Shown here: piece after piece, positions 1-24,582 of the stretch | How positions within the stretch are numbered: the stretch's first letter is position 1 | Layout of the letters: every line of letters starts with the position of its first letter | Assembly (NCBI GenBank): GCA_044227705.1 | Contig: JBGAWE010000045.1 | Location: forward strand, 1-24,582 | Length of the DNA stretch: 24,582 nt | Direction of reading: 5' to 3' | DNA from: Saprospiraceae bacterium | Lineage (GTDB): Bacteria; Bacteroidota; Bacteroidia; Chitinophagales; Saprospiraceae | The notes under the pieces: generated by a model | Told to the model about the DNA's origin: nothing | The model's database searches: none | Seen by the model: the letters and a program-made list of their open reading frames with translations, nothing else | Made by a program: the position numbers and the translations under genes

Positions 1-594
1 CAGGACGAATTTTGGCGCAGCGAGGCGATGGAAAAACTCCCCGCCCTCAAGCGTTCGACGTCGATGCTCATCTGCGGCGAGGACCTCGGGATGGTGCCCG
101 ACTGCGTGCCGGGCGTGATGCAAGGGCTGGGCATTCTCTCGCTCGAAATCCAGCGGATGCCGAAGGCGGCGGGACAGACTTTTTTCCACCCGAAGGACGC
201 CCCGTACCTCTCCGTCGTCACCCCCTCGACGCACGACATGAGCACCGTGCGCGGCTGGTGGGAGGAGGACAGGGGCCTCTCGCGCCGCTTTTTCCACGAA
301 ATCATGGAGCAACAGGGCGGCGAGCCTTACTACTGCGAGCCGTGGGTCAACCGGGTGATCGTCGCGCAGCACCTGCGCTCGCCCGCCATGTGGGCCATTT
401 TTCAACTGCAAGACTTGATGGGAATCGACGGCGACCTGCGCCGCGAAAAGCCCGACGAGGAGCGCATCAACATCCCCGCCGACCCGCGCCACTACTGGCG
501 CTACCGGATGCACCTGACTTTGGAGGAGCTGATGGGAGAAACGTCTTTCAACTCCGGGCTGCGCGAGATGGTGGAAGAGAGCCGCCGGGCCTGA
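1..594 (+). CDS. malQ: 4-alpha-glucanotransferase (amylomaltase, GH77), C-terminal part; the 5' end lies outside the window
   Basis: Frame 1 is open from base 1 (CAG GAC GAA...) to TGA at 592-594. The translation (..LICGEDLGMVPDCVP.., ..VVTPSTHDMSTVRGWW.., ..WRYRMHLTLEEL..) matches the conserved C-terminal catalytic region of GH77 MalQ/disproportionating enzyme. The track ORF 28..594 is the same frame starting at an internal Met. Confidence 0.8.
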   Translation, partial: QDEFWRSEAMEKLPALKRSTSMLICGEDLGMVPDCVPGVMQGLGILSLEIQRMPKAAGQTFFHPKDAPYLSVVTPSTHDMSTVRGWWEEDRGLSRRFFHEIMEQQGGEPYYCEPWVNRVIVAQHLRSPAMWAIFQLQDLMGIDGDLRREKPDEERINIPADPRHYWRYRMHLTLEELMGETSFNSGLREMVEESRRA

Positions 595-598
595 CCGC

Positions 599-1549
599 TC
601 ACTTTTTGGCAATCGAAAACCGCACCGTCGTCCCGACCCCCGGCTCCGAGTCGAACCATATCTCGCCGCCGTGCTTCTGCACGATTTTGCGGCAGATGGC
701 CAGCCCCATGCCAATGCCCGGCCGGTCGATGTGGACGCGCTGGAAGGGCTTGAAAATCTTCTGGTGGAATTCCTGTTCGATGCCCACGCCGTTGTCGGCG
801 ACCTGAAACTGCCAGTGGCCGTCCGCCTCCTCGTGGCCGATTCGGATGACCGGCACGCTCTCCGAACGGTAGGTGATGGCATTGCCGATGAGGTGCTGGA
901 ATAGTTGCACCATCCCCGACTTCAAGGCGACGACCGATGGCAGCTCTGTGTCCATGAAAAGCTGCGTTCCGCTGGCGGTGGCCTCTGTTTCGAGGTTCTT
1001 CGCGGCGATTTTGACGACCTCGTTCAGGTCGGTCGCCACCCATTTCGCCTCGACGCCGACGCGCGAATACTCCAGCAGGTTGGTGATGACATCGTTCATC
1101 TTCTGCACGCCGCCGACGATGAAGCCGATGAACTCGTCGGCCTCCGCGTCGAGGCGGCCGCCGTACCTTCTTTTCAGCAATTGGGCGTAGCTGGCGATGT
1201 TGCGCAGCGGGCTTTTCAGGTCGTGCGAGGCGATGTAGCTGAACTGTTCCAGCTCGTGGTAACTGTTCTCGAGCGCACTGATATGCGACTCAAGCTGCGC
1301 CGACTTCTCCTCCAACTGCTGCTTCTGGGCCTCGAGGGTGCGGTTGGCCGCCTCGATGTTCTCGAACGAGAGCTTGAGCAGGCGCAGGGCGATTTCCTTG
1401 TCCTTAAGCGTCCGCTCGACCATGAAGTTCTTCTTCAGCAGGTCCTTGTCGGCGGAAGTGACGAGATCGAGCAACGTGTTCTTCTGCCCGATGTCGAGGT
1501 CGAGCGAGGCTATTGAATCGAACAGATTTTTGAGCGTCGGGGACTGCAT
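599..1549 (-). CDS. sensor histidine kinase, cytoplasmic (N-terminal coiled coil, then HisKA and HATPase_c); no transmembrane segment and no receiver domain
   Basis: 316-aa ORF. H-box SYIASHDLKSPLRNIASYAQLL, N-box LIGNAITY, G1 VADNGVGI, G2 GIGMGLAICRKIVQKHGGEIW. The N-terminal 90 aa are heptad-like (LEAQKQQLEEKSAQLESHISALENS). No hydrophobic helix is present. Confidence 0.85.
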   Translation of the reverse strand: MQSPTLKNLFDSIASLDLDIGQKNTLLDLVTSADKDLLKKNFMVERTLKDKEIALRLLKLSFENIEAANRTLEAQKQQLEEKSAQLESHISALENSYHELEQFSYIASHDLKSPLRNIASYAQLLKRRYGGRLDAEADEFIGFIVGGVQKMNDVITNLLEYSRVGVEAKWVATDLNEVVKIAAKNLETEATASGTQLFMDTELPSVVALKSGMVQLFQHLIGNAITYRSESVPVIRIGHEEADGHWQFQVADNGVGIEQEFHQKIFKPFQRVHIDRPGIGMGLAICRKIVQKHGGEIWFDSEPGVGTTVRFSIAKK

Positions 1550-1553
1550 TGGT

Positions 1554-1590
1554 TCAAAAAATAGGGGGCCGCGACTGGTTGCGCGGCCCC
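1554..1590 (-). terminator. rho-independent terminator downstream of the FIST-domain gene
   Basis: On the plus strand, aaaaaata + GGGGGCCGCG-actggttg-CGCGGCCCC. On the minus strand this is a 9-10 bp GC stem followed by TATTTTTT. It sits in the 74-nt gap between the FIST stop (1624) and the HK start (1549). Confidence 0.5.
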
Positions 1591-1623
1591 TTTCAAAAGC
1601 AATGTTCTATGGGAAAGGGAGCC

Positions 1624-2802
1624 TCAATTCGCCCGTTCCTTGAGCAAAACCAGCGAGCAGGTCTCGTTGTGGAACTCGCAAACGCCGCCGTCGGGCGTGC
1701 CGATTTCGCCGTAGGTCAGGAAGCCCGCCATCGGCGCGCGCCAGTGGTTGAAAACGCCCTCGACCTCCTCCTCGAGCAGCGGGCCGAGCGCGAAGTGGCG
1801 GCCCTTGCACGAAAAAAGGACCACCGCATCGGGGTTCTGCACCTCGCGGGCGAGGCCGCTGAACTCGTTGATGGTCTTGTCGATGACGTCGAAGCCGGGC
1901 GAGATGCTGAACCGGAACCGCTCGCCCTCGCGCACCGCGCCGCCGAGGATGAGCGCCTTCTCGTCGGTGTTGACGAACAGCGGCGTGCGTAGGACGGTGA
2001 CGCCGTTGTCGCGCTCCATCTGCAACGGGTATTGGGCCGAGACGGAGGCGAAGTCGTTGTTCGGGTCGGGCGAGTTCGAGAAGAAGCCGAAGTATTTGAG
2101 GAAGACGTCGAGGGCCGGTTCCCCATTGATTTCATAGACGACATTTCCGTCGGCGCGGGTGATGGTGTTCTGGTCGCCGATGGCCTCCCAGCCGCTAGTG
2201 GCGAGGCCGCGCACCTCGACGCGGTCGTTGTCGAGGATTAGGCAGGCGATGCCGTTGTCGGTCATCACATCGTTGGAGAAGGCCCACGTTGCTTCGAGCT
2301 TCATGTTGTCGCCCGCTTGCCCGCCGAACAGGGGGATTTCGCGACCCACGCCGTCGCGCATCCCATAAACGAGCTGCTCCGCGTCGATGCTCACGCCGCC
2401 CGAGAGGAGGATGGCGGCCGGGTTCGAGAAGGCGCTGTCCGCAATCTGCCCCGCCTCAAAGCACGACGAATAGAGGCTCTTGTCGAGCGTTGAGGAGGCG
2501 TGGATGCGGTAAAAGGCGCGGTCGAGGTCGAAAAAGAGGCCGACTACGGCGTTCTCGTAGCAGCTCGCATTGGAGATTTCACCGCTCGTGCTGCAGCCGA
2601 TGATGTCGATTTGGTGGCGCTTGAAAAGGAGGATGATGTTCTCCAGCCCGATGTCTATGGCCGTGAATATGAGGGCAAGCGTCGGCTTGTAGCCGTCGGA
2701 TTGGGCGGCGGCGATTTGCCCTTCGAGCTGTTCGAGGTTTTTGGCGTAGAAAGACTTCGCTTGCATCAGGGATAATTGTTTGCTGTGAAATTGACGCAGC
2801 AA
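1624..2802 (-). CDS. FIST-domain sensory protein (FIST_N + FIST_C)
   Basis: 392-aa ORF (TTG at 2802; the first ATG is at 2766, MQAKSF..). The C-terminal end ..MAGFLTYGEIGTPDGGVCEFHNETCSLVLL matches the FIST_C terminal signature. Length and Gly-rich N-terminal half are consistent with FIST_N, and it sits directly upstream of a sensorless histidine kinase, as FIST genes typically do. Confidence 0.7.
   Translation of the reverse strand: MLRQFHSKQLSLMQAKSFYAKNLEQLEGQIAAAQSDGYKPTLALIFTAIDIGLENIILLFKRHQIDIIGCSTSGEISNASCYENAVVGLFFDLDRAFYRIHASSTLDKSLYSSCFEAGQIADSAFSNPAAILLSGGVSIDAEQLVYGMRDGVGREIPLFGGQAGDNMKLEATWAFSNDVMTDNGIACLILDNDRVEVRGLATSGWEAIGDQNTITRADGNVVYEINGEPALDVFLKYFGFFSNSPDPNNDFASVSAQYPLQMERDNGVTVLRTPLFVNTDEKALILGGAVREGERFRFSISPGFDVIDKTINEFSGLAREVQNPDAVVLFSCKGRHFALGPLLEEEVEGVFNHWRAPMAGFLTYGEIGTPDGGVCEFHNETCSLVLLKERAN
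2780..2802. promoter_or_regulatory. perfect 6-bp inverted repeat TTGCTG-N11-CAGCAA at the 5' end of the FIST gene (candidate operator)
   Basis: ttgctgtgaaattgacgcagcaa is read directly from the sequence. It overlaps the TTG at 2800-2802, which argues that the real start is the downstream ATG at 2766. Confidence 0.25.
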
Positions 2803-2881
2803 ATCAACCCGAGCCTCCGGCCGGGCTTCCCCGGGAAACAGACAAAGCGTGACCCCGCGATTTTTGTCAAAGGCTGAAAAT

Positions 2882-3475
2882 TCAGGATTTGTTGCCCCAC
2901 GGCTTGTACATCGGAGCGGGCGGCGGTGGGTAGTTTTTCGGCATCACCCGATAGGGTTCGCAGGCCCGGAGGCCGTCGTGGCATTGGGCCGGGAGGCTTT
3001 GATAAAGGCGAGTCCCGTCCTTTTTCCATTCGAGCATTTCATCGGAAACCGCCCTGACGACGCGCCCCGGATTGCCGACGACGAGCGAGCGGGGCGGTAT
3101 TTTTTCCCCGTTTTTCAAAAAGGAGAGCGCGCCGACGATGCAGCCGTCGCCCAACTCGACGTCGTCCATCAAAACCGAGTTCATCCCGACGAGGCAGTCC
3201 CGCCCGACCGTCGCCCCGTGAATCACCGCGCCGTGCCCGATGTGCGCCCCCGTTTTCAAAACCACCGTGACACCGGGGAACATGTGGACGGTGCAGTTCT
3301 CTTGCACGTTGCAGCCGTCCTCTATGACGACGCGGCCCCAGTCGCCGCGCACGACGGCGGAGGCGCCGATGAACACATCTTTTCCGATGAAAACCTGCCC
3401 GATGACCGCCGCCAGCGGGTGCACGAACGCCGACTCATTGATGACAGGGCGGCAGCCGTTGAACTCGTAGACCAT
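2882..3475 (-). CDS. gamma-class carbonic anhydrase family / hexapeptide-repeat (left-handed beta-helix) protein, PaaY/YrdA/CaiE-like
   Basis: 197-aa ORF with a true ATG. Repeated [LIV]G-x-x-x-x-[LIV] hexapeptides (VIGQVFIGKDVFIGASAVVRGD.., VGRDCLVGMNSVLMDDVELGDGCIVGA) and metal-ligand His residues (HIGHGAVIHGATVG) are typical of this family. The C-terminal tail is Pro-rich. Confidence 0.8.
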   Translation of the reverse strand: MVYEFNGCRPVINESAFVHPLAAVIGQVFIGKDVFIGASAVVRGDWGRVVIEDGCNVQENCTVHMFPGVTVVLKTGAHIGHGAVIHGATVGRDCLVGMNSVLMDDVELGDGCIVGALSFLKNGEKIPPRSLVVGNPGRVVRAVSDEMLEWKKDGTRLYQSLPAQCHDGLRACEPYRVMPKNYPPPPAPMYKPWGNKS

Positions 3476-3538
3476 TTTATGAATGGTTGATGGTGAACGG
3501 TGAATGGGGAGCTCAGCGGTGGCGAAAAAGCGGGCCGC

Positions 3539-3976
3539 TCACTCCATCGGGGTGCCGACGGGGATGCTGTCGCGCAAGTCCTGCCTGCCGAATTCGAGGT
3601 GGAAAAACGTCTTGCGCAGCTCGAAGTCCAGCACGAGGAGGCTGTCGGTAAGCATCGTGATGGTCAGGTCGAGGCCCTCGACACCCTCGGGTTTTTGGGT
3701 CAAAACGTCGTTTTTAATGGAAAAATCCATCGGCACCTCCGTAAAGTTGGGGTCGGGCAGGGGCAGGTTGGACTTCATCCTTTTCCCCTGAAAGAAGAGG
3801 TAGGCCCCATCGAACGCGGGCGACTCGACTCCGTCGCGGGTGCCCGACTGGATGAACCAGCGGCCCTCGAGGAGCTTCGGGTTGATCCTCGGCTCGTCGC
3901 CACAGGCGGCGACTGCAAGCAGTAAAATTGCCGGGAGCAGTGCAGTTTTTCTCAAAGACATGGCCGGGTTCGACAT
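3539..3976 (-). CDS. small lipoprotein of unknown function (signal peptide plus lipobox)
   Basis: The ATG at 3976 abuts the cas6 stop (TAG|ATG on the minus strand); there is an alternative ATG at 3961. MSLRKTALLPAILLLAVAAC has a positive n-region, hydrophobic core and lipobox V-A-A-C. The rest is hydrophilic (..LLEGRWFIQSGTRDG.. is lipocalin-like). No recognised family. Confidence 0.5.
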   Translation of the reverse strand: MSNPAMSLRKTALLPAILLLAVAACGDEPRINPKLLEGRWFIQSGTRDGVESPAFDGAYLFFQGKRMKSNLPLPDPNFTEVPMDFSIKNDVLTQKPEGVEGLDLTITMLTDSLLVLDFELRKTFFHLEFGRQDLRDSIPVGTPME

Positions 3977-4849
3977 CTATGTCGCCGGGTGCGGCGGCGT
4001 CTGGTGGCCTCGCTCGCCGCTGGGGGTGACGGGGCCGATGGGCTTCTTGACCTTCGCCTCGGGAAGCTCGACGAAGCCGAAGCCGAGGTGGCCGTGCTCG
4101 CCGAAGCCGCTGTGATAGGCGAAGTCCATGAGGAGGGGCGGCATGGAGACCTCGAATTCATAGACGAAGCCGCGCACCTGCGTCAGCCCCTCGGCGTTCG
4201 GCTTGAGGTGGATGAGGCGGCTCTTGGGCTGCGCCCGTAGTTGGAAAGACATCGGGAAAGAGGCGTCGAGCAGCCCCTCGGCATTGAGCGCGCGGTTGCG
4301 GTGGGCGGATTTGTACTTGCGGATGAGGTGGGTGAAAAAGGCCACGTCGTACTGCTCCGCGTCGGGCAGCGGGTAGGGGGTGCCGCTGGGCGCGTCCTCC
4401 ACGTCGCTGATGGAGATGGGCGAGGCGACACGGAAGGTCATCGTGTCCTTCATGTTGACCTTCGGCATGACCTGCCAGTGCTTCACCTCAAAATAGGCCG
4501 GGCGGCCCTCGAAAGTGCCGAGCTGGAGCGGGTATTGGCGGAAAAGGTGGACAAGTTGCTGCTCGAACTGCTGCCCGAGCCAGAAGCTCAAAGTGAGCTT
4601 GACCTGGTTGCCGAGCAGCCGGAACTCCTGCTTGGCCTGGTCCATTTCATATGGGTATATGGCAAGCGGCGAGAAGGTGAAGAGCTTGAAATCCTTTGCT
4701 GCGAGGTCGAAGCCGAGCTGCTGCACGTGGGCCGCCAATTCCGCCCCGCCTTTTGCGAGGACGCCGAAGACCCAACTCGACAGTTCACTTTGGTAGTTGA
4801 TGGGGATGATGGTCCCTCTTTGACAGGTTAGGCTGAATTGGATGCGCAT
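3977..4849 (-). CDS. cas6: CRISPR-associated endoribonuclease Cas6 family protein (orphan: no array or other cas genes in the window)
   Basis: 290-aa ORF with a true ATG (4849). The N-terminal ..TIIPINYQSELSSWVFGVLAKGGAELAAHVQQL..KDFKLFTFSPL aligns with the Cas6 N-terminal ferredoxin-fold signature (P. furiosus Cas6 FKVPYNHQYYLQGLIYNAI..ELATYLHEV..KLFTYSLF). The C-terminal ..LLMDFAYHSGFGEHGHLGFGFVEL is the Cas6 glycine-rich loop GhGxxxxxGhG (PfCas6 [23 protein letters not shown]). The internal ..MTFRVASPISI.. resembles the second RRM ('vtF.SPt'). Confidence 0.65.
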   Translation of the reverse strand: MRIQFSLTCQRGTIIPINYQSELSSWVFGVLAKGGAELAAHVQQLGFDLAAKDFKLFTFSPLAIYPYEMDQAKQEFRLLGNQVKLTLSFWLGQQFEQQLVHLFRQYPLQLGTFEGRPAYFEVKHWQVMPKVNMKDTMTFRVASPISISDVEDAPSGTPYPLPDAEQYDVAFFTHLIRKYKSAHRNRALNAEGLLDASFPMSFQLRAQPKSRLIHLKPNAEGLTQVRGFVYEFEVSMPPLLMDFAYHSGFGEHGHLGFGFVELPEAKVKKPIGPVTPSGERGHQTPPHPAT

Positions 4850-5263
4850 AGTGGCTGACAGCGATTAAAAACAGATTATGTGTCTAAAACAGAACGGTTC
4901 AATTTGGGCGAAAAATAGAAAGGCCGGCCGTCCCATCAAACAATTTGCGTGTTTCTCCTGAAAAACGTGCCGAAAAAGGCGCGATTTGGTCGCCCGTTGT
5001 TCGGTGTATCGCGGATTTGGTGGCGGCTGGTCGGCATTTGGCCCCTGTCGGCGGAGACCGGACCCAATTTTACGACCGGGATTGCCCCCGCGTTTGGAAT
5101 CCCTTTTTATCTATGCCGGAGATTTCCGCTCGATTGTTCTGCGGAGGCCCGCGACGGGCAACTTCCCCGAAAAATTTTCCGAAAAAACAGGCAGCCCATG
5201 CGCCCGGCAAAGGCTCTTCCGGGACGGCCTCAATCCTTTTTTCCACCCACCAACTTGTCGTAC

Positions 5264-6070
5264 ATGCGCAAATTCTACGTTCCAATTTTCCTGACGACCG
5301 CCTTTCTTCTCGGGGCAAGACTGACCGGCCAGACCCTCGAACCCGCCTCGTCGCCCATCTCGGGCAAGCCCATCTACCTCGACGGCAAACAGCAGCGGCA
5401 CCAAATCTCGCCGACGGACTTCACGCAGACTTTCTATCTCGAAAAGCTCTTGCCGGGCGAGAGCTATGAGCTGGTATTCGGCGATGAGGACGGGTTGAAA
5501 GGCTGCGTCCCGAAAGTCTCCGCGCCCGACGGCGATGCCAAGCTTGCGCCGACTACCGACGGGAAAACGGTCTACTTCGTCCCAAAATCGGCCAAAATCA
5601 GGCTCAACCTGACCTATTGCGCCGACCAGGAGCTGCCGAAGGAGCACTGGTTGAGCCTCGTCCTGATGACCGGCACGAAGTCGAACATCAAGGACTTGCT
5701 CGCAACGCTGCAGGTCGAGGGCGGCTACACGGCCGAGGACCTTGTCCGCGAGGTCATCATCGGGGGCGACTGTTTCGACATATCGAACGTCACCTATCAG
5801 GGGTCGCCCGTGCAAATCGGGAAGTTCTCGCAGGGCATCACTAACGTGGGCCTCATCGAGGGCGCCATCCTCGCCACCGGCCCCATCGACGTGGCCGTTG
5901 GGCCAAACGACCAGAACGGCGCAGGATCGGCCGTCGGCGGGGCGGGCAACGACGCCGACCTCGCCCAACTGGCGGGCGGCGGCTCCATCTTCGACCTGTG
6001 CGACATCGAGTTCGACTTCCGGCCCACCGAGTCGCCACTGTCTTTAAATTCCGTCTTTGCGTCAGAGTAA
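5264..6070 (+). CDS. N-terminal segment of a giant T9SS adhesin (signal peptide plus conserved N-terminal domain), ended by an in-frame TAA; the same frame continues into 6071..12043
   Basis: ATG at 5264 gives MRKFYVPIFLTTAFLLGARLTGQ, a signal peptide. The track ORF 4949.. starts at an upstream GTG. The domain ends ..DIEFDFRPTESPLSLNSVFASE then TAA at 6068-6070. The following codons in the same frame read YCEYVNSTFNDRFGFFISGPG.., so a conserved ..FASEEY.EYV.S.FND.FGFF.. block is split. Confidence 0.65.
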   Translation: MRKFYVPIFLTTAFLLGARLTGQTLEPASSPISGKPIYLDGKQQRHQISPTDFTQTFYLEKLLPGESYELVFGDEDGLKGCVPKVSAPDGDAKLAPTTDGKTVYFVPKSAKIRLNLTYCADQELPKEHWLSLVLMTGTKSNIKDLLATLQVEGGYTAEDLVREVIIGGDCFDISNVTYQGSPVQIGKFSQGITNVGLIEGAILATGPIDVAVGPNDQNGAGSAVGGAGNDADLAQLAGGGSIFDLCDIEFDFRPTESPLSLNSVFASE

Positions 6071-6196
6071 TACTGCGAGTACGTCAACTCGACCTTCAAC
6101 GACCGCTTCGGCTTCTTCATCAGCGGCCCCGGCATCGGCGGGCCGTTCAGCGGCGGCGCGGCCAACCTCGCCGTCCTGCCCGGCGGCGGCACCTAT

Positions 6197-9100
6197 GTGG
6201 GCATCAACACCGTCAACCATCTATTGAACACGGGCTATTTCCGCAACAACCAGCCCGCCACCGCCAACAACTGCACCCCGCTGCCGGCAGCCGGGGCATC
6301 TGCCAACGAGCTTCAGTTCGACGGGCTGACCACCGTTTTGACGGCCGTGGCGACCGTCATCCCCTGCTCGACGTACCATATCAAACTGAAGATCGGGGAC
6401 GTGGGCGACGGTGTATTCGATTCGGCCGTCTTTCTGAAGGCCGGCTCGTTCGACGGCGGCGGCAACGCCTCGCTCTCGCTCGAGGTGGCCGGCAACCCCG
6501 ACGACGACACCGCCACCGAAGGCTGCGAGAACGCCAAGTTCATTTTCACCCGCTCCGGCACCTCCCTCAACCTGCCGGTCGTGGTCAACTACACCATCAG
6601 CGGCACCGCCACCTCGGGTGCCGACTATGCGCCCATTCCTGGCTCCATTCTCATCCCGGCGGGGCAGACGATGGCGATGATCCCCGTCAACGTCATCAAC
6701 GACGGCATCGCCGAGAGCGTCGAGAACCTGCGCATCAAGCTGCTCCACCCGTGCTCATGCTCCGAGCCGTACATCGACCTGTTCATCGAGGACTACAACC
6801 CGATGATACTCATGTCGGACACCGTCCAGCAATGCGGCCCCGGCGTGGTCAACATCGAGCCGACGGTCACTTACGGCGTCGAGCCGTATACCTACAATTG
6901 GAACACGGGCCAGAACACGCCGAACATCTCGCCCTTTGTCAATGTCTCGCAGAACTACACACTGACTGTCACCGACTTCTGCGGGAAGACAAAGTCCATC
7001 AAGACCTACGTCAACGTCTACCCGCCTCCGAAAGCGACTGGCGGCGGGCAGGCCTTTCTCTGCAACGGAACCGGAACGGCCAACCTGACCATCAACTTCT
7101 CCGGCGGCGGCCCGTGGACGTTCACCTACAGCTACAACGGGGTCATTGAGGACCCGATCGGGCCGATCTACACGTCGCCGTACATCCTGACCGTAGACCA
7201 ACCGGGCATTTATGCGCTCGTCGACTGCACCAATGAGGAGGGCTGCGACGGGGCGGCCGTCGGGGTCTTCACCGTGCTATCCGTCGATATGAGCATCACG
7301 GGCATCGTCACCGATGTACTCTGCGGAAGCTCCACCAACGGCTCCATCAACACGACCGTGACTGGCGGCTCGCCTGCCTATACCTACAAATGGACGCCGG
7401 TCTTGGGCAACATCGCTGACCCCGTCAACCTTGGGGCAGGAACCTACACCGTTACCGTCACCGACAGCCACCAATGCACGGCGACGAACTCTTTCACCAT
7501 AAAACCGGGGACAATCCTGACGGCCACGCCGTCGAACATCGTGACTGCCGATTGCGCCCACCCGACGGGCGGCGGTGCGACTGCGAACGTGACGGGCGGA
7601 CAGCCGGGCTACACTTATTTATGGTCAAATGGCGCGTCGTCGAACCCGCTCGTCAACGTCGGGCCGGGCAACGTGACCGTCACCATTACCGACGCGCAGG
7701 GCTGCACGGTGGCCATGACCGTCGCGATTCCGGGCGATTTCGCGCCGCCGACGGCTAATGCCGCGGCGAACGGGCAAATCACCTGTCAAAACCAGAACGT
7801 CCCGATGAGCGGCGCGGGCAGCTCGAGCGGGCCGAACATCTCCTATCAATGGACGACCGTCGGCGGCGCGTTCAGCGGGCCGACCGATTTGCTCAACGCG
7901 ATTGCCGTCGCGCCGGGCCAGTATTCCATCGTTGTTACGGACAGCAACAACGGTTGCACGGCCACAAAATCGGTCGACATCACGGCCAGTGCCGACATCC
8001 CGGCGGCCAACGCCTCGGCGCCCGACCCGCTCACCTGCACCGTATCGACGGTCGGCCTCTCGGGCGCGGGGACGGCGACCGGCCCCGGCATCACCTATCA
8101 GTGGAGCGGCCCCGGCCTGGCGGGCGACCCGAACTCGCTCAACCCGTCGGCCACCGCGCCCGGCACCTACACGCTCGTCGTAAGCGATGCGAACTCGGGC
8201 TGCACGAACACCTCGCAGGCCGTCGTCGACCTCGACAACACTTTGCCACAGGCGGTCATCGCGCAGCCGGGTATCCTCAACTGCACGAGCGCTTCCGTCA
8301 TTTTGAACGCCATCGGAACTTCGACCGGCCCGAATTTCACCTATCAATGGACGGGCGCAGGCCTCCAATCCGGCCAGACGACCCTCCAGCCGACCGTGAC
8401 GGCCGCGGGGACTTTCACCATCCTCGTGACGAACACAACGAACGGCTGCACGACAACCACCTCGACGACGGTCGGCGCGGACAACTCATTGCCGACAGCC
8501 GTCATCGCGCAGCCGACGACATTGACCTGCACGACGCAGCAGTTCTCGCTTGATGCGAGCGGCTCCTCTTTCGGTGGAAATTTCGACATCAACTGGACGA
8601 CAGTGGGCGGCAACTACCTCCTCGGCACCAACGGCCTCAACCCGACCATCAACGCACCGGGCCAATATGTTTTGACCATCACGAACCTTTCGAGCCAATG
8701 CACGGCGACTGCGAACGTGACCGTCGGGCAGAACATCGCCACGCCGGTGGCCGATGCCGGGCAGCCGCAGGAGCTGACCTGCGCCCTTCTCTCAGCCCAG
8801 ATCGGGACGGCGAGCAGCCCCAATTTGACTTATAACTGGAGCGGCGCGGGCCTTTCGAGCAACACGGTTTCCAACCCGACGGCCAGCCAGCAAGGCACCT
8901 ATTATTTGACGGTTACCGACACGGCCAATGGCTGCACTGCCGATGCCTCTGTCGTGATTTCTGAAAACAATACGGCTCCTCAAATCACCGTCGCGCCCGG
9001 TGGACAGCTGACATGCCAAGTGACTTCGATGGATTTGAGCGCCGCAGGAAGCTCGGCCGGACCGAACTTCCTCTATCAATGGACAGCCTCCAACGGCGGC

Positions 9101-12043
9101 ACCATCGACCTGGGCGACAAGACCCAGACGCCGACCATCAGCAGCCCGGGCACCTACTCGCTTTTGATAACCGACACAAACAACTCGTGCACGGCCACCG
9201 CCTCGACGACGGTCACGCAGAGCGCGGGCGTGCCGGTCATCGCCGCCGCGCCCGACGGTGTGATCTCATGTAAAAACCCGGACGTCATCATCGACGCGAC
9301 CGGCACTTCGACCGGTGCCTCCATCAGCTACGAATGGTCGACGACCAACGGCTTCATCGTCACCGGCGTGAACGACCTCCAACTGACGGTCAACGCGCCG
9401 GGCGACTACAAGCTGCTCGTTCAAAACACGAACAACGGCTGCTCCGCCACTTCAACAATCACCGTTGGCTCCGACCTCACGCCGCCCGCGGCAGAAGCTG
9501 GGCCGGGCGCGACGCTTTCCTGCGGCCAGTCTTCCGCCACCCTGGACGGGACCGGATCGAGTGCAGGGGCCAATTTCACCTACCAGTGGGCGGCCACGAA
9601 CGGCGGGACTTTCACTTCGAACTCGAACCTTACCGGCCTTTCGCCGACGGCGACCGCCGCCGGGACGTACACCATCGTTGTGACGAACGGGACGAACGGC
9701 TGCACTGCGAGCGACGACGTGATCATCAACCAGGCACCTGATGTGCCGGTGGCCGTCGTCGCGCCCGCTGCGACGCTGACGTGCGCGGTGACTTCCATTG
9801 ATTTGAGTGGAACCGGCTCCTCGACCGGCGCGGCCTATTCCTATCTCTGGACGACCCTGAACGGCACGATTTCCAATGGGAACACGTCGCTCGCGCCGAC
9901 CGTCACAAAGCCCGGCACCTATCAATTGGCGGTGACCGACAACGTGAAAGGCTGCACCTCGCTCGCCTCCGTCACCGTCGCGCAGGACACGAAGAAGCCC
10001 GATATCCAGGCAGGCCCGCCCGGTTTGCTCACCTGCATCGCCAGTCAGACCACGCTCACCGGCACGGTCACAGGGCCGGGCAACTTCACCTACCTCTGGA
10101 CGGGCGGCACCATCCAGTCGGGCGCGACGACCCTGACGCCGACCGTCACGGCAGCGGGGACGTACACCCTGCAAGTGACCGACCAGTCGAACGGATGCAC
10201 ATCGACAGCGACGACGACTGTCACCTCGAACATGGTCCTGCCGACCGCAGCCATCGAACCCCCCACCACCATCAACTGCAACTTCGCCACTGCCGAGCTT
10301 GACGCGACGGCATCGAGCACGGGCCAGTTCTCCTACAATTGGGCTGCGACAAATGGCGGCAAAATCGACGACTTGAGCAACCCGCTCGTCCCCATAGTCA
10401 GCACGGCAGGCACCTACAATTTGACAGTGACGAACAACCTCAACGGCTGCACAGCCACGGCCTCCGTCGTTGTCATCGAGGACAAGGTGCCGCCAACGGC
10501 CGTCATCGCTGCGCCCGGCCAATTGACCTGCGCTGTCCAAACTTTGACCTTGAGCGGCACCGGTTCGAGCGCGGGCGCGCCCGGTTTCACCTATCAATGG
10601 ACGACGGCAAACGGGAAAATTGACAACGGCGCAACGACCCTCTCGCCGACCATCTCGAAGCCGGGCGACTATAAACTCGTGGTGAAAAACACGTCGAACG
10701 GTTGCACGGCAACTGCCTCTGCGTCGGTCACGGCGAACACAACGGCCCCACTGGCCGTCGTCGGAACGCCGGGAGAACTGACTTGCACGAAGAAGACGGT
10801 TACGTTGAGCGGCGTCGGCTCGGCCTCGGGGCCGGGCATCACCTATTCGTGGGCGACGACGAACGGGAACATCACAACAGGGCCGACGACCCTCACGCCG
10901 GTGGTCGACAAAATCGGGACATACGTCCTCACGGTTTTTAACTCGAACAACGGCTGCTCCTCGACCGCTCAAGCGACCGTCGGGCAGAACATCGCGGCAC
11001 CGACCGTCGACGCCGGCAACCCCTCCGAACTGACCTGCGCCAACCCAACCGCCTCGCTCATCGGCACGGCCTCGCCGCAGACGAACGTCGCGTGGACAGC
11101 CCAGCCGGGCAACATCGTCAGCGGCGCGACAAGCCTCACGCCGACCGTCAACGCCGCCGGGACGTACACCATCACGGCAACAAGCACGGTGAACGGCTGC
11201 ACGGCGACCGACAAAGTCGTCATCACTGCGCAGACCAGCCAGCCGACCGATTTGCAGGTCAATTTGACCATCCCGAGCTGTCAGGGCGACGGAATCATTG
11301 CCTTCACTGGCGTTACGGGCGGAGTCGAGCCGTATGTCTACAGCATCGACGGGGGGAAAAACTGGTTCTCCGCTGCGCAGTTCGACAACGTGCTGCCCGG
11401 CCAGTACGACCTCTGGGTGCAGGACGTGAACGGCTGCAAGTACCACGAGCCGCTCGCGGTGCCGCAACCGGCCATCCCCGAGCTGACGATGGTGCCGGAA
11501 ATCCAGCTCAACTTCGGCGACAGCATCACGCTCGACGCGAAGCTCAACGCCGGGTTCCCGCTCAACCAAGTCGACACCATCATCTGGACGCCGACGACCG
11601 GCCTGACCTTCGCCGGCAACTCGGTCAACGCGCTGCTGCACCCGTCGGTCAAGCCGGTCAAAAACTCGACCTACAAAGTCACGCTGATCTCGGTCGCTGG
11701 CTGCCAGACGACAGCCTCCGTCAACATCAAGGTCGACCGCGACCCGCACGTCTACATCCCCAACGCCATCAGCCCGTGGAACGCGGAGGGGCTGAACGAC
11801 CAGCTCATCATCTTCGCAAACCCGGCGCAGGTGCTGGAAATCACGGCCTTCGAGATGTTCGACCGCTGGGGCGACAAGGTCTGGGCCGACTACGGCTTCC
11901 AGCCCAACGAACCGGCGCACGGCTGGTCGAGCGTCGTCCGCAACAAGCAGCTCAACCCTGGGGTTTACGTCTATTGGGCGAACATCAAGTTCATCGACAA
12001 CCGCGAGGTGCTCTACAAAGGCGACGTGACCATCGTCCGATAA
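6197..12043 (+). CDS. giant cell-surface adhesin with SprB-type repeats, about 13 tandem ~90-aa repeats and a T9SS type-B C-terminal domain (gliding-motility-associated CTD); the frame is open from 6071
   Basis: 1948-aa ORF (track start is the GTG at 6197; frame 2 has been open since the TAA at 6068-6070). SprB-type repeats: CGSSTNGSINTTVTGGSPAYTYKWTP..GTYTVTVTDSHQCTATNSF. Tandem units: ..LTC....GtGSS.GpN.tYqWT..nG.I......L.PTV...GtYtL.VTd..NGCT.T..v.V... The C-terminus YIPNAISPWNAEGLNDQLIIF..FEMFDRWGDKVW....GWSSVVRNKQLNPGVYVYWANIKF..GDVTIVR matches the TIGR04131-type T9SS CTD. Confidence 0.8.
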   Translation: MGINTVNHLLNTGYFRNNQPATANNCTPLPAAGASANELQFDGLTTVLTAVATVIPCSTYHIKLKIGDVGDGVFDSAVFLKAGSFDGGGNASLSLEVAGNPDDDTATEGCENAKFIFTRSGTSLNLPVVVNYTISGTATSGADYAPIPGSILIPAGQTMAMIPVNVINDGIAESVENLRIKLLHPCSCSEPYIDLFIEDYNPMILMSDTVQQCGPGVVNIEPTVTYGVEPYTYNWNTGQNTPNISPFVNVSQNYTLTVTDFCGKTKSIKTYVNVYPPPKATGGGQAFLCNGTGTANLTINFSGGGPWTFTYSYNGVIEDPIGPIYTSPYILTVDQPGIYALVDCTNEEGCDGAAVGVFTVLSVDMSITGIVTDVLCGSSTNGSINTTVTGGSPAYTYKWTPVLGNIADPVNLGAGTYTVTVTDSHQCTATNSFTIKPGTILTATPSNIVTADCAHPTGGGATANVTGGQPGYTYLWSNGASSNPLVNVGPGNVTVTITDAQGCTVAMTVAIPGDFAPPTANAAANGQITCQNQNVPMSGAGSSSGPNISYQWTTVGGAFSGPTDLLNAIAVAPGQYSIVVTDSNNGCTATKSVDITASADIPAANASAPDPLTCTVSTVGLSGAGTATGPGITYQWSGPGLAGDPNSLNPSATAPGTYTLVVSDANSGCTNTSQAVVDLDNTLPQAVIAQPGILNCTSASVILNAIGTSTGPNFTYQWTGAGLQSGQTTLQPTVTAAGTFTILVTNTTNGCTTTTSTTVGADNSLPTAVIAQPTTLTCTTQQFSLDASGSSFGGNFDINWTTVGGNYLLGTNGLNPTINAPGQYVLTITNLSSQCTATANVTVGQNIATPVADAGQPQELTCALLSAQIGTASSPNLTYNWSGAGLSSNTVSNPTASQQGTYYLTVTDTANGCTADASVVISENNTAPQITVAPGGQLTCQVTSMDLSAAGSSAGPNFLYQWTASNGGTIDLGDKTQTPTISSPGTYSLLITDTNNSCTATASTTVTQSAGVPVIAAAPDGVISCKNPDVIIDATGTSTGASISYEWSTTNGFIVTGVNDLQLTVNAPGDYKLLVQNTNNGCSATSTITVGSDLTPPAAEAGPGATLSCGQSSATLDGTGSSAGANFTYQWAATNGGTFTSNSNLTGLSPTATAAGTYTIVVTNGTNGCTASDDVIINQAPDVPVAVVAPAATLTCAVTSIDLSGTGSSTGAAYSYLWTTLNGTISNGNTSLAPTVTKPGTYQLAVTDNVKGCTSLASVTVAQDTKKPDIQAGPPGLLTCIASQTTLTGTVTGPGNFTYLWTGGTIQSGATTLTPTVTAAGTYTLQVTDQSNGCTSTATTTVTSNMVLPTAAIEPPTTINCNFATAELDATASSTGQFSYNWAATNGGKIDDLSNPLVPIVSTAGTYNLTVTNNLNGCTATASVVVIEDKVPPTAVIAAPGQLTCAVQTLTLSGTGSSAGAPGFTYQWTTANGKIDNGATTLSPTISKPGDYKLVVKNTSNGCTATASASVTANTTAPLAVVGTPGELTCTKKTVTLSGVGSASGPGITYSWATTNGNITTGPTTLTPVVDKIGTYVLTVFNSNNGCSSTAQATVGQNIAAPTVDAGNPSELTCANPTASLIGTASPQTNVAWTAQPGNIVSGATSLTPTVNAAGTYTITATSTVNGCTATDKVVITAQTSQPTDLQVNLTIPSCQGDGIIAFTGVTGGVEPYVYSIDGGKNWFSAAQFDNVLPGQYDLWVQDVNGCKYHEPLAVPQPAIPELTMVPEIQLNFGDSITLDAKLNAGFPLNQVDTIIWTPTTGLTFAGNSVNALLHPSVKPVKNSTYKVTLISVAGCQTTASVNIKVDRDPHVYIPNAISPWNAEGLNDQLIIFANPAQVLEITAFEMFDRWGDKVWADYGFQPNEPAHGWSSVVRNKQLNPGVYVYWANIKFIDNREVLYKGDVTIVR
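7740..11250 (+). repeat. array of about 13 imperfect tandem repeats of 255-285 bp (protein-coding, inside the adhesin gene)
   Basis: Recurring cores aacggctgcac(g/t)gc (NGCTA), tatcaatggac (YQWT) and ctgacctgc (LTC) at roughly 270-bp spacing. Identical 20-mers recur, e.g. accgtcgggcagaacatcgc at about 8720 and about 10977. Confidence 0.7.
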
Positions 12044-12063
12044 GAAACAAATGTTTTATAGGA

Positions 12064-12100
12064 GCATGCCCCCGGCCGCGTGGCCGGGGGCATTTTTTTG
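12064..12100 (+). terminator. rho-independent terminator of the adhesin gene
   Basis: GCATGCCCCCGGCC-gcgt-GGCCGGGGGCAT followed by TTTTTTT, 20 nt after the TAA at 12041-12043. Confidence 0.8.
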
Positions 12101-12118
12101 CTCCAAATTTTGGGGGAC

Positions 12119-12592
12119 ATGATTGAAATCAGGGAATACGAAGCCGCTTTCCAAGCCCAAATTCCGGGCCTTATCGTGGGCATTCAAAACGGCGAGTTCG
12201 GTGTGCCGATAACTCTCGCCGACCAGCCCGACTTGCTGGACATCCCCAATTTCTACCAGTCCGGCCGGGGAAATTTCTGGGTCGCCGTCGATGGAAGAGG
12301 AGAGGTGGTCGGCACCATCGCGCTCATAGATGCCAGGTCGGAGTTTGGGGTCATCCGAAAAATGTTCGTCAGGAAGGACAGTCGCGGACCGGAACTTTCT
12401 GTGGCGGCGAGATTGTGTGATCAGCTGGAAAATTGGGCGACAAAAAACGGCTTCGCCCGACTCCTTCTTGGGACGAAACACGAGTTTCAGGCTGCCATCC
12501 GGTTTTACGCGAAGCGGGGATTTGTCGAAATCGAGAAGAGCGACCTGCCTTCAGCTTTTCCGTTGATGCCGCTCGACACCCTTCTTTTTTGA
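12119..12592 (+). CDS. GNAT family N-acetyltransferase
   Basis: ATG at 12119 (MIEIREYEA..). The track's GTG at 12080 lies inside the terminator hairpin. ..VVGTIALIDARSEFGVIRKMFVRKDSRGPELSVAARLCDQLENWATKNGFARLLLGT..AAIRFYAKRGFVEIE has GNAT motifs A and B. It lies convergent with the next gene, 14 bp apart. Confidence 0.7.
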   Translation: MIEIREYEAAFQAQIPGLIVGIQNGEFGVPITLADQPDLLDIPNFYQSGRGNFWVAVDGRGEVVGTIALIDARSEFGVIRKMFVRKDSRGPELSVAARLCDQLENWATKNGFARLLLGTKHEFQAAIRFYAKRGFVEIEKSDLPSAFPLMPLDTLLF

Positions 12593-12606
12593 GAAAAACT
12601 GGCCGC

Positions 12607-14445
12607 TTAGACCCGTATGAACTTGACGGCTTTCGTCCCCTCTTTCGACGTGAACCGAACGAGGTAGCTCCCAGCCGCCAGTCCCCTTTCTTCGATGAGG
12701 ACTTGGTGTGCCCCCTCCGGCAGTTCCGTTTTTTGGAAATAGACGCTCACCCGGCTGCCTTTTGCGTCGAACAGCTCGACCGTCACCGGCTGCCTTTCAA
12801 AAAGATAGAACGAGAAGACCGTCGCCCCGCCCGTCGGGTTGGGGAAGATGCGCGGCGTTTTGTCGTAGTCGGCTTCTGAAACAGGCGTTTCGCGCAGGAA
12901 GATGGGCGAACCTGTCAGTTTGACCTGCCGGCCGTTCACTAAATAACCCACGCCCGATGGGCCGGTCGCTGTGAAGTATTTTTCGTCAAAAGAAGTTGGG
13001 AAGGAATAATCGGCAGCCGCCGCCTCGCTCCTGTCCTTCGACGTGGCGGCCCACAGTACGTAGAGGTTCTTGCCCAGTTCGTCCTTGTATGCCACGCCCC
13101 GGATGCCGTTCGGGAGAGCCAGTTCCTTCGTCCGCGCAGCATCAACTTTCGTCCCGCGCAGCTGGTCGCTCACGGTTTTGAACGCGGTGGCGAGGGCGTT
13201 TCGCTCATTGTCGAAAGGCTGTTTTCCCTCCAGATTTTTGAAGAAGCCCATGAAGCTGAACTCGTTGTCGGTATGCGGTCCGATTTTGTTGTCCGACAGG
13301 TTGTAGACGTACATCTGGTCGATGCCCTCGGCCGGGGCCATGGCGAGGGTCTTCGTCATGAAGTTGACCTGTGCCTCGGCCGAACCAATGTAGTCACCGT
13401 ACTCCTTTCGCGGGATGTTGAACTCGGTGACGATCCAGTGCTTTTTCGGGTGCATTGAACCGTCGTATCTGAATTTGGACAGCACAAGATCGAAGTCCGC
13501 CTTCTTTTTCCATACTCCGTCGACGCAGGCGTCGCTGTGGCGGAAGTGCCGAAAGCCCGCGATGCTGTTGTCCCAAGCCCGGGTTGCGCCCTCGATATGC
13601 GGATAGCTGTGGTAGGAAAGGCAGTCGAAATAGGCGCCGCCCTTTTTGGGGAATTGGGAGGTCACCTTGCCGCCGTTCGGGTTGTCGGTGTTTCGCAGCA
13701 AAACGTCGAGATAGCTCGGATACCCGATGCCGCCCACGCAGACGAACTCGTCGGGGTTGTAGTCCTTGATAACCTCGTAGGCGATTCGCAGCAGGCGGAT
13801 ATAGTGGTAAACAGGCGCATAGGTCGTCGTCTCACAGGCCTGCGGCGTATTGAGCCACCAGTTGTTCTCGATGGTCGACGGCTTCCAGGCGTTGCCGCCG
13901 ATGTCGAAATCCGGCTCGTTCCAAATCTCCCAAAACCGGACATACGGGCCGTAGACCTGCACAGTCTTCCAGATGTAGAGGGCGGCGGGGTTGTCGTCGT
14001 TGACGGGGGTGCCGTTCTCGCCGTCGTCCCAGATCGGGAGGTACATGTTTTTGAAGAACACGCTCATGTGGCCGGGGCAGTGTTCGGTCGAGTCGCGGTG
14101 CCTCGGTGCGGGGAAGCCGAGGAAAACAGTGTTGTTCTTCAACCCGATGGAATCATAAAACCGGAAAGTGCTCTCGCGGATGGTGTACCCCCAGTAATCA
14201 AGAAATTCCTCGGGCAAGGCGGGCCGGATGCAGTTGACCCCGATGCCGGGCGTGGAGCCGTCGGGCAGGCCGCGCACGAGGGCGGCGAGGGTCTCGTCGG
14301 TGTAGGGCGGGTAGACGCCCATGTTGGAGCCGAAGCCGAAGGGATGGGAATAGAGCGGCACGACCTCGTCGGCGGTGAAACCGGGCTGCGCGGAGCAAGC
14401 CGTGCGCAACAGCAGGAAGACGAGAGGGGCGAAGTTTTTCACCAT
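12607..14445 (-). CDS. secreted glycoside hydrolase (clan GH-A TIM barrel) with a T9SS type-A C-terminal sorting domain
   Basis: 612 aa with signal peptide MVKNFAPLVFLLLRTACSAQ. ..VRFWEIWNEPD.. fits a clan GH-A acid/base Glu and ..HWIVTEFNIP.. a nucleophile Glu. The C-terminal ~85 aa ..RIFPNPTGGATVFSFYL..VELFDAKGSRV......LAAGSYLVRFTSKEG..KFIRV match Por_Secre_tail (TIGR04183). The exact GH family is not assignable by eye. Confidence 0.65.
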   Translation of the reverse strand: MVKNFAPLVFLLLRTACSAQPGFTADEVVPLYSHPFGFGSNMGVYPPYTDETLAALVRGLPDGSTPGIGVNCIRPALPEEFLDYWGYTIRESTFRFYDSIGLKNNTVFLGFPAPRHRDSTEHCPGHMSVFFKNMYLPIWDDGENGTPVNDDNPAALYIWKTVQVYGPYVRFWEIWNEPDFDIGGNAWKPSTIENNWWLNTPQACETTTYAPVYHYIRLLRIAYEVIKDYNPDEFVCVGGIGYPSYLDVLLRNTDNPNGGKVTSQFPKKGGAYFDCLSYHSYPHIEGATRAWDNSIAGFRHFRHSDACVDGVWKKKADFDLVLSKFRYDGSMHPKKHWIVTEFNIPRKEYGDYIGSAEAQVNFMTKTLAMAPAEGIDQMYVYNLSDNKIGPHTDNEFSFMGFFKNLEGKQPFDNERNALATAFKTVSDQLRGTKVDAARTKELALPNGIRGVAYKDELGKNLYVLWAATSKDRSEAAAADYSFPTSFDEKYFTATGPSGVGYLVNGRQVKLTGSPIFLRETPVSEADYDKTPRIFPNPTGGATVFSFYLFERQPVTVELFDAKGSRVSVYFQKTELPEGAHQVLIEERGLAAGSYLVRFTSKEGTKAVKFIRV

Positions 14446-14465
14446 AGTGCAAGTTTGATTTCGAT

Positions 14466-14509
14466 TAAAAAGAAAAACCGCACGGCCCCCTTTCGAGCGA
14501 CCGTGCGGT
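14466..14509 (-). terminator. rho-independent terminator after the HhH-domain gene
   Basis: The minus strand reads ACCGCACGG-tcgctcgaaaggggg-CCGTGCGGT followed by TTTTTCTTTTT (plus strand aaaaagaaaaACCGCACGG...CCGTGCGGT). Confidence 0.6.
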
Positions 14510-14523
14510 CTGTGGAAGCCGAA

Positions 14524-15471
14524 TCACTCGGGCCGTTTCCCGGCGTTCAAAAAGCCCTGATATGCTTTTAGGTTTTCCCATTCGCCGTTGGCGGCAAGGA
14601 GGGCCTGCGCGGGCCAAGTGCCGGGGTCGTGGATGGCGAAACGGCCGCCGGCCGTGTCGAGTATCTCCTTCAAGCGAGCGACCGAGGTGGTCGAAAGCTC
14701 GGCGAAGGTGTTGATGCCGTTGCTGTTGAGCAGTTCCTGAATCTTTGGGCCTATGCCTTCGACGACTTTGAGGTCGTCCGCCGCGACAGCGGCTGGTTCA
14801 TCCGAAATCAGGAGTGCCTCATCGGGGATGATATCGGGGGTGACATAGACGCCGTTCGTTGGTTTTTCGATTTGCTCTACGACGGGTTTTTCCTCTAAAA
14901 TCTCAGCCTCGGCGGCGGCTTCATAACCACCGACTTCACGGCCAGCTTTCAACTGGTCTTGCCAGTTTTTCAAAGCCTCCCAATCGCCCGAGTCCGCTAG
15001 GCGGGCCTGTTCGGACCACGTCGAGGGATCGTGCATCTTGTAGCGGTTGCCGGCGGCGGCGAGGATTTCGCGCAGCCTTTCCTCCGAGGTCTCGGAAAGC
15101 TGGCGGAAGGTGGAAATCCCCTCTGCGTTCAAGACCTGCTCGATTTTTGGCCCGATGCCCTCGATGATGCGCAGGTCGTCGGCCGAGGCGGCCGGGGTGA
15201 ACGAGAAGACCGGTGCGTAGGCCGGGCTATCCTCTTTGGGTTCAGCAGCCGGCTCGGCCTCCGGTCTGGCCGTCTCATCGACATAAGGCTGGTGGACAAT
15301 CACCCGTTCGATGGTGACCGGTTTGCCCGTGTAGGTGTTCACGACGACCCGCTCCTCGACCTCAACGGTTGGCTCGGCGGCCGGGCGCTTCGATTTCAAC
15401 CGGCGGCACTTCCGCGACAACAGCGGGCACCTCGACTTCAACCTCATCCAGTTCGATGGCAAGATTTTCAA
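14524..15471 (-). CDS. C-terminal part of a membrane-anchored protein: acidic Val/Glu/Pro-rich linker plus two tandem ~80-aa helix-hairpin-helix-type domains. Probably the same gene as 15362..15979, joined across a frameshift
   Basis: Two copies of DDL[RK][IV][IV]EGIGPKI[EQ].[LV]LN..GI.TF..LS.TS..RL.EIL..AG.R......TW..QA.LA..G[DE]WE.LK..Q. The first 40 track residues (MKILPSNWMRLKSRCPLL..) look like out-of-frame noise. Real sequence resumes at ..AAEPTVEVEERVVV, which continues the composition of the upstream ORF. Confidence 0.55.
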   Translation of the reverse strand: MKILPSNWMRLKSRCPLLSRKCRRLKSKRPAAEPTVEVEERVVVNTYTGKPVTIERVIVHQPYVDETARPEAEPAAEPKEDSPAYAPVFSFTPAASADDLRIIEGIGPKIEQVLNAEGISTFRQLSETSEERLREILAAAGNRYKMHDPSTWSEQARLADSGDWEALKNWQDQLKAGREVGGYEAAAEAEILEEKPVVEQIEKPTNGVYVTPDIIPDEALLISDEPAAVAADDLKVVEGIGPKIQELLNSNGINTFAELSTTSVARLKEILDTAGGRFAIHDPGTWPAQALLAANGEWENLKAYQGFLNAGKRPE

Positions 15472-15979
15472 TTACCGGCTCGACGACGGGCGCTTCGACG
15501 ACAGCCTCTTCGACTGCCGGCAAATCCTCGACAAGACTTTCAATATGGACGTCGACCGGCGACTCAATCACCTCCATCGGCACCTCGGCCGGGCGGAGCG
15601 CGGCCAGTTCGGTTTCGAGCGCCGCCGCCCGTTCGCGCCAGTGGGCGACCTGCCCGGAAAGGTGCTGCGCGCGCGCCTCCGTGTCGTGGTGGTCGGCGGT
15701 CAGCGAGTCGATGCGGGTGCGCATGGTGAGGTTGTCGCCGTCGAGCTGCGCGATTTTTTTGTTGAGGGTGTCGACCTCAAGCTCTTTCAGGCCAAGGCTT
15801 GCCTTTGCCGTCTCGTGCTCGGCGAGGAGGGCATCGTAGGCCGCCTTGAACCGGTTCCAAAGGAGCCAGCCCATCCAGAGGCCGAGCAAAAAGGCTCCCG
15901 CCAGCATGACGAGGATTTCGAGCGTGTGGGTGGTCGTGGTGCCCGTGCCGGGGCCGATGACTGGGTTTTGTTCGAACAT
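15362..15979 (-). CDS. N-terminal part of the same protein: one TM helix, ~90-aa coiled coil and an acidic repetitive linker
   Basis: MFEQNPVIGPGTGTTTTHTLEILVMLAGAFLLGLWMGWLLW (TM), then LLAEHETAKASLGLKELEVDTLNKKIAQLDGDNLTMRTRIDSL.. (coiled coil), then VEEAVVEAPVVEPVIENLAIELDEVEVEVPAVVAEVPPVEIEAP. It ends GRRANR* where the other frame continues AAEPTVEVEE. Confidence 0.55.
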   Translation of the reverse strand: MFEQNPVIGPGTGTTTTHTLEILVMLAGAFLLGLWMGWLLWNRFKAAYDALLAEHETAKASLGLKELEVDTLNKKIAQLDGDNLTMRTRIDSLTADHHDTEARAQHLSGQVAHWRERAAALETELAALRPAEVPMEVIESPVDVHIESLVEDLPAVEEAVVEAPVVEPVIENLAIELDEVEVEVPAVVAEVPPVEIEAPGRRANR

Positions 15980-16013
15980 TGCTTTGAGTTGCTGATAGTT
16001 GATGTTTGATAGG

Positions 16014-16646
16014 TCAGTTTCCGAGGACGACCTCGACGCGCCGGTTCTGCCGCCGCCCCTCGGGGTTGTCGTTGCTGCCGACGGGCTGGCTCTCGCCCTT
16101 GCCGACGGTCTTGATCTGGTGGGCGGCCACGCCTTTTTCTTTCAAAATGTCGCGGATGTTCTTCGCCCGCCGCTCGCTGACGAGGATGTTGGTCTTCGGG
16201 TCGCCCACCGCGTCGGTGTGGCCGACGAGCGTCACGGTCTTGCCGCTGGATTTCAGGTTCTCGGCCAGTCGCGAGAGGTAGTCGTCGACGTCGGCGTTGG
16301 CCTGTTTGTCGAGCTTGTTGTAGTCGTAGTGGATGACCACGCGGTCGGAAAGCTCCTCGACGGTTGAGCTTTTTGTCGCAGCTTTCGGCTCTGTTTTAGG
16401 GGCGGGCGGCTCCGATTTGGGGGCGGGTTCGGCGACGGCAGGGGCCTCTTCTTTGGTTGGCTCGGCCGCGACGGTTTGCTGCGTGGGTTCGGGTTCTGCG
16501 GGGGGGGCCTGCGCGATGGGCTGCTCGGGTATCCGGCTCATCTCGACCGGGCTGGCGCACCGCTCCTTGATGTGGCAGACGTACCAGTTGCGGCAGAGGA
16601 AGCACCAAATGGCGAAGGCCAGAAGGGGGAAGATTCTCGTACTCAT
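16014..16646 (-). CDS. OmpA-family (peptidoglycan-binding OmpA_C domain) membrane-anchored protein
   Basis: N-terminal hydrophobic anchor IFPLLAFAIWCFLC and a Pro/Glu/Ala-rich linker. The C-terminal ..VTLVGHTDAVGDPKTNILVSERRAKNIRDILKEKGVAAHQIKTVGKGESQPVGSNDNPEGRRQNRRVEVVL is the OmpA/MotB signature. Confidence 0.85.
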   Translation of the reverse strand: MSTRIFPLLAFAIWCFLCRNWYVCHIKERCASPVEMSRIPEQPIAQAPPAEPEPTQQTVAAEPTKEEAPAVAEPAPKSEPPAPKTEPKAATKSSTVEELSDRVVIHYDYNKLDKQANADVDDYLSRLAENLKSSGKTVTLVGHTDAVGDPKTNILVSERRAKNIRDILKEKGVAAHQIKTVGKGESQPVGSNDNPEGRRQNRRVEVVLGN

Positions 16647-16837
16647 AGTTGGTTGCGTTCGGATTTTTCGCGGTCCGCGCCGCGCAATTGGCTGAAAATC
16701 AACGGCAAATAAAAAACACGGGCCGTGATTTATTCAAACCGGAATTCAAAACAGGAGAAAATGGCCGGTCCGGACATCGTTCGCCCAGGGTTTGTTTTCC
16801 TGAAAAAACTCCGGGACTTGGCGAAAAAAAACGGCGC

Positions 16838-17809
16838 TCACTCCTCGCCCTCCGCCCGGGCCTCGCGCCGCCGGTCGCGGATGACGGCGATGCCCGCGTT
16901 CAGCTCGAAGCCAACTAGGATGATGAAACAATTGAGCTGGATCCAGAGCATCAGCACGATGAGCGTGCCGATGGAGCCGTAGACCTTGTTGTAGGAGCCG
17001 AAGTTGTCGACATAAAAGGAGAAGCCCCACGAGGTGAGGATGCTCAACAATGTCGCCACGACCGAGCCGGGGTTGACGAACGGGATGCGCCGCCGCGTCG
17101 CCGCGCCGAACTGGTAAATAAAGGAGATGCCCGTGTAGAAAAGCAGCATCACGACCACCCACCGGAAGCCGAACAGAACCATCCGCGCCAGCCAGCCGAC
17201 GTGGACATACTTGAACAGCAGCCCCAGCAACGTGTTGCCGAGGATGACGAACACCACGCTGGCGATGAGGACGATGCCCATCAGCGCTGTGAGCTTGAGG
17301 GCGGTGAGCCGCTTTTCCCAGCCGCCGCGCCGCCGGAATGTGCCCTTGTAGCGCTTCTCCATGCCGCGCATGAGCGACATCATGCCGTTCGAGGAGAACC
17401 ACAGCGCCAGCACAAAGCCGGCCGAGAGCAGCCCGCTGCGAGGGATGGTGGTGATGTCCTTGATGGTGTTGAAAATCATCTTGCCCACCGCCCCGGGCAT
17501 CACGTCGGAGATGCTTTTTTGCAACGTCTCCCCAAAAATCGAGTAGAGCGGCGTGTATGCCAGCAGCGTGAACAGCACGATGATGCTCGGGAAGATGCTC
17601 AAAAAGAAGCTGAACGCCATCGAATTCGCGCGGGCGGTGAGCGCGTCGTTCTTCGCCTCTTCACGGATGAAATCGATGAGGTTGTAGATGGGCACCCGTT
17701 TCAGCCCGGGCAGCGAGTGCGAACGCGCCCATCCGACGGCGCCGAGCCAGAGCGGGTTCCGCTCGATCAGCTGGTTGAGGCGGCCTTGCCATGTTTTTGG
17801 CTGACGCAT
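16838..17809 (-). CDS. YihY/BrkB (virulence factor BrkB / 'RNase BN'-like) family inner-membrane protein
   Basis: 323 aa with six predicted TM helices. The pattern ..NDALTARANSMAFSFFLSIFPSIIVL..RSGLLSAGFVLALWFSSNGMMSLMRGMEKRY..G..YNKVYGSIGTLIVLMLWIQLNCFIILVGFELNA is characteristic of YihY. Confidence 0.8.
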   Translation of the reverse strand: MRQPKTWQGRLNQLIERNPLWLGAVGWARSHSLPGLKRVPIYNLIDFIREEAKNDALTARANSMAFSFFLSIFPSIIVLFTLLAYTPLYSIFGETLQKSISDVMPGAVGKMIFNTIKDITTIPRSGLLSAGFVLALWFSSNGMMSLMRGMEKRYKGTFRRRGGWEKRLTALKLTALMGIVLIASVVFVILGNTLLGLLFKYVHVGWLARMVLFGFRWVVVMLLFYTGISFIYQFGAATRRRIPFVNPGSVVATLLSILTSWGFSFYVDNFGSYNKVYGSIGTLIVLMLWIQLNCFIILVGFELNAGIAVIRDRRREARAEGEE

Positions 17810-17817
17810 GGCTCTTT

Positions 17818-18237
17818 TTACGGTTCAAAAAAAGGGCGGAGACTGTCCAGCAGGTAGCCAGGTGCCTCGACGACCTTTTTCAGCTTCGCGTCGAAGAAGG
17901 CGAGGCGGACGCGGCCGGTGTTGGCCAGCTTCCCTTTTTCATTGAAAACTTCGACGTGGAAGGTGATTTCCCGCCCCGGCAATTCGCGGACTTGGGTCTG
18001 CACGGTCACCAGCTCGTCGTAGAAGATCGGCCGCAGGTAGCGCATCTCGACCGCCGCGACGGGCAGCCAGATGCCATCGCGCTCCTCCATCTCCTTGTAG
18101 CTCAAGCCGAGCGAGCGGATGGCCTCGACGCGGCCGACCTCGTAATACTCGGCGTACCGGCCATAGTAAAGATAGCCCATCTGGTCGGTCTCGCCATAGC
18201 GCACACGGATTTTGACCTCGCTTTGAAACATGGTCAA
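17818..18237 (-). CDS. acyl-CoA thioesterase, 4HBT/YbgC hotdog family
   Basis: 139 aa. VKIRVRYGETDQMGYLYYGRYAEYYEVGRVEAIRSLG matches the YbgC/FadM N-terminal catalytic motif. Its ATG overlaps the arcA stop by 4 nt (ATGA), so the two are co-transcribed. Confidence 0.8.
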   Translation of the reverse strand: MTMFQSEVKIRVRYGETDQMGYLYYGRYAEYYEVGRVEAIRSLGLSYKEMEERDGIWLPVAAVEMRYLRPIFYDELVTVQTQVRELPGREITFHVEVFNEKGKLANTGRVRLAFFDAKLKKVVEAPGYLLDSLRPFFEP

Positions 18238-19496
18238 ATGGATTCGCGCTCGACCGGGCAGGTCATGCAGTGCGAACCGCCGCGCGCCCGCGACAGCTCG
18301 TTCGAGGGGATGGTGATGATGGTGTTCTCTACCTTTTCAGGGTCGATTTTGCCGTTGGCGACGTCGCGCAGGAACTTCTCGGCCGTGCACACCTTGTACC
18401 CGAAGTCTTTGAAAGCCCGCTCCGTCATCGGGTTTCTGTCGTAGGTGACGGCGACGCCGGGCTTCAGCGCGACGAGGTTGCAGCCGTCGGTCCACTGTTC
18501 GCGCTCCTGGTACGGGGTCTCGCCGCCGCCCGCGTAGATGAACTCCATCTTCGGGTTCACCTCGGCCAGCATGAAGTCGACGATGGTGCCGTACTCGACC
18601 TCCTCGCCGTTCGAGCGGTAGACGTCCACGAAGCTGCCCAGCCCATCCTTTATCAGCGGCTTGAAAGCCACGATATGGTCGCGGTTGATGTGTGTGAAGA
18701 CCGTGTCGATGTGCATGTAGGTGCGCTCCGCCGGGATGTTTATCTGGACGATGTTCTTCATCAGCCCGCGCTCGAAGAGGTGGTCCTTGAGCGCGCGGAA
18801 GCTGTAGTCGTTCGTCCGCTCGGAGCAGCCGATGAGCAAGGTGTCGGGGTTGATGACCATCACGTCGCCGCCTTCGAGGCTGATGTGCTCCCCTTTTTTG
18901 GAGGGCGGGAACTTGTCGACGCGGTTCAAGTTGATGGTCTTTCCGTCAATTTTCAATCTTCTGAACCACGGGTGGCTCGAAAAGATGAGCCGGGTCAGGA
19001 AGTTTTCCCGGTAACGAGCCGTCTTTGCCGCCCGCGTGATGATGACGTGGTCACGAACCGTCACGGCTATGTCGCGGGTGAAAATGAAGTTGGGGATGGG
19101 GTCGAAAAGGTACCTGTCCTCCTTGTCGAGATAACCGCTTATGAGGACGTCCGCCAGTTCCTCCGGTGACAGCCCGGCCAGTCGTGGGATGAACGAATAG
19201 GGCAGCTCCTCGAAGTCGATGATTTTGTTGATGACCTCGTACTTGCTCTCCTCGTCGCGGGCCGAGTCGGCGAGCAGGTCGCGCGTTTCGAGAACGTTCT
19301 CCTTCCCGACGAAGGCCCGCAGCACTGCTGTAAACACGTCATGCTCGTCTTGCATGTTGGGGACGTGGACGATGTCGTCGAACAGAAGCTCTTCCGCTCT
19401 TTTTGGGGTGATGCGGGCGATGCCCTCGTCGGGTCGGTGAACGATGACTTTTTTGAGCTTACCGATTTCGGAGTCGACGTAGATGCGGCTGTCCAT
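18234..19496 (-). CDS. arcA: arginine deiminase
   Basis: 420 aa. The N-terminal IYVDSEIGKLKKVIVHRPDEGIARITP and the C-terminal catalytic region ..SRARGGSHCMTCPVERE (Cys nucleophile) match ADI/amidinotransferase-fold arginine deiminases. Confidence 0.8.
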   Translation of the reverse strand: MDSRIYVDSEIGKLKKVIVHRPDEGIARITPKRAEELLFDDIVHVPNMQDEHDVFTAVLRAFVGKENVLETRDLLADSARDEESKYEVINKIIDFEELPYSFIPRLAGLSPEELADVLISGYLDKEDRYLFDPIPNFIFTRDIAVTVRDHVIITRAAKTARYRENFLTRLIFSSHPWFRRLKIDGKTINLNRVDKFPPSKKGEHISLEGGDVMVINPDTLLIGCSERTNDYSFRALKDHLFERGLMKNIVQINIPAERTYMHIDTVFTHINRDHIVAFKPLIKDGLGSFVDVYRSNGEEVEYGTIVDFMLAEVNPKMEFIYAGGGETPYQEREQWTDGCNLVALKPGVAVTYDRNPMTERAFKDFGYKVCTAEKFLRDVANGKIDPEKVENTIITIPSNELSRARGGSHCMTCPVERESI

Positions 19497-19570
19497 TTTG
19501 AAAGTTGGCTGTTAGAACTTGCCGCAAAGGTTGCCACGGAAATCCGCAAGGCCAAGCTTGACCGAGAGGC

Positions 19571-21061
19571 TCAATCGACCAGCGTGACGCGAAGCATGTT
19601 CGTCCGGTATTTTTTCTCGATGGGCATGGAGCCGGTGTTCACGATGATGTCGCCTGCTTTGATGAAACCGGCACTTTTCAGGATTTCGGTCGTATCGGAA
19701 ATGGTTTCGTCCGTCGTCGTGAACCGGTCGTAATAAAAGCACTGCACGCCCCAGCAAAGGTTGAGCGTTGCGAGCATGTGCGGCTGCTCGGAGAAGATGA
19801 AAATGGGGCAGTTCGGCCGGAAGCTCGACACCTTGAAGCCCGTGTAGCCGGAGGTCGTCATGCCGACAATACCTCGCGCCCCGATTTCCTCGGCGATTGC
19901 CCCTGCCTTGAAGCATACCATGTCGCTGTAATAGCTGCGCGACTTGGTGCTAGGCTTCGGCCGCCTCGAAGTGATGGCTTCGTGGACGTATTTCTCCGTC
20001 TCCTCCACAATCCTCGACATGTACTCGACCACTTTGACAGGGTGTTTGCCCGCCGCTGTCTCGCCCGAGAGCATCACGGCGTCGGCGCCGTCGAGGACGG
20101 CGTTGGCCACGTCGGTCGTCTCGGCTCGGGTGGGGGAGGGGTTGGTCATCATGCTCTCCATCATCTGCGTGGCCACGATGACCGGCCGCGCCCACTGCAT
20201 GCACTTATTGACGATCTCCTTTTGGACGTGCGGCAGTTTTTCGATGGGCATCTCCACCCCGAGATCGCCCCGGGCGACCATGATGGCGTTGGCGACCTTG
20301 ATGATGGAGTCGATGTTCTTGACGGCTTCCGGCTTCTCGATTTTGGCCAAAACCTTCGCGGTGTGCCCCACTGCCTGTACCCGATCGATTAGGTCCTGCA
20401 CGTCTTCCGCCCGGCGGACAAAGGAAAGCGCAATCCAATTGATGCTCGGCTGGGTGAATATGAACTCCAAATCAGCCAAGTCCTTCGGCGTGAGCGACGG
20501 CTGCGAGACGTTCGTGTCCGGAAGGTTGACCCCTTTTTTTGAGGAAAGGATCCCGCCGAACAACGTGACCATCCGCACCGTGTCCTTTTTGTTCGTCTCG
20601 ACAACTTCGAAAACGAGTTTCCCGTCGTCGACCATGACCTTTTCACCGACCTCAACGTCCATCGGGAAATGGTCGTAGCTCATGTAGATGCGCTCGCGGT
20701 TGCCCACGCACGGCTCGTTGACGAAGGTTATGACGTCGCCCTCTGCAAGCGGCAGCGCGTTGTTCTCGATCTCGCCGACACGCAGCTTCGGCCCTTGCAG
20801 GTCGGCGAGGATGCCGATGTGCGTGTTGTACTTCTCGTTGATGTAGTTGATGTGGTTGATGATGGCCAGCTTGTCGGCATGGCTTCCATGAGAGAAGTTG
20901 AGACGGAAGACATCGACCCCCGCCCGCACCAAGTCGAGCAGCGTCTCGTAGCTACTGCTGGCTGGGCCGATGGTGGCCACGATTTTCGTGTTCTGGCGAG
21001 TGGTGCGGAGCATGTTGCGCTGCATGAGGAGGCTGTCGTCAGCCTTTGGGTTCTGAATCAT
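19571..21061 (-). CDS. pyk: pyruvate kinase
   Basis: ..KIVATIGPASSSYETLLDLVRAGVDVFRLNFSHGSH.., ..MVARGDLGVEMP.., ..VIVATQMMESM.., ..MLSGETAAGKHP.. are canonical PK motifs. The real start is probably the internal ATG at about 21013 (MLRTTRQNTKIVATIGP). Confidence 0.9.
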   Translation of the reverse strand: MIQNPKADDSLLMQRNMLRTTRQNTKIVATIGPASSSYETLLDLVRAGVDVFRLNFSHGSHADKLAIINHINYINEKYNTHIGILADLQGPKLRVGEIENNALPLAEGDVITFVNEPCVGNRERIYMSYDHFPMDVEVGEKVMVDDGKLVFEVVETNKKDTVRMVTLFGGILSSKKGVNLPDTNVSQPSLTPKDLADLEFIFTQPSINWIALSFVRRAEDVQDLIDRVQAVGHTAKVLAKIEKPEAVKNIDSIIKVANAIMVARGDLGVEMPIEKLPHVQKEIVNKCMQWARPVIVATQMMESMMTNPSPTRAETTDVANAVLDGADAVMLSGETAAGKHPVKVVEYMSRIVEETEKYVHEAITSRRPKPSTKSRSYYSDMVCFKAGAIAEEIGARGIVGMTTSGYTGFKVSSFRPNCPIFIFSEQPHMLATLNLCWGVQCFYYDRFTTTDETISDTTEILKSAGFIKAGDIIVNTGSMPIEKKYRTNMLRVTLVD

Positions 21062-21124
21062 TAGACCAATAGCGTTTTTGCGGCTATGTGATCAGGGCGG
21101 CCCAAAGGTAGAAACGCCTTTCAA

Positions 21125-21475
21125 TCAGGCTGCTTGCGAAAAAAGCTCCATTTGAAAATTGCTCCCGGCCAAGCTCAAGAACCGGGCGTATCGCAGCTTC
21201 TCTTTGCTGTTGGTGCGCAGCGAGATGAGCTTGGCCAGCTCGAGCGACAGATAATAGTCGTCGACCGGCTGGCTGATCGGGCTGGGCCGCCGGCCGAAGT
21301 CGCGCAGCTCCACAGGTCGACGGATTCCGTCGCTAAACTCATAGGTGTCGCGCAGCCACCGCCGCAGGTTCACGCCATAGCTGTGGTTGGGCAGGCCCAG
21401 CGCGAGGTGGAGGTTGCTCGCAGTCACGACCTTCGTCCCTTTCTTGCTCTCCAAAATTTTGAGTTCCATAGCCAA
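21125..21475 (-). CDS. phage antirepressor-like (AntA/Rha/Bro-N-type) DNA-binding domain protein
   Basis: 116 aa. ..KVVTASNLHLALGLPNHSYGVNLRRWLRDTYEFSDGIR...DDYYLSLELAKLISLRTNSKEKLRYARFL follows the AntA/AntB N-terminal pattern (v.ta.el...LG.......f..Wik..i..y.f.eg.Dy.....DY.ltld.AK...m....). Assigned from memory of the family, not from a search. Confidence 0.4.
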   Translation of the reverse strand: MAMELKILESKKGTKVVTASNLHLALGLPNHSYGVNLRRWLRDTYEFSDGIRRPVELRDFGRRPSPISQPVDDYYLSLELAKLISLRTNSKEKLRYARFLSLAGSNFQMELFSQAA

Positions 21476-21850
21476 AAGGTTTCTGTTTTAAGACCTCAAA
21501 TTTGACGGCACAAACTTAACGCAAGTTGTTTTTAAGACACAAAAAATTTTATGAAAATCTTGATATATTTTTTTAAATAAAACAAAAGTCGAGGCTTTGG
21601 CGGAAGGGCTGCCCGGGCCTCTCGGGATGTGATGCTAGAATGACAGTTTGCTTTTTTACACCTATTTCATAGGATTTGACTGACAAAACCTCCTACTGCT
21701 CACCCGTCACTTGGAATCGGCAAAAAAATATGTTTTTAGAATCTTGCCGTTTTGTTTTGTCGGATTTCACCTTTGCTGCAACAGAAAACCTCCAACAGAA
21801 ACTGACTCCGACGACTTTTTCGGACCTTTAATTTGACACCGGTGGAGGCG
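21476..21850. other. AT-rich intergenic island with short direct repeats, in an otherwise ~60% GC window
   Basis: Repeats seen directly: TTTTAAGAC twice (about 21487 and 21532), ATTTGAC three times (about 21503, 21673, 21825), AAAACCTCC twice (about 21686 and 21787), and A/T runs (ttttatgaaaatcttgatatatttttttaaataaaacaaaag). No ORF larger than 60 aa. Confidence 0.5.
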
Positions 21851-22088
21851 AGTTGACCGTCTCGCCCCGCCCAAGCTCGACCAGATTGGACGCAAACCAA
21901 CAGAAGCAACTGCCCCGGCAACTCGATTTCTCGGCCGAGGGCATCCGAATCGTTGCGCTCGACGAGCGGCGGTTGCTGTTGTTTTTATCCGACCGGGCCG
22001 TCTTATTCGACGAACTTGATGTCCGGATCAGACGGTCGAAGACCTCCGCGAAATCGACCAAATCTGCCGCGAATACTGTCTGCCAAGT

Positions 22089-22427
22089 ATGAAAAAGGTG
22101 GGCGAGGACTGGCCCTATTTCACTCGTTGGCTGGCATTTGAAAAAAAGAGTGGCCTGCTCGTGGCCGACTTCATGCTCAAAACGGGCCTCGACTCGACGG
22201 GCGCGGTGGAGATTGGCTACGGGGTTTTCGGCGGCCACGCCGGGCAGGGCGTGATGACGCGGACTATGCGCTGCTTCCTCGAATGGGCGCGGCTCCACTC
22301 GCCCATCAAGCGGGTGAAAGCGGAAGTCGAGCGCGGAAATGCGGCCTCCATCCGCGTTCTCGAAAAGAACGGTTTCCGGCCGTTCGCACCGCTGGTTGAC
22401 ACAGTCTGGTGGGAAAGGCGACTCTGA
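22089..22427 (+). CDS. GNAT acetyltransferase (RimJ/RimL-like), C-terminal two-thirds only; probably a frameshifted pseudogene
   Basis: Frame 0 is open from 22020 but has no ATG before 22089. ..TVEDLREIDQICREYCLPS|MKKVGEDWPYFTRWLAFEKKSGLLVADFMLKTGLDSTGAVEIGYGVFGGHAGQGVMT..KRVKAEVERGNAASIRVLEKNGF covers GNAT motifs C, D, A and B. The expected N-terminal strand (..LDERRLLLFLSDRAVLFDEL) is in frame 1 (ORF 21853..22092), shifted at about 22018-22022. Confidence 0.55.
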   Translation: MKKVGEDWPYFTRWLAFEKKSGLLVADFMLKTGLDSTGAVEIGYGVFGGHAGQGVMTRTMRCFLEWARLHSPIKRVKAEVERGNAASIRVLEKNGFRPFAPLVDTVWWERRL

Positions 22428-22664
22428 CGAATTGGGGGCGATTCGTCGAAGGGCGCCGATGGCATTTACGGACGGTAAAGGTGGCCGAGAGTTGGCCGGG
22501 CCGCGGCTTGGCTTGGTCGTCGTCGGCCTTGCATTCGTCTGATGGGGGGAATTTTGGGTGAGGTTGGCCGGTTTGTGGGCTGTCAGTTCGGAGCGCTGGC
22601 GCGCCTTCTCAAAAGAACAGCGGACAGTCCGGGCTGGCAGATTCTTCACTCAAATTCCAACAAA

Positions 22665-24536
22665 ATGGAAACGATTTTAGGCTTTTGGTGGGTCATCCTG
22701 CCGCTGCTCGCCGTGCTTTTTCACCGGAAGCTCTTTCAACTGCTCGGCATCGTCATCATCCCGGAGGACAAGATCGGGCTGGTGACGAAGAAGTTCGTCC
22801 TCTTTGGCACCAACCGCGAGCTGCCCGATGGGCGCATCATCGCCACGAAGGGTGAGGCCGGTTATCAAGCACAACCGCTGCCGCCGGGGCTGCACTTCGG
22901 CAAGTGGATTTGGCAGTACGAAATCAAGCTCCAGCCGTTGACCGTTATCCCCAACGGACAGATCGGCCTGCTCGTGGCGAAGGACGGCGAGGAGCTGCAG
23001 AACGGCCGGGTGCTGGCCCCAGAGGTGCCATGCGACACGTTTCAGGACGCAGTCGCCTTCCTTTCCGATGGCGGGCAGAAGGGACGGCAGTCCGGCTACC
23101 TGACGGCAGGAACATACCGCGTCAACACCTTTCTGTTCAACGTCGAGCTGACAGAGATGACGCGGATCGACGAGAACAAGGTCGGCATCGTCACGACGCT
23201 CGACGGCGAGGCCATCACGGCAGGCAACATCGCCGGGCGACAAGTTGACGGGCACAACAACTTCCAGAACCCCGACGCCTTCCTCCGAGCGGGCGGGATG
23301 CGGGGGCTGCAACAGCAAATCGTGCTCTCGGGCCTTTACAACTTCAACCCGTGGTTTGTGCAGGTTGAGCAGGTGGAGATGGTGACGATTCCGATTGGCT
23401 ATGTCGGCGTGGTCAACTCGTTCGTCGGCGACGAGGGGCAAGACGTGACGGGCGACGAGTTCAAGCACGGCAACATCGTCCATAAAGGGAAAAAGGGCGT
23501 TTGGATCGAGCCGCTCGGCCCCGGTCGCTACCCACTCAACCCTTACACGATGAAGGTGGAGCCGGTGCCGACGACCAACCTCGTGCTCAACTGGGCCAAT
23601 GCACGCACGGAGGCACACAACCTCGACCGGCATCTGTCAACCATCACAGTCAGGTCGAGGGACGGCTTCCCGTTCAACCTCGACGTGTCGCAAATCATCC
23701 ACATACCGGCGGTCGATGCGCCGAAAGTGATCGCGCGGTTCGGGACGATGGGCAACCTCGTCAGCCAGGTTTTGGAGCCGACCATCGGCAACTACTTCCG
23801 CAACTCGGCGCAGAATGCCGACGTCATCTCCTTCCTCACCAGCCGGAAGGAGCGTCAGGACTCTGCCCGCGAGCATATTCGCCGGGTGTTGCAGGAGTAC
23901 AATGTCTATGGCGTCGACACGCTCATTGGCGACATCGTTCCGCCGGAAAGCTTGATGAAAACCTTGACGGACAGGAAGATCGCAGAGGAGCAGAAGGCAA
24001 CCTACGAGACCCAGCGGCTGGCGCAAGAGACGCGGCAAGCGCTCGAAAAAGAGACAGCAGTCGCCGATATGCAAAAGGAGATTGTGCAGGCGCAACAGGG
24101 TGTGCAGATTGCCGAGCGCATCGCCGACGCGGCGGTTCGGAAGGCTTCGGGCGAGGCACAGTCCATCAAAATCCAGGCGGACGCCGACTCGGAGCGCGTC
24201 AAGCTCATCGCCGGTGCCGATGCGGAGAAGATCCGGCTGATGGGAGCAGCCGAGGCGCAGCGCACGACCGTGACGGGCGAGGCCGAGGCATCGAAAATCC
24301 TTGCGATTGGCAAGTCAAACGCCGAGTCCTACGAGTTGCAGGTGCAGGCTATGGGCGGCGAGTCGTTTGCCAAGCTCAAAATCATGGAGGTAATCGGTCG
24401 CGAAGGCGTTCGAATCATCCCCGACACGCTCATCATGGGCGCGGGCGGTCAGGGCGCGTCGGTCATCGACTTGATGGGGCTGCGGCTCATCGAGGAGTGG
24501 AACAAGACGGGTAAGAAGCCGGAGGCTGAGGCCTGA
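22665..24536 (+). CDS. flotillin / SPFH (band-7) domain protein, YqiK-like
   Basis: ATG at 22665 gives METILGFWWVILPLLAVLFHRKLFQLLGIVII, an N-terminal membrane anchor. The track ORF starts at an upstream in-frame codon (22542). An SPFH domain follows, then a ~200-aa Ala/Glu/Gln-rich coiled coil (..AEEQKATYETQRLAQETRQALEKETAVADMQKEIVQAQQG..EAQRTTVTGEAEASKILAIGKSNAESYELQVQA) typical of flotillins. Confidence 0.8.
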   Translation: METILGFWWVILPLLAVLFHRKLFQLLGIVIIPEDKIGLVTKKFVLFGTNRELPDGRIIATKGEAGYQAQPLPPGLHFGKWIWQYEIKLQPLTVIPNGQIGLLVAKDGEELQNGRVLAPEVPCDTFQDAVAFLSDGGQKGRQSGYLTAGTYRVNTFLFNVELTEMTRIDENKVGIVTTLDGEAITAGNIAGRQVDGHNNFQNPDAFLRAGGMRGLQQQIVLSGLYNFNPWFVQVEQVEMVTIPIGYVGVVNSFVGDEGQDVTGDEFKHGNIVHKGKKGVWIEPLGPGRYPLNPYTMKVEPVPTTNLVLNWANARTEAHNLDRHLSTITVRSRDGFPFNLDVSQIIHIPAVDAPKVIARFGTMGNLVSQVLEPTIGNYFRNSAQNADVISFLTSRKERQDSAREHIRRVLQEYNVYGVDTLIGDIVPPESLMKTLTDRKIAEEQKATYETQRLAQETRQALEKETAVADMQKEIVQAQQGVQIAERIADAAVRKASGEAQSIKIQADADSERVKLIAGADAEKIRLMGAAEAQRTTVTGEAEASKILAIGKSNAESYELQVQAMGGESFAKLKIMEVIGREGVRIIPDTLIMGAGGQGASVIDLMGLRLIEEWNKTGKKPEAEA

Positions 24537-24582
24537 TGCCGTAGTTTTTCAAACAAAAAAGCCTGCTCTGTTCAAACAGGGC

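Follow-up and report, generated by a model that had tools for sequence, protein, structure and literature searches.

A cas6-like gene in the analysed stretch of DNA (hereafter the window, which is an entire NCBI contig of 24,582 bp) is interpreted here, with about even confidence, as coding for a Cas6b that was exapted and probably no longer cleaves; it would bind a site of repeat origin in its own mRNA and autoregulate a two-gene operon. Taken together, CRISPR-free loci, the loss of two catalytic residues, a lipoprotein partner and a duplicated repeat-like segment in the leader make the gene look like a CRISPR nuclease turned into a host RNA-binding regulator. The original prediction left two options: a Cas6 repurposed for binding or processing RNA outside CRISPR, or a solo cas6 with its array elsewhere. 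The comparison across genomes speaks for the former, because 33 loci of the clade to which the gene belongs are free of cas genes and arrays, the coupling to the lipoprotein gene is conserved in both directions, and the changes of Tyr and His are fixed in the clade.

The open reading frame and its product were confirmed by translation. The gene and two of its regions are located as follows:
3977 to 4849, minus strand: cas6-like gene, 290 aa, two-RRM Cas6 fold, member of a Saprospirales clade derived from type I-B Cas6b
4070 to 4111, minus strand: glycine-rich loop region, residues 247-260, SGFGEHGHLGFGFV
3980 to 4063, minus strand: variable C-terminal tail of low complexity, residues 263-290, not conserved in the clade

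Both Cas6 signatures claimed for the protein were found, namely IIPINYQSEL in the N-terminal part and GFGEHGHLGFGFV at residues 248-260. Profile searches, named earlier as a check on family membership, gave 63.6 bits for Pfam PF01881 (Cas_Cas6_C; cutoff 23) and a match spanning the full length to the PADLOC Cas6b profile PDLC01782 (E 2.4e-40). The NCBIfam equivalog TIGR01877 (cas_cas6), however, scored 56.4 bits, narrowly below its cutoff of 58.65, so that a Cas6 call at the equivalog level is not licensed. The AF2 model (pLDDT 77.6, pTM 0.74) is composed of two beta-alpha-beta-beta-alpha-beta units, which is the tandem ferredoxin/RRM fold of the Cas6 superfamily, and its top Foldseek matches were exclusively Cas6 (5yi6, E 4e-13; 3ufc; 3qjj; 3i4h; 3pkm). 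The gene product is a real Cas6-fold protein; no signal peptide was detected in it. The loop of the window protein, GFGEHGHLGFG, follows the Cas6 pattern G-phi-G-x-x-x-x-x-G-phi-G. Residues G248, G250, E251, G256, F257 and G258 were invariant among 121 clade sequences, and the middle of the loop reads fPH/hGH in the clade versus KNS in canonical relatives. The 28-aa C-terminal extension described earlier is present in the window protein but is not a conserved feature, as 87 of 120 homologue clusters have a length of 263 aa; tails, where present, differ in sequence, with pLDDT below 50 in the AF2 model. In databases, the clade proteins are labelled 'CRISPR-associated endoribonuclease Cas6'.

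The absence of CRISPR components from the window was borne out on both counts: TRF and a repeat search revealed no array in the 24.6 kb, and no cas domain was found in any other large ORF. For comparison, 33 clade loci from other genomes were sampled with flanks of up to 10 kb per side, and in none of them was a cas gene or an array found beside the clade gene within these flanks. The first 28 of these loci (470 kb) contained no array, whereas one was present in 10 of the 44 outgroup loci that measured 8 kb or more. The same 28 loci plus the window gave no cas match, whereas 17 of the 18 outgroup loci with a length of 15 kb or more did. For the five loci added later (L115-L119), the source gene tables listed no cas family except Cas6, and no full-length repeat-like element was found. 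Across the window and 536 kb of clade loci, searches for a full-length repeat-like element or a 3' handle returned chance-level matches only, with 6 mismatches. Canonical Cas6 of the PfCas6 type cuts its repeat RNA independently of metal, 8 nt from the 3' end. An 'array' match in L008 proved to be a 48-nt head-to-tail tandem repeat at a contig end without spacers and was rejected as CRISPR. Within the sequence analysed, neither the window gene nor the clade genes lie beside an array and/or other cas genes, the position by which a cas gene is operationally defined.

Metagenomes were scanned for outgroups with a 6-sequence outgroup alignment. Outgroups P0121 and P0123 sit within type I-B operons. 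Outgroups, as represented by L029, L032 and the arrays beside outgroups, have the gene as the first of cas6-cas8b-cas7-cas5-cas3-cas4-cas1-cas2 together with an array of ...GGAATTGAAA(C/T) repeats; this combination of type I-B operon and cognate array was found in no clade member. P0122, an intermediate orphan, has an intact triad and a single half-site and is without the lipoprotein gene. P0244 (2,689 aa), a match with 15 stretches, was discarded as an Ig/cadherin adhesin, an artefact of repeat summing. The neighbours previously assigned in the window were confirmed (a hexapeptide/gamma-CA-like protein, a FIST protein, a histidine kinase and a divergent SprB/PKD/CHU_C adhesin), and the first three lie outside the conserved module. 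An Rfam gathering scan of the window and five loci yielded three tRNA matches, all in L001, and none near the gene pair.

Directly downstream of the cas6-like gene lies its partner:
3539 to 3976, minus strand: lipoprotein gene encoding a signal peptide, lipobox Cys25 and a lipocalin-like 8-stranded beta-barrel

The reported abutment of the TAG stop and the ATG start is real (CTA at 3977-3979 and CAT at 3974-3976 on the forward strand), and the two genes probably share an operon. In the NCBI gene call P0270 the lipoprotein begins 15 nt further on (start 3961; 140 aa). Conservation of the pair in related genomes, an earlier suggestion for follow-up, was established by finding a homologous lipoprotein gene 0-124 nt downstream in 33/33 loci; in reverse look-ups starting from the lipoprotein, the cas6-like gene was always located upstream (5 further places). 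The lipobox cysteine (C20) was invariant in 19 partner sequences and nearly invariant in 30. The AF2 model of the partner (pLDDT 81.2) has 8 strands, and its PDB matches were led by 4qrl, a lipocalin-like protein from Bacteroides, with many lipocalins behind it. With a lipobox signal peptide and an 8-stranded antiparallel beta-barrel the partner has the makeup of a lipocalin-like lipoprotein, its Pfam Lipocalin_4 match being sub-threshold (15.4 bits versus 22.4). A functional link between a secreted lipoprotein and a cytoplasmic RNA-binding protein is not obvious.

The extent of the clade was determined by a search against 1.84 billion sequences that represent clusters at 50% identity. One such cluster (570 bits) contains all of the family, and the next match has 37% identity and 183 bits. 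At 90% identity the family comprises more than 120 clusters, which are 57-88% identical to the query. All clusters with a named source were assigned to Saprospiraceae, Lewinellaceae, Saprospirales or unclassified Bacteroidota/Bacteroidetes MAGs, and a genome scan added MAGs labelled Saprospirales, Saprospiraceae, Lewinellaceae, Chitinophagales and Bacteroidota/Bacteroidetes bacterium. Carriers of the gene include the MAGs GCA_026129545.1, GCA_016719605.1 and GCA_963851975.1. The canonical relatives are highly diversified and occupy 714 separate 50%-identity clusters. For the cas6-like gene, dN/dS was 0.01-0.09 in pairs with unsaturated dS, and the ORF was intact in every clade locus. Median pairwise identity was 75% for the cas6-like protein versus 34% for the lipoprotein partner, the dN of which was about fivefold that of the cas6-like gene. 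In the same genome pairs, identity of the cas6-like protein was at least as high as that of a neighbouring thiolase and tracked it. About 80 alignment columns were invariant across 29 clade sequences. The clade is discrete, evolves slowly and is under strong purifying selection.

The catalytic positions were assigned by profile alignment to PfCas6:
4766 to 4768, minus strand: codon of F28, equivalent to catalytic Tyr31 of PfCas6; Phe in 119 of 121 clade members, Tyr in close outgroups
4721 to 4723, minus strand: codon of Q43, equivalent to catalytic His46 of PfCas6; Gln in 117 of 121 clade members, whereas all close outgroups have His there, in a WLH motif
4685 to 4687, minus strand: codon of K55, equivalent to Lys52 of PfCas6; K or R in 121 of 121 clade members

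The triad had been read by eye as Phe/Gln/Lys, and the profile alignment gave the same result. The canonical Tyr31/His46/Lys52 triad is present neither in the window protein nor in the clade; Y, H and K are all kept in close outgroups. The replacements of Tyr by Phe and of His by Gln are fixed clade-wide and occur in none of the close outgroups. A His two residues earlier, also pointed out in the original prediction, does exist in the window protein (H41) but is not conserved (W in 85, H in 29 and Y in 7 of 121 sequences). Since this position aligns with the W of the outgroups' WLH motif, it does not represent a relocated catalytic His. Detectable activity of PfuCas6 was abolished by the exchanges Y31A and H46A (PMC3652601). 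Loss of the canonical His is nevertheless no proof of inactivity, because SsoCas6 cuts without it and H41A in HvoCas6b merely reduced crRNA levels, with similar reports for other Cas6b proteins. Residues K123-H124-W125, H174, R211 and H214, newly invariant in the clade (121 sequences), could build an alternative active site. Judging from the residues replaced, cleavage activity of the clade Cas6 has probably been lost.

Upstream of the start codon, a conserved repeat-like tandem motif was found that the original prediction had overlooked:
4863 to 4879, minus strand: tandem leader motif ATAATCT-gtt-TTTAATC, with half-site 1 at 4873-4879 and half-site 2 at 4863-4869, then GC
4910 to 4940, minus strand: putative Bacteroidota-type promoter with TTTG (4937-4940), a 19-nt spacer and TATTTTTC (4910-4917)

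The motif ends 13 nt ahead of the ATG and is unique in the window, where none is expected by chance. The tandem TAATCT...TTTAATC was present in 33/33 clade leaders in addition to the window and in 0/78 outgroup leaders. In the clade leader alignment, the core columns of the motif are invariant and the flanking sequence is variable; the half-site spacing varies by 1 nt. The distance from the motif end to the ATG was 13.2 +/- 1.3 nt, and that from the motif to the -7 box was 39.7 +/- 10.2 nt (range 19-63 nt). The motif was always located on the sense strand, 3' of the predicted -7 box. Among 691 ORFs of the clade loci, placement at -13 was essentially restricted to the cas6-like gene; the other occurrences of a half-site at -13 belonged to one Lrp/AsnC gene in two related loci, with about 0.9 expected by chance. 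The putative promoter follows the consensus of Bacteroidota sigma-A promoters, and a GTACTTTTCG/TAnnTTTG box was conserved upstream in clade loci. With the putative promoter at this position, the tandem motif would lie inside the predicted 5' UTR. The leader is predicted to be unstructured: a hairpin substrate in the leader RNA was rejected, as 177 of 200 shuffled sequences folded more stably. In L026 a second copy of the motif precedes an adjacent LytS/LytTR operon. A LytTR operator common to the upstream kinase operon was dismissed because such a copy occurs in L026 only and is absent in L115-L118.

The arrays beside outgroups have the common repeat CT(T/G)TTAATCGCACCAnnnTGGAATTGAAA(T/C), and the leader half-site resembles the 5' segment of this repeat (CTTTTAATCGCACC...GGAATTGAAAT). 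The half-site model matched nt 3-13 of the repeat in sense orientation in 5 of 9 repeats (shuffle p 0.002-0.019); as the likeness is limited to a 7-11 nt core and to one related repeat family, this is effectively one observation with p of about 0.01. PfCas6 reportedly binds the 5' region of its repeat, a result attributed to Carte et al. in 2008, and dual binding is a property of MmCas6b. PfCas6 wraps unstructured RNA, the class to which type I-B repeats belong (PMC5965381).

In the proposed mechanism, an endoribonuclease that processed crRNA in a type I-B system would have left its cas operon in a Saprospirales ancestor. Its two-RRM fold, its glycine-rich loop and its basic residues for RNA binding would have persisted, and Phe and Gln would have taken the place of the catalytic Tyr and His. 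Later, the gene would have descended vertically, evolving at about the rate of a housekeeping gene and always preceding the lipocalin-like lipoprotein gene in a two-gene operon. The protein may still recognise UUUAAUC, the 5' segment of the former repeat, in its single-stranded state. The proposed target RNA, UUUAAUCUGUCUUUUAAUCACAA with the core UUAAUC, would offer two tandem copies of this segment in the protein's own 5' UTR, approximately 13 nt before the AUG. Since the leader lacks the 3' part of the repeat, with its cleavage site and 8-nt handle, the protein would bind without cutting, possibly as a dimer. Binding would occlude the initiation region and provide feedback on translation of the cas6-like/lipoprotein operon. 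Leader RNA binding and autoregulation are what we infer from these features, and autoregulation alone does not explain the strong conservation of the protein. A further function might involve RNA targets at other places in the genome or the ligand of the lipoprotein. A broader version, an order-wide domesticated, non-cleaving RNA-binding Cas6 with a duplicated fossil of the repeat 5'-half as operator on its own mRNA and probably with other cellular RNAs as targets, is held more tentatively, at somewhat less than even confidence.

A tandem direct repeat with a register of about 11 nt could also be a DNA operator. The protein would then be an exapted RNA-binding Cas6 with its target elsewhere, and the tandem TAATC an operator or the site of another factor, e.g. 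a response regulator, that controls transcription of the operon. This is rather unlikely in our judgement, but it agrees with a direct repeat in a register of about one helical turn, with the shortness of the repeat resemblance, with the second copy before the LytS-kinase/LytTR-regulator operon in L026 and with the position of the LytS/LytTR pair, which immediately precedes the cas6-like gene in L026 and in L115-L118. It is opposed by the distance of the motif, which is fixed to the start codon and not to the promoter box, by its invariable sense-strand position downstream of the predicted -7 box and by the 1-nt variation in half-site spacing. Furthermore, the motif is absent upstream of the kinase operon in L115-L118, most loci are without an adjacent two-component system, and the half-site agrees, in the right orientation, with the 5' segment of the substrate on which the ancestral Cas6b acted. 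The strict lipoprotein partner and the repeat-like leader motif are left unexplained if the protein is an ordinary stand-alone Cas6 with a non-canonical active site that acts in trans for a type I-B or type III system elsewhere, the lipoprotein adjacency being incidental. Type III systems do often use Cas6 supplied from other loci (PMC12669027), Cas6 active sites are plastic, some active enzymes lacking the His, and the clade protein keeps the glycine-rich loop and Lys55; the context scans covered flanks only, and the window is a complete short contig. Such a trans-acting enzyme is nonetheless improbable given 33 genomes without a cas gene or array around the gene, where the nearest relatives almost always have them, the clade-wide replacement of both Tyr and His, which every close outgroup keeps, and a thiolase-like conservation (dN/dS 0.01-0.09) unlike that of the diversified canonical relatives with their 714 clusters.

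The gene order with the lipocalin-like lipoprotein, strictly conserved in both directions, might suggest that the Cas6 fold is reused for a role that does not involve RNA and is tied to the lipoprotein, e.g. in the cytoplasm as a sensor or chaperone that serves a pathway of the envelope or of a lipid ligand. We regard this as very improbable: the predicted compartments differ, since the cas6-like protein has no signal peptide and the partner has a lipobox, the hallmarks of RNA binding are kept (the G-rich loop and many invariant Arg/Lys residues), and the roughly fivefold faster dN of the partner would be unusual among tightly interacting proteins. The loss of catalytic residues and of cas neighbours would also be expected of a relic, a cas6 that has outlasted its CRISPR-Cas locus and is drifting towards a pseudogene. 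This explanation has a negligible probability and is refuted by the constraint seen in the selection analysis, namely intact ORFs in all loci, dN/dS of 0.01-0.09, about 80 invariant columns in 29 sequences and conservation at the thiolase level; the promoter and leader are conserved as well.

The nearest sequence relatives of the clade, at 30-37% identity, are the type I-B Cas6b proteins (M. maripaludis, C. thermocellum and H. volcanii, and the uncultured P0121 and P0123). Common to both are the two-RRM fold of about 260 aa, the N-terminal motif MR..L..G..(I/L)P.NYQ, the K-LFTFS lysine and the GFGE...GFG loop, and it is the 5' segment of their repeat that the leader half-site resembles. Unlike the clade genes, Cas6b genes head cas operons beside arrays, and Cas6b proteins keep Tyr and His (WIY, WLH) where the clade has Phe and Gln. 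Cas6b relatives are also highly diversified, whereas the clade forms one 50% cluster with housekeeping-like evolution, and the fixed lipoprotein partner is a feature of the clade only.

A precedent for Cas6 binding without cutting is PH0350 of Pyrococcus horikoshii (PDB 3QJJ, 3QJL, 3QJP), a non-catalytic Cas6 homologue (PMC3902920). Its PDB title reads 'One RAMP protein binding different RNA substrates'. PH0350 and the P. furiosus Cas6 paralogue 3UFC have the Cas6 fold and were among the best structural matches (TM 0.59-0.70), but they are archaeal paralogues in CRISPR-Cas organisms, act on CRISPR repeats and are only about 17-18% identical to the clade protein. We know of no conserved non-cas partner, order-wide vertical conservation or self-leader site for either of them.

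Degenerate stand-alone repeat pieces outside arrays that regulate genes are described in reports on crlRNA, CreA and ectopic or solitary repeats (10.1101/2023.03.03.530964, PMC9458426). The leader element is similar in being such a piece with a suggested role in gene regulation. These known elements lie inside CRISPR-cas loci and give rise to guide-like RNAs with which an effector (Cascade or Cas9) base-pairs to a promoter. The clade element, by contrast, consists only of the duplicated 5' protein-binding segment, without a spacer-like part or effector genes, and its proposed reader would be Cas6 itself, acting on mRNA. Translational repression by RNA binding is exerted by autogenous repressors (ribosomal proteins, phage MS2/PP7 coat proteins) and by engineered dead Csy4/Cas6f. 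The logic proposed for the clade would be analogous to that of autogenous repressors, in that a site in the initiation region of the own mRNA limits the protein's own synthesis. The folds of these repressors are unrelated to that of the clade protein. The exception is dCsy4, an artificial protein whose target is a hairpin, unlike the predicted unstructured tandem site of the clade.

No published description of the clade was found in the literature on solo, orphan or exapted Cas6, on Saprospiraceae Cas6 and on Cas6 autoregulation. To our knowledge, the known exaptations of CRISPR parts still use guides or effectors (Tn7-CAST, type IV, Streptomyces Cas5-8/STAND, crlRNA/CreTA, casposon Cas1-solo). 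Labels of Cas6 endoribonuclease on clade proteins would inflate counts of CRISPR-Cas systems in Saprospirales MAGs. If the proposed interpretation is true, the protein and its single-stranded RNA tag (UUUAAUC) would constitute a natural compact pair that may bind without cutting. Such a pair would be of interest in practice wherever RNA is to be tethered or translation controlled, above all in Bacteroidota, in which initiation is not driven by Shine-Dalgarno sequences. The clade would then provide the first natural stand-alone Cas6 for post-transcriptional control in the host, independent of array, guide and effector, and would indicate that the repeat-recognition module alone can be reused as a host RNA-binding protein.

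The gene at window positions 3977-4849 (minus strand) was translated as an uninterrupted open reading frame of 290 codons, and the original prediction of a Cas6-family product was borne out by profile and structure searches. Pfam Cas_Cas6_C matched with 63.6 bits (cutoff 23), and the PADLOC Cas6b model PDLC01782 matched over the full length with an E-value of 2.4e-40; the TIGR01877 score was 56.4 bits, narrowly below the equivalog cutoff of 58.65. An AlphaFold2 model, calculated with 29 family members as input, had a double ferredoxin fold (pLDDT 77.6, pTM 0.74). Its best PDB matches were all Cas6 structures (5yi6, 3ufc, 3qjj, 3i4h and 3pkm; E-values as low as 4e-13, TM-scores as high as 0.70). 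By sequence and fold, the protein is a Cas6. Within the coding region, a 26-nt imperfect direct repeat (CAGCCCCTCGGCGTTCGGCTTGAGGT) was found at 4184-4209 and 4271-4296; the second copy is 77% identical and 87 nt away, and this two-copy family is probably due to chance or similar peptide segments.

Relatives were collected by a word-indexed search of 5.8 billion proteins, which yielded more than 120 clusters (90% identity level) with 57-88% identity to the window protein; the length was exactly 263 aa in 87 of 120 clusters. Source names of this clade, where present, were Saprospiraceae, Lewinellaceae, Saprospirales or unclassified Bacteroidetes/Bacteroidota MAGs, and a genome scan added MAGs labelled Saprospirales, Saprospiraceae, Lewinellaceae, Chitinophagales or Bacteroidota/Bacteroidetes bacterium. 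When 1.84 billion representatives (50% identity level) were searched exhaustively with HMMER, the entire clade was one representative (570 bits). The closest protein outside it had 37% identity and 183 bits, followed by a continuum of matches at about 30%, with 714 representatives in total. The database label of clade members is 'CRISPR-associated endoribonuclease Cas6'; no description of the clade was found in a full-text literature search and the main reviews on CRISPR evolution and exaptation.

About 80 columns were invariant across 29 clade sequences, in segments including IPINYQSE, PYEMDQ..QEF, KHWQ, KSRLIHL, RGF and GFGE...GFG. Nei-Gojobori dN/dS was 0.01-0.09 in five pairs with unsaturated dS; in most remaining pairs, synonymous sites were saturated and protein identity was still above 80%. 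The gene is under strongly purifying selection, and a decaying relic cas6 was refuted by this analysis. Protein conservation was at least that of a nearby acetyl-CoA acetyltransferase (thiolase) in the same genome pairs (74.1 vs 74.6, 87.1 vs 86.7, 94.3 vs 87.1 and 82.9 vs 71.9% identity in example pairs), and both identities rose and fell together, which fits the expectation of vertical descent.

The nearest outgroups of the clade are canonical type I-B Cas6b proteins, with one exception. Downstream of the P0121 gene (37% identity to the window protein) lie genes for Cas5b and Cas3b, and the P0123 gene (32%) is first in an operon with WYL, Cas3, large subunit, Cas7 (DevR), Cas5, Cas4, Cas1 and Cas2. 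The exception, P0122 (35%; loci L030/L031, 5906-6733), is an orphan Cas6 without cas genes within 6-10 kb; its Tyr/His/Lys triad is intact, a lipoprotein partner is missing, and it may represent an intermediate stage of evolution.

Profile alignment placed Tyr31, His46 and Lys52 of PfCas6 at F28, Q43 and K55 of the window protein, the same Phe/Gln/Lys reading as had been made by eye. Across 121 clade sequences these positions were F in 119, Q in 117 and K/R in 121. In close outgroups the corresponding residues are Y, H (motif WLH) and K, in a gap-free alignment region, and the loop is the canonical GFGEKNSxGFG. The His predicted two residues before the lost one is present in the window (His41), but not clade-wide (W in 85 sequences, H in 29, Y in 7); judged from the alignment, it is a local variant of the Trp in the outgroup WLH motif. 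Residues gained and invariant in the 121 sequences were K123-H124-W125, H174, R177, K180, R211, H214 and R226. In PfuCas6, no activity was detectable with Y31A or H46A, and K52A activity was 40-fold lower (PMC3652601); the clade has thus replaced the two most critical catalytic residues.

The sole constant neighbour of the cas6-like gene encodes a protein of 133-175 aa with a signal peptide and a lipobox Cys, 0-124 nt downstream on the same strand; in one nanopore MAG it is broken by a frameshift. In the window, the cas6-like stop codon adjoins an ATG of this lipoprotein gene, as originally noted. The predicted pairing was conserved from either gene as starting point: three reverse look-ups from lipoprotein homologues led to five places, and in each of these the gene immediately before the lipoprotein gene encodes a 263-aa Cas6_C protein. 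The family of the lipoprotein is a narrow one, with 41 clusters (none with a name), and its dN rate is about five times that of the cas6-like gene. Its predicted structure is an 8-stranded lipocalin-like barrel (pLDDT 81.2); the best PDB match was 4qrl from Bacteroides uniformis, with lipocalins and FABPs next.

Statements on the source genome refer to the window, which is the entire NCBI contig of 24,582 bp. Its genes for T9SS sorting domains, SprB and CHU_C and its G+C content of about 60% indicate a high-GC Bacteroidota. Tandem Repeats Finder and a repeat finder detected no array across the 24.6 kb, and a domain scan detected no cas domain in the other large ORFs, in agreement with the original prediction. 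The divergent neighbour is:
5264-12043, plus strand: gene of a giant adhesin (SprB, PKD, Calx-beta, CHU_C T9SS sorting domain); from its start at 5264 it encodes a good signal peptide
A lone in-frame stop (6068-6070; ...SVFASE*YCEYVNSTF...) interrupts it, and the frame then stays open to 12043; recoding, a pseudogene or an error in sequencing could each account for this.

Clade loci (n=33) were taken from assemblies of NCBI, ENA, JGI and Logan, and the contigs of some measure 0.4-0.85 Mb. For the first 28 loci the flanks reached at most 10 kb per side, for the last five 4 kb. With a k-mer array detector, no arrays were seen in the first 28 loci (470 kb), whereas 10 of the 44 outgroup loci with a length of 8 kb or more had one. 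tblastn with Cas3, Cas8, Cas7, Cas5, Cas4, Cas1 and Cas2 of an outgroup operon gave no match in the first 28 loci and the window, and matches in 17/18 outgroup loci of at least 15 kb. In the five later loci, Cas6 was the sole cas family in the source gene tables, and no full-length repeat-like element was found. The window protein fails as a functional CRISPR-associated Cas6b in its catalytic Tyr and His, its operon and array context, and the equivalog cutoff. Flanking genes were ordinary housekeeping genes that change between genomes; the gamma-CA-like, FIST and kinase neighbours of the window did not recur.

Partial synteny outside the gene pair was limited to the thiolase gene, within a few kb in 14 loci (L004, L005, L009, L011-L013, L016, L019, L021-L025 and L119), mostly on the opposite strand. 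A Macro-domain gene also recurred (L001 and L119). In one sub-lineage, the cas6-like gene is immediately preceded, on its own strand, by genes for a LytS-type histidine kinase and a LytTR response regulator:
L026, 7844-9846: LytS/LytTR genes
L115, 1141-2949: LytS/LytTR genes
L116-L118, 1078-3017: LytS/LytTR genes
At a contig end of L008 (10255-10405), some 7 kb away from the cas6-like gene, there are 3.1 head-to-tail copies of a 48-nt unit (TGTGCTACAAATATGCCGTTCCTACGGAACGAAAACGCTGGGATGGAA); this element was rejected as a CRISPR, being without spacers. Locus L001 (18788-20792) has a Ro60/TROVE-family gene adjoining an AAA_14/DUF4143 gene, followed by three Rfam tRNA matches:
20295-20367, minus strand: tRNA match
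20564-20637, minus strand: tRNA match
20720-20792, minus strand: tRNA match
Some of these matches may be something other than ordinary tRNAs, since Y-RNA genes, which have tRNA-like modules, often adjoin Ro60 genes in bacteria.

Alignment of the regions upstream of the cas6-like genes revealed TAATCT and TTTAATC as invariant blocks, with 3-4 nt between them and variable sequence around them. The window elements are:
4910-4917, minus strand: upstream box, window copy TATTTTTC
4873-4879, minus strand: half-site 1, ATAATCT
4863-4869, minus strand: half-site 2, TTTAATC, then GC
The tandem occurs once in the window (0 expected by chance) and once per clade locus, at the same place in 33/33 loci. 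The sole extra copy (TAATCT...TTAATC, L026 7747-7763) is intergenic, ahead of the LytS/LytTR kinase operon. The distance from tandem to ATG was 13.2 +/- 1.3 nt (range 10-16), and that to a conserved upstream box varied from 19 to 63 nt. This box is GTACTTTTCG in the clade, with TTTG 17-22 nt farther upstream. Bacteroidota promoters have the form TTTG/TAnnTTTG, which the box and TTTG presumably fit. The tandem thus lies in the sense orientation at a fixed distance from the start codon and, with the putative promoter upstream of it, would be part of the transcript. No stable fold was predicted for the leader RNA (z = +1.15).

Among 691 ORFs of clade loci, TTAATC ending 10-16 nt before the ATG was found 31 times, 29 of them at cas6-like genes; the other two belong to a single Lrp/AsnC gene, shared by two related genomes (chance expectation about 0.9). 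In this gene (starts: L010 minus strand, about 2039; L012 minus strand, 2057), one CTTTAATCATAC half-site ends 13-14 nt ahead of the ATG; the cas6-like leaders of these genomes carry the identical sequence as their second half-site. The tandem was absent from the leaders of outgroup cas6 genes (0/78); in the orphan P0122, a lone TTTTAATTCG half-site ends 12 nt ahead of the ATG.

One repeat family, CT(T/G)TTAATCGCACCAnnnTGGAATTGAAA(T/C), accounted for 8 of 10 arrays beside outgroup Cas6b genes and for a broken first repeat after cas2 in L032; these arrays run in the same orientation as the cas operon. An array-like element near the outgroup Cas6b of L066 (16292-16636; 5 copies of a 38-nt unit, CCTGTAAATCCTGTAAATCCTGTCTCAAACAAAAAAAA, spacing 76-77 nt) is unlike this family. 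A position weight model of half-site plus flank (TTTAATCACAA) was scored against repeats and shuffle controls. Its best match was repeat nt 3-13 on the sense strand in 5/9 repeats (shuffle p 0.002-0.019); the other four had 1-2 core mismatches, and unrelated repeats scored negative. The window TTTTAATCGC is a 10-nt identity to the L094 and L097 repeats. Because the repeats are mutually related, the match amounts to about one observation with p about 0.01. In the work of Carte et al. 2008, the 5' region of the repeat was reportedly the primary binding determinant of PfCas6. The leader retains the 5' repeat segment alone, in two copies, without the GGAATTGAAA cleavage and handle part, for which the window and 536 kb of clade loci gave no more than chance-level matches. 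Repeats of type I-B lack structure; unstructured repeat RNA is wrapped by PfCas6, which cleaves it 8 nt from the 3' end (PMC5965381).

These facts are most simply joined by the following account, to which we give an even chance: an exapted Cas6b that would autogenously control translation of its own bicistronic mRNA. We infer leader binding, non-cleavage and autoregulation by the Cas6-like protein: it would keep recognition of the repeat segment without canonical catalysis and bind the repeat-derived tandem in the initiation region, which would lead to autogenous translational control. That the protein is exapted but the leader motif is read by something else, e.g. as a DNA operator, appears rather improbable, set beside the start-codon spacing and the likeness to the sense strand of the repeat. 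An active Cas6 acting in trans for distant arrays is quite unlikely. Cleavage can persist without the canonical His, however: SsoCas6 is without an active-site His yet cleaves via a network of basic residues (PMC3652601), H41A in HvoCas6b only reduced crRNA levels (PMC6546412), and the basic residues gained by the clade might make up another active site.

As an exapted autoregulator, the clade protein would in its working be most alike to the non-catalytic Pyrococcus Cas6 paralogue PH0350, and would also resemble autogenous translational repressors. The repeat-like regulatory elements crlRNA and CreA are a conceptual echo; the clade system is without guide, spacer and effector. A solo Cas6 with a degenerate triad, vertical inheritance across an order and a fossil-repeat operator would be surprising to a CRISPR specialist.

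What the first reader, a model, noticed from the sequence alone, without database searches (positions are those of the whole stretch)
6062..6076. Single in-frame TAA splits a ~2,260-codon adhesin gene inside a conserved motif (FASE-[stop]-YCEYV)
Frame 2 runs uninterrupted from ATG 5264 to TAA 12041 except for one TAA at 6068-6070. The residues either side (..LSLNSVFASE * YCEYVNSTFNDRFGFFISGPG..) form one conserved block in which a Glu (GAA) would be expected at the stop position. A single G-to-T change would explain it. Possible causes are a recent nonsense mutation (pseudogene or phase-off state of a surface adhesin), a sequencing error, or expression of the downstream 1,990 codons from an internal start, though that product would lack the signal peptide. 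For a T9SS cargo protein, loss of the N-terminal signal peptide would abolish export.
Basis: seen in the sequence. Interest (0 to 1): 0.55.

Follow-up and report, generated by a model that had tools for sequence, protein, structure and literature searches.

The report
Giant adhesin gene broken by stop
A very long surface-adhesin gene of a Saprospiraceae-like bacterium is cut by one premature stop codon in the middle of a conserved domain, which makes it a recently broken gene or a sequence error, so it is an ordinary finding.

Summary
Frame 2 runs from ATG 5264 to TAA 12041-12043 (2,260 codons) with a single internal stop, TAA at 6068-6070.

The stop sits at profile position 108 of 219 of one choice-of-anchor L domain. 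The two fragments match profile positions 4-107 and 109-219. The stop column is Glu in 119 of 119 homologues (FASEEY). So this is one type IX secretion (T9SS, type B C-terminal domain) adhesin gene cut mid-domain, not two natural genes.

I found no support for recoding, phase variation or a useful internal start. TAA ends other genes in the window. There is no repeat or invertible element at the site. The first in-frame start comes 42 codons later and has no signal peptide.

The stop is not a clean lone SNP. The 11 codons before it are the rarest-codon stretch among 6,911 such stretches in the window's 16 genes. They also carry two further changes at residues that do not vary in 119 homologues (F261L, Y/F263S). 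This 36-nt patch (6035-6070) is unexplained.

The 1,990 downstream codons are intact, so any inactivation is recent. I cannot separate a real nonsense lesion (favoured) from an assembly artefact without reads. Related giant adhesin genes are often broken in metagenome-assembled genomes (MAGs). Interest is low.

The parts
5264..6070 (+). Upstream fragment: 268 codons plus TAA. It holds a signal-peptide-like leader, an N-terminal beta-rich region and the first half of the choice-of-anchor L domain.
   Evidence: NF038133 matches residues 162-268 at profile positions 4-107 of 219. The N-terminus aligns with the homologues' N-termini.
5264..5332 (+). Probable Sec signal peptide (MRKFYVPIFLTTAFLLGARLTGQ)
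   Evidence: Read from the translation: a basic N-terminus followed by a hydrophobic stretch. It aligns with the homologues' leaders, which end ..LSAQ or ..LSGQ. The AlphaFold model of the homologue P0001 shows an N-terminal helix at residues 7-19 with low confidence. No signal-peptide predictor was run.
5747..6451 (+). One choice-of-anchor L domain (residues 162-396), interrupted at its midpoint
   Evidence: With the stop masked, NF038133 matches in a single stretch, 4-219 of 219, E = 2e-63, 213.8 bits.
6035..6070 (+). 36-nt atypical patch: CCA CTG TCT TTA AAT TCC GTC TTT GCG TCA GAG TAA. It holds rare A/T-ending codons, L261 (F in 119/119 homologues), S263 (Y or F in 119/119) and the stop.
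   Evidence: The 11 sense codons before the stop rank 1st and 2nd of 6,911 windows for codon rarity across 16 coding sequences. G+C is 15 of 36.
6068..6070 (+). Premature TAA, replacing an invariant Glu (residue 269)
6071..12043 (+). Downstream fragment: 1,990 intact codons plus the terminal TAA. It holds the second half of the choice-of-anchor L domain, then Calx-beta, SprB repeats, many PKD/Ig-like repeats and the CHU_C domain.
   Evidence: GC3 is 0.84. There is no second stop or frameshift.
6197..6199 (+). First in-frame potential start (GTG) after the stop. It lies inside the domain and has no leader.
   Evidence: One search lists ORF 6197..12043. No promoter-like site was found nearby on the + strand.
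6515..6751 (+). Calx-beta domain
   Evidence: PF03160, 39.6 bits, residues 149-227 of the downstream fragment
11756..12004 (+). T9SS type B C-terminal sorting domain (CHU_C)
   Evidence: PF13585 scores 32.6 bits, above its cut-off of 27, at residues 1896-1978. TIGR04131 scores only 17.7 bits, below its cut-off of 35.

Best explanation
The region 5264-12043 is a single gene for a roughly 2,260-residue T9SS-secreted, SprB/PKD-repeat surface adhesin with an N-terminal choice-of-anchor L domain. A nonsense codon (TAA for an invariant Glu, most simply GAA to TAA) cuts it in the middle of that domain.

As written, translation would stop after 268 residues. The product would have a signal peptide but only half a beta-sandwich and no C-terminal sorting domain. 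The remaining 1,990 codons have no signal peptide and no plausible start. Inference: the adhesin cannot be made or exported, so the locus is a pseudogene.

The lesion is recent, because the downstream 6 kb shows no further damage. It is not an isolated SNP. It is the 3' end of a 36-nt cluster of substitutions (6035-6070) whose origin is unknown.

Loss of a surface adhesin by nonsense mutation is a familiar outcome in Bacteroidota, for example under phage pressure. That selective cause is inferred here, not shown.
For: One gene, cut mid-domain:
- The profile halves 4-107 and 109-219 join into one hit, 4-219, E = 2e-63.
- Glu is found at the stop column in 26 of 26 and 119 of 119 homologues. No homologue has a boundary there.
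- In the AlphaFold model of the closest homologue (pLDDT 85.9), FASEE ends strand 258-266, with further strands of the same domain on both sides.

T9SS adhesin: SprB, PKD, Calx-beta and CHU_C hits.

TAA is a normal terminator in this genome:
- The type A T9SS cargo gene 12607-14445 ends in TAA two residues after its sorting domain.
- The thioesterase gene 17818-18237 ends in TAA.
- The adhesin's own end aligns with the homologues' ends.
- No tRNA gene and no Rfam element are present.

Recent origin: 494 of 17,910 possible single-base changes downstream would create a stop, about one per 36 random substitutions, yet none is present in 1,990 codons.

The sequence looks accurate overall: every neighbouring gene that matched a full-length family profile matches it in one uninterrupted stretch, for example pyruvate kinase at 4-470 of 476.

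A cluster of about nine substitutions that keeps the frame is not the usual form of base-calling error (inference).

Precedents:
- The closest homologue (L002) has one in-frame TAA at a conserved Glu of its Calx-beta domain.
- Phage-resistant Flavobacterium psychrophilum mutants carry mostly nonsense or frameshift mutations in T9SS and gliding-motility machinery genes (gld genes, sprA). About 70% of the substitutions were G:C to T:A. The paper also notes that the T9SS-secreted adhesins SprB and RemA are thought to be phage receptors (PMC9804748).
Against: - No reads, coverage or strain comparison are available, so an assembly or consensus error cannot be excluded.
- No close relative exists in the searched collections. 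The best adhesin hit is 51% identical. The nearest PaaY-like neighbour protein is 71-73% identical. Three DNA pattern scans found nothing. The ancestral sequence of the patch is therefore inferred from family consensus and this genome's codon preference, not observed.
- The dense patch is odd for a single natural point mutation. It could equally reflect a chimeric or poorly supported stretch of assembly.
- Related genes in MAGs are often fragmented, mostly by frameshifts, and some of these are likely assembly errors.
Confidence: 0.6

Rival explanations
1. Sequencing, assembly or polishing artefact. The real genome has an intact gene (Glu at 269, Phe at 261, Tyr or Phe at 263). The 36-nt patch would be a badly supported or chimeric consensus stretch, for example low coverage, a read end, or cross-mapped reads from a paralogue or another population in a metagenome.
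For: - Three invariant residues are hit within 9 codons, while the rest of the 512-residue N-terminal region departs from 113 group-conserved columns only once, and mildly.
- The patch is the most codon-atypical stretch in the window and has sharp borders.
- The downstream 1,990 codons are perfect.
- Long adhesin genes of this family are often fragmented in MAG assemblies.
Against: - Every neighbouring gene that matched a full-length family profile matches it in one uninterrupted stretch, so the general error rate is low.
- Consensus errors of current platforms are mainly indels or isolated substitutions, not about nine substitutions in 36 nt without an indel (established knowledge).
- Graph assemblers copy paths that exist in reads, so the patch probably exists in some molecule (inference).
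Confidence: 0.3
2. Short-patch gene conversion or templated repair. The 36 nt would have been copied from a decayed, A/T-drifted paralogous choice-of-anchor L pseudogene elsewhere in the genome. The copy brought in the stop and the two other changes together, and this might act as an on/off or variation mechanism for adhesins.
For: - The changes are clustered, keep the frame, and mostly go from G/C to A/T, with sharp borders.
- The motif is the most conserved segment of a large family.
Against: - No donor sequence lies in the 24.5-kb window, even allowing 3 mismatches. The nearby imperfect inverted repeat does not template the changes.
- The rest of the genome is unavailable.
- A paralogue in the same genome would be expected to share the high GC3.
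- This is pure inference.
Confidence: 0.06
3. The gene is still expressed through recoding: TAA readthrough, programmed -1 frameshifting at the in-frame T TTA AAT (6043-6049), or a reassigned TAA.
For: - A heptamer of X XXY YYZ form lies six codons before the stop, and the -1 frame is open from 5998 to 7149.
- The closest homologue also has TAA at a Glu position.
- The downstream frame is intact.
Against: - Domain homology and the high GC3 continue in the zero frame, not the -1 frame. The -1 ORF fails the GC3 filter.
- TAA ends at least three genes in the window.
- There is no suppressor tRNA and no Rfam recoding element.
- TAA followed by T is the strongest termination context known in E. coli (established knowledge).
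- The two TAA sites share no sequence context.
- GAA to TAA makes up only about 2% of the nonsense paths in this gene, but one matching second case is a post hoc coincidence at roughly the 5% level.
Confidence: 0.02
4. Two natural genes: a small secreted N-terminal protein and a separately started large protein.
For: Gene callers would report two ORFs, as they do for broken homologues.
Against: - The boundary falls at position 108 of a 219-position domain.
- 119 of 120 homologues carry the motif uninterrupted.
- There is no start codon for 42 codons, no leader and no promoter-like site.
Confidence: 0.01

Closest known systems
Choice-of-anchor L domain proteins of Saprospiraceae/Lewinellaceae (NCBIfam NF038133, Pfam PF26766) with a T9SS type B sorting domain
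   Same: The order of parts is the same: leader, N-terminal beta region, choice-of-anchor L, Calx-beta, SprB and PKD/Ig repeats, CHU_C. The best hits are MAG proteins from these families at 47-51% identity.
   Different: This copy carries an in-frame TAA at the invariant Glu, plus L261 and S263. No close orthologue is on record (at most 51% identity over at least 90% of the query, 59% for a partial hit), and there is no synteny with the homologue loci.
SprB/RemA-type gliding-motility adhesins of Flavobacterium johnsoniae
   Same: It is a giant repetitive cell-surface protein with SprB repeats (PF13573, 39.1 bits) and a type B T9SS sorting domain.
   Different: No cognate sprF/porP-like gene follows on the same strand; the next gene is convergent. 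A role in motility was not tested. The N-terminal choice-of-anchor L domain is, from my own knowledge, not a feature of SprB.
Loss-of-function mutations in T9SS and gliding-motility genes of phage-resistant Flavobacterium (PMC9804748; bioRxiv 10.1101/2020.10.02.323337, title and abstract only)
   Same: A nonsense change of G:C to T:A type in a gene of the T9SS surface system. In PMC9804748, about 70% of substitutions in resistant isolates were of this type, and most mutations were nonsense or frameshift.
   Different: The reported mutations were in machinery genes (gld genes, sprA), in laboratory-selected isolates, not in adhesin genes. Here the selective agent is unknown, and the lesion comes with a multi-substitution patch.
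Interrupted homologue P0001 and its downstream ORF in MAG GCA_044224835.1 (L002)
   Same: It has a single in-frame TAA at a conserved Glu, with the frame open on both sides (905 codons, one stop).
   Different: The domain differs (Calx-beta, EGQ*SIIIKL), the neighbouring residues are unchanged, and the local sequence context is unrelated.

Membership tests
Choice-of-anchor L domain (NF038133) | A full-length match to the 219-position profile above the 27-bit cut-off on one polypeptide | tested here: not met
   As encoded, the match is split: 65.7 bits at profile 4-107 and 128.7 bits at profile 109-219 on separate ORFs. It is met only when the stop is masked (213.8 bits, 4-219).
Choice-of-anchor L domain (NF038133) | The conserved core motif F-x-[YF]-V-F-[AG]-S-E-E-Y-C-E | tested here: not met
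   The query reads L-N-S-V-F-A-S-E-*-Y-C-E. F, Y/F and the second E are each found in 119 of 119 homologues.
T9SS cargo, type B sorting domain | A C-terminal CHU_C / TIGR04131 domain at the very end of the protein | tested here: met
   PF13585 scores 32.6 bits (cut-off 27) at residues 1896-1978 of 1990. TIGR04131 scores only 17.7 bits (cut-off 35). The terminal residues align with the homologues' ends.
T9SS cargo, type B sorting domain | An N-terminal Sec signal peptide on the same polypeptide as the sorting domain | tested here: not met
   A leader-like N-terminus exists at 5264-5332, but the TAA at 6068 separates it from the sorting domain. No signal-peptide predictor was available.
SprB-like gliding adhesin | SprB repeats | tested here: met
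   PF13573 scores 39.1 bits, above its cut-off of 28, in 2 stretches.
SprB-like gliding adhesin | A cognate SprF/PorP-like gene immediately downstream | tested here: not met
   The next confident gene is 12607-14445 on the minus strand, a type A T9SS cargo gene. The + strand ORF 12080-12592 lacks the GC3 signature.
Pseudogene by internal stop | Homologue alignments run across a single in-frame stop, with no alternative gene boundary | tested here: met
Phase-variable contingency locus | A simple-sequence repeat or an invertible segment at the switch site | tested here: not met
   There is no tandem repeat in the gene. Only weak, scattered repeats lie around the site.
Programmed recoding (selenocysteine, pyrrolysine, -1 frameshift, readthrough) | TGA with a SECIS element or TAG with Pyl machinery; or a slippery site followed by a shifted frame that carries on the protein | tested here: not met
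   The stop is TAA. There is no Rfam hit. T TTA AAT is present, but homology continues in the zero frame and the -1 ORF has no coding signature.
Alternative genetic code with TAA reassigned | TAA is not used as a terminator, and in-frame TAA is widespread in conserved genes | tested here: not met
   TAA ends three genes at the expected protein ends. No other gene in the window has an in-frame stop.

The most novel reading that the evidence does not exclude
The TAA did not arise as a lone point mutation. It arrived with about eight other changes as a roughly 36-nt tract copied from a decayed paralogous choice-of-anchor L pseudogene. That would point to segmental gene conversion among the many adhesin paralogues of Saprospiraceae as a way of switching or varying surface adhesins, comparable in logic to the pilE/pilS or vlsE cassette systems. 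Those comparisons are from my own knowledge and were not tested.
Probability: 0.06. Interest if true: 0.5.

Novelty: new member of a known kind. Interest (0 to 1): 0.15.

Why it matters
For annotation, 5264-12043 should be called one disrupted adhesin gene (a pseudogene, or a site to re-check). It should not be called as two proteins and should not be counted as functional T9SS cargo.

If the lesion is real, it is one more example of surface adhesins being among the first genes lost. It fits a pattern seen in the nearest homologues, which are also interrupted.

The 36-nt patch is the only part that is not routine. It either flags a local assembly problem or records a clustered mutational or conversion event. 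The original reads and the full genome would distinguish these cheaply.

Tried and rejected
1. Finding the source genome or a population variant.
   - Exact DNA patterns across the stop were searched in genome contigs and metagenome contigs. A pattern of both flanks with 36 N between them was also searched in metagenome contigs. None matched.
   - Exact-protein look-ups of the N-terminal fragment and of the neighbouring 612-residue gene found nothing on record.
2. Synteny through the PaaY-like neighbour gene. This gave 80 loci at no more than 73% identity, none with a nearby choice-of-anchor L gene.
3. A template for the patch.
   - There is no second copy in the window, allowing up to 3 mismatches.
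   - The imperfect inverted repeat 6031-6048 / 6337-6354 does not explain the changed bases.
4. An internal promoter. No promoter-like site was found on the + strand near the stop. My by-eye search for the Bacteroidota -7 and -33 motifs also found none.
5. A -1 frameshift at T TTA AAT. This was rejected because the zero frame keeps both the homology and the GC3 signal.
6. A double frameshift across the patch. My own reading of the +1 and +2 frames of the patch sequence does not resemble the motif.
7. A suppressor tRNA or an RNA element. None was found.
8. Fold assignment of the domain.
   - PDB sequence search gave nothing below E = 0.19.
   - Foldseek of the AlphaFold model returned only weak, generic beta-sandwich matches with TM-scores near 0.15.
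   - The local Pfam copy lacks PF26766.
9. Is the A/T-rich codon choice a family feature? Homologues also use GAA and TTT in the motif, but they come from genomes with GC3 of 0.50-0.64, where this is expected. The comparison is therefore uninformative.
10. G+C content alone is a weak statistic. About 60 other 36-nt low-G+C clusters exist in the window. The codon-rarity measure is the specific one.

Full report
**Observation.** The sequence at 6062-6076 reads TCA GAG TAA TAC TGC, with TAA at 6068-6070 in frame with ATG 5264. Translating 5264-12043 gives 2,260 codons. Exactly one internal stop is present, and the terminal TAA is at 12041-12043. GC3 is 0.83 before the stop and 0.84 after it, so both parts carry the same strong coding signature.

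**One gene or two.**
- NCBIfam NF038133 (choice-of-anchor L, 219 profile positions) matches residues 162-268 of the upstream fragment at profile positions 4-107. It matches residues 1-127 of the downstream fragment at positions 109-219.
- With the stop masked, the two halves fuse into one hit, 4-219, at 213.8 bits and E = 2e-63. The stop therefore sits at profile position 108, the midpoint of a single domain.
- A search of the large protein collection returned 1,842 relatives. The best are Saprospiraceae or Lewinellaceae MAG proteins, at only 47-51% identity.
- In an alignment of 26 of them, the stop column is Glu in all 26, within FASEEYCEY. Among the 120 listed hits, 119 carry the motif, and all 119 have Glu at that position.
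- No homologue ends or begins there.
- An AlphaFold model of the closest homologue (pLDDT 85.9) places FASEE at the end of strand 258-266, with further strands of the same domain on either side. Neither half should fold alone (inference).

**What the gene is.** After the choice-of-anchor L domain come Calx-beta, SprB repeats, many PKD/Ig-like repeats and a C-terminal CHU_C domain, which is the T9SS type B sorting signal (PF13585, 32.6 bits against a cut-off of 27). TIGR04131 is below its cut-off. The N-terminus, MRKFYVPIFLTTAFLLGARLTGQ, looks like a Sec leader and aligns with the homologues' leaders.

**Consequence of the stop** (inference from established T9SS biology: cargo needs a Sec leader to cross the inner membrane and the C-terminal domain to cross the outer membrane).
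- The 268-residue product keeps the leader but has only half a domain and no sorting signal.
- The remaining 1,990 codons have no leader.
- The first in-frame start is GTG 6197, 42 codons downstream and inside the domain. No promoter-like site lies nearby on the + strand.
- The next gene is convergent, so no polar effect on an operon is expected.

**Alternatives to simple disruption.**
- Code reassignment is excluded within the limits of one window. TAA ends the type A T9SS cargo gene 12607-14445 two residues after its sorting domain. It also ends the thioesterase gene 17818-18237 and the adhesin itself at the position where homologues end.
- No tRNA gene and no Rfam family are present.
- Phase variation has no substrate. 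There is no tandem repeat in the gene and no meaningful repeat at the site.
- An in-frame heptamer T TTA AAT (6043-6049) has the form of a -1 slippery site, and the -1 frame is open to 7149. However, homology and GC3 continue in the zero frame, so frameshifting would produce nonsense.
- TAA followed by T is the strongest known terminator context in E. coli (established knowledge), which argues against useful readthrough.

**New point: the stop is not a clean single SNP.**
- I compared the query with columns conserved among the 26 homologues. It departs from 113 group-conserved columns at four places. Three of them lie within nine codons: L261 for Phe, S263 for Tyr or Phe, and the stop for Glu. 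All three residues do not vary in 119 homologues.
- The 11 sense codons before the stop are CCA CTG TCT TTA AAT TCC GTC TTT GCG TCA GAG. They are the two lowest-scoring of 6,911 eleven-codon windows for codon rarity across the 16 confident coding sequences of the window (7,081 codons). For example, TTA accounts for 1.2% of Leu codons, TCT for 3.6% and TCA for 3.8% of Ser codons.
- The codons on both sides of this stretch are the preferred ones, so the patch (6035-6070) has sharp borders.
- Measured against the family consensus written in this genome's preferred codons, about nine of the 36 bases differ, mostly G/C to A/T (inference).
- A uniform decay of a dead gene cannot explain this, because the rest of the gene is clean.
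- Ordinary consensus error is also an uneasy fit, because there is no indel and the other genes that can be checked are intact.
- I found no template for the patch in the window. I leave its origin open. It could be a clustered mutational event, a short conversion tract from an unseen paralogue, or a chimeric or poorly supported stretch of assembly.

**Age.** In the downstream 1,990 codons, 494 of 17,910 possible single-base changes would create a stop, about one per 36 random substitutions. None is present, and there is no frameshift. If the gene is dead, it has accumulated less than roughly 1-2% neutral change since then (inference).

**Context.**
- The neighbours are ordinary chromosomal genes: MalQ C-terminus, a histidine kinase, a FIST protein, a PaaY/gamma-carbonic-anhydrase-like protein, an OmpA-like protein, YihY, a thioesterase, an arginine-deiminase-like protein, pyruvate kinase and an SPFH protein. 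Those that match a full-length family profile do so in one uninterrupted stretch.
- The nearest PaaY-like protein among GTDB representative genomes is 71-73% identical and comes from Saprospiraceae or Lewinellaceae MAGs. The source therefore has no close relative in the searched collections.
- Neither the locus nor a variant of it could be found, and no syntenic adhesin turned up.

**Homologues are often broken too.**
- The closest one (L002, GCA_044224835.1) has a single in-frame TAA at a conserved Glu of its Calx-beta domain, with an otherwise open frame of 905 codons.
- L001 has a +1 frameshift.
- L083 is in six overlapping pieces. L084 is in two pieces that overlap by 4 nt. L085 has a frameshift or deletion.
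- Some of these are probably assembly errors, and some are probably real.
- Very long genes are large targets. In addition, surface adhesins are thought to serve as phage receptors. In Flavobacterium psychrophilum, phage-resistant isolates carry mostly nonsense or frameshift mutations in T9SS and gliding-motility machinery genes, and about 70% of the substitutions are G:C to T:A (PMC9804748).
- That is a plausible background for a GAA-to-TAA loss here, but it is not tested.

**Verdict.** The finding is real but ordinary: one T9SS adhesin gene interrupted mid-domain at an invariant Glu.
- I put about 0.6 on a genuine recent loss-of-function lesion.
- About 0.3 goes to a sequencing or assembly artefact.
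- The remaining small share goes to conversion from a paralogue, to recoding, and to two natural genes.
- Only the 36-nt atypical patch departs from routine. Reads and the full genome would resolve it at once.

Noticed in passing
window 6035-6070: The premature stop is the last codon of a sharply bounded 36-nt patch. The patch holds the rarest-codon cluster of the whole window (rank 1-2 of 6,911 windows). It also holds two further substitutions at residues that do not vary in 119 homologues (F261L, Y/F263S). Its origin is unexplained.
   Followed up: yes
L002 7450-7452 (GCA_044224835.1, contig JBGAJS010000121.1): The closest homologue of the adhesin also has a single in-frame TAA at a conserved Glu (EGQ*SIIIKL in the Calx-beta domain). 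Its frame is otherwise open for 905 codons, up to the contig end.
   Followed up: partly
L001 about 7895-7905; L083 7001-13935; L084 8701-8704; L085 about 8330-8410: Homologous giant choice-of-anchor L / CHU_C adhesin genes in four other MAGs are split into 2 to 6 ORFs by frameshifts or small deletions. Fragmentation of this gene family is common in public assemblies.
   Followed up: partly
window 6043-6049: The in-frame heptamer T TTA AAT has the form of a -1 slippery site and lies six codons before the stop. The -1 frame stays open to 7149 but carries neither homology nor a coding signature. I judged this a coincidence.
   Followed up: yes
window 3977-4849 (-): A Cas6-family gene (Pfam Cas_Cas6_C 63.6 bits; TIGR01877 56.4 bits, just under its cut-off) sits divergently upstream of the adhesin. 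The 24.5-kb window has no CRISPR array and no other cas gene.
   Followed up: partly
window 12044-12606: No SprF/PorP-like gene follows the type B sorting-domain adhesin. The next gene (12607-14445, minus strand) is a convergent T9SS type A cargo protein with no other recognised domain.
   Followed up: partly
window 21429-21838: A strongly A/T-rich stretch (as low as 3 G+C in 36 nt) lies just beyond the start of the minus-strand gene 21125-21475 and upstream of the gene that starts at 22542 on the + strand. It probably holds their promoters.
   Followed up: no
window 16386-16427: This is the only tandem repeat in the window: two copies of a 21-nt unit (CGGCTCCGATTTAGGGGCGGG). It lies inside the OmpA-family gene 16014-16646 (minus strand).
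   Followed up: no
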